A stretch of 63,681 bases of DNA, the filler included. It is 8 parts of 8 records of this genome, joined end to end, with 100 filler letters (N's around TTAATTAATTAA, not from the genome) between each part and the next. Parts side by side here need not be neighbours in the genome. Positions count along the whole stretch, not along the records: positions 51,145 to 57,972 come from SRR31147125_53799; 7 more parts are not named here. The stretch is one strand, 5' to 3'. The notes beneath the pieces were generated by a model, which saw nothing but the letters and a program-made list of their open reading frames with translations, was not told the origin of the DNA and ran no database searches. The position numbers were made by a program, and so were the translations under genes. Of the stretch, positions 1 to 63,681 are shown piece after piece; positions within the stretch are counted from its first letter, which is position 1, and each line of letters starts with the position of its first letter.

Positions 1-66
1 GGGGTACTCAACTGATCAACAGAGAGAAAATTTCATTTGCCAGTTATTGTATACCGGGTATACAAT

Positions 67-530
67 ATGCCCATGACATGGATGCGGGAACACCGGCCCC
101 TGGTCGGACTGATAATCAAATCATTCAACCGCTATGCGGGACTCTACTCGAAATCCTTCAACTTCGGCAGTGATACGCCCGTCAGTCTGGCTGAGATCCA
201 GACGATGGAGACGATTCTGGAGGAGGAGGGGATCAGCATGGCAGGACTCTCCCGGAAGCTGGGAGTGACCCGGGGAGCGGTGACCAAGGGGATCCGGAAA
301 CTGGAGAGGAAAGGGCTGATCGCCCGGTATCAGGTGCCGGAGAACAGAAAGATGTTCTTTCTCCAGGTGACCCCCGAAGGCCGGGAGGTCTATTCCCGGT
401 ATGTGGAGTTCGTGACGGAGCACCTTTTCGGCGATATTTTCCGCATGCTGGATGAATCCGGACCGGAGGGAGCGCCTTTATAGAGGGATTTTTCCGGAGG
501 GTGAACGGATTCTACGATGTTATGGAGTAA
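67..530 (+). CDS. MarR-family transcriptional regulator (frameshift near 470)
   Basis: Winged-HTH pattern SMAGLSRKLGVTRGAVTKGIRKLERKGLI. The ORF stops at 483, but another frame continues AFIEGFFRRVNGFYDVME to TAA at 530, just before the next RBS. Confidence 0.75.
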
Positions 531-541
531 GGAGATAAGGT

Positions 542-1483
542 ATGAGAAAGGATTTTACATTCACTTCGGATGACGGTCTGACCGTACAGTGCTATTCCTG
601 GAACGGGGAGTCCGGCGGCGGTCAGAAGGGGATCGTTCAGATTGTTCACGGCTCACTGGAGCATGCTCTCCGTTATGAGGATTTTGCCCGGGAACTGGCC
701 CGGCAGGGCTATGCGGTATACGCCTGCGATCTCAGGGGACACGGCCGGACGGCCGTCTCAGAGGCGGATCTGAACTACTTCTCCGACCAGCCCCGGGGGT
801 GGAACCGGGCTCTGGCGGATCTGTTTGTCCTGACCGATCTGATCCGGAAGGATCATCCCGAAAAGCCCCTGTTTCTGGCGGGACACAGCATGGGGAGTTT
901 CCTGGTCCGCCATTACGCTTCCGAACAGGGGAACCGGCTGGACGGAATCCTTCTCTCCGGAACCGGAGGAGGACGTCCTGTCCTGGTGAATACCGCCCGG
1001 GCCCTCTCCCGGACCCTGATGGTTCTGCAGGGGCGGAAAAAGAAGAGTCCCTTCCTCCACAACCTGGTATACGGAACCCTCAACAGCGCCATCGAAAACG
1101 CCGAAACGGATTACGACTTTCTGAGCCGGGATCCCGCCACCGTAAAGGGGTATATGGACGATCCCCTGTCGGGACGGACTGCCACCACCGAATACATCTA
1201 CGAAATGACCGGTGGAATCCTCAAGGTGATGCACCGCGATGCCTATGCCGCCACGCCCGAAGGGCTGCCGGTCCTGCTCTTTTCGGGGGAGAAGGATCCG
1301 GTCGCCGGTCCGAAGGGCGATGCGGCGGAGCTGAAGGATGTGTACGGCGGGTATAAAAAAGCGGGGCTGAAGGATGTGACCCTGAAGATCTATCCCGAAG
1401 GACGGCACGAGATGCTGAACGAGATCAACCGGCAGGAAGTGTACGGTGATGTTCTGGCCTGGCTGGATGATCGGGCGGGATGA
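542..1483 (+). CDS. Alpha/beta hydrolase, lysophospholipase/monoglyceride lipase-like
   Basis: HGSLEH, DLRGHG, GHSMG nucleophile motif, C-terminal RHEMLNE. Confidence 0.9.
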   Translation: MRKDFTFTSDDGLTVQCYSWNGESGGGQKGIVQIVHGSLEHALRYEDFARELARQGYAVYACDLRGHGRTAVSEADLNYFSDQPRGWNRALADLFVLTDLIRKDHPEKPLFLAGHSMGSFLVRHYASEQGNRLDGILLSGTGGGRPVLVNTARALSRTLMVLQGRKKKSPFLHNLVYGTLNSAIENAETDYDFLSRDPATVKGYMDDPLSGRTATTEYIYEMTGGILKVMHRDAYAATPEGLPVLLFSGEKDPVAGPKGDAAELKDVYGGYKKAGLKDVTLKIYPEGRHEMLNEINRQEVYGDVLAWLDDRAG

Positions 1484-1615
1484 CGGGAAATATGAGTGAT
1501 TTGATTTGACTTTACCGCCCCGGTCCTGTTTTAATTGTATTTTGTAGCACCCTTGCGGGTCCGGGATTTTCCGGGACCTGCCGGGGGAGTACCATTTGCA
1601 GTTTAAGGAGAGTCA

Positions 1616-2863
1616 ATGGTCAAACAGAACAGTATTCTGCTGTGCCTGCTTGTATTTATCATCCTTGCCTTTATTGTGACGGGAATAGCTGTCGACGGCG
1701 CCGGAGCCGTTCTGAAGGGATTTGTCTCCCTCCAGCTGAGACCCGCCAGACTGATCAACGATTTTGTCGATGTCAGCGGTACCGGAGCCGCCCTGTTCAA
1801 TTCCGCCATGGTGGGAATCGTCGCTCTGGGCCTGATCCTGCTGACAAGGGTTCAGCTGTCCGGACCGACCTTTGCGGCGGTCTTCACCATTATGGGATTC
1901 GGTCTCTTCGGGAAAACGGTCCTGAACATCCTGCCCATCCTCTTCGGAGTTTTCCTTTCGGCGAAGTTCATGAGAAAAACATTCCGGGAGTACCTGATCA
2001 TCGCCCTGTTCGGCACAGCCCTGGGACCCCTGGTCAGCCTTTTCGCCTTCGAACTGGGGCTGTCCGTCCCCCTTGCCGCGGGGCTTTCGGTTCTGGCGGG
2101 AACGGCAACAGGATTCTTCCTTCCCGCCATCGCCGTATCCATGCTGCACCTTCACCAGGGATACAACCTCTACAACATGGGGCTTTCCTGCGGTTTCTTC
2201 GGACTCTTCGCCGCCGCGCTGATCAAGGCGGCGGGGCACGGTCTGGAGGGAGCCCTTTTCTGGTTCACCGGGGATTCGGCGGTGCTGACACTCCTGGTGC
2301 CGGTCCTCTCTTTCATCCTGATCGCTGCCGGTCTGGTAACGGGGAAAAAGCAGAGCCTGAAAGACCTGATGGCCATTCAGAAGCATCCCGGCCGTCTGCC
2401 CTCGGACTTCATGGACATGGAATCCATGGCGGGGACCCTGATCAACTGCGGCCTGATCGGGTTGGTCGGTTCCGCCTATATCCTGGTGATCGGGGCGGAT
2501 TTCAACGGTCCCGTTATCGGTGGGCTTCTGACCATCATGGGATTCGGCGCCTTCGGAACCCATCTGAAAAACGCCTGGCCCGTGATTCTGGGGGTCATCG
2601 TCAGCACCCTCCTTTTCGGATGGTCCCTGAACTCTCCCGGACCGGTTCTGGCTGCCATCTTCTGTACGACCCTGGCGCCCCTGGCGGGACAGTTCGGCAT
2701 CCTGACGGGATTCCTGGCGGGATTCATCCACCTGGTTATGGTGATGCAGACAGGTTCCTGGCACGGTGCCATGAATCTTTACAACAATGGATTTGCCGGC
2801 GGACTCACCGCCGCCCTTATCGTATCGGTGATTCAGTGGTACCGTTCCAACAGAATGGAATAG
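1616..2863 (+). CDS. DUF1576-like multi-pass membrane protein
   Basis: Hydrophobic protein with two internal repeats (GYNLYNMG / AMNLYNNG; TIMGFG twice); RBS AAGGAG upstream. Confidence 0.7.
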   Translation: MVKQNSILLCLLVFIILAFIVTGIAVDGAGAVLKGFVSLQLRPARLINDFVDVSGTGAALFNSAMVGIVALGLILLTRVQLSGPTFAAVFTIMGFGLFGKTVLNILPILFGVFLSAKFMRKTFREYLIIALFGTALGPLVSLFAFELGLSVPLAAGLSVLAGTATGFFLPAIAVSMLHLHQGYNLYNMGLSCGFFGLFAAALIKAAGHGLEGALFWFTGDSAVLTLLVPVLSFILIAAGLVTGKKQSLKDLMAIQKHPGRLPSDFMDMESMAGTLINCGLIGLVGSAYILVIGADFNGPVIGGLLTIMGFGAFGTHLKNAWPVILGVIVSTLLFGWSLNSPGPVLAAIFCTTLAPLAGQFGILTGFLAGFIHLVMVMQTGSWHGAMNLYNNGFAGGLTAALIVSVIQWYRSNRME

Positions 2864-2894
2864 GCCGGATAATGAGGATCAGGAGCAGAGCAGT

Positions 2895-3271
2895 ATGAGA
2901 CGGAAAGATTTTATTCTTCACCTGATTGGTGAAATCTCCAGTTATATATTGGAGGGGACTCGCGGCGGATGGTGATCTCCCTCCATCAGGAAGAGGACGG
3001 GATGCACCTGTGTATCCTGGACGACAACGCCCATACGGATGAGGAGATCGGGAAGATCGAGAAATCCCTGAACAGCCGGAAACGGCCGGAGCTGGCGGGA
3101 TACTACGGAGCCATGACGGGCCACGACCTGCTGGGCGATTCCCGCCTGGATCTGCTGGGCTGGCAGGTGAAACACGCGGATGTGACCCGGACGGACAGCG
3201 GGATCAAAATCGATCTCTGGCTGGGCGGCGAGCGCTTCGAAAGCGACCGGTTCACGATTCCCAAAAAGTGA
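2895..3271 (+). CDS. Small hypothetical protein (frameshift near 2955)
   Basis: RBS AGGAG and ATG at 2895 (MRRKDFILHLIGEISSYILE) is one base out of frame with ORF 2969-3271; a G run lies at the junction. Confidence 0.55.
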
Positions 3272-3383
3272 TTCTCCCGCGGGGTGCCGTATTGGCATCC
3301 CCATGGGAATATGGTACCTTGACCTCACAATTTCCCTCCCGGCTGAGAGTTATATTTCTCCGGCGGAGGGACGAGGTTAACAG

Positions 3384-4339
3384 ATGATAGTCAGCAATAC
3401 GCAGGAAAATATAAAACAGGCCGCTTCCATAATACGGGAAGGCGGTCTGGTGGCGTTTCCCACCGAGACGGTATACGGACTGGGCGGCAATGCCCTGGAT
3501 GCCCGGTCGGTGGCGAAAATCTTCGAAGCCAAACAGAGGCCGAGTTTCGATCCCCTGATCACCCATATCGCGGATATGGAAACCCTGGAGCGGGTCGCCC
3601 ATATCCGGGACAGGCGGATCTACGATATCGTGGAGAAGCTCTGGCCCGGTTCCCTGACCATTATCGTCCCCAAAAAAGAGATCATCCCCGACCTGATCAC
3701 CTCCGGTCTGGAGACCATGGCCGTGCGGATGCCCGACCATCCCACCGCCCTGGAGCTGATCCGGGAATCCACCGGAGCGGTGGCGGCGCCCAGCGCCAAT
3801 CCCTTCGGCTACCTGAGTCCCACCACCGCCGCCCATGTGGAGGCCCATCTGGGGAACCGGGTGGATATGATCATCGACGGCGGCACCTGCCGGGTGGGGG
3901 TGGAATCCACCGTTCTGGATCTGACGAAGAAGACCCCCCTGGTCCTGCGGCCCGGCGGCCTCTCCCTGGAGCGGCTCAAAGAGGTGGTCGGAGAGGTGGA
4001 CGTGTTCAACCGCACCACCGTGTCCCCCACCGCCCCGGGGCAGCTGGAGATGCACTACTCCCCCGGAAACCCCTGCATATTGTGGACCGCATCGGGCAGG
4101 TGGCAGACCGGGCCCGGGCCGGCGCCCTGCTCTTCCGGGACGGCCCCTCGGTGGAGGGTTTCGCCGCCGCGGAAACCCTCTCTCCGGACGGAGACACCGT
4201 GGAAGCCGCGGCCCGGCTTTTTGTCGCCCTCCACACCCTGGACCGGGCGGACATTGACGTGATCTACGCCGAGCGGGTTCCCGAAACAGGGGTCGGCGCC
4301 GCGGTGATGGACCGGATCTTCAAAGCCTCCGCCAAATAA
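3384..4339 (+). CDS. tsaC: L-threonylcarbamoyladenylate synthase, Sua5 type (frameshift near 4068)
   Basis: VAFPTETVYGLG, AKQRPSFDPLI, APSAN, GVESTV, APGQLEMHYSP. The SUA5 C-terminal domain (AAARLFVALHTLD...AVMDRIFKA) is in ORF 4082-4339. Confidence 0.9.
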
Positions 4340-4550
4340 CGAAGGAGCCCGCCGGGATTCTGCAGTAATACGATCTCATTTTCCTGATCAGCGCAACTTC
4401 TGTCCTATACGGGTGGAAATAAACCGACAGAACCATATACTTAAGGAAAACAATCAGCTTCCGGAATGGATCGACAGGAACCGCGCGGGTATCCGTCTGT
4501 TTTCCCATTTCATTTTCCGGTTGAGAGAATAATTCTGTAAGGAGATTAAT

Positions 4551-5033
4551 ATGAAAATCAGCGGGAAATGTGTTGTATCTATGGATTATAAATTGACCGA
4601 TAACGGGGGCGAGCTGCTCGATGCTTCTCCGGAGGGGCAGCCTCTTATGTATATTCACGGGACCAACTCCCTGATCCCCGGTCTGGAAAAAGAGCTGGAG
4701 GGGAAGTCCGCGGGAGACCAGCTGCAGGTGACCGTCAGTCCTGAGGATGCCTACGGACCTGTCACTCCCCAGCTGATTCAGACCCTCCCTCTGAGCACCT
4801 TTCAGGGCGTGGAGAAGGTGGAAGAGGGGATGGAATTCGAGGCCACCGGAGAGAACGGCCACATCATGATCGTCCGGGTGGAAAAGGTCCAGGGAGACGA
4901 GGTGACCATCAACGGGAACCATCCTCTGGCGGGAATGACTCTGAACTTTGATGTGAAAGTCGTGGATGTCCGGGAAGCGACGGAGGATGAACTGGACCAC
5001 GGTCACGTTCATACCGGGGACCAGGATCACTGA
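4551..5033 (+). CDS. slyD: FKBP-type peptidyl-prolyl cis-trans isomerase SlyD
   Basis: LIPGLEKELEG, PEDAYG, NGNHPLAGMTLNFDV, His-containing tail. Confidence 0.92.
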   Translation: MKISGKCVVSMDYKLTDNGGELLDASPEGQPLMYIHGTNSLIPGLEKELEGKSAGDQLQVTVSPEDAYGPVTPQLIQTLPLSTFQGVEKVEEGMEFEATGENGHIMIVRVEKVQGDEVTINGNHPLAGMTLNFDVKVVDVREATEDELDHGHVHTGDQDH

Positions 5034-5060
5034 GTTTCGGTAGATAAACAGAGATGAAAA

Positions 5061-5094
5061 AAGACCTGCGGGAAACCGCAGGTCTTATTTATTT
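5061..5094. terminator. Bidirectional intrinsic terminator
   Basis: AAGACCTGCGG-GAAA-CCGCAGGTCTT stem with an A run on the left and T-rich tract on the right, between convergent genes. Confidence 0.8.
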
Positions 5095-5117
5095 ACAGAA
5101 AATATCTGTCAGAGAGA

Positions 5118-5257
5118 TCAGCCTTTCATTCTGGCTTTGTAAGCGGCGATCTGGTCTTTCATTCTCTTGGGCAGCTTGTCGCCCACGGAGTTCATGTAGT
5201 TGTCCAGGTCGTCGAACTCGGCTGCAAACTCATCCGCATTGACTGCGAGCAGAGTTC
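5118..5257 (-). CDS. C-terminal fragment, probably GTP-dependent PEP carboxykinase
   Basis: Hand translation TLLAVNADEFAAEFDDLDNYMNSVGDKLPKRMKDQIAAYKARMKG* resembles the PEPCK(GTP) C-terminus; truncated by the contig end. Confidence 0.5.
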
Positions 5258-5357
5258 NNNNNNNNNNNNNNNNNNNNNNNNNNNNNNNNNNNNNNNNNNN
5301 NTTAATTAATTAANNNNNNNNNNNNNNNNNNNNNNNNNNNNNNNNNNNNNNNNNNNN
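5258..5357. other. Artificial contig spacer
   Basis: N44-TTAATTAATTAA-N44. Confidence 0.98.
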
Positions 5358-5378
5358 CCCCCGGGAAACGGAGAATCG

Positions 5379-6113
5379 GTGACAGCCCCATCGATAGCCA
5401 TATCCGGGCTGAGCGTCGATTTTGCCGGCGGTGAGCGGCTGTTCGACGATCTCGCCCTGACTATCGACGCAGGGGTGACAACCTGCATCCTCGGTCCGAG
5501 CGGCTGCGGTAAATCGACGCTGCTCAAGTTGGTGTCCGGTTCCACAGAATACCGGAGTTCCGGCTCGATCACCTTCGAGCCGGCGGACTCCCATGCGGTT
5601 GCCTGGATGGGGCAGGACGATTTTCTCCTGCCCTGGCTGAGCCTGGTGGATAACGTCATGCTCGGCGCTCGTCTGCGCGGCGAGGTTGACAATTCGGTTC
5701 GCGATAAAGCCGCCGACCTGATCGCCAGGGCCGGTCTGGCCGGGTACGAGAAAGCGCTGCCTTCTGCTCTGTCCGGCGGAATGCGGCAGCGCGGTGCACT
5801 GCTGCGCACCCTGATGGAAGATCGGCCGGTGCTGCTGATGGACGAGCCGTTTTCCGCGCTGGACGCATTGACCAGAATTAAACTGCAGAATATCTCTGCG
5901 GGGATGACCCGCGGAAAGACGACCCTGCTCGTCACTCACGATACGATGGAGGCGCTGCGGCTGGGTCACCGCATCGTCATCCTCGGCTCCGAGCCGGCAC
6001 GTGTGGTCAGTAGGCTCGATTTTTCATCCCCTCCTCCCCGCGAGCCGGACAACCCGGAAGTAGTTCAACACTACGGACCACTGCTTAAACAGCTGCTCCG
6101 GGAGGAATGGTAA
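5379..6113 (+). CDS. ABC transporter ATP-binding protein (NitT/TauT, ThiZ-like)
   Basis: Walker A GPSGCGKST, LSGGM signature, LLMDEPF. Confidence 0.9.
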   Translation: MTAPSIAISGLSVDFAGGERLFDDLALTIDAGVTTCILGPSGCGKSTLLKLVSGSTEYRSSGSITFEPADSHAVAWMGQDDFLLPWLSLVDNVMLGARLRGEVDNSVRDKAADLIARAGLAGYEKALPSALSGGMRQRGALLRTLMEDRPVLLMDEPFSALDALTRIKLQNISAGMTRGKTTLLVTHDTMEALRLGHRIVILGSEPARVVSRLDFSSPPPREPDNPEVVQHYGPLLKQLLREEW

Positions 6114-6865
6114 TGAGTATCGTTCGGCTGCTGGTACTCGGTGCCGGTCTCCTCGCCGGGTGGCAATGGCTGGTCTGGCTCAGCGACGTACCACCCTACA
6201 TACTGCCGGGTCCCGGACCGGTGGCCGCAGCCATTGTCGAACACGGGCAGGTGCTGATAGGGCACCTCTGCATAACCTTCATGGAGATCGTCACCGGTCT
6301 GCTCCTCGGCTGCCTGCTCGGTACGTCGTGTGCGTTGACGATGATCGTGTCTCCCCTGCTGAAACGGTGGCTGCAGCCCGTCCTGGTTATCTCCCAGGCG
6401 ATTCCCGTGTTCGCGCTGGCGCCGATACTCGTGCTGTGGCTGGGCTACGGGATGGCATCAAAGGTCGCGATGGCCGTTCTGATTATTTTTTTCCCGGTTG
6501 CCGCATCATTTTACCAGGGCATGCGGCGGACCAACCCGGATCTCCTCGAACTGGCCCGGATCATGGGAGCCGGACGTATCGCAACCCTGCGGCATATCAT
6601 CATCCCGTCAGCCCTGCCCGCATTTGCATCCGGCCTGCGGGTGGCGACCGCCGTCGCGCCGATCGGTGCGGTAGTCGGGGAATGGGTCGGGTCCAGCGGG
6701 GGACTCGGTTTTTACATGCTGCACGCCAACGCCCGCATGCAGATTGATGTGATGTTCGCGGCCCTTGCACTGCTGGCACTAACTTCGCTGACTCTCTATT
6801 TCAGCGTCGATTATCTTCTGGACAGAATCATTTATTGGGAATCAACTCAAGGACTTGGAAAATGA
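6113..6865 (+). CDS. ABC transporter permease (ThiX/SsuC-like)
   Basis: Hydrophobic; GAVVGEW motif; TAATG coupling to the upstream ATPase. Confidence 0.88.
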   Translation: MSIVRLLVLGAGLLAGWQWLVWLSDVPPYILPGPGPVAAAIVEHGQVLIGHLCITFMEIVTGLLLGCLLGTSCALTMIVSPLLKRWLQPVLVISQAIPVFALAPILVLWLGYGMASKVAMAVLIIFFPVAASFYQGMRRTNPDLLELARIMGAGRIATLRHIIIPSALPAFASGLRVATAVAPIGAVVGEWVGSSGGLGFYMLHANARMQIDVMFAALALLALTSLTLYFSVDYLLDRIIYWESTQGLGK

Positions 6866-7821
6866 AAAAAACCACTCGCCTCATTCAGTCACTCATGCTC
6901 TGCCTTACCCTGATCACAACCAGTATCTCCGCACAGGCGGGGGAAAAATTTACCGTGCTGCTCGACTGGTTCGTGAACCCCGATCACGCACCGCTGTTCG
7001 TTGCCCTTGAAAAGGGATTTTTCAAAGATCGGGGGCTCGATGTCGAACTCATCGCCCCGTCAAACCCGAACGACCCGCCCAAACTGGTGGCTGCCGGCAA
7101 GGCCGATCTCGCGGTATCCTACCAGCACCAGCATCACATGCAGGTGGGCGAGGGGCTGCCGCTGGTACGGGTGGCGACCCTCGTCGCGACGCCGCTGAAC
7201 AGCCTCGTGGTCCTGGCCGACAGTGACATACAGAGCATCGCAGATCTCAAAGGGAAGACCATCGGCTACTCGGTCGGTGGTTTCGAAACCATTCTGCTCA
7301 AGGTCATGCTGGAAAAAGAGGGGCTCACGCTCGACGACGTAACGCTCATCAACGTTAACTTCTCACTGTCGCCATCGCTGTTCACCGGCAAGGCGGATGG
7401 GGTTGTCGGCGCTTTCAGGAATTTCGAGTTGAACCAGATGGATATCGAGAAACGGCCGGGTCGAGCCTTTTTTGTTGAGGAATTCGGCATCCCCGCGTAC
7501 GACGAGTTGATCCTGGTGGCCAACCGGGCAAATCTTGACGACAAGAACCTGCGCACGTTCATCGACGGCCTCGAAGCCGGCGTGCAATTCCTCGTGAACC
7601 ACCCGGAAGAAAGCTGGGAATTGTTCGTCTCAGGCGAACGCAAAAGCCTGGACGACGAGCTGAACCGCAGGGCGTGGAAGGACACCCTTCCCCGTTTCGC
7701 ACTCAGGCCGGGAGCCCTTGACAACAATCGCTATCTGCGCTTTGCCGAGTTCCTGAAAGGACAGGAAATCATCACGGAGATTCCGCCGCTTAAAGCCTGG
7801 GCCGTAGAGTTGGGGTACTGA
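6862..7821 (+). CDS. NMT1/THI5 (ThiY-like) substrate-binding protein, putative hydroxymethylpyrimidine uptake
   Basis: Signal peptide; LLDWFVNPDHAP, AVSYQ, GAFRNFE, YDEL motifs. Confidence 0.85.
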   Translation: MKKTTRLIQSLMLCLTLITTSISAQAGEKFTVLLDWFVNPDHAPLFVALEKGFFKDRGLDVELIAPSNPNDPPKLVAAGKADLAVSYQHQHHMQVGEGLPLVRVATLVATPLNSLVVLADSDIQSIADLKGKTIGYSVGGFETILLKVMLEKEGLTLDDVTLINVNFSLSPSLFTGKADGVVGAFRNFELNQMDIEKRPGRAFFVEEFGIPAYDELILVANRANLDDKNLRTFIDGLEAGVQFLVNHPEESWELFVSGERKSLDDELNRRAWKDTLPRFALRPGALDNNRYLRFAEFLKGQEIITEIPPLKAWAVELGY

Positions 7822-7855
7822 TCTCACCCAGTAGAAGTGCGTCCCCCACATATGA

Positions 7856-7891
7856 GAGAGGCCGGACCCGTTATACCGGATCCGGCCTCTC
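7856..7891. terminator. Hairpin between convergent genes
   Basis: GAGAGGCCGGA...TCCGGCCTCTC inverted repeat. Confidence 0.55.
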
Positions 7892-7922
7892 CTGTGCTCT
7901 GCATGTATATCGGGTTTCCCGA

Positions 7923-8882
7923 CTACGCGACCCGGTCCCCCGGTTCTCTGCCTGCGAAAATCGCGTCCAGGTTGTCGAGGGCCCGAAATCCCATCGCGTC
8001 CCGCGTCTCCGCAGTAGCACTGCCGATATGCGGCATCAGGAACACGTTGTCCAGTTCCCGATAGGCCGGGTTGATATCCGGTTCGTTGTTGAACACGTCG
8101 AGCCCGGCAGCGTAGAGTTTGCCGGAGCGCAGCGCGTCGATCAGCGCGTCGTCATCGATCACGCTGCCCCGGCTCGCATTGACGACAATCGCACCATCGG
8201 GCAATAGCGCGATTCGTTCACGGTTCAGGAGTTTTTCCGTCTGCGGCGACGCAACACAATGCAGCGCCAGAACATCGCAGGTGGGTAACAGCCCCTCCAC
8301 CGAATCGTGGTACACGGCCCCCTGCTCCAGATCCGGGTCGACCCGGCTGCGGTTGTGATACTCGATCGTCATGTCGAAGCCCCGTGCACGCCGCGCCACC
8401 ACCTGACCGACCCGCCCGAATCCGATGATGCCAAGCCGCTTGCCGGTCACCTGTCGACCCACCATGAAGCTCGGGCTCCAGTCCTTCCACTGGCGGGTGC
8501 GGACCAAACGCTCCCCCTCGCTTGCCCGCCGCGCCGCGCCGAGCATCAGCATGATGGTCAACTCCGCCGTTGCATCCGACAGAACATCGGGCGTGTTGGT
8601 GACAATCAATCCCCTTTTTCTCGCCGCCTCGCAGTCTACATGATCGTAGCCTACCGAGAAGTTGGCAATCGCTTTCACATTGTCCGGCAGTTGCTCAATC
8701 ACCTCTGCGCTGAACTTCTCCGTGTGGCAGGGCAGAATGGCATCGACCTTCGCGGCGGTCTCGATGATTTCTGCGCTTGAATAGAGTCGGTCGGTGGGGT
8801 TCAGAATCGGCTCGTAATCTCGCAGCAGGCGATCCTCGACTGCATCGGGAAGTTTTCGAGTGACTAGGATAACCGGTTTCAT
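7923..8882 (-). CDS. D-2-hydroxyacid dehydrogenase (glyoxylate/hydroxypyruvate reductase-like)
   Basis: VTNTPDVL, GIIGFGRVG, VNASRG, GLDVFNNEP, PHIGSAT. Confidence 0.92.
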   Translation of the reverse strand: MKPVILVTRKLPDAVEDRLLRDYEPILNPTDRLYSSAEIIETAAKVDAILPCHTEKFSAEVIEQLPDNVKAIANFSVGYDHVDCEAARKRGLIVTNTPDVLSDATAELTIMLMLGAARRASEGERLVRTRQWKDWSPSFMVGRQVTGKRLGIIGFGRVGQVVARRARGFDMTIEYHNRSRVDPDLEQGAVYHDSVEGLLPTCDVLALHCVASPQTEKLLNRERIALLPDGAIVVNASRGSVIDDDALIDALRSGKLYAAGLDVFNNEPDINPAYRELDNVFLMPHIGSATAETRDAMGFRALDNLDAIFAGREPGDRVA

Positions 8883-9109
8883 GGCTAGATATGATCCTCC
8901 CCTTGCGTAAGCGATGTATAATAATCATAGACAAGGGCTGCAAGGTTAGCGAGAATGATGATCCATAGAATCGGAGACTTCAATTTAATGGCATAAAAAA
9001 GGAAATAGACCAGTGCCATCAAAACGGCTATTCCTCCAGCGATAATGTTACTCATAATCTCTGTATCTCCTTAACCTGATATGTTTATGTCTCAGTCACC
9101 GCAGAGGTT

Positions 9110-10438
9110 TCAAAGACCTGCCATCGCATTCACCAGCCAGCGCGCGGTGCGAAGAAGCCTCGCATCATCGCCGCGCGGGCCGACCAGTTGGACTCCGACC
9201 GGCATTCCCTGCGCTCCCTGAAGCAGTGGCAGGGTTATAGCCGGCATGCCAAAATAAGTCCAGATTGTACAGAATGTCGGGTTTCCGGTGGAATCGAGGC
9301 CCGCAGGCGCTTCCCCGGTGGTCGCCGGGGTAATTATTGCGTCATGTTCTGCGAAAATTTCATCGAAAAGACGATAATATTCCATCCTTCGGATGACGCT
9401 GTTATTATAGTCAACGGCTGTCACCGTCTGTCCCCGCTCAATCATCTCCTTCAATATATCACTGAGCTGTTCTTTACCGTCAGCGTACTCCCGCTCGAAA
9501 CTCCGTGCCAGATCCGCTTCCATCACCATTTTGTGGGACTCGTGGACATCATCGATCAGTTCATGCAGGTCGCACGCTTCGGCACGTTCCCCGAGAGCCG
9601 ACACCAGCTCACTGAAAGCTGACTTCGTATCTTCTTCAGCCTGATCCCACACAGGGGTTTTCACAAAAGCCAGAAACGGATCGAGCGGCGGCGGTTGGGC
9701 CTGTGTTGCATACAACTCAGGTTTTGCCTGCAGCTTCGTATCGGGGTCCCTGCTGTCGTAACCGATAATCGACTCGGCAACCAGGGCCACATCTTCTATG
9801 CTCCGCCCGAATACACCGACCTGGTCAAGCTGACGGGACTGCTGCAGCACCCGATGCCTGGAGACAAGCCCGAATGTCGGTTTATAGCCGTACACGCCGC
9901 AAAAAGAGGCAGGACGGATCATCGAACCATTGGTCTGGGTGCCCAGTGCCAACGGTATCATGCCCGCAGCCACTGCAGCGGCGGATCCACTCGACGAACC
10001 GCCGGGGGTCCGCGTGACATCATGCGGGTTCCTGGTTTTTCCCGGAGAGAAAACCGCCAGTTCGGTTGTCACCGTTTTACCGATGATTACGGCACCGGCT
10101 TCGCGCAGTTTAGAAACAACCGTGGCGTCTTCCTGCGGTCGCCTGCCTTTATGGAGAACCGTGCCGTCCTCCGTAGGCATGTCTTTTGTGTCGATAATGT
10201 CCTTGATACCGACCGGTATGCCATGCAGCGGACCAAGCGGCAGGCCCACCTGTATGGCGGAATCTGCTGCACGCGCCTGCTGCATGACAAGGTCCTGGTC
10301 AATAAACGCCCAGGCCCCGACCTGGTCTTCCAGACGATCGATCTGTGCGAGACAGGCCGTAACCAGCTCCTCCGAACTGATTAATCCATCTCGTATTTTT
10401 CGAGCCGCCTCGGCAGCTCCCATTAATTCCAATTCCAT
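9110..10438 (-). CDS. Amidase-signature family enzyme
   Basis: GIKDII, TPGGSSSGSAAAVA, GTQTNGSMIRPASFCG. Confidence 0.9.
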   Translation of the reverse strand: MELELMGAAEAARKIRDGLISSEELVTACLAQIDRLEDQVGAWAFIDQDLVMQQARAADSAIQVGLPLGPLHGIPVGIKDIIDTKDMPTEDGTVLHKGRRPQEDATVVSKLREAGAVIIGKTVTTELAVFSPGKTRNPHDVTRTPGGSSSGSAAAVAAGMIPLALGTQTNGSMIRPASFCGVYGYKPTFGLVSRHRVLQQSRQLDQVGVFGRSIEDVALVAESIIGYDSRDPDTKLQAKPELYATQAQPPPLDPFLAFVKTPVWDQAEEDTKSAFSELVSALGERAEACDLHELIDDVHESHKMVMEADLARSFEREYADGKEQLSDILKEMIERGQTVTAVDYNNSVIRRMEYYRLFDEIFAEHDAIITPATTGEAPAGLDSTGNPTFCTIWTYFGMPAITLPLLQGAQGMPVGVQLVGPRGDDARLLRTARWLVNAMAGL

Positions 10439-10469
10439 TAATCCCCTCTTTTCCTGCTGATCCTCTTTG

Positions 10470-11825
10470 TTAATGAACCCCGTACACAAGATTGGGCAGC
10501 CACGTCGTAATGAATGGGAAATTGTAGAGAATCACCATCGCAATCAGGACCAGTCCCAGAAACGGCAACGACCCCTTGAAGATCGTTGTCAGCTGTATAT
10601 GGGGTGGAGCAATACCCTTCAAATAATAGCACGACATGGCCATTGGCGGGGTCAGAAAAGACGTCTGCAGGTTAAAAGCAACCAGGATTCCGAAAAACAG
10701 CGGATCAATGCCAAACGCGTCGAGCAGCGGCAGGAAAATCGGCACAAATATGATGATAATCTCACTCCACTCCAGCGGCCACCCGAGCAGGAAGATGATA
10801 ACCTGAGCCAGCACGAGAAACGCAACCGGGGGTAAATTCAGGCCCATCACAAACTCTTCGATAACGTGGTGACCACCAAGATAGGAGAATACCGAGGAGA
10901 ACGTCCATGAACCGACAAACAGCCAGCAGACCATAGCCGCGGTTCGTGTTGTTAAATAGACAGAGTCTCTGAGCCGTAACCAGGTAAGTTCCCTGTAACC
11001 CGCAGCCAGGATGATACTGCCAAAGGCACCGACTGCCGCAGCTTCAGAAGGAGTGGCAAGGCCGAACAGGATCGATCCCAGTACCGACAAAATCAGAATG
11101 GTCAGGGGAAAGACCGATGTCAGGAGCATCTTGAACAATTCCTTATTCGGTATATCCGTCTGCTCTTTAGGCGGTTTCGGGGCAAGTTTGGGATTAAACC
11201 AGCACCGACCGACAACGTAACAGATATAGAGACCGGCCAGCATAAAACCGGGAATCAATGCCCCTGCATACAACCGCACCACCGATACCCCTGAAATAGC
11301 GCCGTAGACAATAAGCATGATCGATGGCGGAATGAGTATACCGAGACAGCCACCCGCACATACAACACCGGCAGAAAGTTTTTCGTCGTAACCTGCTTTG
11401 AGCAGTGCCGGAAAAGCAAGCAGCCCCATCAGGGTTACCACCGCCCCGACAATACCTACTGCCGTTGCGAAAATCGCACAAGTCATCAAAGCCGCAACAG
11501 CCATGGCACCGGGTATAAACCGGGCAGCGATATTGAGGCTGTAAAACAGGCGCTCGACGATATTTGCCCGCTCAACGATATACCCCATAAAAAGGAAAAG
11601 CGGGACCGCAACCAGGACATCGTTGATCATGACCGAATAGGTCTGGTTAACAATCAGATCGAAGATTACGTTCTGCAGGGGATGAGCCATCCAATCGGGC
11701 GTTGCATAGGCATAGTAGCCAAAGCCAAATCCCATGGCTATCAGCGTGAAGCATATCGGAAAGCCCAGAAGAATCGAGGCGACGAAGGACCCCATCATTA
11801 ACATTGCAACTTGCGGATCTGTCAT
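10470..11825 (-). CDS. dctM: TRAP transporter large permease
   Basis: AVPLFLFMG, LGILIPPSI, ATPSEAAA, SFLTPP. Confidence 0.92.
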   Translation of the reverse strand: MTDPQVAMLMMGSFVASILLGFPICFTLIAMGFGFGYYAYATPDWMAHPLQNVIFDLIVNQTYSVMINDVLVAVPLFLFMGYIVERANIVERLFYSLNIAARFIPGAMAVAALMTCAIFATAVGIVGAVVTLMGLLAFPALLKAGYDEKLSAGVVCAGGCLGILIPPSIMLIVYGAISGVSVVRLYAGALIPGFMLAGLYICYVVGRCWFNPKLAPKPPKEQTDIPNKELFKMLLTSVFPLTILILSVLGSILFGLATPSEAAAVGAFGSIILAAGYRELTWLRLRDSVYLTTRTAAMVCWLFVGSWTFSSVFSYLGGHHVIEEFVMGLNLPPVAFLVLAQVIIFLLGWPLEWSEIIIIFVPIFLPLLDAFGIDPLFFGILVAFNLQTSFLTPPMAMSCYYLKGIAPPHIQLTTIFKGSLPFLGLVLIAMVILYNFPFITTWLPNLVYGVH

Positions 11826-12466
11826 TTTACGGCCTCCTCTTGCTGGGCCGCATCCTGGGCCGCTCGTTCTGCTTCTTCTTTCTGATGCTGTTTAATCAGC
11901 ATTTCCTCCATTTCCTCGACATCGTGCAGCCGTGCCGGCCATTCACCTCTTTTCAGGCACTGGATACAGCGAATGGTCTCGGCAATCCCCTGGAGCAGAA
12001 GCACCGCAGAGGCTACAGGCAGAATCGTTTTAAGCGGAGATACCGGCACTCCAACCGGACTGTTGATGCTGATTTCCCCGCGAGGTCCGGTAAATCCATA
12101 GGGCATATAGCTCCATGATTCCCCCGCATAAATAATTCCCGCGTAGACCAGCGCCAGTACCCCGGGATAAAAAAAGACGAAATAAAGGACCAGTTCGATT
12201 CCCGCCTGTAGACGAGGCGGCCAGAGCCGATAAACAAAGTCACCGCGCACATGAGAATTTCGTGACAAGGCGTATCCACCCGCCATCATGAACAGGGTAC
12301 CGTACATGATGTAGCTGATATCGAAGGCCCACGAAGTGGGTGCGTGCAGCACATAGCGGACAAACACCTCGTAGGTTGTGGCAAAAGTCAGGATAAGGAT
12401 ACACCAGGCAAAAGATTTCCCCACCCAGGCTGTGAACCGGTCAATAAAATTTAGAAATTGATTCAT
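11822..12466 (-). CDS. dctQ: TRAP transporter small permease
   Basis: YEVFVRYV..APTSWA, HVRGD; lies between dctP and dctM. Confidence 0.88.
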   Translation of the reverse strand: MNQFLNFIDRFTAWVGKSFAWCILILTFATTYEVFVRYVLHAPTSWAFDISYIMYGTLFMMAGGYALSRNSHVRGDFVYRLWPPRLQAGIELVLYFVFFYPGVLALVYAGIIYAGESWSYMPYGFTGPRGEISINSPVGVPVSPLKTILPVASAVLLLQGIAETIRCIQCLKRGEWPARLHDVEEMEEMLIKQHQKEEAERAAQDAAQQEEAVK

Positions 12467-12582
12467 GCTCGCGCCCTTAAATGGATTTCACACAAAAGAT
12501 CCGGAAGGATTGGTCCACGTCCCCTCCTCCCGGATCACGACGACAATTACATGGTTAACATGATTACTGCGTACCTACTGGA

Positions 12583-13749
12583 TTAGAATCCCAACTCATC
12601 CGGGAAGTAATGATCGTATGCGAGTTTGTAGTCTGCCGCATTCATCAATTCATAGTAGGCAACCCGATGGGCAAATTCCTTAAACGACTTGACGACCTTG
12701 GCAAAGAACGGGTCTTTTTCCAGGTTCGGCATAACCGCATCCCAGGCCTTGAGCTGATCTTCCATGACCGACTTGGGCGTCCTGTAGACATTGACGCCAG
12801 CTTCGTTCTTGAGCCACTGGAGATCCTTAGAGTAGCGGTCCTGACCTTTCCAGTAGTTATCTGAAGAGGCTGCTTCAGCGGCATATTTGAGGATCGCTTT
12901 CTGCTCATCGGCCAGTGTGTTGTACTTGGTCTTGTTGAAGATGACCTCAAAGAACTCCGATGCCTGGTGATAACTGCCGAGCATATACACCTTACTGACA
13001 TCCTGGGCTCCAAAGCTCTTGTCAGAAGTCGGGTTGTTGAACTCGAACGCCTCAATAACGCCGCGCTCAAGTGCCGGAACAATCTCGCCACCCGGCAACT
13101 GGGTTACCTTGACCCCCATCTCCTGCATAATGTCTGCAGCCAGGCCTACGGTGCGGTATTTAAGGCCCTTCATATCCTCTGATTTTTCTATCGGATTCTT
13201 GAACCAGCCGAGCGGCTGGGTAGGCATCGGCATGCAGAAAAATCCGACGATATCGAGACCAAGCGCTTCCAGCAGTTCCTGATACAATTCCAGGCCGCCT
13301 CCGTAATACATCCAGGCAAGACCCTGGTGGGCGTTCTGACCGAAAACCGGGCCGGTGCCAAAGAGGGAGGCAACCTTGCTCTTGCCATACCAGTAAACCG
13401 CTACCTGATGACCGGCATCAAGCACGCCTTTATTGACTGCATCCATCACCTGGAAAGACTTGACAACCGCGCCTGAAAGAAGATACTGGATCTTCATGCG
13501 GCCACCGGCCATTTCGTTGACGCGCTTCACATAGTCTTCGGCCATTTCATTGAAGATATCCTTGGCGCCCCAGGCTCCCTGCATTTTGATGATCGTCGTT
13601 TCAGCCTTTGAAACCATCGGAAAGCCCATGGTGGCGACGGTTGCAGCTCCCGCTGCCGCCGCCGCCGTCTTCAGGAACTTCCGGCGCCCGCCCTCGGGTT
13701 CTCGCTTGACGTTCTGCTTGACGTTCTGCTTGATTTCTTGCGTTTTCAT
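12583..13749 (-). CDS. dctP: TRAP substrate-binding protein, TakP-like, with Tat signal
   Basis: GRRKFLK twin-arginine signal, GWFKNPI, LPGGEIVPALERGVI. Confidence 0.88.
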   Translation of the reverse strand: MKTQEIKQNVKQNVKREPEGGRRKFLKTAAAAAGAATVATMGFPMVSKAETTIIKMQGAWGAKDIFNEMAEDYVKRVNEMAGGRMKIQYLLSGAVVKSFQVMDAVNKGVLDAGHQVAVYWYGKSKVASLFGTGPVFGQNAHQGLAWMYYGGGLELYQELLEALGLDIVGFFCMPMPTQPLGWFKNPIEKSEDMKGLKYRTVGLAADIMQEMGVKVTQLPGGEIVPALERGVIEAFEFNNPTSDKSFGAQDVSKVYMLGSYHQASEFFEVIFNKTKYNTLADEQKAILKYAAEAASSDNYWKGQDRYSKDLQWLKNEAGVNVYRTPKSVMEDQLKAWDAVMPNLEKDPFFAKVVKSFKEFAHRVAYYELMNAADYKLAYDHYFPDELGF

Positions 13750-14579
13750 CTACGGTACCTCCTCACCTAGTTGAAATAGAATCAGTGAACGGCGGCAACG
13801 CCATGCTGCCGCTTCCCTGTGCAAACTGAAGCTTCCAGACTGCCTGTTGCACACACCTCCAATCAACAACCAAAGTGCTGCTAGCGTACTGCTTGTAAAC
13901 CGAAGCTGAAAAGAGTTGCTCTTAAAGCCGAATCCGCCCCCTTCAGCCGAGTGCTCCGTTTCGGACGCCGAAGAAGAACAGTGTCAAACCACCGATTCAT
14001 CCTCACTGAAAAAACCGGCCAAGCATATGATAAATATGAAAAAATAATCGAACAACAGAAGGTACTAATGCCTGGATAGACAAGCGCCCCGTGCAGCTGA
14101 GACGATCAGCCGGAATGGAGAACAAATGAAATAGACCGAAAAGTAGTACCATAAGCATTCCAGATCGCTACTCTTTGAGGAGTAAGTGAAGTTACGCTTC
14201 AGGCTCGTGCTTTTCTAAAATATGTAAAAACGTGCGGAAATATCACTATCAACTAATAAAATATACCCTTTATCTGAGAAATTTCTATTTTTTTCCTGAT
14301 TCAACAGAAAAAACATCGATTGGCTCCGGTAGATGCAGCTATTTGATATTGTGGTAAAAGTTGTTTCCCAGCAACCTGTCAAACGGATGGATTCGACAGA
14401 TCATTATGTGCACCCGCAGGAGGAAAAAGCCTGCGTCCGGGGGGGACTATTTAGACGATTTAAAAAAATACCATATGTTACTATGATAGAGGGTTAAAAC
14501 TGGCTACACATACCTGAACAGCCAACCCCCGATGTGCAGTCCGGCTGCCGTCCGATCGCTGGTGAGAGTGTGGCAGGTT

Positions 14580-15497
14580 TCAGACCAGCAGGTGCGACTT
14601 CAAAACTTTTCTGATCAACGGTGCCACCGAATAGACATCGAGCAACTCATCGTCTGCAACTTCAGGATAGGTATCCGAGCCGATAATCTTGACAATCTCG
14701 CTCTGCCTGAACTGTTCACGGGCATCACCGGACAGCACCAGGTGGGTAGCCAGCACGTAGACCTCTTTTGCCCCGGCATCCAGACAACGGTTGGCGGTCT
14801 GAATGATAGACCCGCCGGTTCGTATCATGTCATCGCAGACGATAGCACTGCGGCCTTTCACCACGGATGAGACCTGTCCCACGATCGTTTTATCGGTATC
14901 GAAGCGATCCTTATCGGCTGCGGTATGCGAACATTCAAGCAGGCTCGCGAGTCGCGCGACCCGTTTCGAGAAACCGTAATCGGGAGAAACCAGTACGAAA
15001 TCATCGAGGCCGAGTTTTCTGATCTTCTTGACTACCAGCCGGTCGGTCCAGATGTGTTTGGTGCGGATTTCCCCGGTGTGCGCATGCAGCACCGCTTCGG
15101 AATGAAGGTCGATGAACGCGACGAAGGTGGGCCTGGCCCGGTAAATCTGGCGGGTACGGGTAATTCCCTTGGGAATCTCGCGGCTGTCCGGTTTCGCCCG
15201 CTCCATAGTTGAATACCCGAGAAAGGGGACCACCACACTGATGGATGCGGCGTTCCAGTAGCGTCCGCCCTGGATCAGGTCAAGAAGTTCCTGGTGGGCG
15301 GCATCATCATGGGTGGTACCGATGATGATCAAGTCCCGTTCATCGATTTCGGTAGGAAAGGCATGATACCGCTCCCCATCCGAAAATCGCTTGCGGATCA
15401 TCTCCGTGAAGTCTATACCAAGTTGATCCGCCACCTTCCGTGCCAGCGGTGTGGAGGCCTCGTTGGCTACCAGCACCAGCCTTTCAGATTTCCTCAT
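14580..15497 (-). CDS. prs: Ribose-phosphate pyrophosphokinase
   Basis: FSDGE, DLHS, VSPDYG, VCDDMIRTGGS PRPP loop, ATHLV. Confidence 0.88.
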   Translation of the reverse strand: MRKSERLVLVANEASTPLARKVADQLGIDFTEMIRKRFSDGERYHAFPTEIDERDLIIIGTTHDDAAHQELLDLIQGGRYWNAASISVVVPFLGYSTMERAKPDSREIPKGITRTRQIYRARPTFVAFIDLHSEAVLHAHTGEIRTKHIWTDRLVVKKIRKLGLDDFVLVSPDYGFSKRVARLASLLECSHTAADKDRFDTDKTIVGQVSSVVKGRSAIVCDDMIRTGGSIIQTANRCLDAGAKEVYVLATHLVLSGDAREQFRQSEIVKIIGSDTYPEVADDELLDVYSVAPLIRKVLKSHLLV

Positions 15498-15542
15498 GCT
15501 CCCTCCTGTCTCCACAGCGAACTTCGCTCGAGCGTCCGCACG

Positions 15543-16202
15543 TTACCTTTTGCCCTGAAAAACGAGCAGATTCCGCCGAGCCCCCGAACGTGGAAGCCGA
15601 TAGCCATGAACCGCTTTCAACCCCCAACCGTTTGCCGCCTCCAGACTCTCGTCGAACTCTTCGCGCCAGCGAGGACCTTTCATGCACACAACCGAGGTCG
15701 ATGACCGCTTGAAGCGACCGCACATGACAAGAAATTCCGTAATATCGGCCACAGCCCGGCTGACAACCCAGACACACTCTTCTTCTCCGGGAATCTCGAT
15801 CCCATTTTCGAGCCTGGTCGTATGCACGTCTATACCTGAAAGACCGAGTGTCCGAATGACATGTTTGAGAAAGGAAACCCGTTTGAGGCGCGGCTCAACA
15901 AGCGTGACCGGCAGATCGTCCCGCACCGCCTTGCAGACCAGCCCCGGAAAACCGGCACCGCTCCCGATATCGAGCAACCGACCACCTCCCCCGACCACGG
16001 TGAGCAGAGCCGCCGAATCGATAAAATGATTTTCGACGACCTCTTCGTCACCAGCGTTTTTCGAAATCAGGTTTATCTTCTTTGACCAGCGCAACAGTTC
16101 CTGATAGTAACGATACAACTGCTCTGCCTGATCCGGACTTATCGATACGGAAAAAGAATCCGCTCCTGAACGAAGCAGCGTGTCGAAGCGATGTAAATCC
16201 AT
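15543..16202 (-). CDS. rsmG: 16S rRNA m7G527 methyltransferase
   Basis: NHFIDS, DIGSGAGFPG, SRAV, MKG. Confidence 0.92.
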   Translation of the reverse strand: MDLHRFDTLLRSGADSFSVSISPDQAEQLYRYYQELLRWSKKINLISKNAGDEEVVENHFIDSAALLTVVGGGGRLLDIGSGAGFPGLVCKAVRDDLPVTLVEPRLKRVSFLKHVIRTLGLSGIDVHTTRLENGIEIPGEEECVWVVSRAVADITEFLVMCGRFKRSSTSVVCMKGPRWREEFDESLEAANGWGLKAVHGYRLPRSGARRNLLVFQGKR

Positions 16203-16341
16203 TTGAGGGTATCGTTTTACCGGATTCCGCTATTCGTTTGAGAAGCGCTTGCCGACCGATGCTGCATGAGCGGTCAACCCCTCGAGACGAGCGAGCGCCT
16301 GGATATGCTGCGCATCTTCCTTCAGTCCATTTTCCGAATAG

Positions 16342-16441
16342 NNNNNNNNNNNNNNNNNNNNNNNNNNNNNNNNNNNNNNNNNNNNTTAATTAATTAANNN
16401 NNNNNNNNNNNNNNNNNNNNNNNNNNNNNNNNNNNNNNNNN
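16342..16441. other. Artificial contig spacer
   Basis: N-TTAATTAATTAA-N. Confidence 0.98.
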
Positions 16442-18043
16442 GTCGGACCAGGAGGCCTTTATCCTGGAGTCCAACCTTATTAAAGAACACACCCCAAGGT
16501 ACAACGTCCTTCTCAAGGATGGGAAAAACTATCCGTTGCTGCGCATCAATATGAACGAGGCCTATCCTGCCATCCAGCGGGTGAGAAGGATCCAGAAAGA
16601 CGGTGCCCTTTACTTTGGCCCTTATTCCTCATCCCGGAGCGTGAATCAGACCTTAAAGCAGATCCAGAGGCTGTTTCGGCTGCGAAAATGCAAGAACTCC
16701 CAGTTTAAAAATCGGTCCCGACCCTGCCTGAACTTCCAGATCAAGGCCTGCCTGGGGCTGTGCTGTAATGCGGTAGACCCGGAGATTTACAAGGGCCGGG
16801 TTCGGGACGCCGTCCTGTTCCTGCGGGGGCGCTCTTGTGAGGTGGTGAACAAGCTCAAAGAGGAAATGGCGGAGCACGCCGGGGCCCAGGCCTTTGAAAA
16901 GGCGGCCCAGGTTCGGGACACCATCTTCGCCATTGAACGGATCATGGAGCGGCAGGTGGTGGTCTGTCCGGACCAGAAGGACAGGGACATTATCGGCCTG
17001 GCCTGGAAGCGGGGCAGGGCAGTGGTCACAGTGATGATGGTTCGTTCAGGCCGCCTGATCGATACGGCCCATTACCCTTTGGAGATGGGGTTTAAGGAGG
17101 CGGATGAGGTGCTGGCCGCCTTTGTGGACCAATACTATGAGAAGACCAGCCAGGTCCCGGAGGAGGTGCTCCCCGGCCGGCCTTTGGAAAACCAAGAGGA
17201 AACAGCAACTCGGCTTTCCCGCCTTAGGGGACGAAGGGTCAGGTTCACACCCCGCTGCGGGAGAAAAAACGGCTGACCCAGATGGCCGAGGTGAATGCGG
17301 TAAAGGAATTGGAAAAGCTCATGGCCCGGGAGGAGGAGGCACAGTCCTCTCTTATGATGTTGAAAACTCTTTTAGGCATGGACCACCTGCCCGAACGCAT
17401 CGAATGCTTTGACAACTCCAATATTCAAGGCCAGGATCCAGTGGCTGCCATGGTGGTTTTTACCGGGGGCCGGCCGGATAAGGCCGCCTATCGAAAGTAT
17501 ATCATAAAGGACATCTTGGAGCAGGACGACTATGCCTATATGACCCAGGTCCTTACCCGCAGGTTCAGTCGGTCTGAGGATGAGATCCCCCTGCCGGAGC
17601 TGCTGGTGGTGGACGGGGGCAAAGGACAGCTGGGCATGGCCGTGGCCGTGATCCGTGATCTGGGCTTGGAAGGCCGCCTTGTCCTGGCCGGTCTGGCCAA
17701 AAAGGACAAGGATCGCGGAGAGAAGTTTGATAAAATCTATCTGCCGGGCCGGTCCAATCCTTTGAACACTGCCCAGGCTGCCAAGGCCTTGTTCCTCTTG
17801 GAACAGGTCCGGGACGAGGCCCACCGCTTTGCCATTACCTTCCAGCGCAGCCGTCGTGAAAAGCGGGGCAAAACGTCCGCCCTTGATGCCATCCCCGGCA
17901 TTGGGCCACAGAAGAGAAAACTGCTTCTCAGAGCGTTTAAAAGTTTGAAAAATATTCGCAGCCAGACCCCTGAATCCCTGGCCCAGGTGACGGGTATTAC
18001 AAAATCTTTGGGGGAAAGGATTCTGGCGGAATTGGGGGAGTAA
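16442..18043 (+). CDS. uvrC: Excinuclease ABC subunit C (5' truncated; frameshift near 17250-17270)
   Basis: YFGPY, RPCLNFQI..C...C, FEKAAQVRD, RIECFDNS, VVDGGKGQL, RDEAHRFA, HhH GIGP; split over ORFs 16536-17276 and 17282-18043. Confidence 0.92.
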
Positions 18044-18053
18044 TCCATAGGGG

Positions 18054-19843
18054 TTATAACCGTGTCAGGGTAAACCCCATGCTTCTGTTATACTTGCCCT
18101 GGATTTTGACTAACATGTCCTTTTCAGTCTGGTTTTCCACGAACAAGTCGGGTTGATCTGGATTTTTTTGTCCGGGTCCGGGGTGATGATGGTCAGGGTG
18201 GATGCCCGGCGCATCCGTCCTTCAACGGTCAGGGACATATTGCCCATGTCATGCTCGGCTTGGGCGATGCGCTTGACCAGGGCCTGGTCCTTGATCTGGG
18301 CCGCCTCTTCAGACTCCGGCATTTTTTTCAGAAGATCCAGCTGTTTTCTGATTCGGTCCACTTCCTTTGTATTCATGGTCTCGGCAATGGTGTCCAGCTC
18401 CCGGTTTAATATTTTGTAATCCATGGTCTGGGTGGCTAAAAGAAAGGTCTTTAAATTTTCCCTGAGCAGGGGGTTGGTTTTGAGTATCCTGGACAGGGTT
18501 TTGATATTGTCCTGCAGGTCTTCCATAATGCCCTTTTCCCTTGCCTTTCTGGTCAGACCGTTTTCTTTTAGTCTTGCCCGGGCCTGGATCAGGGCATCCC
18601 GTTCTTGAAAAATACGCCGCCCAAAATAAAGGGTGTTGCTTCCGCTGATATAGATGTTTTTCAGTGTGATATGTTCGGCGTCTAATTGGGTACCGGAAAA
18701 AATACCTTTGAATTTGTCAAATTCAACGCCTCTGGCATCCATCCTGGAGTCCAGGGACTCATCCACGACGATGATATACCCGTTGAGGGAGGACAAACGG
18801 CTTCCCTTGCAGAAATGGATGGTGATATCCTTTTCTGCTTTGGCGCTGCTGCCGGGACTGGCGCTTTGAATCATTGCATGGCTTTCGGTTTCCACATGGC
18901 CGCCTTCCAGCTCCACAACTTCAACTGCCCCCTTGGCCCGGATTCGGAAGTCATTGCAGATGGTATCTATTTTCATACTGATGGGGCAGATGAACTGGGT
19001 GCCGATGTTGCCGACGGAGTAATCCAGGCGCTTGACGTCAAGGGCCTCTCTGATTTCGATCCTGGAGAGTTTCCCATGGGATTTTGTGAGCAGTACCGCC
19101 CCGGTTTTGGAGGCCCGGAGAAAGGTTCCCCTGAGTTGGTTGTCCTGGGTCATGCTTTCCACGACATCCACACCGCCATCCAGAGCAATGGTCAGGGGCT
19201 GGGCCTGGGGTACATGGATGATTCCGCCGTTGTATTGCATGCCGGGTCTACCCTGAACTTCAGGGCTGATAAAAAAGAGGTTGTCCCCGGCTTTGGCAAT
19301 GGGGTATTTATTAATTTCTCTGAAATCAATGGATCCATCGGATTTAACCGCTCCGGGGCAGCCTTCATAGTCGAAAAAGGCCTTTTCAACGGCCCCGTCT
19401 TTTGGCTGTACAGGGGCAACCCCTTTGATTTCTACGGCCAGCCGGTCCGGGGAGACGACGGCCCTGAGGGTGATGCCCAGGTGAGCGGTTTCAGGGGGGC
19501 CTTTATCAGCCAGGGAGAGCACCTGTTTTGATAATTTGAGTTCTTTATCCTGGGAGACTCTCTCCATGATCAGGCGTTGGATAAGGTTCTGGATTCGGGG
19601 GATTTTGATATTGAGCCGGGGGAATAGCTGGTTCAGGGCCAGGACAATGACCTTATCCCTGGCGGTTTTCCGGTCGATTTGGAATTGCAATGTCACCGGG
19701 TTGGCCTGCTTGGATATGGCATTGTACAAGTTGCTCTCCAGGATGTCAGCCCGGTCTTGGGTTTTATTTCTGGGGGAGGTGTCTCTTTGGCCATGGGTAT
19801 TCCCTGCTGCTTTATTAAGGCCACGCCAGCGATGCTGCAACAT
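18054..19843 (-). CDS. FapA/DUF342-like protein (frameshift in a T run near 18165; start uncertain)
   Basis: DGSIDFREIN, LDYSVGNI, beta-helix-like region and a coiled coil; another frame extends the C-terminus to TAA at 18054. Confidence 0.65.
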
Positions 19844-20019
19844 ATTGAAAAAGAAAGAGTTTTACCTTGTCATATTTTAACCTTACACTGGGACATGGGG
19901 CTAAGGCAAATCTTTTTACCCCCAACCGGGATATTTTCGCTTTACAGGGAAAGCGGGAACGTATAGTAGACACACATGTTTTACCATTGGACGGAGTCTG
20001 CAGCTCCGGGAGAGAAAAA

Positions 20020-21483
20020 ATGACAGATGCATTTGACGAAAAGATGGACGGGGAGTCCGGTGACCTGAGTTTTGAAGAGATGTTCGAAGCCTTTGATGCC
20101 AAAGCCTCCAAAGAACTTAAGCAGGGGGATATGGTAGAGGGTGAAATCATCACTATTGGGAAAAACGCGGTGTATATGGATACGGGCACCAAAAGCGACG
20201 GGGTGGTGGATAAGGCTGAGCTTCTGGATGAAGAGGGTCAATTCCCCTATCAGCCAGGCGACCGCCTGAAACTTTATGTGGTTTCCCTGAGTGAAAGTGA
20301 AGTGATCCTGTCCAAGGCCATCTCCGGTGCGGGCAAGGCCAATATGATAGAAGATGCCTGGCGGAGCAAAACACCGGTTGAGGGACGGGTTACCGAGTCC
20401 ATCAAGGGTGGCTTTTCCGTGGATATCCTCGGTAAAAGGGCCTTTTGTCCGGTCAGTCAGATGGATGTCCGGTACGTGGAGACTCCTGAAGACTACGTGG
20501 GACAGACCCATCACTTCCGGGTCACCCGGTTTGAGGAAAAGGGCCGTAATATTGTGGTGTCCCGCCGGGATCTGCTCAACGAGCAGATCAAGGAGGAGCG
20601 TGAGGCTTTTATGAAGGAGGTTGGTGAGGGGGATGTGGTCCAGGCCACTGTAACCAAGCTGATGTCCTTTGGTGCATTCATGGAATTGGCACCCGGGGTG
20701 GAAGGCATGGCCCATATTTCGGAGTTGAGCTGGTCCCGGGTTGAAAAGCCCGAGGAGATCGTCCATGTCGATGATATTCTGACCGTGAAGATTTTGAAAA
20801 TTGAAAATCGGGACAGCGGGAATCCAAAAATTTCCCTGTCGGTAAAACAGACGGCTGACAACCCCTGGGATAATATGGGGGCAGCCTTTAAACCCGGGGA
20901 TCAGATCGCAGGAAAAGTCGTCCGCTTGGCCAATTTCGGCGCCTTTGTGGAAATTGCTCCCGGGGTTGACGGCCTGGTGCACATCAGTGAGATGAGCCAT
21001 TTAAAGCGGGTGTTACGCCCCGAGGATGAAGTCAGTGTGGGAGAAACCGTTCAGGTGGTGATCAAGGCCATTGATTTGGACAGCAAGCGGGTCTCATTGA
21101 GCATGAAGGATGCGGCAGGAGATCCCTGGACTGGCGCCAGTGCCAAATATTCACCGGGCAGCTTGGTTCAGGGGGTGCTGGAGAAGAAAGAAGGGTTTGG
21201 CCTTTTTGTCTCTGTGGCCCCTGGGATTACCGGGCTGGTACCCATGTCCAGCATTCGGCAGTCTGACGGCGGGGGGAAACTTGAGTCCCTTAAGCCCGGG
21301 GATTCCCTTGAAGTCCTGGTCCAGGAGGTGGACGAGGAAAAACGGCGGATGACCCTGATACCCAAGGACCAAAAGGATCCGGACAATTGGAAAGAATTTA
21401 GCGGTGCCCAGAAGGCTTCATCCATGGGCACCATGGAAAGCCTGTTTCTGGAAGCCATGAAAAAGGCGGAAAAGAAAAAATAA
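20020..21483 (+). CDS. rpsA: 30S ribosomal protein S1-like protein
   Basis: Several S1 repeats (FGAFMELAPGVEGMAHISELSW; FGAFVEIAPGVDGLVHISEMS). Confidence 0.85.
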   Translation: MTDAFDEKMDGESGDLSFEEMFEAFDAKASKELKQGDMVEGEIITIGKNAVYMDTGTKSDGVVDKAELLDEEGQFPYQPGDRLKLYVVSLSESEVILSKAISGAGKANMIEDAWRSKTPVEGRVTESIKGGFSVDILGKRAFCPVSQMDVRYVETPEDYVGQTHHFRVTRFEEKGRNIVVSRRDLLNEQIKEEREAFMKEVGEGDVVQATVTKLMSFGAFMELAPGVEGMAHISELSWSRVEKPEEIVHVDDILTVKILKIENRDSGNPKISLSVKQTADNPWDNMGAAFKPGDQIAGKVVRLANFGAFVEIAPGVDGLVHISEMSHLKRVLRPEDEVSVGETVQVVIKAIDLDSKRVSLSMKDAAGDPWTGASAKYSPGSLVQGVLEKKEGFGLFVSVAPGITGLVPMSSIRQSDGGGKLESLKPGDSLEVLVQEVDEEKRRMTLIPKDQKDPDNWKEFSGAQKASSMGTMESLFLEAMKKAEKKK

Positions 21484-21521
21484 ACGGACAAGGGAAGGAT
21501 TGCTTCCGATCTGTTTTTAAG

Positions 21522-21556
21522 GCCCCTGTCTTTACCGGACAGGGGCTTTTATTTTG
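21522..21556. terminator. Intrinsic terminator downstream of rpsA
   Basis: GCCCCTGTC-loop-GACAGGGGC followed by TTTTATTTT. Confidence 0.7.
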
Positions 21557-22426
21557 GCCCAAGCCAGGCCGGTTTTTCCCATGAGGCGGTAAAGGGGGAG
21601 GATAAGCGGCAGAAGGCGAAGGGTCAAAGGGGTAAGGTAAATCATCTGGCTGAGTTCGGTGAACAAGTGGTTGAAATCTCGGACCTTAAGATAAATATCC
21701 GAACCGGTGCTGGGATATCCCCAGGCATGGGCAATGGGCTTTGCCGAGGCTTTTCCCCCCGTCAGGGTGACTGTGACCGAAAATGGGCCCTGGGGATTAT
21801 AGGGGCAGGGCGGTTCGCATGCCAGGGCTCGGACGGCAGCCTCGGCCATTTTTTTCGCCAGGCCTTTGGCTGGAATTTTCGGTCAGATTTTTCCGATTTA
21901 TCAATGGGAAATTCATGGACGCCAGGCAGGGTTTCCCGGACATGGGAACAGGCCACAGGACATCCGGAGAAAAAAAGAGGGGCAATGCCCATGGGGGCCA
22001 GAGCGGCTGAAAAAAGCTGGGCCTCGGAGATCTTTTGCCCGTTGATGCGAATGGCGGCGATCCGGGATGTCAGGGTATGGGCGAGAAATCCCTCTGTGCC
22101 TGAGGGGGCGTGCATGCCCACCATCATCAGGGCATCAAATTGTTCCGGGCGACCCAGTCCCGGAACCGGCCCGCTCCTGTATCCCTGGGTCAGGGTGGCG
22201 TGCTGGGGAATCAGGGCCGGGAAAATATTAAAACCAGTCGGTGGAAATCCTGGATGCAGATCCTTTTGGCCCCGGCCCGGTATAGGGCGTTGACAAGAGC
22301 CGCCAGATCCAGGCTCATGCCGTGACAGGCCATGGGCCACCCTTGACCGAGAAATTTTGCCGATTCCCGGGAATGGCATTGAGAACTGCCTTCAATATCA
22401 GCGATGATTAAAATATCTTTACCCAT
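21532..22426 (-). CDS. M55/DppA-family D-aminopeptidase-like protein, split by two frameshifts
   Basis: IIADIEG and DFH in ORF 22211-22426; VGMHA..G...FLAHT in ORF 21762-22379; C-terminus in ORF 21532-21849. Confidence 0.7.
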
Positions 22427-22663
22427 TGGCAGATGACCTGATTTTTTAATTTACACCCTTGAGAGTATTCCGTTGAGAGTATTCCGTGCCTTGACCGCTC
22501 AAGGCTATCCTAAGGGGGATTGGTCCATGGATCAAGGGGTTTTCTTTTTTTGGCCTTGGCAAGTTTGCCGGGAGTCTGGTATCCTTCGCGACATGAGGCA
22601 TTCGGTCATATGAGTTCATGGTACCGGGGCAAAAAAGGGGCGGCACAAAGGAGGCGAGGGACA

Positions 22664-23044
22664 ATGAAAGGCAGTGAGACCATCCTTTTTGTAGATGATG
22701 AGGATTATCTGGCAGAAGTGGGCAAGGAAATGCTGGAAGACTACGGGTATGAGGTGGACATTGAAACGGATGCCTCAAGGGCCGTTGACCTGTTTGCAAA
22801 GAATCCTGATCGCTATCACCTTCTGGTGTCGGATTATATTATGCCTGGGATGAAAGGGGATGAGCTGGTGGTACAGATCCATGCCCTCCGGCCCCATTTG
22901 CCTGTGATCCTCTGCTCGGGCACCCAGTTGGATGCCGAACAGGTGGAAAAGTGCCGGGTGTCTAAAGTTCTGCTCAAACCCTTTGACCTGGATGTTCTCG
23001 TTTCCGCTGTCAGGGAGGTCCTGGATGGGGCGGTCTCCGGTTAG
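22664..23044 (+). CDS. Single-domain response regulator (receiver)
   Basis: ILFVDDE, SDYIMPGM, ILCSG, LLKP; RBS AGGAGG. Confidence 0.88.
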   Translation: MKGSETILFVDDEDYLAEVGKEMLEDYGYEVDIETDASRAVDLFAKNPDRYHLLVSDYIMPGMKGDELVVQIHALRPHLPVILCSGTQLDAEQVEKCRVSKVLLKPFDLDVLVSAVREVLDGAVSG

Positions 23045-23556
23045 GTCCCTCCAAGACGCTGTCCCTTTCCGGCTTTTTGTCAGTGATTATGACGGCACCC
23101 TGCTCAGGGATGACAGGACCATCCATCCCAGGGATCTTAACACCCTTGCCCGTCTTAAAGCTGCGGGGGTAATCACCGTCATTGCTACGGGCCGCAGCCT
23201 TTATTCGTTTACCCGCTCCCTGGAGGCCATTTCGCTAACCCCGGAAGCCCTGTTTGTGGATTATCTGATTTTCTCTACAGGCGCCGGTATTCTGGATCTT
23301 TCCTCCGGCGAGATGCTGCGCACCCTGGATCTGGGCGGCGAAGATATCCTGACGGCCTGCGCCTATTTTGACGCCCATGGATTTGATTACATGATCCATA
23401 GCCCCATCCCGGATACCCCTTGTTTTTTATATGCGACCCATGGCAGGCCCAATCCGGATTTTAATGCCAGAATGGCCCTATATCCTGATTTTGGTCAGCC
23501 CTTGGGCCGGGAATATCCCTCCCGGGCCACGGAGGTGCTGGCCATCGTTCCCGGGG
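23025..23556 (+). CDS. Cof-type HAD hydrolase (3' truncated)
   Basis: SDYDGTLL, IATGRS. Confidence 0.85.
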
Positions 23557-23656
23557 NNNNNNNNNNNNNNNNNNNNNNNNNNNNNNNNNNNNNNNNNNNN
23601 TTAATTAATTAANNNNNNNNNNNNNNNNNNNNNNNNNNNNNNNNNNNNNNNNNNNN
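23557..23656. other. Artificial contig spacer
   Basis: N-TTAATTAATTAA-N. Confidence 0.98.
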
Positions 23657-23732
23657 TTTTCGTGGCACATCCCAGCATCGCTGCCATAATAATAGAGATT
23701 ACAGTTATGATGAATAATTTTCTCATATTCAT
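23657..23732 (-). CDS. N-terminus of a lipoprotein (truncated)
   Basis: MNMRKLFIITVISIIMAAMLGCATK, lipobox MLGC. Confidence 0.55.
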
Positions 23733-23830
23733 AAAAGATTCCTTTTTAAATTTTGCATAAGACTTCATATATAGTAATAATTACAGAACGTCTGCAATCA
23801 CGATATCGTAATAAGCAACTCAAAACATAA

Positions 23831-25171
23831 TCACCGAATGGCTCGTAAAGTTACACCGATCTCCCCATAGGGAGCAGAAAAAAGCGAATTTGAAGCTTGT
23901 GTGAATGGATATCCCAATCTGTAGCCGCAGCCTGTTACAACAGTAACTCCAGGTGTGATAAACCAATCAATTCCCATCTCATAATTTCCACTGAAAAAGA
24001 ACCCTTCGAATCCGGAGTTGTCGGGAATTTCAAGCATATATCCAGCTGATAAACCACCGTTGATGTATACTCTGGTTCTGTTCCATATCCCGCCTTTTCC
24101 AGTACTTCTGACTGATGGCGGAATCATCCTGTAGGAAAATCCCGCAAACATGGAGGTAATCAGTGAGTTGTCAGGCATACTGAAAATTGAATTCGGATCA
24201 TAGGGATTTTGTATTGAGTAGAGTGCTTCCACACCGATAACCGGTGAAAAACCACTGCTGTCAGTACCTGACAGCGCGAGCTGCATTCCAAAAGCCCATG
24301 GGGTAATCGTTATGGTGCTGTCAAACTGATGAGAAGTCATGTCCGCTCTGACTACGGCTGTTCCCGCAGTAATGGGAATATCTGAATAGATGATATCAAG
24401 TTCCGCCGCATTGCGATAAGGAGATCCTGCAAGAGATAATTCGATGAGATTGCTTACTTCAACCAGTCCGTATTGTGCACCTGTTCCAGAAATTACAAAA
24501 AATTCATCTCCGATTTCAATTGATTCATGTTCTGTCACCAGTTGTGGATGCTGATTGTAAACTGTGTACACCGATTCCCACTCAGCACCTGCAACTTGCG
24601 GTTCAGGCAGTATGATTTCTCGTATTATACTCTCTATATATATACTCAATAAGGCAGCGGAATGCTCAACGGCTTCCATTGCACTTGCGCCGATTCCCGC
24701 TAATCCAAACTCGACAGGCTCGCTCAAAGATCCATCAGATCCAGTACTGACCAACTCGACTCGTCCTTCCAACACAGACCTATCCTCTGTCATGTCAGGA
24801 TGTATCGAGACCTGCTGTATGGTAATACTGATATCAGTGATGGATTTCTTTCCCATCAAGGCAACCGAATCAGTTGATTCTCTCACTTCTGTAAATCGAT
24901 AGGTGTTCTGAATCGCGCTGCTGAAAGCTTCAAAAATAATCTCTTTCAGCTTCAGGCTTTCAGCTGGATACTTCTCAGGAAATGGATCTTCCGATCCGGA
25001 GTTGTCTGATCTTGTGTCATCCAGAAATGTTACAGAGATAATTGCGGTATGCCCTTCATCAATTTCATACTGCAGATCGGTTTCCGTTATCGGGGCTGCC
25101 TGCAGTGAGAATCCAATGGCAGACACCATCAGGCATAACATGCCGAGCCTGATTTTCAGCAGGAAATTCAT
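23831..25171 (-). CDS. Hypothetical secreted protein with a possible C-terminal beta-barrel
   Basis: Signal peptide; alternating aromatic/Gly strands near the C-terminus; ATGA overlap with the pepT stop. Confidence 0.6.
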   Translation of the reverse strand: MNFLLKIRLGMLCLMVSAIGFSLQAAPITETDLQYEIDEGHTAIISVTFLDDTRSDNSGSEDPFPEKYPAESLKLKEIIFEAFSSAIQNTYRFTEVRESTDSVALMGKKSITDISITIQQVSIHPDMTEDRSVLEGRVELVSTGSDGSLSEPVEFGLAGIGASAMEAVEHSAALLSIYIESIIREIILPEPQVAGAEWESVYTVYNQHPQLVTEHESIEIGDEFFVISGTGAQYGLVEVSNLIELSLAGSPYRNAAELDIIYSDIPITAGTAVVRADMTSHQFDSTITITPWAFGMQLALSGTDSSGFSPVIGVEALYSIQNPYDPNSIFSMPDNSLITSMFAGFSYRMIPPSVRSTGKGGIWNRTRVYINGGLSAGYMLEIPDNSGFEGFFFSGNYEMGIDWFITPGVTVVTGCGYRLGYPFTQASNSLFSAPYGEIGVTLRAIR

Positions 25172-26426
25172 TTCCGTTCTTGGCCCCAAAGCCGTATCAG
25201 CTGCTCTATCACCATTGCAGCTTCAGTCATAACTGAAACAGCAGCCCACTCATATCTACTATGATAATTATGTCCACCTGTGAATATATTTGGGGTAGGA
25301 ACACCCATAGTACAAAGTCTGGAACCATCTGTCCACCCCTGATGATTTCCCAACTGACAGGCACTCCAACAGCTTCGGCAGCTTGCTCGAGTTTACGCAT
25401 AACCTGCGGGTCCTTTTCTATATACTCCCGCATATTCAGATATTGCACCTTGTACTCAACAGCAGTTTTACCACCTGGATAAATCCTTTCAATGGTTTCA
25501 GCCATGGAAACAAGCGTATGATGACGCCGTTCAAGTTCATCTATCTCGAAATCACGTAAAAACAGTGTTACTTTAACTGAATCAGCATGTCCGGATATTT
25601 CAAGCGGACAGTAGTATCCATAGCGATTATCTGTTGCTTCCGGACTCTCTGCCTGAGGAAGCATGGAGAGAAATGTTCCCGCCATGGTCACCGCGTTAAC
25701 CATTCTACCCCGGGCTGAACCTAAATGATACATTACCCCGGTAAATGTGATCTCCGCTTTCGCTGCATTAAAACATTCACCATCTACCATTCCTCTTTCA
25801 CCGCCATCCATTGTATAGCAGCAGCGGGAGTGAATTTTATCTATGGGGAATAAATCCATCCCCATACCAGTCTCTTCATCCGGTGTAAAAATCAGTTCCA
25901 CCTCACCATGCGGGATGTCAGGATTGTTTTGCAGATATTCAGCAACAGCCATAATCTCAGCTGCTCCGGCTTTATCATCAGCCCCAAGCAAAGTAGTTCC
26001 ATCGGTTGTGATTACCGTTTCCCCTTTATATGCTAAAAGATCAGGATTATTCTCAACATCCAATATCCACTCATCCGACAGAGTTATATCTTCACCGTTG
26101 TAATTTTCAATTATTCTTGGTTTTACGTTTGCGCCGCTCATATCACCCGCAGTATCGATGTGTGCCATGAATCCTATTGTGGGAGCTTGTTCCCCTTCGG
26201 GTAGTGTTGATGGGATTCTTGCTATCAGGAATCCATTTTCATCCAGTTCAAAATCAGATATTCCAATTGCACGCAGCTCTTCTTCAAGCAGGTGGAGCAT
26301 ATCCCACTGTCCGGGTGTCGTAGGCCTTTCACTGCTGTTGCGATTCGATTGTGTATCGATTTTCACATACCGCAGAAATCTATCAAGTATCGATTGTTCA
26401 ATTAACTGTTTATCTTTTTCATTCAT
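25168..26426 (-). CDS. pepT: Peptidase T (M20B; frameshift near 25335)
   Basis: RFLRYVKIDTQS, AHIDT, LLGADDKAG, FTPDEE, IRGG-(T)DGSRL...PNIFTGGHNYHS. Confidence 0.92.
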
Positions 26427-26541
26427 GATAATTTCTCCTGATATACTCACTTGCTGCCTCGCTCAAAAAGAGCAAACAGACCAAAATCAGCATATCATGT
26501 TAGAGCAGAGACCTCAATCACGTTTCTTCTTTTCATCATGA

Positions 26542-27171
26542 TTACCAGGCAACTGCGGGCCCAGATGCAATAACTTCAATTCCAGTTGTTTGTCCCTTAA
26601 GATGAGAAAGATTCAACAACAAAGCAAATCTGGTCTGTATTGCCAGTCGATTAGAGCCGATCTTTTTACCGATACTACGCCTATGCACCTGCACTGTGGT
26701 AATGCTTATATTAAACAGATCTGCAATCTCAGAACTGCTCATCCCTTCACTGAGACAAATCAGTACTTCCATCTCTCTTTCAGTGATTCCATAAAGTGTA
26801 CCGGCTATTTTTGATGAAAGTGTATTTTCCAATTCTCGATATCCAGCTGTTGTTGAATAAAGACCATCAAAACATATTGCTCCGAGCTGGTTCAATAAGC
26901 GCTTTGTCTCCGCATCCAGCTCAGATGAGCAACACACGACTATATCAAGCAATTGGTTATGCGATAACAGTCTGTTTATGTCAGCCGCTGCGTGATCCAG
27001 ATCAGAGATATCGATAACTGCAAACCGGGTTGAGAGATCAGTGGCAGTATCAAGAAAAGTATTAAAGCAGTCAGTACAGCAGTGTAGCAGACTGAAAGAA
27101 TTCCTCTGAAAGGAATCATGCAATCGTCCGCGAAGAGTGCTTGATTTTGAGTATACTGCTGTGTTTATCAC
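26542..27171 (-). CDS. LuxR-family HTH regulator with degenerate receiver-like N-terminus
   Basis: ITEREMEVLICLSEGMSSSEIADLFNISITTVQVHRRSI; GTG start placed downstream of the terminator. Confidence 0.75.
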   Translation of the reverse strand: MINTAVYSKSSTLRGRLHDSFQRNSFSLLHCCTDCFNTFLDTATDLSTRFAVIDISDLDHAAADINRLLSHNQLLDIVVCCSSELDAETKRLLNQLGAICFDGLYSTTAGYRELENTLSSKIAGTLYGITEREMEVLICLSEGMSSSEIADLFNISITTVQVHRRSIGKKIGSNRLAIQTRFALLLNLSHLKGQTTGIEVIASGPAVAW

Positions 27172-27192
27172 TGTGATAACCTTAATATATAT

Positions 27193-27223
27193 AGTAAAAC
27201 CCGGCATGCTACCGGGTTTTACT
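27193..27223. terminator. Intrinsic terminator hairpin
   Basis: Perfect AGTAAAACCCGG / CCGGGTTTTACT stem downstream of 27272-28117. Confidence 0.7.
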
Positions 27224-27271
27224 TTGTTTATACTGCCTATTATATAGATTGTAAGCAATTAAAACAACACC

Positions 27272-28117
27272 TCACAACTCATATACTTCAATCATTGTTC
27301 GCAGCATATCTACTGCTTGATAAATTGCAAATACCCCAAGGATGATCCCACAACTTACCGGACTAAGCTCCATAGATGTTGCCATCGATATGATTGATGT
27401 AGCCATCGCATAACTGACATTCGGTTCGGATGTGACACTCTCAAGCCACTCTTCAAAATTCGGCATAAGATCTCCACCGAACTCGTAAAATCTCCAAATT
27501 GACATAACAGTAGCAGCTAAGGCCCCAGCGGCAACACTGATTGCGGCGGCAGCAGAAATTTTACCGAATATGAGGAAATGCGGAATACAGGCATACACGG
27601 CTGCCGCAGTCAGTAATACCACACTTCGGGTTACCAGCTGCTGCATATCACGCATAAAATCTTCTCTGTACTCCTCCTGAATCTCGCGGGATCCTTCCTC
27701 AACAAGATTATCTATACTTCTTCGTGCCGTATCAACATCTGCAAGCAAATCATTATACATTTCCTGGGGAAGTATCTCTCGGGCTTGTCTCAGCAACTCA
27801 TCCGGATCATCCCCAACTGCGGCGGTGTGACAAAAAGCAAGATATGTCTCACCATTTTCTTCCTGCAGCAGGTTTTCAATTACTGAATTTGGATCTACTG
27901 TTCCGGAAATATCTCTTGATTCCTCAGCCATCTGGTCCAGATATGGTTCAATCTGGTTCCACTGGTCAATAACTACAGCCTGCATCTCATCAGCCATTAT
28001 AGATTTGTCTCTTTCATCCACATATACTCTTCCATCTACAAGGGAACAGCCGGCCATGGAAATTACCAGTATCAAGCTCAGTACTCTTTTTCCATAGAAT
28101 ATGATTTTTCGTTTCAT
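27272..28117 (-). CDS. Hypothetical lipoprotein with hydrophobic C-terminal helices
   Basis: Lipobox MAGC; RBS AGGAG. Confidence 0.65.
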   Translation of the reverse strand: MKRKIIFYGKRVLSLILVISMAGCSLVDGRVYVDERDKSIMADEMQAVVIDQWNQIEPYLDQMAEESRDISGTVDPNSVIENLLQEENGETYLAFCHTAAVGDDPDELLRQAREILPQEMYNDLLADVDTARRSIDNLVEEGSREIQEEYREDFMRDMQQLVTRSVVLLTAAAVYACIPHFLIFGKISAAAAISVAAGALAATVMSIWRFYEFGGDLMPNFEEWLESVTSEPNVSYAMATSIISMATSMELSPVSCGIILGVFAIYQAVDMLRTMIEVYEL

Positions 28118-28368
28118 ACTTTCTCCTAAAAGCGGGTTATCGTTCAGCAGTATGAGAAAGTCTCTTCATGTACCCGGAAAGCGTATGCAATTCCGGTATT
28201 ATCATTTACCGATCCTAAATACTGCACGGTATGCACGCGGGGTTTCCGGCATACAGGCAGATATTTTTTACATTTGACGATTATGTGGAATGCATTATCC
28301 AACAGACCAGAACAGCCAACCCAGATTAAGACAAATTCTGAAATCACTATATCCAGGTAATAAATTCT

Positions 28369-28887
28369 CTATATACTCCATGCTGTCATGAAAGGTATTA
28401 AGCGGGTCCTGATAACTACAGACGGTTCAATATAGAATCCGTCAGGCAGGTGAAAAGTATAGCCGACAGCAAATTCGGTCATATAATGATGCTGCTGATC
28501 CGGGATTTCATCCCCAATAAAACTAACACCCTGAAATATCGATATTCCGGCCCACAAGCCAATTGAAGCGGGATAATACTTCAGCAGCATGCCTATATCA
28601 AGCAGTATATACTCTCCCGGAGAGGATTCTCCGCGATTGAATACCGCAGTAACAGGCAAATCTATGGAAAATCCATCAGCAATTTTCAATGCCGCTCCAC
28701 CATGCAGATAGAGATGATCCGAAATCAGTGCATCTGCCGCCCCCGTATCAATGAACGCCCCTACCCTGATACTCCCGTCAGCGTGATGTGATTCAGCGGC
28801 TATACTGCCGCCGGAACATATCAATAGCAAAACCAGAAAAACTATATATATACTCATTACTCGTTTGTTTACCGACTCATCCATCAC
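28369..28887 (-). CDS. Hypothetical secreted / outer-membrane beta-barrel-like protein (3' end uncertain)
   Basis: Signal peptide and amphipathic strands (FAVGYTF, FYIEPSV); RBS AGGAGG. Confidence 0.55.
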   Translation of the reverse strand: MMDESVNKRVMSIYIVFLVLLLICSGGSIAAESHHADGSIRVGAFIDTGAADALISDHLYLHGGAALKIADGFSIDLPVTAVFNRGESSPGEYILLDIGMLLKYYPASIGLWAGISIFQGVSFIGDEIPDQQHHYMTEFAVGYTFHLPDGFYIEPSVVIRTRLIPFMTAWSI

Positions 28888-29142
28888 TATCCTCCTTTAC
28901 CCCTGTTACGGACCGGCTTATATAGAATACGCCTGTGTCAATCCAGATACAATTCTCAATATCAGGTAATTTGCCATACCTATTTTTCAGTACTCAAACT
29001 TAGTAAAACAAAATGGTGATTAGTAACTGATCGGAAGTGTGTGGGAAACAGCTCCATAATCTCATGCGAAAAATTTCACTGTTTCCGGTAACACTATTTG
29101 ATTCCATTGGTTAATATGTGTAATCTTGTAGCAGGAGAATTT

Positions 29143-30183
29143 ATGAAACTGATTAGATTTATTTTTATAATTATTGTTATTCTAGCCATAATTGCTTTCG
29201 CGGCTCAGTTTGTAGTCAAGAATCTGGCATCCGATAAAATTTCCGATTCATTGAGAACAATTCTGGAAGAAAGTACCGATAACAAAGCATCGTTTGAGGA
29301 TTTTGAAATAGACCTTTTCAACAGTCAAATAGATATTTCGGATTTCCGATTCCCGATTCCCGACTCCGATGGGTTATCTGAATTCGGCATACTAACCGTT
29401 GGCAGCACTGAAATTGATTTTGCGTTAACCGACGCAACCTCTTTCATCTCAGACAACGGCACAATATCTGAGGGTACCATCACTATGAAGGATTCTCTTC
29501 TCACCACCAACACCCTGCTGCAGGTTGAAGCTGCCGTAGAAACCATAGTCATTGATTTCAAGGGAAGTATCGATATTGAAACGCTGAATACTGATGGCTC
29601 ACAAGCTATCGGAGACCTGCTGCACGCAAATCAGGAAATTAACATCATGCTGGAAAACCTCGTACTGGATATTCCCGCGGATGACAAACTGCCTGCTATC
29701 CTCGACACATTAAAAACCCGCACCACACCAGTGACCGGATTTGAGATTGCCATGCTTTCTTCCATCATATTACCGGATATCCCGATTCGAAATACTATTA
29801 TTCAGGAAATAGCAACCAGCGGTGTCTCTATCGAACCAGAACAGTTTGCGAGTGTATTAAGCCTCGGCACCCAGCTGCTGGGCATTGACTCAGATGCAAA
29901 CATGATGTCGGATGCCAATCTGAAAGTTATAAGTGCTGAGTTAGAAGATAAGGTGAAAATCTCAGGAAATATGGAAAATGCCATAGGCACATTCACCATT
30001 GAGGGAACAGGCAGCATTCATGAGATTAATACAGACTTGAGTGAAATAGAGGAACTGACGATTAGTATTGCAAACCTGAATTCTGATCTTCAGGAAATAT
30101 TGGGTAAAGATGAGCTAATCATAACTCTTGATAATCCGATAATGCTTGAAAATCTTATTGAAGGGATGTATAGCTTTCAGTAA
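29143..30183 (+). CDS. Hypothetical protein with N-terminal membrane anchor
   Basis: RBS AGGAG; N-terminal TM helix; long open frame. Confidence 0.65.
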   Translation: MKLIRFIFIIIVILAIIAFAAQFVVKNLASDKISDSLRTILEESTDNKASFEDFEIDLFNSQIDISDFRFPIPDSDGLSEFGILTVGSTEIDFALTDATSFISDNGTISEGTITMKDSLLTTNTLLQVEAAVETIVIDFKGSIDIETLNTDGSQAIGDLLHANQEINIMLENLVLDIPADDKLPAILDTLKTRTTPVTGFEIAMLSSIILPDIPIRNTIIQEIATSGVSIEPEQFASVLSLGTQLLGIDSDANMMSDANLKVISAELEDKVKISGNMENAIGTFTIEGTGSIHEINTDLSEIEELTISIANLNSDLQEILGKDELIITLDNPIMLENLIEGMYSFQ

Positions 30184-30227
30184 TTTACAGATGATATTGC
30201 AGCAGTTTCCGCTATCCTGAAACTCCA

Positions 30228-30731
30228 TCAAAGTTCCGGCCAGCCGAGGGCTTGAATCAGTTCATTTTGCAGGTTTTTCATGCGATATGCGGTAAATATC
30301 CTCGTAGATTCATCTTTCAGAGTAAACACAACCCCTCTTTTTGAGCCATATACTGTTCCTGTTGAAAATTCCGCTATTACTCCTTTCGAGATTGTAAGCA
30401 AAGTACCAATCTTTCCCTTTTCACGCACCAGCAGAACAATTTCATCATTAATGACCATCAATCTTCCGAAGGTATTTTGTCGGGATCTGCTATCAGAAAT
30501 CTCTGGTGGAATAAATGTCATCATTGGAAGAATAGACACATCATTTTCTGTGCCGGAATATCGTATGGCCTGACGTTTCGATACATAGAATGTGGTTAAA
30601 AACATCAATCCTGTTAATGGAAACAGCAATGCCAGCAGAGTCCAGAATATCCAGGCTTGCTCCATTTCAAATCGGGCAAAGACAATAGCAGCGGCACAAG
30701 CCAGCAGCAGAATTTTACTTATCGTACTCAT
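30228..30731 (-). CDS. Hypothetical membrane protein
   Basis: Two N-terminal TM segments plus a soluble domain. Confidence 0.6.
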   Translation of the reverse strand: MSTISKILLLACAAAIVFARFEMEQAWIFWTLLALLFPLTGLMFLTTFYVSKRQAIRYSGTENDVSILPMMTFIPPEISDSRSRQNTFGRLMVINDEIVLLVREKGKIGTLLTISKGVIAEFSTGTVYGSKRGVVFTLKDESTRIFTAYRMKNLQNELIQALGWPEL

Positions 30732-30889
30732 GGCTCTATTCTAGCAGTGATTTGCTTTTGTGTCATCGAAATGTGGCTCTTATGAACTGGCGGTCATATA
30801 ATATCTTATCAGAATAAATCCCACACTCTTCCGGTCAGTTAATAATGTTTTTATTTGCCGGATATCCAAATATGCGATATCTTAACATC

Positions 30890-31852
30890 ATGAATATGCC
30901 AGCCTACCCAAATTTCGTGCCCATCGAACTCTCCCATAGAGATGTACTGCATCCGATGCTGCAGTCTCTGGAAAATGGTATCTCCGAATTCACCTTTGCG
31001 AATTTCTATCTGTTCAGAAACAGTTATAATTATCGAATATCAATGTATACCACCCCTTCCGGGTACGATATCCCTATTATAATCGGCAATACTCAGCACA
31101 AGAAACAGCTCAAAGAACTGGGTGATAATATGGAGTTCATCATGCTCCCTTTTGGTTTTCCCGGAATGGAATTGATCACATCAATTCTTGATAACGCGGA
31201 GGGGCGAACACGATATATCAAAAATTTTCCTGAACATGCAGCCGAAGCACACAGAATTCAGTTTGAACGACAGGGGTACTGTGTAGAGCAGGATCGAAAC
31301 AACTTTGATTATCTGTACAACAGACACGATCTGGCCAACCTGAACGGTAGGAAATACCATAAAAAACGTAACCTCGTGAATGCGTTTATCAATAACTACA
31401 ACTATGAAGAAAAACTGATTGATCCCGAACAGCATAAGGATGATCTATTTGCCATTCTTGATAATTGGCGAGCAGATAGAGATGACCCGGGAGATTATAA
31501 TGCAGCATGGGAAGCTATCGAAAAATTTGAGAGTTTGAACCTGAAAGGCTGCATTACCTATACGGACGGCAAGCCGAGTGCTTATTCAATGGGAGAAATC
31601 ACAACTCACGGCACCATGTTTGCCATTCATTTTGAAAAGGCAATCGGACATTATAAAGGAATTTACCAGTTCATAAATCGTTCATTTGCCGAAATGATGG
31701 TGGACTGCATCGAGTTTATCAATCGAGAGCAGGACCTTGGTGACCCTGGACTGCGCAAAGCAAAAATGAGCTATAGACCGGCAGGATTTATCAAAAAATA
31801 CACGGTATCCCGCTCAGGTTTCCTACCCTGCCCGGCTTTAGAGGATGCCTGA
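30890..31852 (+). CDS. DUF2156 / phosphatidylglycerol lysyltransferase C-terminal-like protein
   Basis: DRNNFDYLY, GRKYHKKRN, HFEKA, INREQDLGDPGLRKAKMSYRP. Confidence 0.85.
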   Translation: MNMPAYPNFVPIELSHRDVLHPMLQSLENGISEFTFANFYLFRNSYNYRISMYTTPSGYDIPIIIGNTQHKKQLKELGDNMEFIMLPFGFPGMELITSILDNAEGRTRYIKNFPEHAAEAHRIQFERQGYCVEQDRNNFDYLYNRHDLANLNGRKYHKKRNLVNAFINNYNYEEKLIDPEQHKDDLFAILDNWRADRDDPGDYNAAWEAIEKFESLNLKGCITYTDGKPSAYSMGEITTHGTMFAIHFEKAIGHYKGIYQFINRSFAEMMVDCIEFINREQDLGDPGLRKAKMSYRPAGFIKKYTVSRSGFLPCPALEDA

Positions 31853-31891
31853 TCATAAATCTATTATGAGCATGTTGAGTTGGTAAGTAAT

Positions 31892-32876
31892 TTAATCGGC
31901 ATCCAGTGAAAAAATCCCTTTCATCAACTCGGCACCCATCATATCGGGACTTTTCATACTTTCCAGACCACCCAGAAAATCCTTGAATTCAAGCAGCTTC
32001 TCCATCATCATCAATCTGATAAATGACTCATTTCTGGAATTTGTATTGAGAATGAGCATGTCATTCTTCTGTACCAGCGTACACACAATATCATCTTTTC
32101 TCAGCTGATACACAAGCTGGTTATGATCCAGGCGATGGATGTAGAAACCTTCTTCTCGAAATCCGTCTGCAAGTGATCTGCGCATAAATTCAGCCGCCCG
32201 GAATCCGGGAAATTCCAGCTGAATGGAAACTGCGTCTTTATCCTGGGTATCTTCCTGTTTTTTATATCCGGTTCCGCCTTTGAAGCTCTGAATCAGAAGC
32301 GGAGGAGCTGCAATGCTGGCAAACAGCATGGTCATAATGGCAACACCGAACATATCCTGTCCGATTGCTCCGCTGGATAGACCAATCCCGGCTACGATCA
32401 ACGTCACCTCACCTCGCGGAAGCATACCGGCTCCGATTCTGAAGGCTCCTCTCAGATTAAATCCAACCAGCAGCGAGGGTAAACCGCAGCCAATCAGTTT
32501 TCCGATAAATCCCATAACGGTAAATGCCAGACCAAACCAGATGACTGATTTCATTGCAGCGAAATTAACCATCATACCCATGATGCAGAAAAATACCGGT
32601 ACCAGAAAATTATACACACCCTGTATGCGTTCACGAATTTCATGAGCTACATCGGTTTTGGAAAACGACAGTCCGGTAATATAGGCACCGATAATCATGG
32701 CAAGTTGAAACATTTCAGAAATTCCAGCCAGGATAAGCGCGATACCGAATGAGACTCCGACTATCAACTCAATCGAACCCAATGCTTTGAGCCGCTTGGT
32801 AATAAACGGTGCCAGAATAATCCCCAATATTGTACAGATAATCCAGAATCCGATTGCTTTAGCGGCTACTATTCCG
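31892..32876 (-). CDS. CPA2 cation:proton antiporter (5' truncated)
   Basis: IIGAYITG, FLVPVFF, GKLIGC, GMLPRGEV. Confidence 0.85.
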
Positions 32877-32976
32877 NNNNNNNNNNNNNNNNNNNNNNNN
32901 NNNNNNNNNNNNNNNNNNNNTTAATTAATTAANNNNNNNNNNNNNNNNNNNNNNNNNNNNNNNNNNNNNNNNNNNN
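32877..32976. other. Artificial contig spacer
   Basis: N-TTAATTAATTAA-N. Confidence 0.98.
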
Positions 32977-33006
32977 CAGTGCGTCTACCAGTTTCACCAC
33001 TCCGGC
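32977..33006 (-). tRNA. 5' part of a tRNA, probably tRNA-Leu (cut before the anticodon)
   Basis: Reverse complement GCCGGAGTGGTGAAACTGGTAGACGCACTG matches a tRNA-Leu acceptor and D-arm. Confidence 0.75.
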
Positions 33007-33900
33007 GGAACGCTCTTGATACCCCAGAAGGCGCTCTCAGTCAAGGGAAATCCTTCACTGGCAGGCGTTTCGTAACTATACTCTTCTACAGTCTTTGATC
33101 GATTCTGTATTTCAGCACGATTTCCAGGGCAGGAAAAGAGCCACAAAACAAAAGAATGAAATCTGCCCGTTGCCTTGTCGCTGGTCCGGGAAGTTGCCAG
33201 AGGTAACTGAATTGAATTGCCCTCAGATGCTGTACCTAATCGATTATAAAATCCCGCTGCATGAGGATCGTTTCGATCTGGTCGTGCCCCATCGGTTCTT
33301 CGTAGGCTCTGCCAACGAAGATCCGTTTATCGAGAGAGCCCGGTTCAGGAAATGTCTTTTCTGCCGACCTGTGGCTGAATATACTCTCCGTTTTTCTGTC
33401 CAGACTTGTACCGGTTGAAAAAATCGCAGCATTTTTCCTTCGCGCATTGCGCTTGCCCATATCCACCCCCTCCCCAGAAGATGTCACCTTCGCACCGATT
33501 TTGCGGAAATTCGCTACTTCGGTACGGTGAGTGTCCGATAACGGTGATCTATCGGGCCTGGTCATGTTATCCCGGCAACAGAAATGCGATGAGTGTGCCA
33601 GAATCACTCTTTCATGTGGGAGAGGGTGATTGTGTAGTTAACAGTTTGATATTGCGTATCAATACGAATGGTAACCATTTCTCGAAACAGATCGAAGCAG
33701 GATGAGATGCGGATAACCTGTCCAGAGTTTAGACACTGGCATGTGGCGGGTGTAATCTTTGTGTACAGAACGGGGAGGCTTCGTGCACAGCGGGCAAAAT
33801 ATTTGGCGTGCCCGGCAAAGCGGGCAGGCTCGCGTATCTATACTCTTGCAAGGTAGGTACCCTTCAGTGTGACGGTTTCAGGTCGAGGATTAGATTATTG

Positions 33901-34134
33901 ATGAATATGGAAATTTACATGTACGGAGCTATTGCAATCCTGTCTCTGTTCGGATTCACGATGATGACCTTTGGAGAGCGGCTGCGTGCGTTTCCTGATC
34001 AGTTTGACAGTCCGATTCGGGCGGTGGTGTTTGGTATGCTCTCACTGGTGGCCAGCATGAGTGTTATCGGTGCCGCTGTATTTGCGATGCTCACTGCGTT
34101 GTTTATCGCTTTGGGCCGACTGAATTTCTGGTAA
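33901..34134 (+). CDS. Small hydrophobic protein
   Basis: Two TM segments in the 3' part of ORF 33808-34134; start uncertain. Confidence 0.4.
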   Translation: MNMEIYMYGAIAILSLFGFTMMTFGERLRAFPDQFDSPIRAVVFGMLSLVASMSVIGAAVFAMLTALFIALGRLNFW

Positions 34135-34155
34135 CCGGCAGGGGAGAGGGGGGAC

Positions 34156-34497
34156 CTATGCGGAGTCGTCTTTCTGCTGCAGTTGATCAAAATTCCTCTC
34201 AATCGCTTTCTCGAGCTTCCTGAAGACCCGGTAGCAGATGCCGAGGGGATCGACCATCTGCATCGGTTTGTGGATCATCACGGTGACCTCGGTCAATTCG
34301 GTATTCTTCTGCTCCATCGTCACAGAAATCAGCGATGTGCCGGTCAGAGACCAGAAACTCTGCTTCCATTCGAGGTAGTAGTCCTTTTCACTGAGGCTGC
34401 TTGCGCCCCAGCTGACGACCTCCTCGCCGCTTTGCTTGACCAGCTCGAAGCTGTCATCGATATCGAGGGGGATCTGGAGAGAGAATTTCTTGAGCAT
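34156..34497 (-). CDS. Hypothetical protein
   Basis: Translationally coupled to tpx (TGATG). Confidence 0.6.
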   Translation of the reverse strand: MLKKFSLQIPLDIDDSFELVKQSGEEVVSWGASSLSEKDYYLEWKQSFWSLTGTSLISVTMEQKNTELTEVTVMIHKPMQMVDPLGICYRVFRKLEKAIERNFDQLQQKDDSA

Positions 34498-34994
34498 CAG
34501 ATTGCGCCGAGTATGGTTTGATAGTCCGGCTCTTCCGTCAGCTCAGGGACCAGTTCTGTGTGTCTGATCGTTCCTTCTGCATCGATAATGACGACAGCGC
34601 GGGCGAGAAGCCCGCGCCGCTGGGTAGTGGTCAGTGTAATGCCGTAGGAATCGCCGAAGCCTGGAGCGCGAAAGGTGGAAAGTGCCAGTACGTTTTTTAT
34701 GCCCTCGGTCTCGCAGAAACGCTTGTGCGCAAATGGGAGGTCGGGCGAGATGCAGAGCACGACCGTATCGTTCATCCGGGCCGCCTCTTCATTGAATTTT
34801 CGGACGGAACGGGCGCATGTCGGCGTATCAATACTGGGGAAGATGTTGAGTATCACCGTTTTTCCGGAGAACTCGTCAAGGCTCCGGTCCTCGAGCTCGG
34901 TGTCGACCAGGCTGAAATCAGGAGCCGCTGTGCCGGTAGCCGGCAGTTCTCCGCACGTCTCTATTGCAACGCCCTTTCGTGTAATAGTCGTCAT
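34497..34994 (-). CDS. tpx: Thiol peroxidase Tpx
   Basis: NIFPSIDTPTC, SPDLPFAHKRFC, LLARAV, EPDY. Confidence 0.93.
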   Translation of the reverse strand: MTTITRKGVAIETCGELPATGTAAPDFSLVDTELEDRSLDEFSGKTVILNIFPSIDTPTCARSVRKFNEEAARMNDTVVLCISPDLPFAHKRFCETEGIKNVLALSTFRAPGFGDSYGITLTTTQRRGLLARAVVIIDAEGTIRHTELVPELTEEPDYQTILGAI

Positions 34995-35046
34995 CTTCCG
35001 CCTCTATTCCGTAAATATATCCGATTCATTGTCGGGACATTATACA

Positions 35047-36324
35047 TCAAAACACGGGCAGTGCACTCCCTGTGTCGTCGAATTCCATCGTGAACGGACC
35101 TTCCACCGACGTAACGTTCGACTTCGCGGATACCTCCTCGACCAGTGATGCAGACACGAGGATTTCCCCGAGGTGCAGGGTATCGCGGATCCTGACCAGT
35201 CGCACCGCGTTGAAGTCGATGATGTTGCTGGTGAGGATTGAGGCCCTGATCGCGTCGTAATCGGTGGGCAGCACCATCGGCATGCGGGCCACTGACGTGA
35301 CCGTGGCAATCAGGGAGTTGACGTAGGTGGTTTCCAGGTCGGCTGCTTCGAACAGCCGGCGTGTGGTAATGTCCGCCTGGCCGACGCCGATCACGTTGCC
35401 GCGGGATTTCTCGGTAACGGAGAGGATCGCGAGCTTCGTAATGTCGGGACCTCCGCTTGCGTACGGTGTTGCGTAGCGTCCGGTGATGTTGGGGTCCATG
35501 CCGTCGCCGGACATCTCCTTGCCCATCCGGTCTACCACGAGTACGTCGATCTGGTTAATGCCGATAGCCGGCATGTATGATTTCGACAACCCGAGCAGCT
35601 CCGGTTCCCGCTCCCAGATGTCGTCGACATCGACGACCTCGATGAGCGCCACATTCTCCGCACCGTCCTCAACGACCGCCACGCCGCAGAGAATTGGCAG
35701 TTTCTCGATCTTCATTTTCGTCATCGCCGCAATGTTCTCTGCCATCCTGCCGAATCCCAGCTGGTGGCATGACTTGGCACCGATGTCGTTGCCGAGACCG
35801 ATGGCGATCATCTTCACCAGACCGCTCTCGTAGTCCGAGTGGAACGCGGTGTGGGTCTTCACGCGGTTGATCACGATGATTCCGTCGGCTTCAGTCGCCG
35901 CCTTGTCCATGTATACTTTCAGCCCGTTATCGAGTGCGCCGATTTCGACCACCTCGACACTCGCACGGACGGGGCAACCGACGGCTTCCTCTGTGATGCC
36001 GAGGCCGGCCAGCAGCAGCTCCTGGCCGATATCGGTGGCTTTGCCGTGGCTCGCCATTGCGGAGACGATATACGGGGTGAAACCGCGCTTTTTAAGCCCT
36101 TTCACGACCGCTGCGGTAATGGTAGAGATCTGTGCGACTCCGCGGCTCCCGACCGCGACGGCGATTTTGGCTTCCGGTTTCAGTCCGTCCAGCCGGGCGA
36201 GTGCGTCGAGCTGTTCGATGCAGGACAGCTCGATATCGTCAAGGGGATTCACGGTGAACTCCTGACGGACCCGGTACATTGACGGAATGGTTATGTCTTT
36301 GACAAGTGATTTGATTGCGTCCAT
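35047..36324 (-). CDS. Lactate racemase (LarA N-terminal / DUF2088)-like protein
   Basis: IAVAVGSRG, AMASHG, INRVKTHT, ESGLVKMIAIGLG, GKEMSGDGMDPN. Confidence 0.7.
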   Translation of the reverse strand: MDAIKSLVKDITIPSMYRVRQEFTVNPLDDIELSCIEQLDALARLDGLKPEAKIAVAVGSRGVAQISTITAAVVKGLKKRGFTPYIVSAMASHGKATDIGQELLLAGLGITEEAVGCPVRASVEVVEIGALDNGLKVYMDKAATEADGIIVINRVKTHTAFHSDYESGLVKMIAIGLGNDIGAKSCHQLGFGRMAENIAAMTKMKIEKLPILCGVAVVEDGAENVALIEVVDVDDIWEREPELLGLSKSYMPAIGINQIDVLVVDRMGKEMSGDGMDPNITGRYATPYASGGPDITKLAILSVTEKSRGNVIGVGQADITTRRLFEAADLETTYVNSLIATVTSVARMPMVLPTDYDAIRASILTSNIIDFNAVRLVRIRDTLHLGEILVSASLVEEVSAKSNVTSVEGPFTMEFDDTGSALPVF

Positions 36325-36371
36325 TGAGCTGTCCTGGAGATAATTGTATGTGTACGGGAATATGGAAAAAC

Positions 36372-37154
36372 TTAAACAGTTGCCTTCATCGAACCAGTGC
36401 TGATCCCTCCGTCGACGAGCAGAGTCTGCCCGGTGACGTAGGCGCTGGCCTCCGATGCCAGGTAGACCACCGTTCCGTCGAGATCATTTGGTTTGCCGAC
36501 CCGGCCGAGCGGGATGCGGTCGAGCAGGTAGTCCACCCACTGCTGGTTGTCGTACAGGGCCTTTGTCTGGGCGGTTTTAAACCAGCCCGGTGCGAGGCAG
36601 TTGACGGTGATGCCGTGGCGTCCCCAGTCATCGGCCAAACTCATCGTCATCTGCTTGACGCCACCGCGACTCGCGCAATAGGGGGTGATGCCGGCGAACC
36701 CTGCGACCGCGGTGAGCGAGCCGATATTGATGATCCTGCCGTAACCGGCCGGGATCATCTTCTTCGCGATTGCCTGGGCCACGAAGAAGCCGCCGCGCAG
36801 ATTGGTGTTGACCACCATATTCCAGTCTTCCCATTCGACCTCCACGGCCGGCTTCCTGATATTGCAGCCGGCATTGTTGACCAGAATGTCGAATCGGCCG
36901 AAATGGGCATAGGCGGCTTCCGCCATGTCCCGGATGGACTGCTGGTCCCGGACGTCGAGCGGCAGCGGCAGAACCCGTCGCCCCATCCCCTCGACTTCCG
37001 TGGTGAATTCCTGCAGGGACTCGGCGGTGCGACTGGTAATCACCAGATCGGCCCCGGCTTTCGCCAGGGCCCGCGCCAGGTATTGGCCCAGTCCCCGGCT
37101 CGCACCGGTGACGACTGCGACCTTGTCTGTCAGATCGAAGAGTTCAAGACTCAT
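36372..37154 (-). CDS. SDR oxidoreductase, gluconate 5-dehydrogenase/KduD-like
   Basis: TGASRGLG, NNAG, YCASR, PGWFKT. Confidence 0.88.
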   Translation of the reverse strand: MSLELFDLTDKVAVVTGASRGLGQYLARALAKAGADLVITSRTAESLQEFTTEVEGMGRRVLPLPLDVRDQQSIRDMAEAAYAHFGRFDILVNNAGCNIRKPAVEVEWEDWNMVVNTNLRGGFFVAQAIAKKMIPAGYGRIINIGSLTAVAGFAGITPYCASRGGVKQMTMSLADDWGRHGITVNCLAPGWFKTAQTKALYDNQQWVDYLLDRIPLGRVGKPNDLDGTVVYLASEASAYVTGQTLLVDGGISTGSMKATV

Positions 37155-37163
37155 TGCTTCCTC

Positions 37164-38210
37164 CTACGGTTTCAGGATGACTTTCATCAACCCTTTCTCC
37201 TGCGCGTACAACCGCTTGAACCACTCAGCACCGTCCGCAAGCGACTCGACGTTGCTGATCAGCGCATCGACGTTGATCGTGCCGCGCGCAATCATGTCCA
37301 GGCAGGCGGGGTATTCGCCGCAGGACGAGCAGGAGCCGGTAGTGCTGATCTGCTTGGTGACGATCGTCTGCAGGGGGAAATCGATGGTCGCCGCCAGGTT
37401 GCCGACGATCGTCATCGTTCCGCCTTTGCGGAGTGATGATACTGCGGTATTGACGGCGGCGGTGTTGCCGACGACCTCGATGGCGATATTGGCACCGTGT
37501 CCGCCCGTCAATTTCCGGACCTCTTCGGGAACATCGATCTGGTCGGCCAGAAATCCGTAATCGGCACCCAGTTTCGCGGCCAGATCGAGCTTGTCCTGCT
37601 CGAGGTCGACCGCGATGATCGTGCCACAGCCAGCGGCCCGCAGCGCCTGGATAACGAAAATGCCGACCATGCCGGCACCGATCACGACGGCGGTGTCGTT
37701 GAGTGAGACGGGGGTCAGCTTCACCGCGTGAAAGGCGATCGATACCGGCTCGACCATTGCCGCCTGCTCGAACGACAGGTTGTCCGGCAGCCGGTAGAGG
37801 ATATGCTCGGGCACCGCCACGTACTCGGCGAAGGCGCCGTGCTGGCGATACTCCACCGGCGCGACGCCAAGTACCCGACGATTGTCGCACAGGTTGATCA
37901 GCCCCTGGTTGCAGTAGAAGCAGCGGCCGCAGTAGATCGTCGAGTCGAAGGTTACCCGGTCGCCCGCAGCATATCCGGTGACCTGGCTGCCGGTCTCCAC
38001 GATAATCCCCGAAGCCTCGTGCCCCATGATCAGCGGCGGGTGCCTCCGGCCACTGCTGCCGTCCATTCCGTGCACATCACTGCCGCAGATGCCGCACGCT
38101 TTGACCTCGATCAGAACCTCGTCGGGGCTGATTTCGGGTTTGTCCATATCCTTGTAGACCAGCTTGTTGTATTCCTCGAGTACGAGCGCTTTCATTGTGC
38201 GTGGCTCCAA
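37164..38210 (-). CDS. Zn-dependent polyol/sugar-acid dehydrogenase
   Basis: CGICGSD, GHE, CGRCFYC...C, GAGMVG. Confidence 0.9.
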   Translation of the reverse strand: MEPRTMKALVLEEYNKLVYKDMDKPEISPDEVLIEVKACGICGSDVHGMDGSSGRRHPPLIMGHEASGIIVETGSQVTGYAAGDRVTFDSTIYCGRCFYCNQGLINLCDNRRVLGVAPVEYRQHGAFAEYVAVPEHILYRLPDNLSFEQAAMVEPVSIAFHAVKLTPVSLNDTAVVIGAGMVGIFVIQALRAAGCGTIIAVDLEQDKLDLAAKLGADYGFLADQIDVPEEVRKLTGGHGANIAIEVVGNTAAVNTAVSSLRKGGTMTIVGNLAATIDFPLQTIVTKQISTTGSCSSCGEYPACLDMIARGTINVDALISNVESLADGAEWFKRLYAQEKGLMKVILKP

Positions 38211-38231
38211 TTATTTCATTCGATAGTGTGT

Positions 38232-38284
38232 AGGCTACCTTGAAAAATTGTCTCTACAAAAATCCGAATTTTTCAAGGTAGCCT
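38232..38284. repeat. Palindromic element with perfect 18-bp arms (MITE/REP-like), copy 1
   Basis: AGGCTACCTTGAAAAATT ... AATTTTTCAAGGTAGCCT. Confidence 0.7.
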
Positions 38285-38303
38285 GTAGTGATCTGAGCAT
38301 TTT

Positions 38304-39590
38304 TTACATGAACCCGGTCATGCGCGGGACAAACAGGACGATATCCGGGACATAGGTGATCAGCAGCAGCACCAGGATCTCCATTGCGACAAACGGGAGT
38401 ACCTTCATCGCGATCGATTCATACGATGTTTTCGCAATCGGTGCGGCTGTAAACAGACATACCCCAAGCGGCGGGGTGGTGAGACCGATGTTGACGTTGA
38501 CGATCATGATCAGTGCGAAGTGCAGGGGATCGACTCCATATTTGATTGCCAGCGGCAGCAGGATCGGTGCGAGCAGGATGATGTTGGCGCCGGTTTCCAT
38601 GATCATCCCCATGAAGAGCAGAAACACGTTTACCAGGAGCAGGAAGATGATCTTGTTCTCGGTGATGGACATCATGATATCGGCGATCTGGCTCGGAATC
38701 TGCTCGATCGTCAGTACCATCCCGAACAGTTTGGCGGTCGATATGATGAGCAGGATAACCGAGGAGACCACGGCGCATTCGAGGAGGCTGTCGAGAATAT
38801 CCTTGAACGACAGGCTCCGGTAGATCGCGATGCCGACGATGAAGGCGTAGAGGCAAGCCAGCGAGGCCGCTTCCGTCGCGGTGAATTTGCCGCTGAGGAT
38901 GCCGCCGAGGATGATGATCGGCATGATGAGTCCGATGACCGCCGCCTTGCTTCTCTTGATCAGTTCCTTTCCGGTGACCGGTTCGGTCCGCCGCGGGTGT
39001 TTCTCCTTTATCGCGTATATGAGCGCGAGGATCATTAAGCCGAGACCGATCAGGACGCCGGGGACGAATCCGGCCATGAACAACGCGCCGATCGACTCTC
39101 CGGTGATCGTCCCGTAGATGACCATGATGATGGACGGCGGGATAATCGGTCCGATGATTGATGACGCGGTGGTAACCGCGGCGCTGTAGGCCGCCGAGTA
39201 CCCCTCTTTTTTCATCGCCGGGATCAGGATCGAACCGATGGCGGCGGTATCTGCGACAGCCGCACCGGTGAGTCCGGCGAACAGGATGGAAACGACGATA
39301 TTCACCTGGGCGAGCGCGCCCGGGAGCTTACCGACCAGTACCTGGACGAAATTAACCAGATCTCTGGTGATGCCGGTCCGGTTCATCAGCTGACCGGCGA
39401 GAATGAAAAACGGGATGGCGAGCAGGACGAAGCTGTCGACCCCGTTGTAGAGCTGCTGCCCGATCATCGTGATGGGAATGTCGGACAGAAAAATAAAATA
39501 AGTGATCGAGCCGATACCAAATACGAAGGCGATCGGTATCCCCATCGCCATGGTGACGATGAACGTCGAGACGAGAATTGCCAGGGTCAT
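38304..39590 (-). CDS. dctM: TRAP transporter large permease
   Basis: LLAIPFFILAG, IGPIIPPSI, TATEAA, GLTTPPLG. Confidence 0.92.
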   Translation of the reverse strand: MTLAILVSTFIVTMAMGIPIAFVFGIGSITYFIFLSDIPITMIGQQLYNGVDSFVLLAIPFFILAGQLMNRTGITRDLVNFVQVLVGKLPGALAQVNIVVSILFAGLTGAAVADTAAIGSILIPAMKKEGYSAAYSAAVTTASSIIGPIIPPSIIMVIYGTITGESIGALFMAGFVPGVLIGLGLMILALIYAIKEKHPRRTEPVTGKELIKRSKAAVIGLIMPIIILGGILSGKFTATEAASLACLYAFIVGIAIYRSLSFKDILDSLLECAVVSSVILLIISTAKLFGMVLTIEQIPSQIADIMMSITENKIIFLLLVNVFLLFMGMIMETGANIILLAPILLPLAIKYGVDPLHFALIMIVNVNIGLTTPPLGVCLFTAAPIAKTSYESIAMKVLPFVAMEILVLLLITYVPDIVLFVPRMTGFM

Positions 39591-39608
39591 ATGCGTTCGC
39601 TCCTGATC

Positions 39609-40121
39609 TTAGTGGCTGAGAAGGCAGGTTTTTGGATCATCTTCGACAAATGTTCCGAGTCCGTAGTAGAGCACGTGGACAATCATCATCAGGGCTCCTA
39701 TGGGTACGTGGAGTTTCACGTAGAGAGCCGATACCGGAATGATGTCCCCGGTCTGGTCCGCGGCCTTGATGGCCGCATCGAGGCCGAACCAGAACATGTA
39801 GACCAGGAAGACGAAGACCAGGAGGTTTGATACCTGAATGATGAACCTCAGGATGGTACGAGACGGGATGGCCTTGATCAGTGCGGTGATGCCGATGTGG
39901 GCCCCGCGCTTCAGTGCGACGCTTGAGCTGATGAAGGCGATACCGATGAGCAGCCAGCGGGCGAATTCCTCGCTCCAGGAAGGCGCCCTGCCGGCCATTC
40001 GTAAAAATACGCTCGCGAGTACGATAACAGTGACGAGGAACGCATAGACAATTGAAATCCAGGCGGCGATCCGGTCTACCCAGTCGCTGGCAGAGCGGAG
40101 CCCGTTCATTAGTTTCGTCAT
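39609..40121 (-). CDS. dctQ: TRAP transporter small permease
   Basis: WSEEFAR, GAHI; four TM helices. Confidence 0.88.
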   Translation of the reverse strand: MTKLMNGLRSASDWVDRIAAWISIVYAFLVTVIVLASVFLRMAGRAPSWSEEFARWLLIGIAFISSSVALKRGAHIGITALIKAIPSRTILRFIIQVSNLLVFVFLVYMFWFGLDAAIKAADQTGDIIPVSALYVKLHVPIGALMMIVHVLYYGLGTFVEDDPKTCLLSH

Positions 40122-40231
40122 TTTCGAAGTCCAGGATGTTGAGGGCCGATTTGTGAGCAATGCAGCGAAGGAGGAGAACGCTCAGGCGTTTCTCCCCCTT
40201 TCGTCGTATAGAGATCGGCTATGAATACCTC

Positions 40232-41302
40232 TTAGTAGCCAAGTGCTGCTTCGGCTTCTTTTACTGCGGCGAGGAAGTTATCAACTACGTCCGCTCCGAC
40301 TTCGCCTTTGAGCCATTCGATAACCGGCGGCTGGGCTTTGGCCTGGAACATCTTGATCTGTTCCACGGTCGGGGCGTATACGTCCATTTTCTCCTGCAGC
40401 AGGCCAAGTCCCATCACGCGGCTCATGAAGGCTTCAGCCGCCCGGTCCGCTCTGGCACCATGGAGGCCTGCGATTTTCAAGATGTGTTGGTAATTTTCAG
40501 GAAGGTTGTTGAACTTGTCCGCGTTCATCACCAGCATGTTCTCGCTCCAGGTGTGGGCATCCAGGGTCAGGTATTTCTGGACTTCGTAGAGCTTGCCGAC
40601 ATAGGCGATAACGGAAATCGGGTTTTCCTGGCCATCGATGACGCCGGTCTGGAGAGAGGTGTATACCTCAGGCCAGGCGATCGGGATGGCCTTTGCGCCG
40701 AGCGCCTCAACGGTTTTTACGAAAACCGGAGACTGCATGACGCGAAACTTGATGCCTTCCATGTCCTTGGGCTCATGGATGGGGCGAATGTTGTTGGTGA
40801 AGTTACGGACACCGTTCTGTCCCATGCCCAGGTAGACCAGATTGGCCTTGTCTTCCATCTGGGCCATCAGGTCCTTCCAGAACTGGCTGTTATCGAAGAT
40901 CCACCAGGCGATTTCATCCGAGGCGAAGACGTAGGGCAGATTGATGACCTGGAACTCGGGGAAAAACGGCCCCATGTTACCGGTTTCGATGCACAGGTCG
41001 AGGGTACCGGTCTTGGTCATCTCGGTTGCTTCCTTACTGCCTCCGAGCTGGCTGGACGGGAAGAGCTGAACTTTAATGGCGCCGTTCGTGGCCGTCTCGA
41101 TGTAGCTTTTGAAGACGATCGCATACGCGTGTTCCGGTTCCGGTATTTTGGCCGTGTCGGGCCAGGTGGGGTTGTCGCTGTAGCCCATGCGCAGGGTTAC
41201 CGGTTTTTCAGGTGTCGGATTCAGTTTTTTTGCGAACACAGGGGCTGCGATGAGTCCCAGTACAACCAGAACTGCCAATGCTGCACTCAGTTTGCGAATC
41301 AT
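40232..41302 (-). CDS. dctP: TRAP substrate-binding protein
   Basis: FPSSQLG, NGVRN, KFRVM, EVYTSLQTGVIDGQENP. Confidence 0.92.
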   Translation of the reverse strand: MIRKLSAALAVLVVLGLIAAPVFAKKLNPTPEKPVTLRMGYSDNPTWPDTAKIPEPEHAYAIVFKSYIETATNGAIKVQLFPSSQLGGSKEATEMTKTGTLDLCIETGNMGPFFPEFQVINLPYVFASDEIAWWIFDNSQFWKDLMAQMEDKANLVYLGMGQNGVRNFTNNIRPIHEPKDMEGIKFRVMQSPVFVKTVEALGAKAIPIAWPEVYTSLQTGVIDGQENPISVIAYVGKLYEVQKYLTLDAHTWSENMLVMNADKFNNLPENYQHILKIAGLHGARADRAAEAFMSRVMGLGLLQEKMDVYAPTVEQIKMFQAKAQPPVIEWLKGEVGADVVDNFLAAVKEAEAALGY

Positions 41303-41428
41303 GTCAATTCTCCTCCAATGCGTTGATTTATAGTAATTGCTGCCTGGTTACATCTAACGCGTGATCCTGATACAACCTCGCACGTCTGCGCATCACCTCC
41401 TTGTCATGGTTGAGCTCGTATGGTGATT

Positions 41429-42790
41429 TCAAACTTTCCCTTCGAGTACCTGGATGAAGTAGTTCGGCGCACCGATCTGGCCGCCCTTGGAGGCGACCTG
41501 CAGCCCGTCGAACAACTCGTTGTCAGAGGACGTATCACACAGCGGCGCTGCCGGTACGATCGGCATCAGCAACTCCAGCGAGTGGATGTCGAGCTGGCGC
41601 AGGCTGTAGCTGCACGTGTCCCCGCCCGCAACGCAGACCCGGCCGAGGCCGGTCTCCTTTACCAGTTCCTTGAGGATCAGTCCCTGCTGGCTCGCGATGA
41701 TCTTGCCGGTTTCACTCTGATCGATGCCCTGGCGCCTGATCGCGTCGCGCGTCTTCTTGATGATCGGGTCGTCCGGGCCGATCGTGGCCGAGACCACCAC
41801 GCTCTTTCCGTCCGCCATCGCGGTGAGCCCTGCCTTGATCACCCGGTTGCGCTCTTCTTCGGCGGTGCTCTCATCCACCAGACGGTCGGTATTGAGCGGG
41901 ATGCCGGCGAAGCCCTGTGCAACCGTGTAGTTGATCTGCTCTGCGGTATTTGCGGCGGCGCTGCCGGACATCACGATGAGTTGATCGACCGGGCCGGCAG
42001 GGTTGAACGGCTGCGGCTCGTCGATAATGCCTTCACGTCTCCAGTAGCGGGCCATCGCGTATTCGAAGCCGGACGAGCCGACGCCGAAGATTTTCTTTTC
42101 CTGCGACTTCTTGTGCAGCAGTTCGCCGATCCTCATCAGGTGGTCGTCGTCGAGGGTATCGAACAATACGATGTCGCTGCCTTCGTTGATATAGCGATCA
42201 AAGCGGTCCGACAATGCCTGGTCCGATTCGCGTAGATGGACCAGGTCGATCAGCCTGACCTTCTTATCGGACTGCATTCCGAAATGGACGCGCAGGTCGC
42301 CTTCGCTCATCGGCGTGATCGGGTGCTTGCTCATTACCGGGTGGCGGTCGAGGCGGTAACGGTCGTCCCCGTACACGGTGAAGTGATTGCCGAAGGCGAT
42401 GTAGCGGCCGAGCAGCGGGATGCCCTGGACGATGACGCCGTAATCCGGGTTGATCTCTTTGAACGCGATATCGGTCGCGTGCCCGACCGAGCCGATGCCC
42501 GGTGATGAGTCGAAGGTGGCGCACACCTTGTAGTGGATGATTCCGGTGCCGAGGCTGTTGAGCAGTGCCAGCTGAGCGGGCAACTCCGCGTCCATCTGCT
42601 CCGGGGTCATTGTCCTGCTGACGCCCGAAATCCCGACAGCGTGCAGCTCGCCAAGCTTTTCCTGGAGGCGCTCCTGGGTCGGGTGGCCGAGGAACAGAGC
42701 AGTTTTGAGGCCGTTTATTGTCAGGGCCTCCATCGCATCGGCCGAGCCGGTAAAGTCATCTCCGTAAAATGCGAACAAAAGCGGGTTCAT
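41429..42790 (-). CDS. Four-carbon acid-sugar kinase family (DUF1537), OiaK-like
   Basis: FYGDDFTGSADAMEAL, HYKVCATFDSS, RLDRHPVMSKHPITPM, AGGDT, KGGQIG. Confidence 0.85.
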   Translation of the reverse strand: MNPLLFAFYGDDFTGSADAMEALTINGLKTALFLGHPTQERLQEKLGELHAVGISGVSRTMTPEQMDAELPAQLALLNSLGTGIIHYKVCATFDSSPGIGSVGHATDIAFKEINPDYGVIVQGIPLLGRYIAFGNHFTVYGDDRYRLDRHPVMSKHPITPMSEGDLRVHFGMQSDKKVRLIDLVHLRESDQALSDRFDRYINEGSDIVLFDTLDDDHLMRIGELLHKKSQEKKIFGVGSSGFEYAMARYWRREGIIDEPQPFNPAGPVDQLIVMSGSAAANTAEQINYTVAQGFAGIPLNTDRLVDESTAEEERNRVIKAGLTAMADGKSVVVSATIGPDDPIIKKTRDAIRRQGIDQSETGKIIASQQGLILKELVKETGLGRVCVAGGDTCSYSLRQLDIHSLELLMPIVPAAPLCDTSSDNELFDGLQVASKGGQIGAPNYFIQVLEGKV

Positions 42791-42807
42791 AGTCCCCTCC
42801 GGTTTAC

Positions 42808-42865
42808 GGGTACCTGAAAAATTGTCGTTGTCCCATGGACGGACCACCATCTTTCAAGGTAGCCT
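42808..42865. repeat. Degenerate copy 2 of the 38232 element
   Basis: GGGTACCTGAAAAATTGTC ... TTTCAAGGTAGCCT. Confidence 0.6.
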
Positions 42866-42872
42866 TCAGTTA

Positions 42873-43511
42873 TCAGGATTTCCAGGTTCTGCCCATTGCC
42901 GCATCGATTTCCGCACACTGTGCTTCCGTCAGCCACTCGCCCTTCAGTCCGGATGCCACGCTGATCTGACAGCACTGCTCGATCTCCTCTACCATGCCGA
43001 CCGTCTCGGACATGTTCGATCCGGCCACAAGCATGCCGTGCTGACGGAGGAGCAGCGCATGGTAGTCTGCGGCGAGCTCTTCCACCGCCACGTGCAGGGA
43101 GTGGGCACCTGACCCGTGGTACGGGATCATCGGCATGCGTCCGGCGCGGACGTAGAACGCTGCCGTGTACGGTCGAATCGCGTCGTTCGACGGCTCCTTG
43201 ATCAGCGTCGACAGGGTTATCGCGAAGGTAGGGTGGGCGTGGATAACCGCACCTGCATTCGGGCGGGCGCGGTACATTGCCAGGTGCATGCCCATTTCCT
43301 TGGATGGAGCCTCGCCCTCGATGACGGTCCCCTGCAGGTCCACCTTGACCACTTCCTTTTCGGTCAGTGAGCCGAGCTCCGCTCCGGTCTGGCTGATCCA
43401 TACGTGGTCGCCGTCCCTGACGCTGGTGTTGCCGCCGGTGGCGTGAAGCAGCTTTCTGTCGTAGAGGATCCTGCTGTACTCGATTAGCGCATCTATCTTT
43501 TTATTACCCAT
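42873..43511 (-). CDS. Class II aldolase/adducin family, OtnC-like decarboxylase
   Basis: GGNTSVR, PSKE..MH, AVIHAHP, LLRQHG. Confidence 0.85.
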   Translation of the reverse strand: MGNKKIDALIEYSRILYDRKLLHATGGNTSVRDGDHVWISQTGAELGSLTEKEVVKVDLQGTVIEGEAPSKEMGMHLAMYRARPNAGAVIHAHPTFAITLSTLIKEPSNDAIRPYTAAFYVRAGRMPMIPYHGSGAHSLHVAVEELAADYHALLLRQHGMLVAGSNMSETVGMVEEIEQCCQISVASGLKGEWLTEAQCAEIDAAMGRTWKS

Positions 43512-43557
43512 AGTATTCCTTTCATTGTAGAGATTTTCTGTTTGTTGTGATGTTGGT

Positions 43558-44274
43558 TTAGCTGTAAGGAGGAAGTTCCGCCTCCCTGACGCAATCGATG
43601 GTTTCCTGGATATGGTCCGACAGAATTAATTCGGTTTGAACCAGGTCTCGTTGTTTCAGCACCTCGAGGATTTTGCGATGGTATGTGCGGCCGCGTCGGT
43701 TGCCGAGTGCAAGTACCACGTCTTCCATCGATTTTCTGAAAAGCTTGCCGAGAATATGGTTGACTTTGATGATCAGCGAGTTGCCAGAGATTATGCACAG
43801 TTTCCGGTGAAAGGCGAGGTCTATCTCTGCGTTGGTCTCGATCTGCTCATCGGTGAGCTTTTCCAAAGTCCGGACGTTCTCCTCGAGATATATCAGATCT
43901 TCCTCGGTCAGGTTCTGAAGTATTTGCGGAACGATGCCGACCTCCAGGATCTTCCGGTACTCCAGCACCTCGAGAATGGATTTCTTGTCGAGCCCGATGA
44001 TCGGCACGAGCAGTTCCATGTTCATGTCGACTGATACATCGACGACGAAGGTGCCTTCCCCCTGTTTCGACACGAGGAATCCTTGGGCGGTCAGCGATTT
44101 GAGCGCTGCCCTCACCGATACCCTGCTGACTCCGGTCATGCGGCAGAGCTCCGCTTCCGAGGGGAGTTTGTCCCCGCCCTTCCAGTGGCCTTCCAGAAGC
44201 AGCGTTTTGAGCTGCTCGTACACCTGGTCCTGGATTTTTTCGCTCTTGATGTTCTTGATGGGGGCGATGGTCAT
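43558..44274 (-). CDS. GntR/FadR-family regulator
   Basis: KLPSEAEL...GVSRVSVRAAL..QGEGTFV; FCD domain DLAFH. Confidence 0.9.
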   Translation of the reverse strand: MTIAPIKNIKSEKIQDQVYEQLKTLLLEGHWKGGDKLPSEAELCRMTGVSRVSVRAALKSLTAQGFLVSKQGEGTFVVDVSVDMNMELLVPIIGLDKKSILEVLEYRKILEVGIVPQILQNLTEEDLIYLEENVRTLEKLTDEQIETNAEIDLAFHRKLCIISGNSLIIKVNHILGKLFRKSMEDVVLALGNRRGRTYHRKILEVLKQRDLVQTELILSDHIQETIDCVREAELPPYS

Positions 44275-44286
44275 GGCAACTCTGTC

Positions 44287-45039
44287 TTAATACGCGGTAA
44301 CGCCGCCGTCTACCGGCAGTGCAATGCCGTTGATAAAGCTTCCTTCTTCCGATGCAAGGTAGAGGGCTGCCTCGGCGATGTCCTGCAGGCTCGCCATTCT
44401 GCCCAATGGTACTTCACCCAGCCGTTGCTCCTTCCAAACCGGATCCTTGAGCATTTCCTGGACCAGCGCGGTGGCGGCCGTGCTCGGGTTGATGGAGTTG
44501 CAGCGAATGTTGAACTCACCGTATCTCGACGCGATCGCTCTGGTCAGCGTGGTGAGGGCGCCTTTTGCCGTGGTGTAGGCCTCCGGCGTGAATTTGTGCC
44601 CGATGAGACCGCATACAGAAGACATGTTGATGATGCTGCCGCCCCCGATTTTCTTCATGATCGGTAGAACGTGTTTGATGCCGAGAAAAGGGCCCTTGAT
44701 GTTGACCTGGTACATCCGGTCGAGCTCTTCCGCGCTCATCTCTTCGATTACCTTGCGGATATTGATGCCGGCGTTGTTCACCAGGATGTCGATTCCGCCG
44801 GTTCTGTCAGCCATGTCTGTGCATACGCTGGACCAACTCGAATCGTCGCTGACGTCGAGCGTTACGAAGGTCGCGTTTCCTCCGCCCGCCGTGAGTTGTT
44901 CCTCGGCACTGCGGCCATGCTCCTCATTGATGTCCGCGATGGAGACGATGGCTCCTTCGCGACAGAATGTCTCAGCAATTGCAAAACCGATCCCCTGGGC
45001 TCCACCCGTGATTAAAGCTCGTTTTTTGTTCAATCTCAT
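44287..45039 (-). CDS. SDR oxidoreductase
   Basis: TGGAQGIG, NNAG, YTTAK. Confidence 0.9.
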   Translation of the reverse strand: MRLNKKRALITGGAQGIGFAIAETFCREGAIVSIADINEEHGRSAEEQLTAGGGNATFVTLDVSDDSSWSSVCTDMADRTGGIDILVNNAGINIRKVIEEMSAEELDRMYQVNIKGPFLGIKHVLPIMKKIGGGSIINMSSVCGLIGHKFTPEAYTTAKGALTTLTRAIASRYGEFNIRCNSINPSTAATALVQEMLKDPVWKEQRLGEVPLGRMASLQDIAEAALYLASEEGSFINGIALPVDGGVTAY

Positions 45040-45211
45040 GATATTTACCGGTCTGTTGAGGTGAGTGATGTGCGTTGACAATGTGGCCCGGTTGTAATAC
45101 GTATTACCTATTGCATCATGCTTAAAGATTGAGTCTAAGTCAAGAGAATTTTTATGTTCGGCCGCCTCACTCTAATTGTTTGAATTAAGGTATCTTTCCC
45201 TATTATGAAAT

Positions 45212-45571
45212 ATGTCTGATAACGTTATACCCGAACATCGATCAACGTCGCTCATGATCGCGCTGTTGATCATGGCTATCTTCCTGTCCATGGGCGGCAG
45301 GGTCGTTTTTTCCCCGCTCATGCCTTACCTGCAGGAAGAAATCGATATATCGCTGACAATGGTAGGGACACTGTTTCTTTTTGTCAGTGTCAGCTTTTCC
45401 CTTGGGTTGCTGCTTGCCGGCTTCGTGTCCTCCTGGATCGGCCATGGGAGGACCATTGTTTCGGCTCTGGCCATGGTCACTTCCGGCCTGTTAATCTGCG
45501 CTGCGGCACATAGTGTGTTGGCATTGGCGTTTGGTATGATCTGGATTGGCACAGGGGCGGGGATTTACCCC
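45212..45571 (+). CDS. MFS transporter (3' truncated)
   Basis: Four TM helices with a motif-A-like GFVSSWIGHGRT. Confidence 0.75.
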
Positions 45572-45671
45572 NNNNNNNNNNNNNNNNNNNNNNNNNNNNN
45601 NNNNNNNNNNNNNNNTTAATTAATTAANNNNNNNNNNNNNNNNNNNNNNNNNNNNNNNNNNNNNNNNNNNN
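45572..45671. other. Artificial contig spacer
   Basis: N-TTAATTAATTAA-N. Confidence 0.98.
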
Positions 45672-45890
45672 AAACGCTACACTTTTACTTTACAAAATAC
45701 ACATCAATTCTCCTTGCAATTTATATATACTGATTTTATCATGTATCCAATTTATATTCAACAAAACACCTTCCATAAATTATTCAAAATTGACATTTTT
45801 TTCATTTGTTATATAATGTCATTATATATATAAAATTTGTATATACAATGACAAAAAAATCTTGTTTATATGATTAAGAGGGAACAATTT

Positions 45891-48884
45891 ATGAAGTCAA
45901 TTTTAAATCGCAGCATCAGTATGCTGCTTGTTGTTATACTGGTGTTCACATCAGTTATGCTATCCGGCTGTGAAGAGCTGCCAATGGATACAGAGCCTAA
46001 TGTCCCTGCGTTTTTAGAAAACCCAACGGGCATCCACAGGGAATACTACGGTGCAAAGGATTATGACCGTATGGCACTGGATGAACTAGCATCGCTGGAG
46101 ATAATCATCGACTTGCTGACAGAGGAAATCATCAATCCACGTACAGGCGAGTTCGATGACCCGACACCTGAACCTGAGCCTACGGCAGATATCACCCTGC
46201 CATCAAATGTCAGCGCAAAGCTGAAAAGCTTGATAAATGAATATCGGTCTTATTATGAAACTGATTATATATATGACATGCTCCTTAGGCGCAGTGATTT
46301 GCTTAGTGCAAAGTATCGACTGGCAGTATATTTGGATGAGCTTCGCTCACAGGGATATTTGCGTGAAGATGTAGTCATTATTATATACAACACTTTAGGC
46401 TATGCCTCCCTTTCCAATGAGCTAGTATGCAGAAACGGCATAATCGCACTGCAATATGCAGTATATGACAACGGCATATCCGATGCTGAGGTGCACCTAA
46501 TTAATGCGATCAATCACTACGAGCAAGCAGCAGAGCACGAAATGAATATGGAAACCATCGACATGATGCTTTCCTGCCTTGCCTGCTACACAGAAGTGCT
46601 ATTGGGGCTGGAAATCGCAGGCATCACTCCCGATGACAGCTATCTGGATGACAGCATAGACACCGACGGCGACGGAATATCCGACGGCTTTGAGCTGGCG
46701 TTTAAAATAAACCCATACAAAATGGACACGGACGGCGACGGACTGGATGACTATTTTGAGTCTATGAACCTGCCATTTATCGACCCGACACTGGAGGATA
46801 CAGACGGCAACGGCATCATTGATTTATACGAAGATAATGACTTTGACTGGCTGAGCAACGAGCAGGAAGCTATTTTAGGTACATCCCCGACAAATGAGGA
46901 CAGCGACTATGATAAGCTGGATGACAGATTTGAAATAGAAGTGACCGGCACAGACCCATTAAAGGTGGACACAGACGGTGACGGACTGACAGACTATGAA
47001 GAGTTTAACATGCACACCAATCCAAATGCGCCTGATACAGACGGCAATGGCATATTAGACAAGGATGAATTTATACCGCAGCTTGTGCGCCATGAAATAG
47101 AAGTGGAAGAAAAGCAAGAGCTATATGGCTTGGACATAGTCTTCAGCGCAAAAGGATATGCACAGGATACAACAGACATCACAGATACCTATAATCTGGA
47201 CGTTAAGTCATCATCTATTCTAGGGCTGGTAGGTTCACCTATCCACTTTAATACTCACTCGGAGTTTATAGATGCCAATATATCTTTTTACTTCTCGTCA
47301 TACTCACTGGGCGCAGTTAACCCTGATGATTTGGCAATATTATGGTATGATGAATCTATGCACCAGTACAAACTTACCAACTCTGTGGTTAATTCAGCTT
47401 GGGGCTGTATAAGTGCTGACATTACAGAGACAGGCACATATTTGGTTGTGGACTTTGCGGAGTTTTCTACACTGCTGACCCAAGTAACATCGTCAGCACA
47501 ATCGAATGTAAGCACTGCTGAAAAAGCAGGAAGCTCTATTGATAGCGACGGCGACGGACTGTATGATGAGGATGAAGTTAACGGCATTTTGACGCTGTTC
47601 GGCAGATTCTACAGCAATCCTGACAAAAAAGACACCGATGAAGATACCATCCCAGACGGAGTGGAAATGGGCGTTGCTGACTATTATATAGGTATGAAAG
47701 ACGGCATTTCGTGGCAATACAAAGGATACGATGTTAAAAGCAACCCCAGCAAAAAAGACAGTGACGGCGATGGGTTTAATGATAATGAAGATGATTTACC
47801 TCTGATTGGTCTGTATGCAATGGGAGCTTATGAAAGACAAGTTTACTTAGAGGCGCTGTTTGAACTATATGAAGAAACCCAAGATATTTTCCTATCGATA
47901 GATGCTATCCCAGAAGATATAACTTGGTATGAAGAGAACTTCTGCTTCTGGATTCCACTAGTTGCCGAAGCAAACTGGCTGGAAAAGGCAGTAATAGCAG
48001 CAGGCTTTAAATATGATGTTTATGAAGATGCATATGTTTCAAGAATTTATAATGTTCAAAAAGTTGCTGGATATCATAAAATTATTGACGATGTATCAAC
48101 ATATCCGTTTATGATGGTTATTGATTGTGAACCCATAAAATTCTTTGCCAATGGTCACTGGTATATGATAGAGTTATGGAAAGGACAATACGGTTTATCT
48201 ACAGGATGTGAAATCGGTATATATGAAAGAGAAGATTTAACTGATGAAACAATTGTACCGGGAAATGAAACATGGTGGAAATGTGTAGATAAAGAAGATT
48301 TTATCCTAATGCAATATAAATTTGAGAGAAGAAAAAATGAGAAAGAGCTGGAATTAGCTGACCCTGAAGATGGAATAATTGATAAGGTTTTCGAAAGAAA
48401 TTCCGATAATCCACGTACTGATGAAACAGAAAAGCATTGGTGGTTAACTGGTTTTATGCCCGGGATACATTCTTATCAATGGCAATTATCAATGGATATA
48501 AAATTAAACTTCAATAACTATGAAATGTACACCAGTTTCCTAGAGTCTATGGAATCCTCTCCACCAAACGGGTTAGGATATGAAATAACCGATAAAAATC
48601 CTAGTGATAATTCAGTATCTTTTACATTCGACCAGGTGAAAACTAATCCAGATGAATATGATCCTTTCTCGAATAGTATTCCTCAGGCTGTAAAGCTATC
48701 TCAAGAATGGTGCAATGCAATGGTAATTGAATATAATAATCAAAAAAATGATAAAGGATTAGTAGATAACAGTCCAGCTTCAATAGTTCAAATGGACTTG
48801 AGAGTGGCAGAAATGTTTGCAGAAAGTTTTTGGATTTACGCTAAGAATTTTATGGAATGGGTAGAAGATATTATTACCGACTAA
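45891..48884 (+). CDS. Large lipoprotein with DxDxDG Ca-binding repeats and a C-terminal DUF4474-like domain
   Basis: Lipobox LSGC; repeated DTDGDGxxDxxE units; C-terminal GFKYD...IDCEPIKF...IELWKGQYGLSTGCEIGIY...HWWLTGF. Confidence 0.75.
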   Translation: MKSILNRSISMLLVVILVFTSVMLSGCEELPMDTEPNVPAFLENPTGIHREYYGAKDYDRMALDELASLEIIIDLLTEEIINPRTGEFDDPTPEPEPTADITLPSNVSAKLKSLINEYRSYYETDYIYDMLLRRSDLLSAKYRLAVYLDELRSQGYLREDVVIIIYNTLGYASLSNELVCRNGIIALQYAVYDNGISDAEVHLINAINHYEQAAEHEMNMETIDMMLSCLACYTEVLLGLEIAGITPDDSYLDDSIDTDGDGISDGFELAFKINPYKMDTDGDGLDDYFESMNLPFIDPTLEDTDGNGIIDLYEDNDFDWLSNEQEAILGTSPTNEDSDYDKLDDRFEIEVTGTDPLKVDTDGDGLTDYEEFNMHTNPNAPDTDGNGILDKDEFIPQLVRHEIEVEEKQELYGLDIVFSAKGYAQDTTDITDTYNLDVKSSSILGLVGSPIHFNTHSEFIDANISFYFSSYSLGAVNPDDLAILWYDESMHQYKLTNSVVNSAWGCISADITETGTYLVVDFAEFSTLLTQVTSSAQSNVSTAEKAGSSIDSDGDGLYDEDEVNGILTLFGRFYSNPDKKDTDEDTIPDGVEMGVADYYIGMKDGISWQYKGYDVKSNPSKKDSDGDGFNDNEDDLPLIGLYAMGAYERQVYLEALFELYEETQDIFLSIDAIPEDITWYEENFCFWIPLVAEANWLEKAVIAAGFKYDVYEDAYVSRIYNVQKVAGYHKIIDDVSTYPFMMVIDCEPIKFFANGHWYMIELWKGQYGLSTGCEIGIYEREDLTDETIVPGNETWWKCVDKEDFILMQYKFERRKNEKELELADPEDGIIDKVFERNSDNPRTDETEKHWWLTGFMPGIHSYQWQLSMDIKLNFNNYEMYTSFLESMESSPPNGLGYEITDKNPSDNSVSFTFDQVKTNPDEYDPFSNSIPQAVKLSQEWCNAMVIEYNNQKNDKGLVDNSPASIVQMDLRVAEMFAESFWIYAKNFMEWVEDIITD

Positions 48885-48906
48885 TATACTAGATACAGGA
48901 GAAAAA

Positions 48907-50658
48907 ATGAAAAAAGTATTTAAATTTATTTTAATAGCAATAATGTGCACCAATTTAATATCGTGTATAGTCCCAAATGCTGTAGACAGAATAGAAGATA
49001 ATGAAAACAGTGAACAAAAATTAATAGACCAAAAACTATACGAAGCCTGCTATTTCGGCAACCTTGAAGCTGCAAAAGAAGCAATTGCAGATGGTGCTAA
49101 TTTGGACGAAATGATTGGTGTAGATAGTAATTCAAACAACCCATACATTTTATCAAGAGCCAATTGGAACCCTAAAATTGCACAATATTTAATTCTAAAC
49201 GGTGCCAATCCTAACCATGCTTCGTCAAAAACAGGTTTCAGCCTGGTAATGTGGGAAGCATGGTGCTCAAATCCTGATGGCTGTGCATTTCTATTGGAAA
49301 ATGGTGCAGATGCCACGCAACAGGATAAGGATGGTCTGACGGCTCTAGAGTATGCAGTGAATGACTACAAGGTTGAAGATACGGAAGAAGAAGTACTGGC
49401 CGTAATAAAAATTTTGTTAGAGTATGGATGTGAGGTTACATCCGAAACATTAAAACGCGCTTTAATGGCAGCAGATACCAGCAGGTATAAAGTCTATCAA
49501 GTCGTTGTACAAGAATTAATTAATAACGGTTACGAGCCTGATTTAAGCGAAGCTATGACTGCCGCTATTCTAGGGAATTCAGATGAATTAAGCAAATTGA
49601 TTAAGGACCATAAAATCATAGATGAAGAAATTGATAGAATATTACTTTTCGCTTCTGCATTCGGAACAAGAGAAAATGTTGAACTTTTAATTGAAAACGG
49701 AGCTAATATTAACACCATAGATTATGACTATAACAATCCGTTAAATGTTGCAGTAAAATATGATAATTTTGACACTGTCAAGTATCTGGTTGAGAGAAAC
49801 ATAAGACTGGAACAACAAAATAGAGATGATAATACTCCTCTTTTGGAAGCGATAGAAAGAGATTATTTTGATATAGTTAAATATCTTCTGGAAAGCGGAT
49901 GTAATGTTAATTATCGTGATGAAGAAAATTACTACTGGGTTGATGACCCATATTGTATAGCATCAAGATACGGATGTGTTGAAATATTGAAATACCTTGA
50001 GGATAATTGGTATGAGACTGATGCCGAAAAAGAAGGTATAGCATTCAGCATAGCCTGCGAGTATAATTGCCTAAAATCTATCGAATATTTCGTTGAAAAA
50101 GGTTTAGACCCCAATATGGATGTAAAGCGTGGTAACGTGATGGAGTTCTGTACAGATTTAGAAGTAATTAAATATATGGAACAGCACGGGGGAGACATTC
50201 ATAATAAACACATTTTAGATTTGAGTGCAAAGACAGGAAACTACGAAGTCTGCCAATACCTAATCGAACAAGGTGCAGATATTAACCAAACATTCAACGA
50301 TGATAACGATACTCCCATATGCAACGCAATACTAATGGGGCATATGGACATTGTAAAATTAATGATAGAAAACGGTGCTGAAATAACCTACAGCGTATTA
50401 AAGAGTGCAGCGCAGCACCAAAGCCGAAATATTTTTCTGTACATTTTGGATAACTGCGAGGATGTCAATTTGCAGAACGACGAGGGCTGGACGGTGTTAA
50501 TGTACGCTGCTGCTAGGAATGATTTGGAGCGTGTGCAGTATCTTGTTGAATACGGTGCTGATATAAACATAGCTAACAATGACGGCGAAACTGCGCTGGA
50601 TATTGCACGGGATAATAATTATGGTGATGTTGTTAAGTATTTAAAGGGATTGGATTAA
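48907..50658 (+). CDS. Ankyrin-repeat lipoprotein
   Basis: Lipobox LISC; many ankyrin repeats (GWTVLMYAAARNDLERVQYLVEYGADIN, GETALDIA). Confidence 0.9.
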   Translation: MKKVFKFILIAIMCTNLISCIVPNAVDRIEDNENSEQKLIDQKLYEACYFGNLEAAKEAIADGANLDEMIGVDSNSNNPYILSRANWNPKIAQYLILNGANPNHASSKTGFSLVMWEAWCSNPDGCAFLLENGADATQQDKDGLTALEYAVNDYKVEDTEEEVLAVIKILLEYGCEVTSETLKRALMAADTSRYKVYQVVVQELINNGYEPDLSEAMTAAILGNSDELSKLIKDHKIIDEEIDRILLFASAFGTRENVELLIENGANINTIDYDYNNPLNVAVKYDNFDTVKYLVERNIRLEQQNRDDNTPLLEAIERDYFDIVKYLLESGCNVNYRDEENYYWVDDPYCIASRYGCVEILKYLEDNWYETDAEKEGIAFSIACEYNCLKSIEYFVEKGLDPNMDVKRGNVMEFCTDLEVIKYMEQHGGDIHNKHILDLSAKTGNYEVCQYLIEQGADINQTFNDDNDTPICNAILMGHMDIVKLMIENGAEITYSVLKSAAQHQSRNIFLYILDNCEDVNLQNDEGWTVLMYAAARNDLERVQYLVEYGADINIANNDGETALDIARDNNYGDVVKYLKGLD

Positions 50659-50661
50659 TAG

Positions 50662-51044
50662 ATGAAAAGGAAATCAACCATTATATCATTACTGCTAGTT
50701 TGTGTAATTTTAGCATCCTGCACAACAAGCCCGAAATATATAATTCCATCTACAATCGATAAGATTGAATATAAAATTGAGAGCAGTCAGGACGAAGAAC
50801 AAGTTGCCTTAGACAGAAAACTATACGAAGCCTGCTACTTCGGCAACCTAGAAGCAGTAAAAGAAGCTATTGCAGATGGTGCTAATTTAGATAAAATGAT
50901 TAGTGTAGATTACGAAATCCCCAATCCATATATAGTTGCAAGAGCTGGTACAAACATGGATATTGCACAATATTTAATCTTAAACGGAGCAAACCCAAAT
51001 CAGGCATTAGATATAGAGATACTAAAAGATGTGAACTCAAAAAA
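50662..51044 (+). CDS. Second ankyrin lipoprotein paralog (3' truncated)
   Basis: Lipobox LASC; KLYEACYFGNLEAxKEAIADGANLD and IAQYLILNGANPN shared with the previous gene. Confidence 0.8.
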
Positions 51045-51144
51045 NNNNNNNNNNNNNNNNNNNNNNNNNNNNNNNNNNNNNNNNNNNNTTAATTAATTAA
51101 NNNNNNNNNNNNNNNNNNNNNNNNNNNNNNNNNNNNNNNNNNNN
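51045..51144. other. Artificial contig spacer
   Basis: N-TTAATTAATTAA-N. Confidence 0.98.
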
Positions 51145-51335
51145 TTTTTCTCCTAAATTGTTATTTTCCATAATACTCTCCTTAATAATTAAAAATTATA
51201 AATAATTTGTTTTTGTAGCGTAGAGGAGAAAGCAAATAATTATCTCACTCTATAAATAAACAAAAAATCAAATCTGTTATCTTTTGAAAACCTAGCATTA
51301 CTTTTTCTACGTTAGAAAAATATTTTTTGAATTGC

Positions 51336-51409
51336 GTATAATCTTCTGGAGATTGCCGACGTGCACATCGTTTCGATTTCATGTGCATGTTGGCAATCCT
51401 CTGTTAGCT
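51336..51409. repeat. attC-like hairpin site 1
   Basis: GTATAAT-N8-GATTGCCGACGTGCACAT...ATGTGCATGTTGGCAATC-N4-GTTAGCT; AAT in place of AAC. Confidence 0.7.
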
Positions 51410-51441
51410 GACGTAATTTTCGAAAGAAACCAATATCCTAC

Positions 51442-52287
51442 CTATTTTTTTGTTGCCTTTATCTTATTACAGAATTCCATTACCTTACGATCAACTTCAT
51501 CTGGATAACTATATTCTAACTTTTCACCAATATATTTCGCAAGCTTTCTAAATAAACTAGTTACCTTGTAAAACGCTTGCCAATTTTCTTCTATTCCTCC
51601 ACTTGCATATGATTGCTCAACTTCATTCCACACTTCAGGTGATAGGAGTTTTTTATATTTTTTACCAAGTGCACCTGTTTCTATTGACCAACCATTTTTA
51701 TATCCAATATGCCAATCAACTATTTTATGTAAAAATGAATACCTCAATATATTATCTAACATATACTTCGCAAACGGCAACTCATCTCTCCATAAATACT
51801 TGGGTATGTAATATGCATCCCACCAAAATTCATGTACTAATGCATTAAATTCCTCTTCTGTTGGTTTCTTAATTATAAATTCGCTATATGTACACTCAAT
51901 GGAATCTTCTATCTTTTTATCCTTATCTACTAGTATTTTATATCCATTATCATATCGATCAGTTTGAATTTTTTCTTGTTCTGTAATCTGAAAATCAATT
52001 CTTATACCATCTTCAAATAAAATTAATCTTGTAATCCATTCATTAGAAAAAGTAGAACGAGGCTTATATGGCCATCTAACCATAACTTTTCCAAAAGTAG
52101 AAAGCCAATTGTCATCCTTAACAAAGTACTGAATGTCTGAAACATATAATTCGATATCATAATCAGACAAAAAATCAACTTTATTATCCTTCTTAACTCG
52201 TGAACTAGTTAGTATTGCAGTTCTTACAATATCATTCCCTCTTGCCCACTCCGTAAATTGTGTTAATACTTGTTCTTCACTTCTCAT
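51442..52287 (-). CDS. Aminoglycoside 6-adenylyltransferase (AadK/AadE) family protein
   Basis: MRSEEQV...SSR...DFLSDYDIELYV, LILFEDGIRIDF, EFWW...YIPKYLWRDEL, GKKYKKLL, YSYP. Confidence 0.8.
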   Translation of the reverse strand: MRSEEQVLTQFTEWARGNDIVRTAILTSSRVKKDNKVDFLSDYDIELYVSDIQYFVKDDNWLSTFGKVMVRWPYKPRSTFSNEWITRLILFEDGIRIDFQITEQEKIQTDRYDNGYKILVDKDKKIEDSIECTYSEFIIKKPTEEEFNALVHEFWWDAYYIPKYLWRDELPFAKYMLDNILRYSFLHKIVDWHIGYKNGWSIETGALGKKYKKLLSPEVWNEVEQSYASGGIEENWQAFYKVTSLFRKLAKYIGEKLEYSYPDEVDRKVMEFCNKIKATKK

Positions 52288-52322
52288 CTGTGTCCCCCCT
52301 CACAAGATATCGGTTAGTATTC

Positions 52323-53204
52323 CTACAAGCTATCTTCTAATAAACTAAGATTCGCATAAAAGAACTGGTCATCAATCTTATTTCTCCTAACACACCAGGC
52401 TAGTTCACCTAAAGCATTATGGATTCTATATATAGGCAAGGTACCCTCGATATCAGGTAACTCTTCTATTGATTTATAACCGCTAATAAAAGACTCTTTC
52501 GATTTAGGATATACGTTCCATATATGCTCTGATATCTTAATGAAATCGATTGATGCTGATCCTCCACGTGATGATTCGAAATCAACTATACCTACCACTT
52601 TTCCCTCTTTAACAAGAATATTTCCAGGCCTATAATCAAAATGTACTAGACAAGGAATTTCTGATTTGAAACTCTCGTTCATTTCTAGTTCATAGAATTT
52701 TTCTAGTTTCTCCTTTAGCCCAGTGGATATATAACCATCAATTTCCAACAACCAGTTTTTATATCTTTTTCTTATACTCTCCCACCAGTCATTTTTCTTG
52801 TCATTTAGTTCAAACTTTTCTAATTTGATTCTATGTATTGATGCTAGAGCTTTTCCTATTTCGAAACTTTGCTCTGCACAAATTGGGAGGCTCATTGGAT
52901 CACCATCTATATATGACATTAATAATGCGCCAATATTTTTATTATCCCCATACCAGACATTAAGCAAATCAGGAACTAAAGGATTGCTTGATAATAACTC
53001 TAATGCTCTAGCTTCACGATAAACTTTCTCTCTATTAAATGGGATCTTCAAAACAACTTTATCGTTGTTCATTAATTTTAGTATTCTCACAGTAGAGCTA
53101 TATGACTCAGTAACTAATTCGACTGATTTAACATCTACATTGAAAATTTCAATTGCCTTATCGATTACGTCCATGTTGTTCTCCTTCAGTTGTATGATTT
53201 CCAA
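52323..53204 (-). CDS. Aminoglycoside phosphotransferase (APH/choline kinase-like) family protein
   Basis: VVLK, HFDYRPGNIL catalytic loop, VDFE. Confidence 0.82.
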   Translation of the reverse strand: MEIIQLKENNMDVIDKAIEIFNVDVKSVELVTESYSSTVRILKLMNNDKVVLKIPFNREKVYREARALELLSSNPLVPDLLNVWYGDNKNIGALLMSYIDGDPMSLPICAEQSFEIGKALASIHRIKLEKFELNDKKNDWWESIRKRYKNWLLEIDGYISTGLKEKLEKFYELEMNESFKSEIPCLVHFDYRPGNILVKEGKVVGIVDFESSRGGSASIDFIKISEHIWNVYPKSKESFISGYKSIEELPDIEGTLPIYRIHNALGELAWCVRRNKIDDQFFYANLSLLEDSL

Positions 53205-53278
53205 GACTTAAATTCTTGTCACTAATTCTTATCACACCATTAACATTGTGTATGAAACTTACTAAGGTAAAACTGTCC

Positions 53279-53329
53279 CTATAACGTTCCGCGAATATGC
53301 GAAGTGGAATCGCATATTCTCTGTTATAG
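53279..53329. repeat. attC-like hairpin site 2
   Basis: CTATAAC-GTTCCGC-GAATATGCGA-AGTGGAA-TCGCATATTC-TCT-GTTATAG. Confidence 0.85.
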
Positions 53330-53383
53330 GCAGTTTTTTCTTGGATGTTTGGGGAAAAACGGAGCCATGGATGGCGGAGTTTT

Positions 53384-54079
53384 CTATTTTAGCTTCATTA
53401 AGCATGAATCTACCCATTTCTCATCCATTTTTTTCAATCGGTTTTTCTTTAAGTTTTCCTTTATTATCCATTTAATATGTTTTCCTTGTAGATCAAATAG
53501 TTTTTCAAAAATGGTTTTACCTTCATTTGGAATTGCAGATATTGCAACACTCCAGCCATATCCTAAGGTTTTTCTTAAAGATGTGCTTTTTTTGTCAAGC
53601 TTTTCGTCATGAGCAAATTGCTTAGATATTTGTAGTAAGATATTAAGAACTGCTATATTTGATTCTCTATTGTCCAGTAATTTCGGCTCACAAAGGCCTG
53701 CGACAACAGCTCTTTGTTCAAGTTCACTTCCTTGGACAAAACATTCCAACTTTCCTAGAATGTCAGTCATTTTGTTTTCAGCTATTTCTTGAATCGATAT
53801 TGCTACCGATTCTCTGATTCTCCAGCTTTCATGATTGGCATATTGTTTTAAGAATGAAATGACGTCCTCTAAAGAATTCCGATTTTTAATTGAATATGAT
53901 AAAACTCCGCACATACCAACAAATTCTTCGGGAGAATTCTTTACAGTAGGTGTTATGTATTCAATACATTCTTTAATTTGTTCTTCATCTGCATTTTTTG
54001 AAAATTCATACAACAATTTTAAATTTCCTCGTGGCCCAGGCAAATTCGAATTCTCAATTAAATATTTAATGTCATACAT
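53384..54079 (-). CDS. HEAT-repeat-like hypothetical protein
   Basis: SNLPGPRGNL, ESWRIRESVA, LCEPKLL, LGYGWSV, WIIKENLKKNRL. Confidence 0.7.
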   Translation of the reverse strand: MYDIKYLIENSNLPGPRGNLKLLYEFSKNADEEQIKECIEYITPTVKNSPEEFVGMCGVLSYSIKNRNSLEDVISFLKQYANHESWRIRESVAISIQEIAENKMTDILGKLECFVQGSELEQRAVVAGLCEPKLLDNRESNIAVLNILLQISKQFAHDEKLDKKSTSLRKTLGYGWSVAISAIPNEGKTIFEKLFDLQGKHIKWIIKENLKKNRLKKMDEKWVDSCLMKLK

Positions 54080-54146
54080 TTATTTTCCTTTCTTTGTGCC
54101 ATGGATGGTGCAATGATAAATATAAAATTCTCCAAGAAAAAATTGC

Positions 54147-54224
54147 CTATAACGTCACGTGAGCTTACGACGTGGACATTCTTCCGAATTTATTGTCCAT
54201 GTCGTCGTAAGTTTGCAGTTAGGT
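54147..54224. repeat. attC-like hairpin site 3
   Basis: CTATAAC-GTCACGT-GAGCTTACGACGTGGACA...TGTCCATGTCGTCGTAAGTTT-GCA-GTTAGGT. Confidence 0.85.
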
Positions 54225-54356
54225 GTGTACTGAGTGACAACTTTCGAAACGTATAGATCTATGCTTAAGCCTTCTGTATGACTCCATCCATTCGTACAGT
54301 AAATCCAATCAGTTTTATAAATGTCTAGCCGTCAAGATAATATAAACGTAATGAAC

Positions 54357-54761
54357 TTAAATTCCGGATAATCTGGACTTAATACTGGTTACAATCAAAC
54401 TCCATTCCTCAAAGGAATTACTCTCTTCCCACAACTCAAATAGCTCTGAATTATCTTTCATCACTCTATCAATAGCTTTAATTGCACTTGGCACTAGAGT
54501 AGACACTTCCAAACTCTTCACTTTGCTAATAAATCCAGTAAATTCATCATTGTTAAAATCTGAATAATTATGCTCAGTTAAAACCATATCTAGGATTGCC
54601 GCAGAAATAAGTATTTCATGAGCCTCATCAACTTCTAAATACTCACTATCAAATCTACTAAATGCCTTCATCATGTACTCTACTGGGTTTTCCTCTACAA
54701 AATCGTACATGAAATCAGATGCATTATCATTCTCGAATATTCCAACTCCCCATGTTCCCAT
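54357..54761 (-). CDS. DUF4259-like protein
   Basis: MGTWGVGIFENDNASDF start with RBS GAAAGGAAGG; C-terminal SELFELWEE. Confidence 0.8.
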   Translation of the reverse strand: MGTWGVGIFENDNASDFMYDFVEENPVEYMMKAFSRFDSEYLEVDEAHEILISAAILDMVLTEHNYSDFNNDEFTGFISKVKSLEVSTLVPSAIKAIDRVMKDNSELFELWEESNSFEEWSLIVTSIKSRLSGI

Positions 54762-54889
54762 AGTAACCTTCCTTTCAAAACAAAATAATTTTATTAATAC
54801 TATATATTCCAATGCGTTACAATCCGTTATTCGTGATCTCTTTAACTTCAATTACATTATCAACTTTATCTTAGGTCGAATGAAATATA

Positions 54890-55381
54890 TTACATTCCCT
54901 CCATCATAATTTTTATGCTATCTCTTGAAAAACCAGTAGAAGTAGATGAGAATATTCCCATGACACCTCCAGCTATACATATTAAAATGAGAATCTTGAT
55001 AGTTAATTCAGAAACATTCTGACCTCCTAGTTCTTTTAACAAAATTGATATTTCTTTTGCTCCGTTCTTTATTAAAACCCAAATTAGAATAATAATCCAA
55101 ACGGCTACTACTGATATGTGAAATAAAGCAATCCATGGATTAAAGGGGGTTGGAAAAAGATAATACAAAAAGTAAGGAATTTTACCGAATATCATCCCTA
55201 GTCCAACAGCAATCCAAGGGACATTACCTACTAGAATAATACCTTTTGAAACACGTAAACCTATTTTCAAGTGTTCTCTATCTATTATTTTTGATTTACA
55301 TAAATAGTAGAAAAATCCTCCATATATTGATGTAGCTATAATTGAAATCACCCAAAAGAATTGTTGATAAATTACTAGCAT
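54890..55381 (-). CDS. Hypothetical four-TM membrane protein
   Basis: RBS AGGAGG; four hydrophobic segments. Confidence 0.7.
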   Translation of the reverse strand: MLVIYQQFFWVISIIATSIYGGFFYYLCKSKIIDREHLKIGLRVSKGIILVGNVPWIAVGLGMIFGKIPYFLYYLFPTPFNPWIALFHISVVAVWIIILIWVLIKNGAKEISILLKELGGQNVSELTIKILILICIAGGVMGIFSSTSTGFSRDSIKIMMEGM

Positions 55382-55423
55382 TAATTAACCTCCTAAGTCA
55401 TGTTAAAGTATCCTTTTATTTTC

Positions 55424-55520
55424 TCATAACGTCTACCGAATTGCCGACGTCTATTGGCTCAAAAATTACCCGCTTACCATAACCTTCAAGTCGATAGATG
55501 TTGGCAATTCGCTGTTAGAT
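55424..55520. repeat. attC-like hairpin site 4
   Basis: TCATAAC-GTCTACC-GAATTGCCGACGTCTATTG...CGATAGATGTTGGCAATTC-GCT-GTTAGAT. Confidence 0.85.
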
Positions 55521-55586
55521 GAAATATTCGAATGATCCCATTCCAACAAGCTAAAGAGTCACGCGACACACCTCATTGCTTATTCT

Positions 55587-56165
55587 TTATTGAGCATTAA
55601 GGAACAATATCATGAGATACTCACCGGCATAGGTACCATCACCATACTTCAATGCATGCTTCTTCGTCCCATGTATTTCAAATCCCAAACTCTTATACAT
55701 GCTTAAAGCTCGATTGTTATGAGTAACAACTTCCAATTCAAGTTGCTCTACCCCATTCCCTCTACTCCACTTTATACATTCTTCCATCATCGTTCTTCCG
55801 ATACCCAATCCCCAAAAAGATTTTCTCACAGATATACCTAATGCTGCTCGATGCAAATATCTTCGTTTACTCATAACTATTCCTACAGAACAGTTAGCTA
55901 CTATCTGTCCTTCAACTTCAGCTATCAAAAGTTGACTATTGGCATCATCTGCAAGGCTTCTTATAAAAGCTTCTTCTTGTTCTGCCGTGAAATCAAATTC
56001 CCCGGGTTCACGTGCCAAAAATCTCGTCTCACAGTCTACATCTTTCATATAATTGATTAGATTCTGTGCATCGCTCACTTCTGGGATTCTTACAATTAAC
56101 TGCTTATTGTCCTTCAATTCATACTTCTCTTTATAAGCTACTGTCTTAGCTTCGTGGTTACACAT
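55587..56165 (-). CDS. GNAT-family N-acetyltransferase
   Basis: LGISVRKSFWGLGIGR, LELEV...NNRALSMYKSLGF; RBS GGAGG. Confidence 0.9.
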   Translation of the reverse strand: MCNHEAKTVAYKEKYELKDNKQLIVRIPEVSDAQNLINYMKDVDCETRFLAREPGEFDFTAEQEEAFIRSLADDANSQLLIAEVEGQIVANCSVGIVMSKRRYLHRAALGISVRKSFWGLGIGRTMMEECIKWSRGNGVEQLELEVVTHNNRALSMYKSLGFEIHGTKKHALKYGDGTYAGEYLMILFLNAQ

Positions 56166-56281
56166 AAAAAATTCCTCCATTTAATATTGACTTCTTCAAA
56201 AATAATGTCACTAATATCGCTAATGTCGCCTTCCATGTAACCACCTCCTTCAAAATCATCTATATTAAAACGCTGAAAGCA

Positions 56282-56343
56282 TCATAACAGCATTGTTCTT
56301 TGCCCCTATTACCGAATGTGAATATGTCAACTCGCTGTTAGCA
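56282..56343. repeat. Degenerate attC-like site 5
   Basis: Right end CTC-GCT-GTTAGCA intact and left TCATAAC present, but the stem pairs poorly. Confidence 0.55.
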
Positions 56344-56362
56344 GACGTATATAATGACAACA

Positions 56363-56985
56363 TTAACCATTCTTTGATTCAAATAATGGCTTTTCTTCAT
56401 CACTAAGCTTAGGATATACTACTTTAAAATAGTAATTATTAGGATACTTATAACTGAAATACGTCAATAGTAAAGTTATAGGATAACCTGTGATCCAATT
56501 AATACCATACATAACTTCAAAAGAATCTAATCTTAACATAGTTATCTTTATAAATAACTTCATAGCATAAAAGATTCCCCAAATTAATGTCAATTTCCTT
56601 AGTGCAGGTCTACATTGATCATATATATTATCATTCTCAAAGAAACTCTTGGCTAATACCGAGACTAGGTCATTCTTAGTGAAATATGAAGCCAAAAAAA
56701 TTAGTGAATATAGAGTATTACTTACTAGTGGATAAATAAAAACAGTCATCGGATTATCTGATATAAATTCTATAAAAGAACTCACAAATAAACCTATCAT
56801 TCCAAAAATATTAAGTGGTGTAAATCTTCTATTAACTTTATAGACCGAAGCATACATTAGTAAACCAATAGTAAAACTAATAACAATAGCAACTCTAAAT
56901 GTAGTGTACTTAAAAAGATTGATGAAAACCAAAGCTGGTATAAAACTAAAAATCAATTCTTGATGCTTATAAAAAAACTCTTCAT
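56363..56985 (-). CDS. Membrane protein, VC0807/DUF3159-like (one-base frameshift in A run near 56975)
   Basis: RBS AAGGGG and ATG at 56985 rejoin the ORF if one T is added; LRKLTLIWG motif, several TM helices. Confidence 0.6.
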
Positions 56986-57020
56986 TGTAATTCCCCTTCC
57001 GAAACCGAATTATATATGTC

Positions 57021-57095
57021 TGTTAACGTCCCGTGAACTTACGACGTGGCCATCCTTCCAGTTAAAACGTCCATGTCGTAAGTTCGCTGTTAGGC
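57021..57095. repeat. attC-like hairpin site 6
   Basis: TGTTAAC-GTCCCGT-GAACTTACGACGTGG...CCATGTCGTAAGTTC-GCT-GTTAGGC. Confidence 0.88.
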
Positions 57096-57197
57096 GTAGT
57101 CTCACACGGAAGCTACTATAACCTATAGAATGAGCCACTTCCTCTTATCTTCATATCCTATATATGTATTATACAAGCCTCATTACATCTACGTTTA

Positions 57198-57584
57198 CTA
57201 GTCTAAATATGGATAGTTTTTTCTAACTTCCATCTGATACTCATCCAAACTCACCATCTTGTCTTCTCTAAAACGTATTACTGAAACTCCGTCAAATGTA
57301 TACTCAACTGAATCTACTTCGCAAACAAAATTCCAGATAGATGTTGCTACTTCAGAGTCATCATCGAAATACTGATTACTTATATCCCATGAAATTACAC
57401 GATTACCTTTAGAATGCCAACCGTCAAACCACTTCTCTGCTACATCAATACCAATATACATATCGCCTGTGCATTCTTTAACTATTACATCATGATTCAA
57501 AAGGGATAAAAATAATGTCTTATCCTGAGCAATCCAAGCTCTAAAATAATCTCTCGTTATTTGAGTTGCAACTTTACGATTCAT
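57198..57584 (-). CDS. SnoaL/NTF2-like protein
   Basis: YFRAW..QD, ECTGDMY.G, WNF.C, FDGVSVIRF...EY; RBS GGAGG. Confidence 0.8.
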   Translation of the reverse strand: MNRKVATQITRDYFRAWIAQDKTLFLSLLNHDVIVKECTGDMYIGIDVAEKWFDGWHSKGNRVISWDISNQYFDDDSEVATSIWNFVCEVDSVEYTFDGVSVIRFREDKMVSLDEYQMEVRKNYPYLD

Positions 57585-57633
57585 TGTACTCCTCCAAAAA
57601 AATCATTATTGTCTTAAACCAATGTGGGATTAC

Positions 57634-57705
57634 GCCTAACGTTCCGCTGTTATGCGAAGGGCAATTTGGGTGTAGCAAAGCGGAACCATATAGTCGTTGT
57701 TATAT
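57634..57705. repeat. attC-like site 7 (partly degenerate)
   Basis: GCCTAAC-GTTCCGC-TGTTATGCGAAG...GTC-GTT-GTTATAT; left arm resembles site 2. Confidence 0.65.
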
Positions 57706-57719
57706 GCTGTTGCAATTTT

Positions 57720-57972
57720 TTATGCACCCTTTTTAATTCTAATTTTTGTATAGATTGCCACGATAATCATTAAAGCTAATGTAAAAAGTGCTTTATATAG
57801 AGTGGTTGAACCTTCAAGTTCTGTTGTACCGAAATTGACTAAAACATCCCAAACAGCACCAATTCCCCAAAAAAACGGAAATATAATTAAAATATTATTA
57901 GTAATTCTAAATACTGATGCATACATAATTCCAACAAAAATTAGTTTTATAAACTCTGGTTGAAAACCTGCA
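57720..57972 (-). CDS. C-terminal part of a membrane protein (5' truncated)
   Basis: Hydrophobic ORF ending 14 nt before site 7. Confidence 0.6.
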
Positions 57973-58072
57973 NNNNNNNNNNNNNNNNNNNNNNNNNNNN
58001 NNNNNNNNNNNNNNNNTTAATTAATTAANNNNNNNNNNNNNNNNNNNNNNNNNNNNNNNNNNNNNNNNNNNN
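57973..58072. other. Artificial contig spacer
   Basis: N-TTAATTAATTAA-N. Confidence 0.98.
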
Positions 58073-58129
58073 CTGCTCACCGCCGCCTTCGAGGGCGCGA
58101 TCGAGCTTCTCTTTCAGGTTCTTGTCCAT
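58073..58129 (-). CDS. N-terminus, possibly of an acyl-CoA carboxyltransferase beta subunit
   Basis: MDKNLKEKLDRALEGGGEQ resembles the GGG-containing start of that family; only 19 aa visible. Confidence 0.35.
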
Positions 58130-58236
58130 TGGAACCTCTATCCGTTTCTTTCCCTTCAAGTCCAGCATGACCAAGCTCCTTTATTGACTGCCGAATCCGA
58201 GCAGTCCCCTCCCGCAAAGAAAGGGAGACGTTCTGA

Positions 58237-59919
58237 TCAATCCGTATCCGGGCAGTCCGCCCAGTCGTCCAGGCATTCGTAATAGACGTCGCCCATGTCG
58301 TTGGGGTTCAGGGAATTGTAGACCTTATCCTGGAACCGGAAGACATCCGGGAACGGACCATTCCGATGACCGGCATCCCGGACGTCCTTGGGTGTTTCGT
58401 ATCCGTCATAGCCACGGGCCATGGCATTGAGTTTCTCGAAGCCGCAGCCACTCCAGCCCTTGGATTTCGTATAGTTGAAAGAAGCGTCGAAGAACTCCAG
58501 TGCACCGTCTGTGGATTCCTTGTCCGAACTGTCGAAGCAGGTGAAGTTCTCCCACAAGCCGGATCCGCCGCCACCCTGGCCGCCGATGGGTCCCATCATG
58601 CAGTCGCCGCCGCCGGCGACGATCTGTCCCTTCTTTTCCCATTCTTTCTTGAACTCTCCGACTTCTTCGGCACGCTGGGAACCGAAGTCGATGGAGTTGA
58701 TCATCCCGAAGTTACCGTCATATCCGCCGCCGTATACCAGGTTGAGGGCCTTATGTCCCAGGCGGAGCAGGTACAGGAGCGTGTAATCCCTTATCTGCTC
58801 GGTCTCCATGCATTCGGCGATGTATCCGCCGGTAATCGAAAGGATCTCGTCCAGGGTTTCTTTCTGCCAGTCGTAGTCGTTCTGCGTCATGCCGACAAGG
58901 ATGATCTGGAAGTCGATCTTCATGGAATCGTTGGCTTTTTTAATATCCGGATCATCCACCAGTGCCTTGAGATCAGAAATGGTTTTCGTCGGATCGGTGA
59001 GAATCTTGATCATGGCAAACTTCAGGTCTCGCCCCAGGAAGTTGAACTGCCTGTGGGCCGTGTAGCCGATGCCGTTCTCCCAGAGCATGTGGACCGTGTC
59101 GGCCCAGGAATCCCAATCGGGGAAAGCCAGGGTGAAAGCCCGGAAATTATCCGGAAGCTTTGTGGTATAGGCCGGAGCCTGGCCGTAAACCGGAAGCTCT
59201 TTGGGGCCTGGCCAGGCGTGGAGTTTCACAGCGCACTTGGTGAAGACACCCAGTGAACCCTTGCTGCCGAACATACCGCGCATAATGCCCCGCATGCTGG
59301 GTCCCGGACCTTCGCCGCAGAACCACGCATCATCGTCGTAGCCCAGGGAACCTGTCTTGACGATTTCCCCTGTGGGAAGTACCCACTCGGCACCCAGGAG
59401 GTTTTCGTACTGCCAGCCGCCGTACAGGTTTCCCGGCCCCGATCCCAGCCAGGCGGTGGCGCCGGCAAGAATGGAACAGGAACATCCGGATCCCTGGATA
59501 TGGCAGTTCAATCCGACTTTCATCGTCTCCGCCTGCAGGGTGGCACCGATAACACCGGGTTCAACCACGGCAATCATATTCTTGCTGTCGATATCAAGAA
59601 CCCGGTCCATACGCCGCATATCCAGCACCAGGGTGTTGTCGCCGTTGGGATATCCCTGGGCGGACCAGAAAGTGGTGGAGGGTTTGTACTTCACGCCGTT
59701 CCGATTGCACCATTTGACAATGGCTGAAACTTCTTCAGTAGTTCCCGGAAGAAGGACTGCGATGCCCCTGGGGGTGCGCACATCGAAGTGGGGACCCAGG
59801 TGAATGGCGGTATGGGACAGGTTGTATCGGTAGCCGTCGAGTACGCCGGGATCTTTGGAAATGTTCCGCTTACCGACAATAGCTTCCAGTTCTTTATATT
59901 GTTTATCTGTCAGGCTCAT
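58237..59919 (-). CDS. FAD-binding oxidoreductase (VAO/GlcD superfamily)
   Basis: LLPGTTEEV, LDMRRMDRVL, VEPGV, GSKGSLGVFTK, LNPND. Confidence 0.85.
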   Translation of the reverse strand: MSLTDKQYKELEAIVGKRNISKDPGVLDGYRYNLSHTAIHLGPHFDVRTPRGIAVLLPGTTEEVSAIVKWCNRNGVKYKPSTTFWSAQGYPNGDNTLVLDMRRMDRVLDIDSKNMIAVVEPGVIGATLQAETMKVGLNCHIQGSGCSCSILAGATAWLGSGPGNLYGGWQYENLLGAEWVLPTGEIVKTGSLGYDDDAWFCGEGPGPSMRGIMRGMFGSKGSLGVFTKCAVKLHAWPGPKELPVYGQAPAYTTKLPDNFRAFTLAFPDWDSWADTVHMLWENGIGYTAHRQFNFLGRDLKFAMIKILTDPTKTISDLKALVDDPDIKKANDSMKIDFQIILVGMTQNDYDWQKETLDEILSITGGYIAECMETEQIRDYTLLYLLRLGHKALNLVYGGGYDGNFGMINSIDFGSQRAEEVGEFKKEWEKKGQIVAGGGDCMMGPIGGQGGGGSGLWENFTCFDSSDKESTDGALEFFDASFNYTKSKGWSGCGFEKLNAMARGYDGYETPKDVRDAGHRNGPFPDVFRFQDKVYNSLNPNDMGDVYYECLDDWADCPDTD

Positions 59920-59932
59920 GTTCTCCCCTTGC

Positions 59933-61201
59933 CTACAGTGCCTTCTGCACCAGATCGAGGATATCGATGACGTTCATTGAGCTGTCGCCGTCACCCGCGT
60001 CGTCGAAGTTGGTCTTGCACCAGGGACAGGCGGTTACCATGGCTTCCGCTCCGGTGGCCGTCGCTTCTTCGAGGCGTTCTCCTGCTACCCAGTTGGAGTA
60101 CTCGGGGTAGGCTTCCTTCGCTCCACCCCCGGCTCCGCAGCAGTAGCTGTACTCCCGGATCCGCTCCATCTCCACCAGCTCAACGCCGGGAATGGCTTCC
60201 AGGATACGCCGGGGTTCGTCGTAGATACCTTTGATGCCGTTGTACCGCGGCTTGGCGGGAGAATGGACGACAATCTGGTTCTTGTATTTCACCTCTTCGC
60301 CGTCCCATTCTTCATGGGGCTCGCCCAGTCGGCCGAGATGGCATGGATCATGGTAGGTGACCTTCATGGGAACTTCCCTGGTGAACTTGATCTTGCCTTC
60401 CTGAATCGCCCTGTCCAGGTATTCAACGATATGCAGAACTTCGAAATCCGCGCCCAGTTCAGGATAGAGACGCTTGAAGGCATGGTAACCGTCTGAACAG
60501 GCGGTAACGATGGTTTTCACGCCGGCCTTCTTCCATAGTGCGATATTCGGTTTAGCCAGTTTCTCAAAGGCTTCATAGTGGCCCATGGAGTACACCCTGG
60601 CACCGCAGCACATCTCGTAGTTGCCCATGATGCCGAAGTCGGCGCCGGTAGCCTGGAGGATACCAACGGCCGTTCGGGCGGTTCCCTGGAGCTTCTCGTC
60701 GTAGCTGTAACTGCAACCGGCGTGGAAGACGATGTCGGCTTTCTCTCTGGAGAGGTCCTTCAGGTTAAGATCGTTGGCCCAGTCTCCCCGGTGCATCTTG
60801 TCCCGATTGAAGACATTGAGCTCGTTGGTCAGGTTGTCCAGTATCTTCTGATGTGCCTCGGGATATTTGCCCTTCTCTACAAGTTCAGCTTTGAGATCCC
60901 GGACCATTTCCAGGGGTTCCAGGTTGTACCGGCAGATCTTGCAGGCGATGTCGCAGGCGCCGCAGGCCAGGCAGGTGTGGGCGATGTCCATTACTTCATC
61001 AGTGATTTCGATTTCATCCCTGAGGATCGATCGGCTGGTCAGGTAACGACCCCGGGCTGAGTAGTTATTGAAGTTGTGGTAGTCGATACTGGGGCAATTC
61101 TTCGCAAAGCGCCAGCTCTTCACCTGATCGAAGGGAACCCACTTGCAGTACGAACAGGCGCTGCACCGCTCTATTTCCTTTTCATAGTCTTTCAATGCCA
61201 T
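59933..61201 (-). CDS. Fe-S oxidoreductase with two CCG domains (GlcF/HdrD-like)
   Basis: CSACSYC, CLACGACDIAC, EMCCG, YHDPCHLGR, YCCGAGGG, TACPWC. Confidence 0.9.
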   Translation of the reverse strand: MALKDYEKEIERCSACSYCKWVPFDQVKSWRFAKNCPSIDYHNFNNYSARGRYLTSRSILRDEIEITDEVMDIAHTCLACGACDIACKICRYNLEPLEMVRDLKAELVEKGKYPEAHQKILDNLTNELNVFNRDKMHRGDWANDLNLKDLSREKADIVFHAGCSYSYDEKLQGTARTAVGILQATGADFGIMGNYEMCCGARVYSMGHYEAFEKLAKPNIALWKKAGVKTIVTACSDGYHAFKRLYPELGADFEVLHIVEYLDRAIQEGKIKFTREVPMKVTYHDPCHLGRLGEPHEEWDGEEVKYKNQIVVHSPAKPRYNGIKGIYDEPRRILEAIPGVELVEMERIREYSYCCGAGGGAKEAYPEYSNWVAGERLEEATATGAEAMVTACPWCKTNFDDAGDGDSSMNVIDILDLVQKAL

Positions 61202-61222
61202 TGTTTTCTCCTCGTCCTTTTC

Positions 61223-62662
61223 CTAGAAGCAGAGTTTTCCCGGGTTCAGGATGTTCATTGGATCGAAGATGTCTTTCATCTTCTTCGTCAGGATGGTGTT
61301 CTGGGCGTTTCCGCCGTACACCATGTCGGACCAGATACCGTAGGGGCGGGAGAAGAAAGCGCCTTCCCGCATCAGGTTACGGCTCATGTCGGTATAGGTT
61401 TCTTCGTCAATCGGCATCGGGAGTACGATGTGGCAATTCACAGCAGCTCCCTGGTGCAGCGGCTGGATGTACACGGCACAATCGGACATGGAATATCCAG
61501 CCCTGCTCGCTGCGTCCGCGGCAGCCTTCAGCTGTGCTGGAATCTTGTCCAATGTGGAAAGGAAAAATATTTCTTTCGAATCGCCGGTTCTTTCCTTCCA
61601 GTTTTCCTCTGAAGAGGTGGCGAGAAGCTTGCCTGTCACCTCATCAACGGGAAGACCGGCAACGCTGGGAACAGTAATCAGGCCGTTCTCCTGGGCGATA
61701 GAATCAATATCCTCAGCCTGTACCCGTATCTTCTCTTTGGCCCGCAGGGCGCCCCATTTCACATTGATGAAAGCTGTCCACATTGCGAGCTTCTGTTCAT
61801 ACTCCCGTACTTCGGCTGCGTTATCGGCGAGGATGGACGCCATGGCCTTCCTGTTCATCAGGCAGACTTCGTCGCCGAAACGGAACTGGAGGTTTTTGTA
61901 GAGGTAGTCGGTAAGCTCTTCAACTGAGTCACCTTCAGTAAAAACGGCTTTCTCTTCCTTTGCCGCCGCTTCCACTCGCACCGAGGCCCAGGTGACGATA
62001 CCGAAAGTACCTTGTGAAGCGGTAACCATCTTCAGGAAGTCGAACTGGTGAGGACCGGCGTTGGTTACCGGGATTTCTCCGCTTTCCCAGGCCTCGTCCT
62101 TTTCTCCACGATGGTAGCCCATGCCGGAATGGATCTTGTCACCTGTACCGAAGATGATTTCCATGGAGCGGAGAGGTTCGGTCATGTTCCATTGATATTT
62201 CGGCGAGAGCAGAGGCTCGCGGTCCAGCAGGGTGGCGATGACCGACTTTCCCTTTTTCGGCAGCAGAGGCTGGGGAATCCGGAGTCCCTCGGCATCGAGG
62301 GCTTCGGTAAGCTGTTCCCAGGTGACACCGGGTTGAATCAGGGCCAGCCGGTGCCTGCGGTTGATTTTCAGTATTCTGTTCATCCCGCTCAGGTCGACGA
62401 TAATGGAACCAGGCGCATCGGGACAGGTTCCACCAGACCTGTGGGGCGCACCGGAACTGACAGGCACAAGGGGCAATCCCTGCTCATTGGCCAGTTTCAC
62501 CACCTGCTGTACCTGTTCGGTGTCAGCGGGTTTAACCAGATAGTCCGATGCCATCGGTTCATTCAGTGGCCGGAATCCCACCGATGAGCTATTGAAGTCG
62601 GGTTTTTCGATAACCTTGTCTTTACCGACTATGCCGACCAGGCGACTAAGCGTATCACTCAT
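61223..62662 (-). CDS. FAD-binding oxidoreductase (GlcD/GlcE-like)
   Basis: VKPADTEQV, VDLSGMNRIL, QPGV, SQGTFGIVT, FDPMNILNPGK. Confidence 0.85.
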   Translation of the reverse strand: MSDTLSRLVGIVGKDKVIEKPDFNSSSVGFRPLNEPMASDYLVKPADTEQVQQVVKLANEQGLPLVPVSSGAPHRSGGTCPDAPGSIIVDLSGMNRILKINRRHRLALIQPGVTWEQLTEALDAEGLRIPQPLLPKKGKSVIATLLDREPLLSPKYQWNMTEPLRSMEIIFGTGDKIHSGMGYHRGEKDEAWESGEIPVTNAGPHQFDFLKMVTASQGTFGIVTWASVRVEAAAKEEKAVFTEGDSVEELTDYLYKNLQFRFGDEVCLMNRKAMASILADNAAEVREYEQKLAMWTAFINVKWGALRAKEKIRVQAEDIDSIAQENGLITVPSVAGLPVDEVTGKLLATSSEENWKERTGDSKEIFFLSTLDKIPAQLKAAADAASRAGYSMSDCAVYIQPLHQGAAVNCHIVLPMPIDEETYTDMSRNLMREGAFFSRPYGIWSDMVYGGNAQNTILTKKMKDIFDPMNILNPGKLCF

Positions 62663-62990
62663 GGCATATCTCCATTCCTGTTGATTTACTTGTTCTCGTA
62701 CTGAAAAAACGGGAGCAGCCGCATTAATGCGACTTCACTCGAATCCTAATTAACACCACCAATTTACGATCGAAAAAGCACCATGTCAACCTTTATTGAA
62801 TCTTTTCAGCGAATTTGTTCAACGAAATTGGCGTAGGGCAATACACATACTTTTATGCAATAAATAAAGTGATATATTTTTGTTTGATCTCAGTGGAATG
62901 ATATGACAATTCAAACAGATATATTTACAGACCTACCATAAAGGTGATGCGGTATGAGATGGTAAATTATTCTGTTGTATTCTGGGGAAT

Positions 62991-63572
62991 CTAAAGTGAT
63001 TCAGTAAAAAAAGATATATACCGTTCCATCGCTTCACGGAGTTCGAATTCACCTCGGCGGAGACTCCAGTCAAAGACAATGCCGCGAGCGAAAACGAACA
63101 GAATCCAGACCAGTTCTGACGCGTCGCCGCCTCGTGAAATCTGCCCCGAATCCAGCCCTTCCTGAATAATCTTTAGAAGGATTTCCGGCATGGGCCGTTC
63201 TTTTTCTGTGAAGTACTCCACCTTGGGGTTGAACAGCTGCCTTGTGGTCTCCACTGAAGTGAGGATATTGAACCGGGCATAGTGATCGAAGAATTCGATG
63301 ATTTTCCCTTTTGTTGAATCAGCCTGGAGCTTTCCGTCTACATTTTCAAGAAAATACTCGTCAGCCTTATGGAATATCTCGGCCAGAATATCGTGTTTTG
63401 ATTTGAAATAGTGATAAAAAGAACCTACCGAAACACCGGCTTTCTCACTGATTTCAACGATAGTGATATTCTCAAATCCGTCGGCATCCATCAGTTCTAT
63501 TGCCGCTTTGTATATTGCATTACGAGTTTCTATCGCCTGCTGCTGTCTTTTTGTCAGTTTCTTCTGTTTCAT
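62991..63572 (-). CDS. TetR/AcrR-family regulator
   Basis: GFENITIVEISEKAGVSVGSFYHYFKSK. Confidence 0.92.
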   Translation of the reverse strand: MKQKKLTKRQQQAIETRNAIYKAAIELMDADGFENITIVEISEKAGVSVGSFYHYFKSKHDILAEIFHKADEYFLENVDGKLQADSTKGKIIEFFDHYARFNILTSVETTRQLFNPKVEYFTEKERPMPEILLKIIQEGLDSGQISRGGDASELVWILFVFARGIVFDWSLRRGEFELREAMERYISFFTESL

Positions 63573-63681
63573 CTCATCCTCTGGCGGCAGTAATTCGGTT
63601 ATTCAAACATATGGCTACTGGCTATATTGAACCATCTTTCTCATAGCTGTAACAAGTTCCGTTTGAGATTATACCAAAGCG

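Follow-up and report, generated by a model that had tools for sequence, protein, structure and literature searches.

The question raised by this locus is what the hairpins between its genes are, and why their mispairs favour G.T on the strand opposite the genes. The window, that is, the whole stretch of DNA analysed (63,681 nucleotides), includes a separate contig of 6828 nt and 33% GC, which the segment table places between N-TTAATTAATTAA-N joints. This contig is a fragment of a gene-cassette array with both ends cut. It carries seven sites and nine genes, all of the genes on the minus strand, and neither a recombinase gene nor an attI is present in the window. Each cassette consists of its gene or genes and its own attC-like site located 3'; the ANT(6)-like and APH-family genes stand without an intervening site.

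51145..57972, no strand assigned: the separate contig
51442..52287, minus strand: cassette gene, aminoglycoside nucleotidyltransferase ANT(6)-like (PF04439, 3.9e-77)
52323..53204, minus strand: cassette gene, APH-family phosphotransferase
53384..54079, minus strand: cassette gene, weak HEAT-repeat matches under the Pfam cut-off
54357..54851, minus strand: cassette gene, DUF4259
54890..55381, minus strand: cassette gene, no Pfam family
55587..56180, minus strand: cassette gene, GNAT acetyltransferase
56363..56956, minus strand: cassette gene, DUF3159
57198..57584, minus strand: cassette gene, SnoaL-like
57720..57926, minus strand: ORF near the contig end, no Pfam family

The seven sites, s1 to s7, were all defined on the + strand and were scored on both strands with R1, a covariance model built from the sites of relatives (bits are given below as +/-, or for the + strand where one value stands). 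The stems that join the two ends of a cassette are listed after them.

51336..51409, plus strand: site s1, left box TAAT, not TAAC; 20-bp stem with G.T at pairs 14-65, 23-56 and 26-53, A.C at 15-64, and T.G in the box (7-68); R1 64.7/20.1 bits
53279..53329, plus strand: site s2, short 12-bp stem with zero wobbles and one C/T mismatch; R1 34.6/4.9 bits
54147..54224, plus strand: site s3, four G.T (14-65, 15-64, 17-62, 26-53) and a 3-nt bulge on the 3' arm; R1 62.1/14 bits
55424..55520, plus strand: site s4, basal stem with G.T at 23-56 and 26-53; R1 28.1/9.6 bits
56282..56343, plus strand: site s5, degenerate, boxes there and stem weak; no R1 match
57021..57095, plus strand: site s6, G.T at 14-65 and 26-53, A.C at the loop-closing pair 32-47; R1 71.7/26.1 bits
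57634..57655, plus strand: site s7, stem absent, left box and spacer running straight into the right box; R1 18.5 bits, the match covering model positions 1-74 within 22 nt
53323..53345 (right arm) and 54131..54153 (left arm), plus strand: HEAT-repeat cassette-end stem (I6), 23 nt, one G.T at position 11, left arm terminating in TAAC
56337..56355 (right arm) and 57009..57027 (left arm), plus strand: DUF3159 cassette-end stem, G.T at positions 5 and 11
57089..57106 (right arm) and 57623..57640 (left arm), plus strand: SnoaL cassette-end stem (I17), G.T at 11 and T.G at 14

The inverse core and core boxes read TAAC...GTTA(G/T) in six of the seven window sites, s1 with its TAAT being the other, and s6 is closely related to s3 (80% identity, D4). 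The long end repeat is carried by only three of the six window cassettes. An extra GTTAT box lies near s7, at 57699.

The preliminary description had counted 13 G-T mismatches on the + strand and a sole A/C exception, in s1. Hairpins and bias were both found where it had placed them, and its 1+2+2 G.T pairs in the three cassette-end inverted repeats are exact (A.C 0); the site counts are inexact, several sites having been undercounted and the inner/apical part of s4 (55455-55493; 2 G.T, 5 A.C) missed. In a common pairing frame comprising the stems and the TAAC/GTTA box of five sites, the + strand has 93 Watson-Crick pairs, 12 G.T, 2 A.C and 3 transversion mismatches, the G.T/A.C counts being 4/1 in s1, 0/0 in s2, 4/0 in s3, 2/0 in s4 and 2/1 in s6. 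Together with the cassette-end repeats the total reaches 17 G.T vs 2 A.C, and the G.T excess holds in a two-sided binomial test (raw p = 7e-4), which exaggerates independence because most wobbles occupy positions common to homologous sites (pairs 14-65, 23-56 and 26-53 and repeat position 11 recur in the window). With the inner/apical part of s4 added the counts are 19 vs 7 (p = 0.029), and an independent strand-neutral hairpin alignment of the in-situ hairpins gives 14 vs 6, so that "all 13, one exception" was an overstatement.

The expected folding advantage of the + strand is likewise present in most of the window sites. DNA parameters favour the + strand fold in five of the seven, s3 is a tie, and s5 is the sole site that folds better on the - strand, the energy sums being -83.7 kcal/mol for + vs -76.4 for -. 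With RNA parameters the + strand is better in six of seven, and the sums are -165.9 vs -142.2. The hairpins stand 15-130 nt downstream of stop codons, a position that would also suit intrinsic terminators or elements that stabilise the cassette mRNAs. On the mRNA strand, however, the wobbles turn into A.C and the fold is weaker, the T-run is absent after the hairpins on the coding strand, and a scan of the window sites returned one terminator-like site on + and none at any site on the coding strand. These results fit the earlier argument against mRNA terminators, and such a role is extremely improbable.

A larger set of sites was obtained by searching genomes with an exact pattern derived from s3 and s6, which occurs in four stretches in four Clostridia genomes. 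The G004 chromosome contains about 184 sites across 161 kb in a single orientation (a regular expression gave 186 matches of 66-73 nt, all on one strand, two of these false). Here the bias foreseen for a larger set is far stronger than in the window. In 175 of 176 unique sites the better fold belongs to the strand opposite the genes (DNA parameters, -18.5 vs -14.4 kcal/mol; RNA parameters, -34.3 vs -25.8), as it does in 183 of 184 in a modelled circular form; this strand carries 3.18 G.T pairs per site vs 0.12 on the other strand. The stem cells of 138 unique 69-nt sites comprise 2957 Watson-Crick pairs, 332 G.T, 9 A.C and 14 transversions, counts from homologous sites that are not independent events. 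Pair 26-53 is G.T in 138 of 138, followed by 14-65 (90 sites), 23-56 (59), 27-52 (23) and 21-58 (18), and no stem pair forms a frequent A.C column in this set. The TAAC...GTTA(G/T) boxes are invariant in all 138.

The bias does not extend evenly to every kind of site. The apical parts of long sites also hold A.C (11 such sites together have 22 G.T vs 8 A.C). A second family, found in G171 and about 190 nt long, has its better whole-site fold on the bottom strand in only two of nine sites; its basal stem is uninformative, and G.T pairs per site number 2.78 on top vs 1.33 on the bottom.

Replication and transcription produce strand skews, and the bias could on this ground be an unselected by-product of strand-asymmetric mutation or base composition. 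Outside the sites, however, the + strand is G-poor, with a G+T of 0.47 in the window against 0.54 within its sites; overall, G+T is 0.46-0.47 outside the sites against 0.56 in stems (GC skew outside, -0.23 to -0.27). Composition therefore predicts more A.C than G.T, and the bias runs against it. Furthermore, C>T-type as well as A>G-type differences occur among the 138 G004 sites, and two wobbles are invariant over 130-138 unique sites. An origin of this kind has next to no probability.

Pairing itself is conserved. Among 30 diverse sites, 97.9% of cells are paired vs 91.6% in shuffles, a level reached by 0 of 500 shuffles, and compensatory changes with both sides altered are present at 9 of 20 stem pairs. 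Of 140 unique site bodies, at least 126 form the 20 bp gap-free and without a bulged base; extra bases occur in one repeated cassette family, as a G added to the 3' arm, and, in the window, in s3 with its bulge. The central spacer is unpaired and asymmetric (GTYNC, 5 nt, vs 1 nt). The G.T wobbles thus mark the strand opposite the genes as the strand selected to fold, a conclusion that is supported; the 161-kb array and its compensatory pairs agree with the original inference of selection on folding of the non-coding strand.

The cassette boundaries are visible in repeated cassettes. Thirteen copies of a cassette of about 706 nt share common sequence from the left-box TAA|C to the TAA| of the next site; therefore, the hairpin moves together with the gene on its right. 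The crossover, mapped from such repeats, falls at TAA|C, resolved no more finely than the invariant letters TAACGT. The longest ORF runs opposite to the site strand in 152 of 183 cassettes. Between a cassette's own two ends the pairing has a median length of 19 nt, vs 8 nt with the in-situ neighbour, and at position 11 of this 19-bp cassette-end stem all 130 unique cassettes have T.G. The same wobble is repeated in all three window repeats and in G003, as well as in G171 and G072 (repeats I5, I7, I8, I9; I6). In the array the partners of the stem are 0.5-4 kb apart.

These boundaries bear directly on an alternative in which the hairpins have no part in DNA recombination and work within an antisense RNA made from the + strand. 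In RNA, G.U is a stable pair, and the + strand indeed has a greater advantage with RNA parameters, both in the window and in G004. However, the sites coincide with the boundaries of repeated cassettes, the arrays of relatives are headed by a tyrosine recombinase, and an Rfam search of the sites gave no match. Single-stranded DNA is favoured over antisense RNA because the 19-bp outer stem is built from both ends of a single cassette, and these lie side by side only in the excised circle. Action as an antisense RNA is very unlikely.

In G003, G004 and G171 the tyrosine recombinase is encoded directly upstream of the arrays, in the cassette direction, and the junction beside its stop codon is complementary to the distal end of the first cassette. 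Homologues are present in 16 of the 401 sampled genomes of the class. The link from recombinase to sites is drawn from relatives of the window array. On TIGR02249, the IntI model with a cut-off of 265 bits, the recombinase scores 211.6 bits in G003 and 186.9 bits in G004, with none of the four genomes above the cut-off, and the match is broken in two, with model positions ~179-234 skipped. The IntI-specific insertion, residues 181-239 of IntI4 (2a3v), stands against only 17 residues of the array-linked recombinase, and along the XerA structure 5hxy the recombinase matches without a break. Among NCBIfam models XerA_Arch ranks first (232.4 bits; cut-off 220). The N-terminus has about 90 extra residues that belong to no Pfam family. 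An integron mechanism is not simply to be assumed, because the recombinase is under the IntI cut-off and is without the IntI-specific insertion.

The sites may instead be double-stranded Xer/dif-like targets, in which the G/T differences between arms are fixed half-site differences rather than wobbles. Xer sites are short and double-stranded and need no hairpin folding. The recombinase scores equally well on Xer and IntI models and is above the XerA cut-off, and the wobbles occupy fixed positions, as half-site differences would. Nevertheless, most positions of the stems and end repeats vary freely and yet stay complementary (nine two-sided pairs; end positions 5-17), the mark of pairing rather than of a sequence that is read. 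The non-Watson-Crick pairs are almost solely G.T on one strand, as the 332 vs 9 of G004 illustrate, and stems of 20 + 19 bp far exceed Xer arms. Xer/dif-like targets are accordingly unlikely.

The inter-gene hairpins are probably attC-like sites that recombine in the form of folded single strands, within a clostridial integron-like cassette array, as judged from sequence. The + strand of the window, the bottom strand complementary to the coding strand, would fold as single-stranded DNA. Its outer part would be the TAAC/GTTA stem, lengthened to about 19 bp by the cassette's own ends once circular; its inner part would comprise the asymmetric loop (5' side GTYNC, 3' side a single base), a stem of about 20 bp and a loop of about 14 nt. 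The tyrosine recombinase from the array head would cut the bottom strand at TAA|C, and the cut strand would be exchanged with attI or another attC-like site. The G.T wobbles would hold the bottom strand paired, the equivalent top-strand positions being A.C mismatches; with the recombinogenic hairpin made by one strand only, cassettes would enter in a single orientation. We infer that the substrate is single-stranded DNA, that the array-head recombinase acts on it and that the wobbles mark the strand, and the fixed positions of the wobbles suggest that the recombinase also reads them. On a slight balance of probability, anaerobic Firmicutes may own an integron lineage with an Xer-sized recombinase without the IntI-specific domain, attC-like sites without extrahelical bases, and arrays of up to ~184 cassettes over 161 kb; strand identity in this lineage would be given by position-fixed G.T wobbles (outer position 11; inner 26-53; the 11th inner pair 23-56) and the 5-vs-1 nt spacer.

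A search of the literature for the clostridial site form found no describing paper. The arrays resemble those of integrons (class 1; Vibrio cholerae VCR/IntIA) in their single orientation and mostly promoterless cassettes, and the sites resemble attC in the imperfect hairpin 3' of each gene, the boxes of RYYYAAC...GTTRRRY type, the unpaired central spacer, and a distal box whose AA|C is the crossover point on the strand opposite the genes. The array in G004 is, as in the Vibrio superintegron, large, homogeneous and chromosomal. The bottom-strand analogy first drawn with attC thus holds in geometry, both in the 3' placement of the site relative to its gene and in a crossover at TAA|C in the distal box, and it agrees with published work: a G:T excess on classical attC bottom strands, which fold better, is already given in passages of Nivina 2016 (1.24 vs 0.39 per site; 2.12 kcal/mol; PMC5027507). 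Compared with these, the clostridial wobbles are position-fixed and commoner (3.18 vs 1.24 per site, the latter from the same passages). The clostridial sites further differ from attC in being mostly without extrahelical bases, in a strongly asymmetric, sequence-conserved spacer and in an outer stem of about 19 bp vs 7; the recombinase lacks the IntI-specific insertion and falls under the IntI model cut-off (211.6 vs 265), and the host belongs to the Clostridia, unlike the hosts of class 1 and Vibrio integrons. In Treponema-type integrons the integrase gene runs in the same direction as the cassettes; the clostridial recombinase gene likewise lies in the cassette direction, with the attI-like junction immediately downstream. 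In the case of archaeal integrons, excerpts of a preprint (bioRxiv 10.1101/2022.02.06.479319) describe a putative attI immediately downstream of intI, an attC fold like the bacterial one, and IntIs that retain the IntI-specific additional domain; by that account, the clostridial recombinase differs from them in missing this domain. With Xer recombinases (XerC/D, XerA, XerH, XerS) the clostridial one shares its size, its domain make-up and the absence of the insertion, and differs in the additional N-terminal residues. Compared with dif, which has two ~11-bp arms and a 6-8 bp centre, the clostridial sites are hairpins of 69-190 nt with covarying stems and a one-strand wobble bias, arranged in cassette arrays.

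The window consists of eight unrelated pieces, with N-TTAATTAATTAA-N spacers as the joints. The piece carrying the array (51145–57972) is 6828 nt long with 33% GC, the remaining pieces having 38–57%, and contains nine ORFs, every one on the − strand. Six of the nine pass the Pfam cut-off (ANT(6) nucleotidyltransferase, APH phosphotransferase, DUF4259, GNAT acetyltransferase, DUF3159 and SnoaL-like), one has sub-cut-off HEAT-repeat matches, and two have no Pfam match. The gene groups are separated by seven sites, with the + strand plan YTAAC-GTYNC-[stem]-loop-[stem]-(C)T-GTTAG:

51336–51409, + strand, site s1
53279–53329, + strand, site s2
54147–54224, + strand, site s3
55424–55520, + strand, site s4
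56282–56343, + strand, site s5, degenerate
57021–57095, + strand, site s6
57634–57655, + strand, site s7, stem lost

The long end repeat is retained in only three of the six window cassettes. Around s7 (57634–57705), the right box follows the left box and spacer without interruption (TAACGTTCC, then GCTGTTAT), which looks like loss of the entire stem-loop; another GTTAT box lies beyond at 57699, and an 8-bp stem (57641–57648/57678–57685) bridges the interval. The ANT(6)-like and APH-like genes (51442–53204) are separated by 35 nt without an intervening site, and thus form one two-gene cassette. On the − strand, a promoter-like match at 57009–57037 (TTCACG, 17 nt, TATAAT; 10/12) covers the left part of s6 together with the end repeat that precedes the DUF3159 gene. 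Cassettes may be equipped with promoters of their own; in total, promoter-like matches do not exceed the level in shuffled sequence. The contig is truncated at both ends, and no recombinase gene lies within its 6828 nt. Used as a blastn query, it has no match among plasmids, and Rfam gives no meaningful match for it or for one related array.

The preliminary description had counted 13 G-T wobbles on the folded + strand, opposite the genes, with one A/C exception. Placed in the common frame of a covariance model, five window sites contain 12 G.T, 2 A.C and 3 transversions in their stems and boxes, and the three long cassette-end inverted repeats contain 5 G.T (1+2+2, identical to the earlier count) and no A.C. 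The combined ratio of G.T to A.C is 17 to 2, or 19 to 7 with the inner part of s4 (55455–55493), where five A.C and two G.T occur on the + strand, so that this apical part would fold better on the coding strand, opposite to the basal stem. A strand-neutral hairpin alignment, giving equal scores to G/T and A/C mismatches, yields 14 G.T, 6 A.C and 5 transversions. The direction of the bias is thereby upheld and the exact counts are not; a single exception is too strong a statement, given two A.C in the stems and boxes and five more in s4. Furthermore, the 13 wobbles are not independent events, since most share positions across homologous sites. Folded with DNA parameters, the + strand reaches the lower energy in five of the seven sites, ties in s3 and is higher in s5 (sums −83.7 vs −76.4 kcal/mol); with RNA parameters, it is better in six of the seven (−165.9 vs −142.2).

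Searching with a pattern common to s3 and s6 gave four matching stretches, located in four Clostridia genomes: a MAG labelled Clostridiaceae, another labelled Clostridiales, Dethiothermospora halolimnae SD1, and the complete chromosome of a Vallitaleaceae MAG (G004). In G004, a regular expression locates 186 sites of 66–73 nt at ~3,449,733–3,610,792, on a single strand throughout (two of the 186 are false), and the covariance model gives at least 150 matches. A lone strong match to the site model (82.2 bits) is situated at G004:C1:1724259-1724332, 1.7 Mb from the array. The stem cells of 138 unique 69-nt G004 sites comprise 2957 Watson–Crick pairs, 332 G.T, 9 A.C and 14 transversions. In the frame of the model, pair 26-53 is G.T in every site, pairs 14-65, 23-56, 27-52 and 21-58 frequently are, and A.C is frequent in no column of this set. 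Folding with DNA parameters favours the site strand, opposite the genes, in 175 of 176 unique G004 sites (−18.5 vs −14.4 kcal/mol), and G.T pairs number 3.18 per site on that strand versus 0.12. The larger set of sites named in the preliminary description thus carries the same strand bias. Among 30 diverse sites, 97.9% of the cells are paired and nine pairs have changes on both sides, values reached by none of 500 shuffles, and slid registers give 26–51%. Eleven more divergent sites from three genomes contain 22 G.T and 8 A.C.

Most sites lack extrahelical bases. In long sites, the apical parts tend towards A.C on the site strand; the loops are rich in C/T and poor in G, which may explain this tendency. 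Long sites of four genomes also have a conserved GC-rich module in their apical part, reading ...GAnCCGGACCC..AAAGCC.TTCT..TTGGCGG.GCT...CCCGGTGAA... on the site strand and without an Rfam match, at the following places in the extracted loci:

L013 8462–8579, GC-rich apical module
L001 1013–1138, GC-rich apical module
L026 2627–2699 and 3526–3599, GC-rich apical module
L024 (G171 locus), sites such as 2572–2662, GC-rich apical module

A strand-asymmetric composition or mutation bias as the source of the wobbles was rejected: the + strand outside the sites is G-poor (G+T 0.46–0.47), so that composition would favour A.C, and the stems reach a G+T of 0.56. Transcription terminators were rejected as well, because the coding strand has no terminator-like site at the window sites, in line with the earlier argument against mRNA terminators. 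The G.T bias is genuine and results from selection on the strand opposite the genes to fold.

Along the G004 array, the right flank of one site pairs with the left flank of the next over a median of 19 nt, against only 8 nt for in-situ neighbour pairs. The paired letters of this cassette-end stem vary among cassettes, yet position 11 is T.G in all 130 unique cassettes. Positions 5–17 except 11 contain 23 G.T and 3 A.C, and positions 18–19 at the stem edge contain 2 and 24, respectively. The position-11 wobble also occurs in the three window repeats, in D. halolimnae, and in two further genomes (G171 and G072) whose inner sites differ greatly. In our reading, the polymorphic inner wobble 23-56 is likewise the 11th pair from the central spacer, with its T on the dyad-related strand; the matching 11th-pair wobbles hint at a pair of bound protein subunits, one inverted relative to the other. 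For the family of ~190-nt sites in G171, folding of the whole site favours the bottom strand in just two of nine sites, G.T pairs number 2.78 on the top and 1.33 on the bottom strand, and the 7–9 bp basal stem is uninformative, the strand being marked by the position-11 wobble only. Hairpins acting in an antisense RNA from the + strand would also place selection on that strand; however, the outer stem unites cassette ends that become neighbours only once the cassette is excised as a circle, and no Rfam family matches the sites. The folded molecule is most likely single-stranded DNA.

A ~706-nt G004 cassette has at least 13 copies, scattered through the array (L015–L023), and its site has an extra G on the 3' arm, the sole recurrent bulge in the short site family. 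Across 13 copies, the sequence left of TAA|C is unrelated; a common hairpin, right box, gene region and end (...TAA|) follow, and the next hairpin differs. Because the copies share the hairpin through ...TAA|, the hairpin belongs with the right-hand gene, which is read from the opposite strand. A TIR-bounded transposon with the hairpin outside the unit was rejected, as the hairpin variant moves with the cassette. The predicted crossover is at the box distal to the hairpin's gene, TAA|C. In 152 of 183 G004 cassettes, the longest ORF is opposite the site strand. Judged from sequence, the cassette geometry is that of integron cassettes, with the window + strand as the bottom strand, and the window hairpins are putative attC-like recombination sites of an integron-like cassette array.

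In G004, a gene for a 336-aa tyrosine recombinase is located ~1.1 kb past the last site, in the same direction as the cassettes. At the junction between it and the first cassette, the left side pairs with that cassette's far end, position-11 wobble included, followed by two direct repeats; the layout is the same in D. halolimnae and G171. The first cassette in G004 (L015 10828–11855) codes for a protein of the APH family, seemingly divided between two overlapping ORFs, and that in G171 (L024 1780–2440) holds two small ORFs which, by eye, look like an antitoxin/PIN-toxin pair. The D. halolimnae and G004 recombinases share 44% identity over the full length, including the N-terminal ~90 residues, which match no Pfam family. 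Among NCBIfam models, XerA_Arch scores best (232.4 bits, cut-off 220), and the IntI model reaches 211.6 bits, below its cut-off of 265. XerA matches continuously, whereas the IntI4 structure matches in two pieces, its residues 181–239, the stretch with the IntI-specific insertion, facing 17 residues; the alignments include the box I arginine region as well as the HxLRH ... Y motifs. This is a large family: of 8000 scored candidates, 7780 proteins have E ≤ 1e-20, with many members from Alkaliphilus, Natronincola, Clostridium, Marinisporobacter, Tindallia, halanaerobes and Peptococcaceae, frequently named 'site-specific tyrosine recombinase/integron integrase' by NCBI. Sampling of 401 genomes of the class gave close homologues in 16, several of them at contig ends. 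The short-family covariance model found one other genome among 150 further sampled genomes of the class and only three weak matches at six loci beside recombinase homologues, because the arrays there use other site families. The Clostridiaceae MAG has at least four recombinase copies on different contigs, with no short-family site within ~1.5 kb of the two copies examined.

Integrons are regarded as nearly absent from Firmicutes. The choice of one strand in integrons is mainly ascribed to extrahelical bases that the IntI-specific domain recognises. For Firmicutes, the IntegronFinder 2.0 paper gives one complete integron and 'a few CALIN' (PMC9024848), and its CALIN lists could already contain arrays of this kind; a 2024 preprint places Bacillota among the clades in which earlier work had not found integrons. 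As reported by Nivina et al. 2016 (PMC5027507), classical attC bottom strands have a folding energy better by 2.12 kcal/mol and 1.24 vs 0.39 G:T mispairs, a bias proposed to favour bottom-strand recombination, so that the G-T observation in the window corresponds to a known attC property. The IntI insertion is reported to be 'not fully conserved' in an integron-like recombinase subgroup (Smyshlyaev et al., PMC8138268), and archaeal integrases are said to retain it (bioRxiv 10.1101/2022.02.06.479319). In open-licence PMC papers and bioRxiv, we found no description of these clostridial integron-like arrays or of a wobble bias in them. Such a bias is already known from integrons; the clostridial variant, combining a domain-less recombinase with position-fixed wobbles, appears to be new.

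An array system with integron geometry but without extrahelical bases and the IntI-specific domain would alter the accepted picture of integrons. If so, cassette recombination through single strands would have an older origin or a wider distribution than assumed, and the arrays would offer a natural experiment on strand choice by a Xer-like enzyme, account for some assembly breaks in clostridial genomes, and represent a cassette reservoir in anaerobes with ANT(6)-, APH- and GNAT-type genes. Compared with classical integrons, the host here is Clostridia and the recombinase has no IntI-specific domain. Compared with classical attC, most clostridial sites lack extrahelical bases, the spacer has 5 nt on one side against 1 nt on the other, the outer stem is 19 bp, and the wobbles are more numerous and fixed in position.

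Follow-up and report, generated by a model that had tools for sequence, protein, structure and literature searches.

The 6828-bp contig at positions 51145–57972 (33% GC) is, with a probability of roughly 0.85, an interior segment of an integron-like gene-cassette array on the chromosome of a Clostridia-type bacterium. The analysed stretch, called the window here, comprises 63,681 bases in 8 contigs with N-linkers between them, and the array contig is separate from the other seven. It contains nine co-oriented, unrelated small genes with seven TAAC...GTTA elements between them, and consists of array only: neither a recombinase nor an attI site was found on it. Gene identities were taken from Pfam, and all genes lie on the minus strand:

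51145–51174, minus strand: first codons of a tenth gene (MENNNLGEK...), with AAGGAGAG just ahead of it; cut off by the left contig end
51442–52287, minus strand: ANT(6)-like aminoglycoside nucleotidyltransferase, 281 aa (PF04439, 260 bits), Shine-Dalgarno motif GAGGG 9 nt upstream
52323–53174, minus strand: APH-family phosphotransferase (Pfam)
53384–54079, minus strand: 231-aa protein with weak HEAT-repeat matches, below the Pfam cut-off
54357–54761, minus strand: DUF4259 gene (Pfam, 107 bits), start and Shine-Dalgarno motif assigned
54890–55381, minus strand: membrane-protein ORF, 163 aa, no Pfam family assigned
55587–56165, minus strand: GNAT acetyltransferase (Pfam)
56363–56985, minus strand: DUF3159 membrane-protein gene (Pfam), main ORF 56363–56956
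57198–57584, minus strand: SnoaL_2-domain gene (Pfam)
57720–57972, minus strand: 3′ part of a membrane-protein gene, running off the right contig end

The initial annotation had described co-oriented, unrelated small genes, most with a strong ribosome-binding site, and this description holds: besides the common strand, a Shine-Dalgarno motif lies 6–9 nt ahead of an ATG in 7 of the 8 complete genes. The gene types that it had named (ANT(6), APH, HEAT, DUF4259, GNAT and SnoaL) were matched by Pfam, HEAT weakly. In the DUF3159 gene, the Shine-Dalgarno-preceded ATG (56985) and the main ORF are in different reading frames on either side of a T7 run, and the gene therefore carries an apparent frameshift. 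The ANT(6) and APH genes form one cassette, with a 35-nt gap and no site between them, as do the DUF4259 gene and the 163-aa membrane-protein gene, with a 125-nt gap and no recognisable site; the tenth gene is part of the next, distal cassette. None of the nine proteins recurs in any of the relatives' loci examined, and no cassette of the contig is therefore known from a second context. At its 57972 end the contig is overlapped by a 6.9 kb contig from the source run.

The seven elements were found where they had been placed, each starting with TAAC (TAAT in site 1) and ending with GTTA on the plus strand. The covariance model used to score them was trained chiefly on a related genome, with window sites 6, 1 and 3 also in the training set; the hairpin z-scores refer to DNA folds of the plus strand:

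51339–51406, plus strand: site 1, attC-like, 5′ box TAAT; 69 bits (training set), z −5.7
53282–53326, plus strand: site 2, short attC-like hairpin of 45 nt; 35 bits, E 8e-7 (not in training), z −3.3
54150–54221, plus strand: site 3, attC-like; 62 bits (training set), z −3.8
55427–55517, plus strand: site 4, attC-like, long-looped, 91 nt; 21 bits, E 0.007 (outside the training set), z −4.2
56285–56340, plus strand: site 5, half-decayed; no covariance-model match, z −0.2
57024–57092, plus strand: site 6, attC-like; 78 bits (training set), z −4.9
57637–57702, plus strand: site 7, divergent; 16 bits, E 0.11, 5′ box only, z −1.3

The z-scores of sites 1, 2, 3, 4 and 6 thus make 5 of the 7 sites clearly structured. 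An internal hairpin had been proposed for all seven elements; it is present in these five, absent from site 5 and atypical in site 7. Site 5 retains its 3′ half (L″/R″ side, ...GTCAACTCGCTGTTA) and forms no hairpin because its 5′ half is unrelated, and site 7 has a 5′ box and bulge (TAACGTTCCGC) canonical for the site family around a divergent inner part. Site 1 serves the ANT(6)–APH cassette, site 2 the HEAT-like gene, site 3 the DUF4259 and membrane-protein genes, site 4 GNAT and site 6 SnoaL. The covariance-model scan covered all 63,681 bases with filters off, and no match below E 4.5 turned up on the remaining seven contigs.

The site family is found in Clostridia. A degenerate core derived from sites 3 and 6 matched 8 genome stretches, of which 7 come with a Clostridia label, and 17 of the 31 genomes sampled from the Vallitaleaceae-level group had sites; these data indirectly support the low-GC Gram-positive-like host suggested by the initial annotation. 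In the complete 5.0 Mb Vallitaleaceae chromosome G001, whose consensus is most closely approached in the window by site 6 (nhmmer E 7e-19, profile from G001 only), a loose core motif occurred 146 times in the forward and 12 times in the reverse direction genome-wide (20 and 21 for the reversed-pattern control), with 133 of the 146 forward matches within 3,450,892–3,608,942. A profile search gave 187 same-strand sites across 166 kb in one array, with almost none elsewhere apart from one stray copy. The 184 cassettes of G001 have a median body of 640 bp, and the sense strand holds the longest ORF in 158 of them; they fall into 125 families, a Pfam scan of 150 ORFs yielded 84 Pfam families, and their cargo is GNAT-rich and includes an antitoxin.

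The site hairpin is conserved by covariation. In the site alignment, 98.2% of 2875 cells were paired, and compensatory changes were observed in 10 of 25 hairpin pairs (133 cells), a level reached by 0 of 500 shuffles, with at most 23 cells in slid controls. Pairing was 98.2% with the plus strand folded versus 85.0% with the gene strand folded, and G·T wobbles numbered 398, versus 19 A·C cells, which identifies the strand opposite the genes (the bottom strand) as the folded strand. In the window alone the strand preference is modest, with the plus strand clearly more stable only at site 1 (−16.7 versus −12.6 kcal/mol) and site 4 (−15.1 versus −12.1 kcal/mol). The internal loop of the site family is asymmetric, with 7 nt on the bottom-strand 5′ side versus 3 nt on the 3′ side, whereas canonical attC sites carry their extrahelical bases on the other arm. 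The sites are thus non-canonical, as had been proposed, combining TAAC/GTTA boxes with a loop unlike the canonical attC geometry, and no Rfam family matched the sites of the window, of G001 or of two further array-bearing genomes, G171 and G096.

Cassette boundaries coincide with the boxes. In 43 aligned copies of a repeated cassette, the conserved segment extends between the TAAC boxes of consecutive sites, and homology between repeated cassettes ends exactly at TAAC. The 8 nt after GTTA and the 8 nt before the next TAAC form a mean of 5.5 Watson-Crick pairs, with at least 6 pairs at 70 of 132 junctions, as compared with means of 3.7–3.95 and 7–13 such junctions in shifted controls. In the window, three of six junctions pair at 10 of 10 positions, namely 2→3 (one G·T), 5→6 (two G·T) and 6→7 (two G·T), and the other three show no complementarity. 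Together with the undispersed single-strand 187-site array in a Clostridia chromosome, these integron-like boundaries and flanks bear out the proposal of a cassette system. Intergenic hairpins recurring after genes might also be non-mobile repeated palindromes, such as REP-like elements, terminators or regulatory hairpins, lying between genes by chance, and site 2 is terminator-like by score, but on the strand opposite the genes. On the gene strand 0 of 7 sites scored as terminators, the folded strand is the non-transcribed one, the copies in G001 are limited to one array and one stray, and repeated-cassette homology stops at TAAC with flanks complementary across each cassette; we consider this explanation extremely unlikely. 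The REP or terminator reading is largely refuted by the restricted distribution in G001 and the lack of gene-strand terminators at all seven sites: the genome-wide dispersal that the initial annotation had named as evidence against cassettes was not found in G001, and recombinases are linked to such arrays.

The initial annotation had also placed a tyrosine recombinase outside the contig, and in relatives one recombinase family does stand at array heads in the predicted orientation. In G001 the gene lies at 3,611,930–3,612,940, co-directional with the cassettes and with housekeeping genes on its far side; in G424 and G417 a recombinase of the same family was found at the predicted head of window-type arrays. 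Homologues in G171 and G096 (49–52% identity) and on a Chryseobacterium plasmid (43% identity) head arrays whose sites differ in sequence, with boundary geometry unchanged. The sites of G171 and G096 are multi-stem structures of ~200 nt, versus the 70-nt hairpin of the window type, and the 7 nt versus 3 nt loop asymmetry is kept across these very different site sequences. At 80 metagenome recombinase loci, a geometry-only detector gave 26 co-directional matches in 158 kb downstream, as against 2 on the opposite strand there, 2 forward plus 1 reverse in 258 kb upstream and 0–2 in shuffles, and the covariance model matched downstream of the recombinase in three loci (L092, L157 and L124). The drafts G003 and G004 have sites and no recombinase homologue at E ≤ 1e-20. 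G429 has arrays, its recombinase-like genes being only 40%-identical multi-copy paralogues inside them. An adjoining recombinase is missing from several clusters of G417, G424 and G429. For the window array, the link to a recombinase is predicted from relatives with the same site family.

Directly downstream of the recombinase gene is an attI-like site composed of two or three direct repeats and a GTTA core. In 10 of 12 loci, 9–11 of the 12 nt that follow the GTT core agree with the attC flank of the first cassette, and 8 of these 10 loci reach at least 10 matches; 200 random anchors gave at least 10 matches once and at least 9 matches 12 times. The two loci that failed (G347 and G138) each have less than 900 nt downstream.

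The recombinase falls below every IntI model cut-off. The IntI-specific insertion was looked for in the array-head recombinase and is absent: alignment to TIGR02249 always broke into two pieces with model positions ~180–237 skipped, the comparison with VchIntIA gave 17 residues where IntI4 has 59, and all 27 aligned family members have a short segment in its place while the catalytic residues R, K, HxxR, H and Y are invariant in 27 of 27. In a quick tree with only three IntI sequences, the family formed a clade (support 96) that grouped with the IntI clade (99) at a support of 85, apart from XerC/D. The recombinase usually carries an N-terminal HARP-like module: HARP (PF07443) matched 10 of the 27 members at residues ~11–60, above the Pfam cut-off in only 2 of the 5 examined in detail, and the G096 enzyme lacks the module. 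The extra domain of IntI is held necessary for the specialised single-strand pathway in the abstract of PMC4792948. An enzyme that lacks this domain may work differently from IntI. Messier and Roy 2001 is reportedly a reference on the role of the domain.

An ordinary integron array (CALIN), its canonical IntI elsewhere or lost and the insertion-less recombinase incidental, would account for the boxes (TAAC...GTTA), the layout and the complementary flanks, all of which match canonical attC cassettes; clusters without a neighbouring recombinase occur in G417, G424 and G429, and passages of PMC4889954 and PMC9024848 report CALINs in Firmicutes (in the latter, "a few CALIN"). However, TIGR02249 scored above its cut-off in none of the 9 array-bearing genomes, the complete G001 included, an insertion-less recombinase stands at the array head beside an attI-like core that matches the first-cassette flank, and the loop asymmetry is constant, so that we regard this reading as very unlikely. 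It seems to us equally improbable that a Xer-type enzyme recombines the sites as duplex DNA, in the manner of dif/pdif, with arrays growing by double-strand site-specific recombination. The recombinase is nearest XerA by sequence (151 bits) and fold, its top NCBIfam match is NF040815, and the IntI domain associated with the single-strand pathway is absent from it; yet the G·T excess and compensatory covariation favour one folded strand, site sequences are wholly different between lineages with boxes and loop asymmetry retained, and all sites have one orientation, in contrast to the alternating arrangement of pdif modules.

These results point to an integron-like array in which each cassette pairs a promoterless gene with an attC-like site behind it, in gene sense (window minus strand) TTA...-RBS-ORF-[...TAAC-3 nt-stem...stem-7 nt-G], presumably transcribed from upstream. 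The site probably acts in folded, single-stranded form. The strand opposite the genes (window plus strand) forms a long imperfect hairpin with a TTCC 4-nt bulge beside the 5′ TAAC box, and the bulge, or the HARP-like module, may have a role in strand choice. A tyrosine recombinase, predicted to belong to the clade beside IntI that lacks the IntI-specific insertion and usually has the HARP-like module, would cut and join within the invariant TAAC/GTTA boxes, with cassettes excised as circles and reinserted at the attI-like site. For the window array, its gene would be expected to the right of the contig on the minus strand.

Among known systems, sedentary chromosomal integrons such as the Vibrio cholerae superintegron (VCR) offer a close likeness. 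G001 likewise has one large chromosomal array (187 sites/166 kb) of small, mostly promoterless, co-oriented, unrelated genes, with near-identical attC sites within the array, repeated cassettes, attC 3′ of the ORF with the crossover in a conserved AAC/GTT box, an R″ flank that is complementary to the cassette's own 5′ end, a better-folding bottom strand and GNAT-rich cargo with an antitoxin. Unlike superintegrons, the arrays here have Clostridia hosts, a strongly asymmetric internal loop and a recombinase that is transcribed towards the array rather than away from it, is below IntI cut-offs without the insertion, and usually has the HARP-like module. In Treponema denticola the integrase is co-directional with the cassettes and carries the IntI extra domain; integrons of this type share the co-directional layout with attI in between, and differ in that domain. 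XerA/XerC/XerD have the same catalytic residues and no insertion, and include the best sequence match (4a8e, 151 bits; Foldseek rank 1), but the recombinase stands at the head of a cassette array, next to a direct-repeat attI, and groups beside IntI; Xer-like paralogues are encoded separately at other places in the G001 genome. The DUF1874 motif, a multi-stem structure recurring in consecutive intergenic regions, was suspected by its authors to be an unusual attC, with no integrase seen, in a passage of Weinberg et al. 2017 (PMC5737381), and the ~200-nt sites of G171 and G096 are, by that description, of the same general kind. The window contig and the recombinase-free clusters resemble CALINs as defined by IntegronFinder, and some arrays may already stand in IntegronFinder papers under that name, but the arrays here can be assigned to one particular non-IntI recombinase that has an attI of its own. 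Clostridia arrays of this kind may help explain the apparent absence of integrons from Gram-positive bacteria.

The eight contigs of the window are joined by linkers (N/TTAATTAATTAA), and their G+C contents of 57, 55, 54, 43, 56, 38, 33 and 53% suggest a mixed bin; the neighbouring contigs are therefore uninformative on the host of the array, which occupies one contig (51145–57972; 6828 bp, 33% GC). Every gene of this contig lies on the − strand. Pfam agreed with the gene list of the initial annotation, giving ANT(6) (PF04439, 260 bits), APH, a weak HEAT match, DUF4259, GNAT, DUF3159 and SnoaL_2, together with one membrane protein outside any Pfam family and one truncated membrane protein. A Shine–Dalgarno motif precedes the ATG by 6–9 nt in seven of the eight complete genes, the exception being the DUF3159 gene, whose Shine–Dalgarno-preceded ATG (56985) is out of frame across a T7 run. 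The seven attC-like elements that had been proposed between these genes were all found in place, bordered by TAAC (TAAT in site 1) and GTTA. Their fold z-scores, computed for the + strand as DNA, were as follows.

AttC-like sites on the array contig (position in the initial annotation, strand used for the fold, description)
51336, + strand: site 1, TAAT border, z = −5.7 (significant)
53279, + strand: site 2, z = −3.3 (significant)
54147, + strand: site 3, z = −3.8 (significant)
55424, + strand: site 4, z = −4.2 (significant)
56282, + strand: site 5, unstructured, z = −0.2
57021, + strand: site 6, z = −4.9 (significant)
57634, + strand: site 7, barely structured, z = −1.3

The sites are 45–91 nt long in the window and reach about 200 nt in two relatives (G171 and G096); when the 5′ ends are aligned, six of the seven share the core TAACGTY..S.GA..T..CGA.G. 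The segment 56285–56985 is a decaying cassette, in which site 5 keeps its 3′ half only and the Shine–Dalgarno-preceded ATG of the DUF3159 gene is out of frame with the ORF. Between the genes of each two-gene cassette, inspection by eye gave nothing convincing as a remnant site.

The array contig carries seven sites and no recombinase and might be taken for a CALIN (at least two attC sites lacking a neighbouring integron integrase); both of its ends, however, are contig breaks. Of the sequencing runs searched, the probable source sample alone contained the contig. Among the contigs of this source run the array continues 9.1 kb leftward, with an overlap at the right end. A 15.9-kb contig of that run has one extra C at 52293 and one extra A at 57595, in homopolymer runs just upstream of ANT6 and SnoaL, respectively, within the ribosome-binding regions. 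No excision joint was seen among these contigs, which cannot show circles; the single apparent joint, from 54185 to 57069, proved to be a further 3/6-type site carried by a separate 6.9-kb contig. The array contig had no blastn match among plasmids, and Rfam gave no family for it or for the arrays of G171, G096 and the Vallitaleaceae chromosome described below (G001).

We searched species-representative genomes with the degenerate core and obtained eight stretches, seven of them in records labelled Clostridia, including four on a single complete 5.0-Mb Vallitaleaceae chromosome, G001 (OY762509.1). Across the whole of G001 a loose motif matched 146 times forward and 12 times in reverse, against 20 and 21 for a reversed-pattern control, and 133 of the forward matches fell between 3,450,892 and 3,608,942. 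A profile made from the motif matches delineated 187 same-strand sites over 166 kb. The same profile recovered sites 1, 2, 3, 4 and 6 in the window and none on its other contigs. Dispersal over the genome, as for REPs or terminators, had been named in advance as evidence against a cassette array; the G001 sites are instead confined to the array, apart from one stray copy. REP/BIME-type dispersed palindromes were accordingly rejected, as about 133 of the 146 forward matches lie in one array and the remainder is at control level. Terminators, which have a G+C-rich stem and then a T-run on the transcribed strand, were likewise rejected, none of the seven window sites scoring on the gene strand, and promoter-like matches were fewer than in shuffled sequences (24 vs 34.5 ± 5.2). 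One lone full-scoring site (82 bits; L086 763–830, chromosome position 1,724,262) is intergenic and far from the array, and could represent a cassette that strayed into a secondary site.

The training set of a covariance model comprised 106 distinct G001 sites, six more from a further three genomes, and sites 1, 3 and 6 of the window; the model was then applied to the entire window with filters off. The three training sites scored 62–78 bits; among the others, site 2 scored 35 bits and site 4 scored 21 bits, while site 7 was detected by its 5′ box only. Site 5 was missed, and nothing else in the window was better than E = 4.5. Window-type sites occur in 17 of 31 sampled genomes of G001's family, with 1–25 per genome, and form two or three single-strand clusters per genome in G417, G424 and G429.

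The alignment of 115 distinct sites showed a hairpin that is 98.2% paired on the + strand, opposite to the genes; the gene strand would be 85.0% paired, because 398 cells are G.T and 19 are A.C. Compensatory changes were found in 10 of 25 pairs (133 cells), a value equalled by 0 of 500 shuffles, and slid controls gave at most 23 cells. These data point to a substrate that would be single-stranded and would be the strand opposite the genes, as in integrons. Like attC sites, the elements are imperfect inverted repeats of variable sequence and length, with AAC/GTT boxes and a bottom-strand hairpin. Beside the 5′ TAAC the stem is interrupted by a conserved, asymmetric bulge: its 5′ side has 7 nt (GTYCCGY) and its 3′ side has 3 nt (GCT). 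Two positions per side can pair, which leaves TTCC unpaired. In Xer/dif (pdif) modules, the sites are short duplex dif-like sequences with XerC and XerD arms, and the modules they flank alternate in orientation. The present sites are instead hairpins of 45–200 nt in one orientation with a single-strand wobble asymmetry, and pdif modules were rejected.

The boundaries of the mobile unit were read from a G001 cassette present in 42–47 copies. Forty-three aligned copies are conserved from the TAAC of one site to the next TAAC, so that a single site, together with the DNA on its right-hand side (+ strand), makes up the mobile unit. Read in the gene sense, this unit (TTA...-ORF-attC-G) is the canonical integron cassette, and the crossover box corresponds to R′. 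The 8 nt after GTTA pair with the 8 nt before the next TAAC in G001, with a mean of 5.5 Watson–Crick pairs and six or more pairs at 70 of 132 junctions; five shifted pairings gave 7–13 such junctions and means of 3.7–3.95. In the window, all 10 positions are paired (G.T included) at junctions 2→3, 5→6 and 6→7; flank pairing is absent from junctions 1→2, 3→4 and 4→5, two of which span two-gene cassettes. The units thus have the make-up of cassettes, an ORF with a 3′ attC and a 5′ end complementary to its own R″ flank. The earlier cassette-array reading is supported and extended: an inner piece of an integron-like array lies in the window.

In total, G001 contains 184 cassettes in 125 families, and the median cassette body measures 640 bp. 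In 158 cassettes the longest ORF lies on the sense strand and in 14 on the other strand, and 12 have none of at least 50 aa. Among 150 ORFs, one representative per family, 84 Pfam families were found; the cargo includes eight GNATs, six methyltransferases and four NUDIX proteins, as well as kinases, deaminases, an antitoxin and an IS66 transposase. The repeated cassette (~630 bp, e.g., L025 9010–9640) has no ORF of at least 70 aa except a frame through the attC itself, and no Rfam match. When the nine proteins of the array contig were compared by tblastn with every locus retrieved, none matched at E ≤ 1e−5, and no shared cassette was therefore found.

The initial annotation had inferred a tyrosine recombinase outside the contig, and such an enzyme, lacking the IntI insertion, stands at array heads in relatives. 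For the window array, a HARP-type recombinase and an attI are predicted beyond 57972 on the right, on the − strand. In G001 a gene for a 336-aa tyrosine recombinase (3,611,930–3,612,940) lies 1.1 kb from the array end on the same strand as the cassette genes, with radical-SAM, pepF and riboflavin genes beyond it. The protein is the genome's top match to TIGR02249, aligned in two pieces (model positions 2–181 and 238–315) and below the cut-off. The array-head enzymes of relatives scored 187–229 bits against a cut-off of 265, always skipping model positions ~180–237, and canonical IntI (TIGR02249 over cut-off) was found in none of nine array-bearing genomes. Compared with solved structures, the recombinase aligned continuously with archaeal XerA (151 bits) and in two pieces with VchIntIA; the segment concerned has 17 residues in place of the 59 of IntI4. 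NCBIfam ranked NF040815 (XerA type) first, TIGR02249 second and XerC/D after these for three members. The enzymes tested in relatives thus lack the additional domain that characterizes IntI-family integrases.

In an alignment of 27 members, the R, K, HxxR, H and Y residues are invariant, all 27 have the short segment, and an N-terminal module of ~50 aa is conserved. Pfam HARP matches this module in 10 of the 27 (residues ~11–60), and reaches the Pfam cut-off in two of the five members examined in detail. AlphaFold predicted the module as a compact beta-beta-alpha-beta-beta-alpha fold (pLDDT 83–92) on a disordered linker. A fold search placed the whole-enzyme model closest to XerA and then VchIntIA; it was silent on the N-terminal module, because the whole model returned only tyrosine recombinases. 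A quick tree was made of 51 rows, 42 of them from the family, which had a support of 96; the IntI1/IntI2/Shewanella IntI clade had 99. These two and a single rhizobial recombinase were joined at 85, apart from XerD and XerC. On a Sinorhizobium fredii plasmid (L082 553–1995), a tyrosine recombinase with 41% identity lies directly upstream of an IS91-family transposase, and the same tree places it with IntI and the new family rather than with XerC/D.

Homologues at E ≤ 1e−40 were present in 20 of 401 sampled genomes of G001's class. In G424 and G417, recombinases with 64% and 58% identity lie exactly at the predicted head of one site cluster and in the predicted orientation; the other clusters of these two genomes have no recombinase. 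G429 has only 40%-identical multi-copy paralogues, within arrays. More generally, multi-copy, near-identical paralogues of 281–286 aa (40–44% identity) without the N-terminal module were observed in G024 (C1 944414–949202 and 1295314–1299470) and G429 (C4 403510, C5 304004 and others), some of the G429 copies being inside arrays, and may be part of a mobile element that targets arrays. G171 and G096 (49–52% identity) carry arrays of ~170–200-nt multi-stem repeats directly downstream and co-directional, with TAAC-2/3 nt-stem and stem-6/7 nt-GTTA borders and long flank complementarity. The attC-like sites at these two loci (L055 and L060) have several stems and a strongly conserved inner sequence; their R-box stems reach ~17–20 nt through the cassette flanks, and the sites are far more complex than a simple hairpin.

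The G001-type site profile had no match at 20 loci around homologous recombinases; the site sequences there differ, and only detectors of repeats and of geometry picked them up. The geometry-only detector gave co-directional sites downstream in G262, G023 and G002-C151; seven other homologues, whose contigs end <900 nt downstream, were uninformative for array detection. We further retrieved 80 metagenome loci with the family alignment. Downstream of the recombinases (158,122 bp) the geometry detector gave 26 co-directional hits and two on the opposite strand; upstream (257,966 bp) it found two forward and one reverse, with two and zero in shuffles. The covariance model placed correctly oriented sites downstream in three loci (L092, L157 and L124).

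A full-length homologue with 43% identity and the N-terminal module was also observed on a plasmid of Chryseobacterium sp. SNU WT5 (NZ_CP041688.1; L074 11971–22200), where PGAP names it 'site-specific tyrosine recombinase/integron integrase'. It stands at the head of a series of co-directional small genes and has an attI-like core. The attC-like sites here share the geometry of the others and have flanks that are complementary, and one cassette occurs in two copies. This suggests that the system extends to Bacteroidota and to a plasmid. On plasmid pHH1107 (FJ012881.1; L087 1110–3250), the truncated TnpF beside tet(X3) falls within the new clade, with 49% identity over residues 107–336. Short repeats occupy the tnpF–tet(X3) interval, together with a GTTA core that precedes the start codon by 24 nt. 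On the 3′ side of tet(X3) there is an incomplete site (TAAC-3 nt-stem...stem-AAC) that lacks a clean GTTA, and the flank match is 6/9. Judged from these remnants, tet(X3) may once have been a cassette of the recombinase system.

A site beside the integrase gene, as expected of attI, was found in relatives. At 13 of 16 homologue loci examined by eye, two or three direct repeats and then a GTTA core lie 60–170 nt past the stop codon; of the other three, G072 carries GTTC, the contig of G105 stops short of the region and none was seen in G138. The bases that follow the core in G001 (G|TTAGGGGAAATTGATAC) match, at 17 of 18 positions, the reverse complement of the sequence preceding the attC of the first cassette. 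The best downstream partner of the core, scored over 12 nt, reached at least 9 in 10 of 12 loci, a set that took in G353, G347 and G138, which have some downstream sequence although their contigs end <900 nt downstream.

Scores of the first-cassette flank against the attI-like core, by locus
11/12: G001, Chryseobacterium plasmid
10/12: G171, G096, G002-C151, G024, G072, G353
9/12: G262, G023
6/12: G347
3/12: G138

Runners-up scored 4–8, except in G072, which has a second full-scoring partner further along the array. Of 200 anchors placed at random in non-array DNA, one reached at least 10 and 12 reached at least 9. The mismatches are mostly A/G transitions, which give G.T on the bottom strand. 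The enzyme and the attI of the system have thus probably been identified in relatives.

A near-absence of integrons from Firmicutes has been called puzzling in surveys. Cury et al. 2016 (PMC4889954) describe Firmicutes without a complete integron and with some CALINs, and state that 'some unknown mechanism probably hinders' integrons; Néron et al. 2022 (PMC9024848) give one complete integron (Limnochorda pilosa) and a few CALINs; and Nemergut et al. 2008 kept only integrases with the additional domain and found 0 in 103 Firmicutes genomes. All three surveys require the IntI-specific domain. Smyshlyaev et al. 2021 mention an 'integron-like' recombinase subgroup whose insertion is 'not fully conserved', and Weinberg et al. 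2017 (PMC5737381) report a multi-stem motif in consecutive intergenic regions as a suspected unusual attC with no integrase. The open-access and bioRxiv literature gave no account of such Clostridia arrays, of this enzyme or of a HARP–recombinase fusion, and the IntegronFinder supplements may list some of the arrays as CALINs; in the one paper related to Vallitalea, 'integron' is a loose term for integrated conjugative plasmids.

We place the odds slightly above even (about 0.55) on the following reading: Clostridia and at least some Bacteroidota plasmids have integron-type gene-capture platforms of their own, whose recombinases form a sister clade of IntI in which the I2 insertion either was never present or has been lost, with strand choice by an N-terminal HARP-like structure-specific DNA-binding module together with a bulged attC. 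If so, tools that demand the IntI domain would not recognise these platforms as complete integrons, the old puzzle of why Gram-positive integrons are 'missing' would have an answer, and single-strand cassette recombination would be possible without an IntI-specific domain. The 166-kb, 187-cassette Clostridia array is tied to a recombinase without that domain, and smaller arrays occur in 17 of the 31 sampled relatives and on many metagenome contigs; the cargo of the window array includes ANT(6)-like and APH-like genes. Should the enzyme be active on folded sites, the arrays would form a large unrecognised reservoir of mobile cassettes in Gram-positive anaerobes, the extra domain would not be a universal need for attC-type recombination, and integron finders would have to include another integrase model. 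An enzyme with 64% identity is encoded by cultured relatives such as Petrocella atlantisensis, which makes the system open to direct tests.

In its cassettes and its folded strand the system parallels known integrons, and it departs from them at several points. Recombinase and cassettes run in one direction in G001, G424, G417, G171, G096 and the Chryseobacterium plasmid, where an integron has intI divergent from the cassettes and a Pc promoter; co-directional exceptions exist among known integrons. Canonical attC sites carry their extrahelical bases on the other arm, and the 7-vs-3-nt loop of the present sites appears to differ from the canonical geometry. The system is integron-like in its working, yet falls outside the definition of an integron by its integrase.

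Follow-up and report, generated by a model that had tools for sequence, protein, structure and literature searches.

The inverted repeats that bracket single genes in the DNA described here can be read, with a probability of about 0.8, as two parts of one structure. Each pair would form the outer portion of the recombination hairpin of a single cassette, separated into two arms when a crossover deep inside that hairpin linearised the cassette. From their sequences, we take the array, its sites and the recombinase found beside related arrays to belong to an integron-like system of clostridial bacteria, whose recombinase appears not to be a standard integron integrase. Together they may represent a new form of integron, whose function we infer. 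In the following, we establish the anatomy of the site, the covariation of its arms, a folding bias toward one strand, the limits of the cassettes, and the neighbouring recombinase with its domains.

The window, i.e. the whole stretch of DNA analysed, comprises 63,681 nucleotides, and one contig within it is a cassette array (Table 1). All nine genes of this contig, as given by gene calls and Pfam, lie on the minus strand. By our own hairpin criteria, there are seven AAC...GTT hairpin sites between the gene cassettes, and these are read on the plus strand, which is their folding 'bottom' strand. In S0, the left triplet is degenerate (ATC, not AAC, at 51341-51343). No recombinase gene was found within the 6.8-kb contig, and an Rfam search of the contig gave no match.

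Table 1. Features of the array-bearing contig, with positions counted from the first letter of the window
Feature	Position	Strand	Remarks
Integrase-less cassette array, whole contig	51145-57972	-	Limits from N runs; 6.8 kb, 33% GC
Site S0	51339-51406	+	18-bp stem 51351-51368 / 51381-51398; GTTAG at 51403; among 25 longest inverted repeats
Two-gene unit S0 to SA	51442-53204	-	No site between genes; ends unpaired, score 4
Streptomycin-adenylyltransferase-family gene	51442-52287	-	Pfam PF04439, 3.9e-77
APH-family phosphotransferase gene	52323-53204	-	Pfam PF01636, 3.3e-18
Site SA, hairpin of HEAT cassette	53282-53326	+	TAAC, 7 nt, 10-bp stem, 3 nt, GTTA
HEAT cassette, extended R stem, right arm	53323-53345	+	22/23 vs 54131-54153; mismatch is G·T, position 11
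HEAT-repeat-like gene, 231 aa	53384-54079	-	Weak Pfam HEAT matches, 0.0024, below cut-off
HEAT cassette, extended R stem, left arm	54131-54153	+	Ends in TAAC of SB
Site SB	54150-54221	+	5 nt / 1 nt geometry; 80% identity to SE over 56 nt
Two-gene unit SB to SC	54357-55381	-	Ends unpaired, score 4
DUF4259 gene	54357-54851	-	Pfam
Membrane protein gene of unit SB to SC	54890-55381	-	
Site SC	55427-55517	+	Long stem
GNAT acetyltransferase gene, unit SC to SD	55587-56180	-	Unit ends unpaired, score 4
Site SD	56285-56340	+	Decayed hairpin, −3.3 / −5.6 kcal/mol (plus / minus strand); TAAC and GTTAG kept
DUF3159 cassette, R stem, right arm	56337-56355	+	17/19 vs 57009-57027; mismatches at positions 5, 11
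DUF3159 membrane protein gene	56363-56956	-	PF11361, 2.3e-12
DUF3159 cassette, R stem, left arm	57009-57027	+	Ends in TAAC of SE
Site SE	57024-57092	+	5/1 geometry, typical of the Vallitaleaceae-array family
SnoaL cassette, R stem, right arm	57089-57106	+	16/18 vs 57623-57640; mismatches at positions 11, 14
SnoaL-like gene	57198-57584	-	PF12680, 4.4e-08
SnoaL cassette, R stem, left arm	57623-57640	+	Ends in TAAC of SF
Site SF	57637-57702	+	Related to SA; larger, poorly paired interior

The first-pass annotation had described three repeat pairs, each joining the right flank of one site to the left flank of the next, and all three were recovered at the same positions and with the same identities (22/23, 17/19 and 16/18). 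A repeat search places the HEAT and DUF3159 pairs among the 25 longest inverted repeats (I3 and I18). The annotation's broader picture, in which single-gene units are bracketed by repeats of their own, holds for three of the six complete units and fails for the other three: extended end pairing is absent in S0 to SA, SB to SC and SC to SD, and the arms of these units have no partner arm anywhere in the contig. As it had also observed, the three pairs differ from one another; the arms are distinct between units beyond GTTAG, and so there is no shared transposase or Xer binding sequence beyond that motif.

The matches are far longer than chance would give. When right flanks were scored against reverse-complemented left flanks in a 7x7 matrix, the three pairs reached 20, 13 and 12, and none of the 43 non-cognate cells exceeded 8. 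For each 19-nt arm of the three pairs, the partner is the unique best complement in the whole contig (16-18/19, against a background of at most 14). Shuffled flanks, proposed earlier as the control that could undo the observation, left it standing: none of 20,000 left-flank shuffles, with TAAC kept, reached any of the three pairs, and the maximum was 11. One mismatch, which is not random, recurs in all three pairs and falls at position 11, counted from the G of GTT, where a right-flank G lies opposite a left-flank T, i.e. a G·T wobble on the plus strand. Relatives of the HEAT gene elsewhere (44-65% identity) are not bracketed by paired ends.

The same site family occurs in a complete Vallitaleaceae MAG chromosome (G001; OY762509.1, array at 3449736-3610787), with 184 sites over ~161 kb; by blastn, site SE of the window matches four of them at 73-79%. 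Scanning this chromosome gave 190 site matches on one strand against 10 on the other, and 170 of the 190 have 5 nt after AAC, 1 nt before GTT and an ungapped stem. Genes lie opposite the site strand in 160 of 183 units. The median pairing score of the 183 adjacent flank pairs is 13, compared with 5 for 33,673 non-adjacent pairs. Across 150 distinct cassettes, positions 1-19 of a site's right flank pair with the left flank of the next site: Watson-Crick pairs make up 116-150 of the 150 at positions 1-18 (position 11 excepted) and 99 at position 19, and at position 20 the count drops to 30/150, the chance level. Position 11 is G·T in 147 of these pairs and Watson-Crick in none. Positions 6, 7 and 12-19 show all four Watson-Crick pair types, positions 5, 9 and 10 show three, and the invariant positions 1-4 and 8 show one; these covariation counts span cassettes of possibly common ancestry and are therefore not counts of independent events. 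The inner hairpin is nearly uniform and the outer arms are private to each cassette, pairing over a median of 18/19 positions with the cognate partner versus 12/19 as they stand in the array.

This pairing rule extends to five other assemblies (L013, L050, G006, G003 and G002). There, 6 of 7 units shorter than 900 nt have at least 16 of 19 positions paired, wobbles counted, and position 11 is G·T in 11 of the 12 adjacent pairs examined. An array with a true IntI (G159, 488 bits) served as comparator: its cognate complementarity is only 3-10 in 12 adjacent pairs, and its sites have 5/6 nt spacers and a bulged G.

Circularising the three paired units of the window in silico yields a junction hairpin that is much longer, as had been predicted for them, and more stable: the folds reach −29.2, −14.3 and −29.1 kcal/mol, compared with −18.7, −6.2 and −16.5 when the sites are folded as in the array. 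The gain is ~8-13 kcal/mol over both the in-array site and non-cognate flanks. In the Vallitaleaceae array (n=60), the circular junction folds at a mean of −31.1, compared with −21.7 for the in-array site and −21.3 when a random flank is used. Wobbles in that array favour the strand antisense to the genes, both in the arms (21 vs 2, p=6.6e-5) and in the inner stem (312 vs 13), and the plus-strand fold is the more stable in five of the seven window sites (for S0, −16.7 vs −12.6 kcal/mol on the minus strand), with SB equal and SD more stable on the minus strand. This signature suggests that the antisense, or bottom, strand is the one that folds. One result contradicts this general strand preference: when homologous G001 cassettes that carry different arm sets were set side by side, in 17 comparisons, one-sided changes led to A·C in 15 cases and to G·T in four.

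Where a cassette begins and ends can be seen from four exact duplicates in G001, each copy of which lies between different neighbours. That units move as discrete modules and recur next to different neighbours, as the first-pass annotation proposed, is thus borne out by duplicates of a related array rather than by the window's own units. Its limits for the mobile unit, from GTT of one site to AAC of the next, did not survive, as the G001 duplicates place the crossover only in the TAAC(GTTCCG) block. Identity between the duplicates begins at TAAC of the left site, takes in its hairpin and the unit, and extends to TAACGTTCCG in the right site. They retain the left-site hairpin in full and part company within the right-site one, so the cassette would start at the C of AAC(n) and end at the AA of AAC(n+1). 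Of 452 similar G001 cassette pairs, 399 are more alike in the interior of the left site and 49 in that of the right site. We therefore regard the mobile unit as a gene plus its downstream hairpin, with a probable crossover in the TAAC block. The limits of identity fit an AA|C crossover and resolve to a 10-nt block, (C)TAAC on the left and TAACGTTCCG on the right. By analogy with these duplicates, the crossover of the HEAT cassette would be AA|C at 54152|54153. Given a crossover inside the TAAC block, the long stem can exist only in the excised circle, or where the arms pair across a looped-out cassette in single-stranded DNA.

The best match of G001 to an IntI model lies 1.1 kb from the last site and is co-directional with the cassettes. 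This array-adjacent protein scores 187 bits on TIGR02249, against a cut-off of 265. None of the 30 G001 matches to TIGR02249 reaches that cut-off, and a detection method that requires IntI would call none of these arrays a complete integron. Xer and IntI models give this protein similar scores; it aligns end to end and contiguously with archaeal XerA 4a8e (151 bits), and its 202 bits on the XerA model are close to the cut-off of 220. Against IntI4 2a3v, 18 query residues span 60 chain residues, and thus the IntI-specific insertion is absent. HARP (PF07443) is matched by 17 of 38 homologues of the recombinase; the match is weak for the G001 protein itself, for which Pfam does not list HARP at E<=0.01, and the array-adjacent recombinase appears to have a HARP-like N-terminal domain. 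Other Xer-like genes occur elsewhere in G001.

Between the partner arm of the first G001 cassette and the recombinase stop codon lie 63 bp, a candidate attI region that contains two direct repeats; similar repeats and a YTAAC lie downstream of the homologues in G024, G134 and G057. Homologues adjoin sites in the same arrangement in G002, where the copy has an internal stop, G003 and G006. No sites of 5/1 geometry follow the homologues of 42-49% identity in G012, G090 and G016, which confines the association of recombinase and site to closer relatives. The earlier suggestion of a distinct recombinase substrate fits these observations: in four genomes, a recombinase that lacks the IntI insertion stands beside such arrays, and the sites are non-canonical, with 5 versus 1 unpaired nt and no bulges. 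For the window contig, the link to a Xer-like enzyme would follow from the similarity of its sites to those of other genomes.

On the strand antisense to the genes, the proposed site would combine a 19-bp 'R' stem (private to the cassette except for GTTA, G8 and the position-11 G·T) with the crossover triplet AA|C, an internal loop that is asymmetric (5 nt, usually GTYCC, opposite 1 nt) and an inner stem-loop of ~20 bp that is conserved. After integration at the crossover, one R arm would lie upstream of the gene and the other downstream, beside the inner hairpin. A dedicated Xer/IntI-like tyrosine recombinase would read the long duplex and its wobble, and by virtue of its long stem the free circle would serve this enzyme far better than the chimeric sites of the array do. 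Once the arms of a cassette no longer pair, it would cease to move.

More tentatively, and with well under even odds, these arrays may form an independent IntI-less clostridial integron lineage (Vallitaleaceae, Fusibacter and relatives), in which a HARP-domain Xer-like recombinase reads the private 19-bp duplex, marked by a G·T wobble that would lie one helical turn from the cut. As the arms stand at opposite ends of a cassette, they could act as its address: by pairing across the gene in bottom-strand single-stranded DNA, they would loop out precisely one cassette, with its two crossover points brought together. The chimeric, poorly paired R arms in the array would keep an array of 200 cassettes stable.

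Two alternatives deny the repeats a function of their own. The paired ends could be the footprint of how cassettes are made, for instance by fold-back copying round a templated hairpin, in which case they would do nothing at present and persist only for as long as the cassettes are young. A near-uniform inner hairpin with private arms is what a templated core added to varied DNA would look like, but at position 11, where 147 of 150 pairs are G·T, copying would give G-C or A-T. Pairing that stops sharply at position 19, a conserved G8 and a rule common to five assemblies all point to constraint, and wobbles are tolerated on one strand only; we consider this origin quite unlikely. Very unlikely, too, is an ordinary integron array (CALIN) in which the repeats are the usual R'/R'' core match, longer by chance and meaningless. 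It would explain the integron topology, in which single-gene units share one orientation, the hairpins are of the AAC...GTT kind, and the cognate ends of a cassette match once it is circular. PMC5027507 sets out this logic for 7-bp cores, and PMC9024848 reports CALINs in Firmicutes. Against it stand the length of the repeats, far above chance in the flank matrix and the 20,000 shuffles, and their fixed extent of 19 bp with an invariant wobble in 147/150 distinct G001 cassettes. The same analysis of the true-IntI array gives only 3-10, and the 5/1 loop, the lack of bulged bases and the neighbouring recombinase all depart from canonical criteria.

Pairing between the 5' and 3' ends of each cassette transcript, stabilising or insulating it independently of recombination, would suit the location of the arms, which fall within the untranslated 5' and 3' regions of each gene. 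It is highly improbable: on the gene (mRNA) strand, position 11 becomes an A·C mismatch, the wobbles, which favour the antisense strand by 21 to 2 in the arms and 312 to 13 in the inner stem, turn into mismatches too, and the plus-strand fold is more stable in five of seven window sites. We give next to no credence to small transposons with terminal inverted repeats or to Xer/dif-type modules. Inverted repeats do bracket single genes and the neighbouring recombinase is about equal on Xer and IntI models, yet all sites point the same way (190 vs 10), the G001 duplicates carry the whole left hairpin along, and the sites are hairpins of 45-100 nt, not 28-bp duplex sites. Copies of a transposon or MITE share their terminal repeat, unlike the arms here, and short XerC/XerD sites alternate in Xer/dif modules, whereas the clostridial sites have one orientation.

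Integrons are the textbook system of gene capture via a folded single-stranded site, and their definition rests on an IntI-specific domain that grips bulged bases. They are regarded as almost absent from Gram-positive bacteria, a picture on which one clostridial chromosome with ~184 sites over 161 kb bears. The clostridial arrays resemble large sedentary chromosomal integrons: the cassettes are co-oriented and mostly carry a single gene, a tyrosine recombinase adjoins one end of the array, and behind each gene lies an imperfect hairpin with ...TAAC and GTTA... as its borders, uniform within a genome. They are also alike in the folding of the antisense strand, a probable crossover in the AAC block and cassette ends that are complementary in the circle. 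The differences lie in the R stem, which is cassette-private and 19 bp long with a fixed position-11 G·T, where the R core consensus given in PMC5027507 is 7 bp (RYYYAAC/GTTRRRY); in the loop, 5 nt (conserved GTYCC) versus 1 nt, where the attC description in that source has an unpaired central spacer of 5-6 nt in each arm; and in the L'' arm, which lacks the extrahelical bases described there. The recombinase, with a HARP-like N-terminus and no IntI insertion, scores under the IntI cut-off, and the host belongs to the Bacillota, where IntegronFinder 2.0 found one complete integron by the account in PMC9024848.

The recombinase resembles XerA and XerC/D in its end-to-end alignment with 4a8e and differs from Xer in its extra N-terminal domain and from Xer/dif in a substrate that is a folded hairpin within a cassette array. 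'Inverted-integrase' integrons, found in Spirochaetes and others (e.g. Treponema denticola), have a bona fide IntI and canonical attC sites. They share with the clostridial system a recombinase gene co-directional with the cassettes and a location of the attI-like region, putative in the clostridial arrays, downstream of it. Here, a long cassette-specific stem and a fixed wobble would take the place of bulged bases, beside a recombinase that has no bulge-gripping domain; if the function is confirmed, the integron principle would have a second molecular solution. The system also offers a handle on why the circle beats the array site as a substrate and on how strand choice is enforced, since the length of the arms, their pairing and the wobble are open to separate manipulation.

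The inner sequence of site SC is about the same as that of one site in an HGW-Firmicutes-7 contig (L050). According to Pfam, aminoglycoside-modifying gene families are among the window cassettes.

Inverted repeats around three single-gene units had been reported in the first-pass annotation, and all three pairs, which bracket the HEAT, DUF3159 and SnoaL cassettes, are present where it placed them, with 22/23, 17/19 and 16/18 matches. We scored all right flanks against all reverse-complemented left flanks; the cognate pairs reached 20, 13 and 12, against at most 8 in the 43 other cells, and the partner of each arm is its unique best complement across the cassette contig. None of 20,000 shuffles (0/20,000) attained the observed scores, so the equally long matches between shuffled flanks that would have spoken against the pairs do not occur. 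The remaining three complete units of the window, two of them with two genes, show no such pairing, and the partner arm is absent throughout the contig. Cassette fusion following site loss would account for the two-gene units, and site SD shows clear decay. One of these units combines ANT(6)-like and APH-like aminoglycoside-modifying families with no intervening site and unmatched ends; it could be two cassettes merged once a site was lost.

The contig carries seven intergenic sites, which on the plus strand read ...TAAC, a short unpaired stretch, a stem-loop, 1-3 unpaired bases and GTTA.... The plus strand folds more stably than the minus strand in five of the seven, since the plus strand forms G·T pairs at several places in the stem. 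Gene and Pfam analysis found no recombinase gene within the window, and an Rfam search returned no match.

Coordinates of the features discussed (L-handles denote fetched loci; OY762509.1 is the Vallitaleaceae chromosome G001)
Feature	Position	Strand
Cassette contig	window 51145-57972	
Its genes (Pfam): streptomycin-adenylyltransferase family, APH family, weak HEAT-like, DUF4259, membrane protein, GNAT, DUF3159, SnoaL-like, truncated open frame		minus (9/9)
HEAT arm pair	window 53323-53345/54131-54153	
DUF3159 arm pair	window 56337-56355/57009-57027	
SnoaL arm pair	window 57089-57106/57623-57640	
ANT(6)-like/APH-like two-gene unit	window 51442-53204	
N runs (window 1-63681)	5258-5357, 16342-16441, 23557-23656, 32877-32976, 45572-45671, 51045-51144, 57973-58072	
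DUF4474 and ankyrin-repeat genes	window 45870-51042	
Additional single bases in public run	window 52293 and 57595	
Rejected joint in public run	window 54185->57069	
G001 array (L072-L081)	OY762509.1 3449736-3610787	
Recurrent cassette, examples	OY762509.1 units from 3452081, 3454034, 3457746	
Units with common insert	OY762509.1 units from 3502317 and 3552322	
First cassette, APH-like gene	L081:827-1854	
Direct repeats downstream of homologues	L099:1-226, L101:1-226, L100:2130-2200	
Hairpins and TIR-like gene (G012)	L108:2668-3930	

A 21-letter pattern, drawn from the 3' arms of three window sites, served to search one genome per species for relatives of the sites. It matched 63 stretches, of which 16, all on the same strand, lie in OY762509.1, a complete Vallitaleaceae MAG chromosome (hereafter G001). 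A hairpin scan of 200 kb of this chromosome gave 190 hits on that strand against 10 on the opposite one; in 170 of the 190, AAC is followed by exactly 5 unpaired bases and GTT is preceded by 1. Filtering left 184 sites of one ~70-nt family spread over 161 kb, a very large array in a phylum in which, in the parts of two papers considered here, complete integrons were not found (PMC4889954) and a single one was found later (PMC9024848). Genes run opposite to the site strand in 160 of the 183 G001 units. The same site family also occurs in contigs of two HGW-Firmicutes MAGs, one Fusibacter MAG and Dethiothermospora halolimnae.

This array reveals the rule behind the inverted repeats. Across the 183 adjacent flank pairs the median score is 13, compared with 5 for non-adjacent flanks. 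We tabulated pairing per position for 150 distinct G001 flank pairs, counting from the G of GTT: the paired zone covers positions 1-19, and position 20 is paired in 30/150, which is the chance level. All four Watson-Crick pair types are found at the variable positions, position 8 is invariably G, and position 11 opposes a right-flank G to a left-flank T in 147/150 pairs and is Watson-Crick in 0/150. The 'mismatch' that all three window pairs share likewise falls at position 11, and the rule is obeyed by six of seven units shorter than 900 nt from four other assemblies; the three pairs are thus instances of a family-wide 19-bp stem. At non-Watson-Crick positions, G·T on the gene-antisense strand outnumbers A·C by 21:2 in the arms and 312:13 in the inner stem, which on sequence evidence is the signature of a bottom-strand-folding site.

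G001 contains more than 40 copies of one ~640-648-nt cassette; its arms have mismatches at positions 5-6, and pairing stops at position 16. Two unrelated G001 cassettes have in common a 2.9-kb insert, 98.4% identical and probably an insertion sequence, and eight apparent cases of compensatory arm changes between homologous cassettes were rejected as an artefact of this insertion.

Four exact duplicate cassettes in G001, each with different neighbours, define the mobile unit. Identity begins at the left-site TAAC, crosses the entire left hairpin and the gene, and extends up to TAACGTTCCG of the right site; among 452 similar cassette pairs, the left-site interior is more alike in 399. A G001 cassette therefore comprises a gene and its downstream hairpin, and we infer, as for integrons, a crossover inside the TAAC block. 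The proposal that each unit moved as a discrete module stands for the duplicated modules of G001, although the limits originally drawn were off by one hairpin; both arms fall in one cassette under either definition. Sites in the array thus have a chimeric R (outer) stem, whose left arm comes from the neighbouring cassette, and median R-stem pairing in G001 is 12/19 in the array versus 18/19 in the circular form. In agreement with the suggestion that circles would carry a longer hairpin, in-silico folding made the circular junction more stable than the in-array site for all three window cassettes.

Fold energies (kcal/mol) of cassette junctions
Cassette	Circular	Array	Non-cognate flank
G001, mean of 60 units	-31.1	-21.7	-21.3
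Window HEAT	-29.2	-18.7	-11.5
Window DUF3159	-14.3	-6.2	-6.0
Window SnoaL	-29.1	-16.5	-17.1

The same cassettes had also been expected beside other neighbours. This is seen for G001 cassettes only, and no window cassette was recovered elsewhere: in a tblastn search with the nine proteins of the cassette contig against every fetched locus, no cassette counterpart appeared in the related arrays, and nothing matched except two GNAT relatives (29-38% identity). A metagenome scan with the HEAT protein found 15 loci (44-65% identity), none with convincing sites of the window's family; bracketing repeats at the 13 with sufficient flank do not exceed shuffle level (<=10, against 20 in the window). The HEAT relatives elsewhere are distant, ordinary unbracketed genes outside arrays.

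No protein of G001 reaches the cut-off of the integron integrase (IntI) model. The top match, a 336-aa protein at 187 bits (cut-off 265), is encoded 1.1 kb past the last site, co-directional with the cassettes, and scores comparably on the XerA, XerC and XerD models. Its alignment to XerA (4a8e) is uninterrupted, while against IntI4 (2a3v) it offers 18 residues opposite 60 of the chain, so the IntI-specific insertion is absent. That domain of IntI contacts the bulged bases of the site. The N-terminus has ~60 extra residues, where 17 of 38 homologues match the Pfam HARP domain, and an AlphaFold model (mean pLDDT 86.1) predicts a small beta-beta-alpha-beta-beta-alpha unit there. Between the recombinase stop codon and the end of the first cassette's partner arm lie 63 bp; with its two direct repeats, this interval might be a putative attI-like region. 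The first cassette beside it holds an APH-like gene in two overlapping frames, which may be frameshifted.

Homologues with 47-65% identity have the same arrangement beside sites in three other assemblies, and public annotation calls the relatives 'tyrosine recombinase' or 'XerD' (Petrocella, Vallitalea, Fusibacter, Helicovermis). Nine of the 151 genomes surveyed in the order of G001 have a match at E<=1e-60. Sites of 5/1 geometry were not found downstream of distant homologues (42-49% identity), and the extended loci of genomes G012, G090 and G016 gave weak scan hits only (6/0/1 on the expected strand), judged random. The G012 locus, downstream of a 47%-identical homologue, has hairpins of other geometry and a co-directional TIR-like gene, and may be a diverged small array. 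Downstream of three further homologues (L099, L101 and L100), YTAAC is followed by two ~9-nt direct repeats; two of these contigs terminate ~230 nt past the gene, which would be expected where repeated sites interrupt assembly. At several surveyed loci other than those of G012, G090 and G016, no more than ~230 nt separate the end of the homologue from that of the contig.

Canonical R boxes are RYYYAAC/GTTRRRY, and canonical attC sites have extrahelical bases close to L'', with 5-6 spacer bases on either arm, according to the part of PMC5027507 consulted. The Geopsychrobacteraceae genome G159, whose IntI scores 488 bits, conforms: its sites carry a bulged G and leave 5 + 6 bases unpaired, whereas G001 sites are mostly 5/1, and its cognate flank complementarity is only 3-10 in 12 adjacent comparisons. 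The sites of this comparator were located with a family-specific pattern, on which we settled after a generic energy-based detector had performed poorly there. The literature searched, main texts with few subscription journals among them, does not describe such arrays, a 19-bp R stem or any HARP-domain recombinase associated with cassettes.

The site is most likely an integron-type hairpin with its crossover 19 bp from the stem base instead of ~7 bp. The outer stem would be free in sequence apart from GTTA, G8 and the wobble; it could drift because nothing else is required, and its arms would covary because it must remain paired. Ten base pairs, or one helical turn, separate the position-11 wobble from the cut, and on the opposite strand this position is mismatched. 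Together with the one-sided 5-nt loop, the wobble may mark the strand in the way bulged bases do for IntI, which would agree with the lack of the IntI domain. The long stem would make the free circle the preferred substrate. On a bolder reading of the sequences, the arms might pair over the looped-out gene, thereby addressing excision to single cassettes.

The window joins eight contigs with N44-TTAATTAATTAA-N44 linkers. The cassette contig may come from another organism than the rest of the bin, since its G+C is 33% against 52-60% in most other contigs and its site relatives are Clostridia/Bacillota in all cases. The adjoining AT-rich contig has genes for a 1004-aa protein (DUF4474, bacterial TSP3 repeats) and for a 583-aa protein of ankyrin repeats, and it carries another ankyrin fragment. 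A search for junction-spanning sequence in the single public run that contains the cassette contig, its likely source, yielded no circle junction; this run consists of assembled contigs, so the result weighs neither way on circles. An apparent joint in the public run was rejected as a junction, being a separate contig that resembles two similar sites. Another contig of that run spans the whole cassette stretch, with one additional base at each of two positions, and extends 9.1 kb leftward past the window's cassette contig.

Follow-up and report, generated by a model that had tools for sequence, protein, structure and literature searches.

The window analysed here, a stretch of DNA of 63,681 nucleotides, consists of eight contigs concatenated with linkers of the form N44-TTAATTAATTAA-N44, and the real context of the sites described below is only the contig at positions 51145-57972 (6.8 kb, 33% GC). 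This contig is a single cassette array with all of its genes on the minus strand. A two-gene cassette (51442..53204) carries an ANT(6)-like adenylyltransferase gene (51442-52287; Pfam PF04439, 259.6 bits; NCBIfam ANT(6)/AadS, 229 bits, below the 450-bit cut-off) and an APH-family phosphotransferase-like gene (52323-53204; PF01636, 66.8 bits), with no site separating the two. It is followed by a cassette ORF of 231 aa with a weak HEAT-repeat signal only (53384..54079), and by a two-ORF cassette (54357..55381) in which no site of the family model R1 separates the gene for a DUF4259 protein (54357-54851; PF14078, 106.8 bits) from an ORF of 163 aa that matched neither Pfam nor NCBIfam (54890-55381). 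Genes for a GNAT acetyltransferase (55587..56180; PF00583, 63.5 bits), a DUF3159 membrane protein (56363..56956; PF11361, 47.5 bits) and a SnoaL-like protein (57198..57584; PF12680) come next, and a further cassette ORF (57720..57972) is cut by the contig end. Neither a recombinase nor an attI site was found on this contig, a tblastn search of the whole window with the recombinase P0006 returned nothing, and neither did a search of the window against Rfam. The contig is likely a fragment of an integron-like gene-cassette array, separated from its recombinase; its host would be a low-GC, probably Firmicutes-type organism, whose contig was binned or concatenated with unrelated higher-GC contigs.

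Seven recombination-site-like elements, all on the plus strand, accompany these cassettes. Site 1 (51335..51410; R1, 59.0 bits) has the core TAAT instead of TAAC and folds at -16.7 kcal/mol on the plus strand vs -12.6 kcal/mol on the minus strand; its spacers of 8 and 4 nt keep the 4-nt offset that the first-pass annotation had assigned to it. Site 2 (53278..53330; R1, 42.8 bits) is a minimal 51-bp site that reads AAC-GTTCCGC, a 10-bp stem with a 7-nt loop, and TCT-GTT, and its R box is self-complementary over the full length. Site 3 (54146..54225; R1, 51.4 bits) reads AAC-GTCACGT, stem, and GCA-GTT, with a 3-nt bulge higher on the 3' arm. Site 4 (55423..55521; R1, 86.7 bits), of 97 bp, has AAC-GTCTACC, a stem of 23 pairs and GCT-GTT, and a BLAST comparison placed it at 84.8% identity to a site in a Firmicutes MAG (L008, 2446-2537). 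Site 6 (57020..57096; R1, 56.1 bits), which forms one subfamily with site 3, has AAC-GTCCCGT, a stem of 17 pairs and GCT-GTT. The lengths of 51 and 97 bp were as first annotated, as was the variation in the distal stem and loop.

The two elements left were not mentioned in that annotation. Site 5 (about 56284..56345) is decayed: AAC-N7...N3-GTT is kept, the stem is absent, the fold reaches -4.5 kcal/mol, and the family model R1 gave no match there. Element 7 (57634..57655) consists of two R boxes (GCCTAAC ... GTTATGC) with the stem-loop absent; it scored 17.6 bits with R1, the seven letters of the long spacer of site 2 recur in it, and it is a remnant site. With two of the seven window sites decayed and one carrying a mutated core, this copy of the array may be inactive.

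The pattern AAC-N7-GAR...TTY-N3-GTT, proposed from the letters of sites 2, 3, 4 and 6, was searched as a regular expression over the whole window. Exactly four matches were obtained, all on the plus strand and at those sites (53283-53325, 54151-54220, 55428-55516 and 57025-57091), with the same N7 and N3 letters as had been listed. In 4/4, the stem directly after the spacers reached 8 bp or longer with G.T pairs allowed. When the contig was shuffled 300 times with its dinucleotide composition kept, the expression alone gave a mean of 0.54 matches, with four matches in 1 of the 300, and the expression plus stem gave a mean of 0.003 and a maximum of 1. The 7/3 loop can be redrawn as 6/2 or 5/1 if G.T and terminal pairs are allowed; the constant feature of the sites is the 4-nt offset. 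Among 119 usable sites found by the family model, a 5'-side surplus of 3 or 4 unpaired bases was present in 108, the commonest spacers were 6/3 (47 sites), 6/2 (30) and 5/1 (16), and the unbroken stem after the spacer had a median of 16 bp. When five window sites were aligned with 12 relatives, 93.5% of the cells were paired and 16 of the 27 pairs showed compensatory change, a count reached by 0/500 shuffles; slid controls of this alignment were only 28-52% paired. TAA and GTTA were invariant in 17/17 sites, and the C of AAC was present in 16/17, with the T of window site 1 as the exception.

The geometry was compared with that of sites beside true IntI genes by using a common detector. Asymmetry was +3 or +4 in 29 of the 41 lopsided-loop sites vs 0 or +1 in 74 of the 103 true-IntI sites, as the claim of a different geometry had anticipated, and at the 12th pair the arm offset was +3 or +4 in 31/41 vs -3 to 0 in 83/103, the latter corresponding to a longer 3' arm further in. 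The alignment of true-IntI sites has extrahelical bases at fixed columns. In Nivina 2016 (PMC5027507), the attC norm is a spacer of 5-6 nt per arm and, on the L'' arm, 2-3 extrahelical bases; the lopsided-loop sites have neither an unpaired 5-6 nt spacer on each arm nor 2-3 extrahelical bases on the bottom-strand L'' arm. As a stand-in for the attC model of IntegronFinder, 26 true-IntI sites were used to build a proxy canonical model, R2, in which extrahelical bases occupy fixed columns. All 148 matches of R2 fell within IntI loci; the window and 10 related array loci had none. With its filters off, R2 reached at most 4.7 bits on the real sites of the window, and on element 7 it aligned the R box alone (12.8 bits). 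In the reverse test, R1 gave one marginal match in 246 kb of IntI arrays. As far as this proxy can stand for the standard model, the results agree with the predicted invisibility of the sites to standard tools: with R2, they neither scored well nor could be redrawn canonically with extrahelical bases.

These results bear on the reading that an ordinary IntI integron with ordinary attC sites is present and that the 7/3 loop is an artefact of drawing. Such an integron would account for the RYYYAAC ... GTTRRRY core boxes with AAC/GTT, which the sites do have, and for the cassette layout, the size range and the bottom-strand bias; some of the few Firmicutes CALIN elements reported with IntegronFinder 2.0 (PMC9024848) could also be such sites. 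The geometry under the common detector, the failure of R2, the single marginal R1 match in IntI arrays and the bulge-free stems argue against it, as does the finding that IntI over the TIGR02249 cut-off was present in 0/7 array-bearing genomes, and we consider this reading very improbable.

To characterize strand polarity, both strands of each site were folded. The strand opposite the genes folded better in 39 of the 41 lopsided-loop sites, which had been selected on that favoured strand, and G.T pairs made up 123/1171 pairs on it vs 25/1110 on the other. True-IntI sites had the equal polarity (93/103 fold better; G.T pairs, 151/2500 vs 36/2375), and the polarity given for attC in PMC5027507 agrees. 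Conserved G.T pairs were also seen in the alignment, with G.U in 16 of the 17 rows at one column. The 6 nt to the left of site n were then compared with the 6 nt to the right of site n-1, across the intervening ORF. Complementarity across the ORF averaged 4.96 of 6 and was perfect in 16/46, a mean reached by 0/5000 random pairings; flanks of the same site averaged 3.39 (1/59 perfect) and the control 3.35 (0/51 perfect). The lopsided-loop arrays thus have R-box flanks that pair across the cassette, as in integrons, and in the window the right end of site 6 is complementary, over 10 nt, to the left end of element 7, these two being the flanks of the SnoaL-like cassette. Together, covariation, G.T bias and across-ORF flank complementarity suggest that the strand opposite the genes undergoes integron-type recombination.

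It could be argued that the hairpins are intergenic structural repeats, such as REP/MITE-like elements or terminators, since they are intergenic, palindromic and repeated. We find this extremely improbable: the flank complementarity spans the ORF and not the hairpin, all sites lie in one orientation, opposite to all genes, no T-run after the stem was seen in the site sequences, one and the same cassette occurs in different places and genomes, and the invariant TAAC/GTTA core goes together with linkage to a tyrosine recombinase. Elements of the pdif or Xer-module type were considered separately and rejected. Those are 28-bp duplex XerC-XerD sites that alternate in orientation around modules, and the present sites are covarying hairpins of 51-130 nt, all in one orientation.

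Firmicutes and Tenericutes MAGs contained related sites, as did 10 of the 151 genomes of one order, and arrays can be large, with 33 or more sites across about 35 kb in G130:C15; most relatives are MAGs, whose contigs may be mis-binned and whose arrays may be broken. A XerA/IntI-like recombinase of 341 aa lies beside related arrays, which are just downstream and co-oriented with its gene. This arrangement was observed in G086, G138 (frameshifted), G008 and G131, and in five further cases the gene is at a contig end, pointing outward; G008:C1 and G041:C1 each carry a second copy close to sites, but arranged otherwise. With sites called by R1, the recombinase was present in 8/10 site-positive and 5/141 site-negative genomes (Fisher p about 1e-8). 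It scored 239.6 bits against NF040815 (cut-off 220) and so belongs to the XerA-type family, whereas its TIGR02249 score was 221 bits, below the cut-off of 265, from two aligned stretches between which model positions 177-233 are passed over; it thus lacks both of these features of an integron integrase, the IntI insertion (I2 helix) and a TIGR02249 score over the cut-off. An alignment with four true IntIs showed that about 41 residues of the IntI insertion are missing, and the structural model had no helix at this position, with XerA and VchIntIA as the best fold matches. The PDB sequence matches included 4a8e (152 bits) and 2a3v (146 bits), and 4a8e and 5hxy in the XerA comparison. The enzyme also has an extra N-terminal domain. 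A candidate for the divergent integrase that had been postulated from the sites lies beside related arrays; the window's own contig has neither a recombinase nor attI, and the link to the enzyme consequently rests on homology of the sites to those in other genomes. The array genomes also hold separate XerC/D-like genes.

A junction that bears on the crossover was found in G001. A single cassette is present both at an attI-like site, after a recombinase pseudogene (G001:C48), and inside the array G001:C85; in the array the start of the cassette follows L'-N7, and identity with the other copy starts at (C)GTTA. A conserved sequence ending in GTTA directly follows the recombinase gene in G001 and G130, which are MAGs and provide one shared-cassette junction. 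Cassettes common to several genomes had unclean borders, and their site bodies look chimeric, with the 5' arm and loop replaced and the 3' arm kept; one shared-cassette pair ends at the far GTTA. Since these borders are unclean, the side of the crossover rests on the single G001 junction.

That junction also bears on whether the polarity might be reversed, so that the gene-sense strand (the window's minus strand) is recombined and the genes are antisense to the usual integron layout. The surplus would then be on the 3' arm, as in classical bottom strands, and the four extra bases would be clustered extrahelical bases. On the gene strand, asymmetry was indeed -3 or -4 in 23 of the 30 detected sites, the sign of a classical bottom strand, and with the recombinase gene on the cassette strand, the layout relative to the enzyme gene would be the classical one. 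Yet by folding energy and G.T pairing the favoured strand is the one opposite the genes (39/41), as in true IntI arrays, the only readable attI junction breaks at the core by the long spacer, that is, at the R' position in the gene sense, and co-oriented integrases are already known from the IntI 'reverse integrons' (PMC4909258). We therefore give reversed polarity little credence.

Another enzyme might mobilise the new family of sites, or might once have done so, with the XerA/IntI-like recombinase as a bystander or one of several; the window's copy would then be a stranded array of CALIN type. The absence of a recombinase from the window's contig and from 2 of the 10 site-positive genomes is in line with this, as are the five genomes with the recombinase and no R1 sites, the broken recombinase in G001 and G138, and, in the window, the decay of sites 5 and 7 and the mutated core of site 1. 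We nevertheless regard this account as unlikely, given the four independent loci with a co-oriented recombinase directly upstream and the five more at contig ends, the strong co-occurrence of sites and recombinase, the conserved attI-like sequence just after its gene, and the lack of IntI in the seven array genomes.

The explanation that we favour, and consider likely, is a fragment of an integron-like array whose sites fold on the plus strand and are recombined by a XerA/IntI-like enzyme without the I2 helix. A cassette would comprise one or two promoterless-looking minus-strand genes followed by a recombination site, which would work as a folded single strand, namely the window's plus strand, complementary to the genes (the 'bottom strand' of integrons). 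Along this strand, an R' box whose last letters are TAAC would be followed by the long spacer (6-7 nt), by a long stem that runs on without interruption and varies at its tip, by the short spacer (2-3 nt) and by an R'' box that opens with GTTA. Strand exchange within the AAC/GTT core beside the long spacer may excise cassettes and insert them, the partner being an attI-like site that closely follows the recombinase gene; this gene would lie upstream of the array and co-oriented with it, and the putative enzyme would be a tyrosine recombinase distinct from IntI, with the extra N-terminal domain. The fixed surplus of 3-4 nt on the cleaved arm may take the role of extrahelical bases and mark the strand and end to be recombined, which fits an enzyme without the helix that reads extrahelical bases.

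The proposed system shares with classical integrons the unidirectional arrays of one- or two-gene cassettes, which can be large, the size (50-130 bp) and imperfect hairpin form of the sites, whose inverted cores are RYYYAAC/GTTRRRY-like, the folding of the strand opposite the genes with a G.T bias, the R-box flanks derived from the neighbouring cassette, and a putative attI-like site by a tyrosine recombinase of the Xer/IntI branch. It differs in its unequal spacers (cleaved arm, 6-7 nt; opposite arm, 2-3 nt) where classical sites have 5-6 nt on both, in the absence of extrahelical bases with an arm offset of +3 or +4 vs -1 to -3, and in a recombinase that lacks the IntI insertion, falls below the TIGR02249 cut-off, has an extra N-terminal domain and is encoded co-oriented with the cassettes. 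The hosts, Firmicutes/Tenericutes-type genomes, also differ; complete integrons are almost absent from such genomes according to PMC4889954 and PMC9024848. An integrase gene co-directional with the cassette array is shared with the Treponema 'reverse' integrons (PMC4909258), which differ in using a true IntI. Archaeal XerA and bacterial XerC/D, likewise without the IntI insertion, are the closest family of the recombinase in both sequence and fold. The Xer/dif system acts on one 28-bp duplex site to resolve chromosome dimers and is not known to have cassette arrays or long covarying hairpins. CTX phage is reportedly integrated by XerCD at a folded single-stranded attP hairpin with an unpaired central region, which would be a precedent for a Xer-type enzyme without the I2 helix exchanging one strand of a folded hairpin; this case reportedly differs in using a single phage site and the host XerC and XerD, with no cassette array and no dedicated enzyme.

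The sequence data show the sites with their covariation, strand bias and non-IntI geometry, the pairing of flanks across cassettes, the proximity of the recombinase gene to related arrays, and one cassette that occurs at the attI-like site as well as in an array; that the recombinase acts on the sites, that the reaction uses a single strand, and what the loop does are inferred. We lean, by a modest degree, towards a separate integron-like lineage, hosted by anaerobic Firmicutes-type bacteria, whose arrays run to several dozen sites and whose recombinase either never acquired or has lost the I2 helix, the 3-4-nt surplus serving for strand and end choice. If this is true, the IntI insertion is not needed for single-strand cassette recombination, and surveys keyed to IntI, or those whose attC model misses the sites as the proxy R2 did, would overlook a whole class of cassette pools, some with resistance-like genes. 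The window itself holds a portion of one such array, which continues beyond the contig end at 57972, where the last cassette ORF is cut; this DNA was detected in one run alone, the probable source, whose data are contigs, and a 6892-bp record of equal depth in that run overlaps this end of the contig.

A search of the window with the expression AAC-N7-GAR...TTY-N3-GTT returned four matches, all on the plus strand of the contig at positions 51145-57972. Their spacer letters were exactly those listed in the first-pass annotation, and in 4/4 a stem of at least 8 bp started directly after the spacers. In dinucleotide-shuffled versions of the contig, the expression matched 0.54 times on average, and 0.003 times when the stem was also demanded. 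Site 1 had spacers of 8 and 4 nt, keeping the 4-nt offset reported for it, and a TAAT core. Site 5 (56284-56345, plus strand) was decayed, with both spacers kept and all stem pairing lost, and element 7 (57634-57655, plus strand) was decayed to two R boxes and a long spacer with no stem-loop, as if its hairpin had been deleted. When G.T and terminal pairs were allowed, the loop could be redrawn as 6/2 or 5/1; the constant feature was a 5'-side surplus of 4 nt on the plus strand. Of the array's seven sites, five were intact, one of them with a mutated core, and two were decayed; the enzyme was absent from the contig, and this copy may be active only in trans, or inactive.

Relatives were sought by querying one genome per species with both stem arms of sites 1 and 4. 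Two short low-GC contigs were recovered from two metagenome-assembled genomes (MAGs), Firmicutes bacterium HGW-Firmicutes-7 (7 sites) and Tenericutes bacterium HGW-Tenericutes-1 (5 sites); on both contigs the sites fell between small genes on the opposite strand, and one site was 85% identical to window site 4. Six of the eight loci from the genome scan (L001-L006) had the appearance of chance or coding matches and were dropped. In an alignment of the five window and 12 MAG sites, TAA and GTTA were invariant and the C of AAC was present in 16/17, 93.5% of cells were paired, and compensatory changes were seen in 16 of 27 pairs; no shuffle equalled this, and slid registers came nowhere near. A covariance model of the family (R1) recovered all five intact sites of the window, with scores of 43-87 bits, gave 46 matches on eight contigs of the Firmicutes MAG (both strands counted), and was positive in 10 of the 151 genomes sampled from the order of that MAG. 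In one of those 10 genomes, an array that began at a contig end and extended for about 35 kb held at least 33 sites by nhmmer count. The R1 set contained 125 matches in 21 sources, and 119 of these, with a first stem of at least 6 bp, were measured. The loop difference was +3 (55 sites) or +4 (53 sites) in 108/119, the commonest spacers were 6/3, 6/2 and 5/1, and the median unbroken stem was 16 bp. The fixed asymmetric loop first noticed in the window was borne out, and the observation extends to a family of at least 119 measured sites.

Strand bias and geometry were calibrated on 16 arrays adjoining true integron integrases (16/16 over the cut-off of TIGR02249, the integron integrase model). 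The sample was drawn at class level, and such an integrase was present in 110 of its 301 genomes; three unpublished genomes entered this tally but contributed no other data. A first de novo detector, demanding 6/7 R-box pairs, missed real sites because their R boxes are chimeric, and was replaced by a common detector that required at least 6 of the 8 positions of the RYYYAAC/GTTRRRY consensus, pairing of AAC with GTT, and folding of the DNA into a single hairpin. The first-loop difference (5' minus 3' unpaired bases) was 0 or +1 in 74 of 103 true IntI sites and +3 or +4 in only 5 of them, whereas the same detector found +3 or +4 in 29 of 41 sites of the new family. The arm offset at the 12th pair was -3 to 0 in 83/103 true IntI sites and +3 or +4 in 31/41 new-family sites; the negative offset of the former means a longer 3' arm, that is, extrahelical bases. 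When 26 true-IntI sites were aligned, both extrahelical bases fell at fixed columns, and the L-box helix was 91.9% paired with 8/10 pairs compensated. PMC5027507 describes the attC norm as 5-6 nt per arm, with a further 2-3 extrahelical bases in L''. Compared with classical attC, the total of unpaired loop bases is similar (about 9-11), but in the new family they are divided differently between the arms, with the surplus on the arm opposite the extrahelical bases. The differences in loop and arm offset from true IntI sites support the different recognition geometry that had been proposed.

Conserved G.T pairs occurred at several stem positions, on the strand opposite the genes. That strand folded better in 93 of 103 sites of true IntI arrays and 39 of 41 of the new family, the folding-energy figure being somewhat inflated by the choice of sites on the favoured strand. 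G.T pairs made up 151 of 2500 pairs on the strand opposite the genes versus 36 of 2375 on the gene strand in true IntI sites, and 123 of 1171 versus 25 of 1110 in the new family. The same strand bias has been published for attC (Nivina 2016, PMC5027507). Since both biases match those of true IntI arrays, the plus strand of the window corresponds to the integron bottom strand, and relative to it the genes are in the classical orientation.

In a structural-model comparison with known attC sites, the two models scarcely recognised each other's sites. Over 246 kb of true IntI arrays, R1 had a single match, and that a marginal one (E 0.9). The reciprocal model, R2, was built from the 26 aligned true-IntI sites with the extrahelical bases left unpaired, and is a stand-in for an attC model, trained on GC-rich gammaproteobacterial sites. 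R2 gave 148 matches, every one in IntI loci, including four loci outside its training, and no match in the window or ten related array loci; with filters off, its best score on the real window sites was 4.7 bits. In addition, Rfam at gathering thresholds had no match in the window.

Cassette mobility was assessed by comparing the 6-nt flanks outside the core in the arrays found with R1. The left flank of site n and the right flank of site n-1, across the ORF, were complementary at a mean of 4.96/6 positions, with 16/46 perfect, versus 3.39/6 (1/59 perfect) for the two flanks of the same site and 3.35/6 (0/51 perfect) for the control pairing with the right flank of site n+1; the observed mean was unmatched by 5000 random pairings. 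This complementarity is the integron signature, in which the two ends of a cassette would once have formed a single R box in a circle, with exchange inside the core. Within the window, complementarity of 9-10 nt was present between sites 2 and 3, 5 and 6, and 6 and 7.

Arrays of different genomes had cassettes in common, at 72-97% identity. The borders of these cassettes were untidy; one pair ended at the next site's TAAC and another at the next site's GTTA, and random site bodies were already about 69% alike, so the side of the crossover cannot be read from common cassettes. The upstream site of the best pair had its 5' arm and loop replaced, while its 3' arm was identical along with the cargo. 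Chimeric neighbouring sites were seen in two comparisons of fetched loci, L046 4420-4516 with L091 6604-6701 and L058 2061-2946 with L093 3389-4282, where the 3' arm, short spacer and GTTA were identical together with the cargo and the 5' arm and loop were replaced. Such chimeras suggest that exchange or conversion may also occur within sites, besides at the core.

A candidate enzyme, P0006, a 341-aa XerA/IntI-like recombinase, was encoded directly upstream of the array in genome G086, on the same strand as the cassette genes. P0006 scored over the cut-off of NF040815 (product name "site-specific tyrosine recombinase/integron integrase") and below that of the integron integrase model, to which it gave a two-piece match skipping positions 177-233. 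Aligned with four true IntIs, P0006 and a homologue sharing 49% identity with it (54% across the tblastn match) lacked the approximately 41 residues that bear the conserved IntI insertion and had about 80 extra N-terminal residues. The predicted structure (mean pLDDT 80.9) had no helix in the gap and a small, beta-rich N-terminal domain, and the best fold and sequence matches were archaeal XerA and VchIntIA, about equally. Homologues were present in 5/5 array genomes tested first. The recombinase adjoined arrays, co-oriented with them, in G086, G138 (frameshifted), G008 and G131, and lay no further than about 200-260 bp from a contig end, facing outward, on G001:C48, G130:C19, G020:C1, G110:C11 and G131:C54. 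Across the 151 sampled genomes it was found in 8/10 site-positive versus 5/141 site-negative genomes (Fisher p about 1e-8), and none of 7 array genomes yielded an IntI over the cut-off. The expected divergent integrase is supported by these related arrays, which adjoin a recombinase without the IntI insertion in genomes that yielded no IntI over the cut-off. On the window's array contig itself there was no recombinase, and P0006 had no tblastn match in the whole window. The family comprises more than 7,500 database proteins (E <1e-30); its named members, from anaerobic genera of Firmicutes, carry Xer or "integron integrase" annotations. A tyrosine recombinase fragment on G001:C48, at one point taken for an unrelated gene, is a broken copy of the array recombinase. 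On G053:C20 (L102, 3333-4700), a truncated array recombinase was followed by a second, more distant tyrosine recombinase (39% identical, with one in-frame TAG) and then by an ORF with several cysteine pairs, cut by the contig end; a mobile element may have inserted here.

The recombinase genes of G001 and G130 were followed downstream by similar sequences that end in GTTA and resemble an attI site: in G001 after the recombinase gene (L017 of G001:C48, 1-240, minus strand) and in G130 (L101 of G130:C19, 1-240, minus strand) preceded by two direct repeats (GTCGTAAAT). These repeats and the beta-rich N-terminal domain, which is absent from IntI, are a possible arm-site/arm-binding pair. In G001, the letters after the attI-like GTTA were identical to the start of a cassette that lies inside the array contig C85, where it comes after another site's 3' stem arm and long spacer; upstream of (C)GTTA, the two contexts were unrelated. 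The presence of one cassette both at the attI-like site and in the array places the break at the core beside the long spacer, on the evidence of a single junction from a MAG. In the gene sense this is the R' position, as recombined in classical integrons.

Taken together, the array system most likely works like an integron. The recombinase would bind the bottom strand in its folded form, contacting the R box and the foot of the long stem, cleave in AAC beside the 6-7-nt spacer, and exchange that strand with the attI-like site or a further array site. Because the loop is lopsided, the two strands of a site differ (7/3 versus 3/7), and the hairpin is probably kinked. We infer, as we do the chemistry, that it sets the choice of strand and end, replacing the extrahelical bases. 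Such a selector would fit an enzyme lacking the helix by which those bases are held. In the accounts of PMC4792948, PMC7790495 and PMC5027507, single-stranded cassette recombination became possible through IntI's I2 insertion and the extrahelical bases of attC. The system is integron-like but departs from integrons in three defining features, the IntI insertion, the symmetric spacer and the extrahelical bases, and the interpretation offered in the first-pass annotation is supported overall. According to PMC4889954 and PMC9024848, Firmicutes and Tenericutes have no or almost no complete integrons, although a few integrase-less attC clusters are reported in Firmicutes; co-oriented integrases are described from Treponema (PMC4909258). 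Among the open-access and bioRxiv papers searched, there was no account of cassette arrays with an insertion-less recombinase in Firmicutes.

The data describe a large, covarying attC-like family with the hallmarks of integrons (bottom-strand folding, AAC/GTT cassette exchange and an attI-like site) and another loop geometry, adjoining an enzyme without the insertion in lineages thought to be integron-poor. It can now be tested whether an I2-less Xer-type enzyme recombines folded single strands, and whether a lopsided internal loop serves as a strand selector replacing extrahelical bases. The family also bears on the rise of integrons from Xer-like ancestors. Cassette pools with ANT(6)-like, APH-like and GNAT genes escape the stand-in attC model, and no IntI flags them.

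The array contig is 6,828 bp long with 33% GC; of the seven other contigs in the window, five have 53-57% GC and two have 38% and 43%. The window spans 63.7 kb, its eight contigs being joined by linkers of the form N44-TTAATTAATTAA-N44 (5258-5357, 16342-16441, 23557-23656, 32877-32976, 45572-45671, 51045-51144 and 57973-58072). Given this disparity in GC, the sequence beyond 51145 and 57972 is no real context for the array; the assembly, at 33% to 57% GC, looks like a mixed bin in which gene neighbourhoods spanning linkers are not real. All long ORFs of the array contig were on the minus strand. Their products, a typical cassette mix, were an ANT(6)-like adenylyltransferase, an APH-family kinase-like protein, a HEAT-like protein, DUF4259, a 163-aa ORF without a family match, a GNAT acetyltransferase, DUF3159 and a SnoaL-like protein. 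One cassette (51442-53204) carried the ANT(6)/AadS-like and APH-family kinase-like genes with no site in between. The former scored 229 bits against a 450-bit cut-off, and both are remote relatives of aminoglycoside-modifying enzymes, below naming thresholds. A homologue search with the DUF4259 cassette protein brought up just 5 relatives, unnamed or distant, that offered no clue to taxonomy, and the plasmid collection had no match to the array contig at blastn sensitivity.

Both ends of the array contig cut further cassettes. In the assembly of the probable source run, a 15,943-bp record contained the whole contig and reached 9.1 kb past its low-coordinate end, and a 6,892-bp record of equal depth overlapped its high-coordinate end and carried another site of the site 3/6 subfamily; the array is therefore longer than the window shows. 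Among the runs, the contig was found only in its probable source sample, as assembled contigs, which are silent on excision. The one joint reported from this probable source was rejected as an excision product, as it was another site of the site 3/6 subfamily on a different contig.

A lone family site was also found in G001:C48 at 206.5 kb (L045, 11504-11600; 68.7 bits), flanked by two unannotated genes and far from the arrays, with a type I restriction gene in the surrounding chromosomal region and no adjoining recombinase. In the window, a separate contig of 38% GC (45672-51044) encoded a DUF4474/TSP3-repeat protein of 1004 aa and a protein of 583 aa that has numerous ankyrin repeats, the latter followed by a third protein, also ankyrin, truncated by the contig end.
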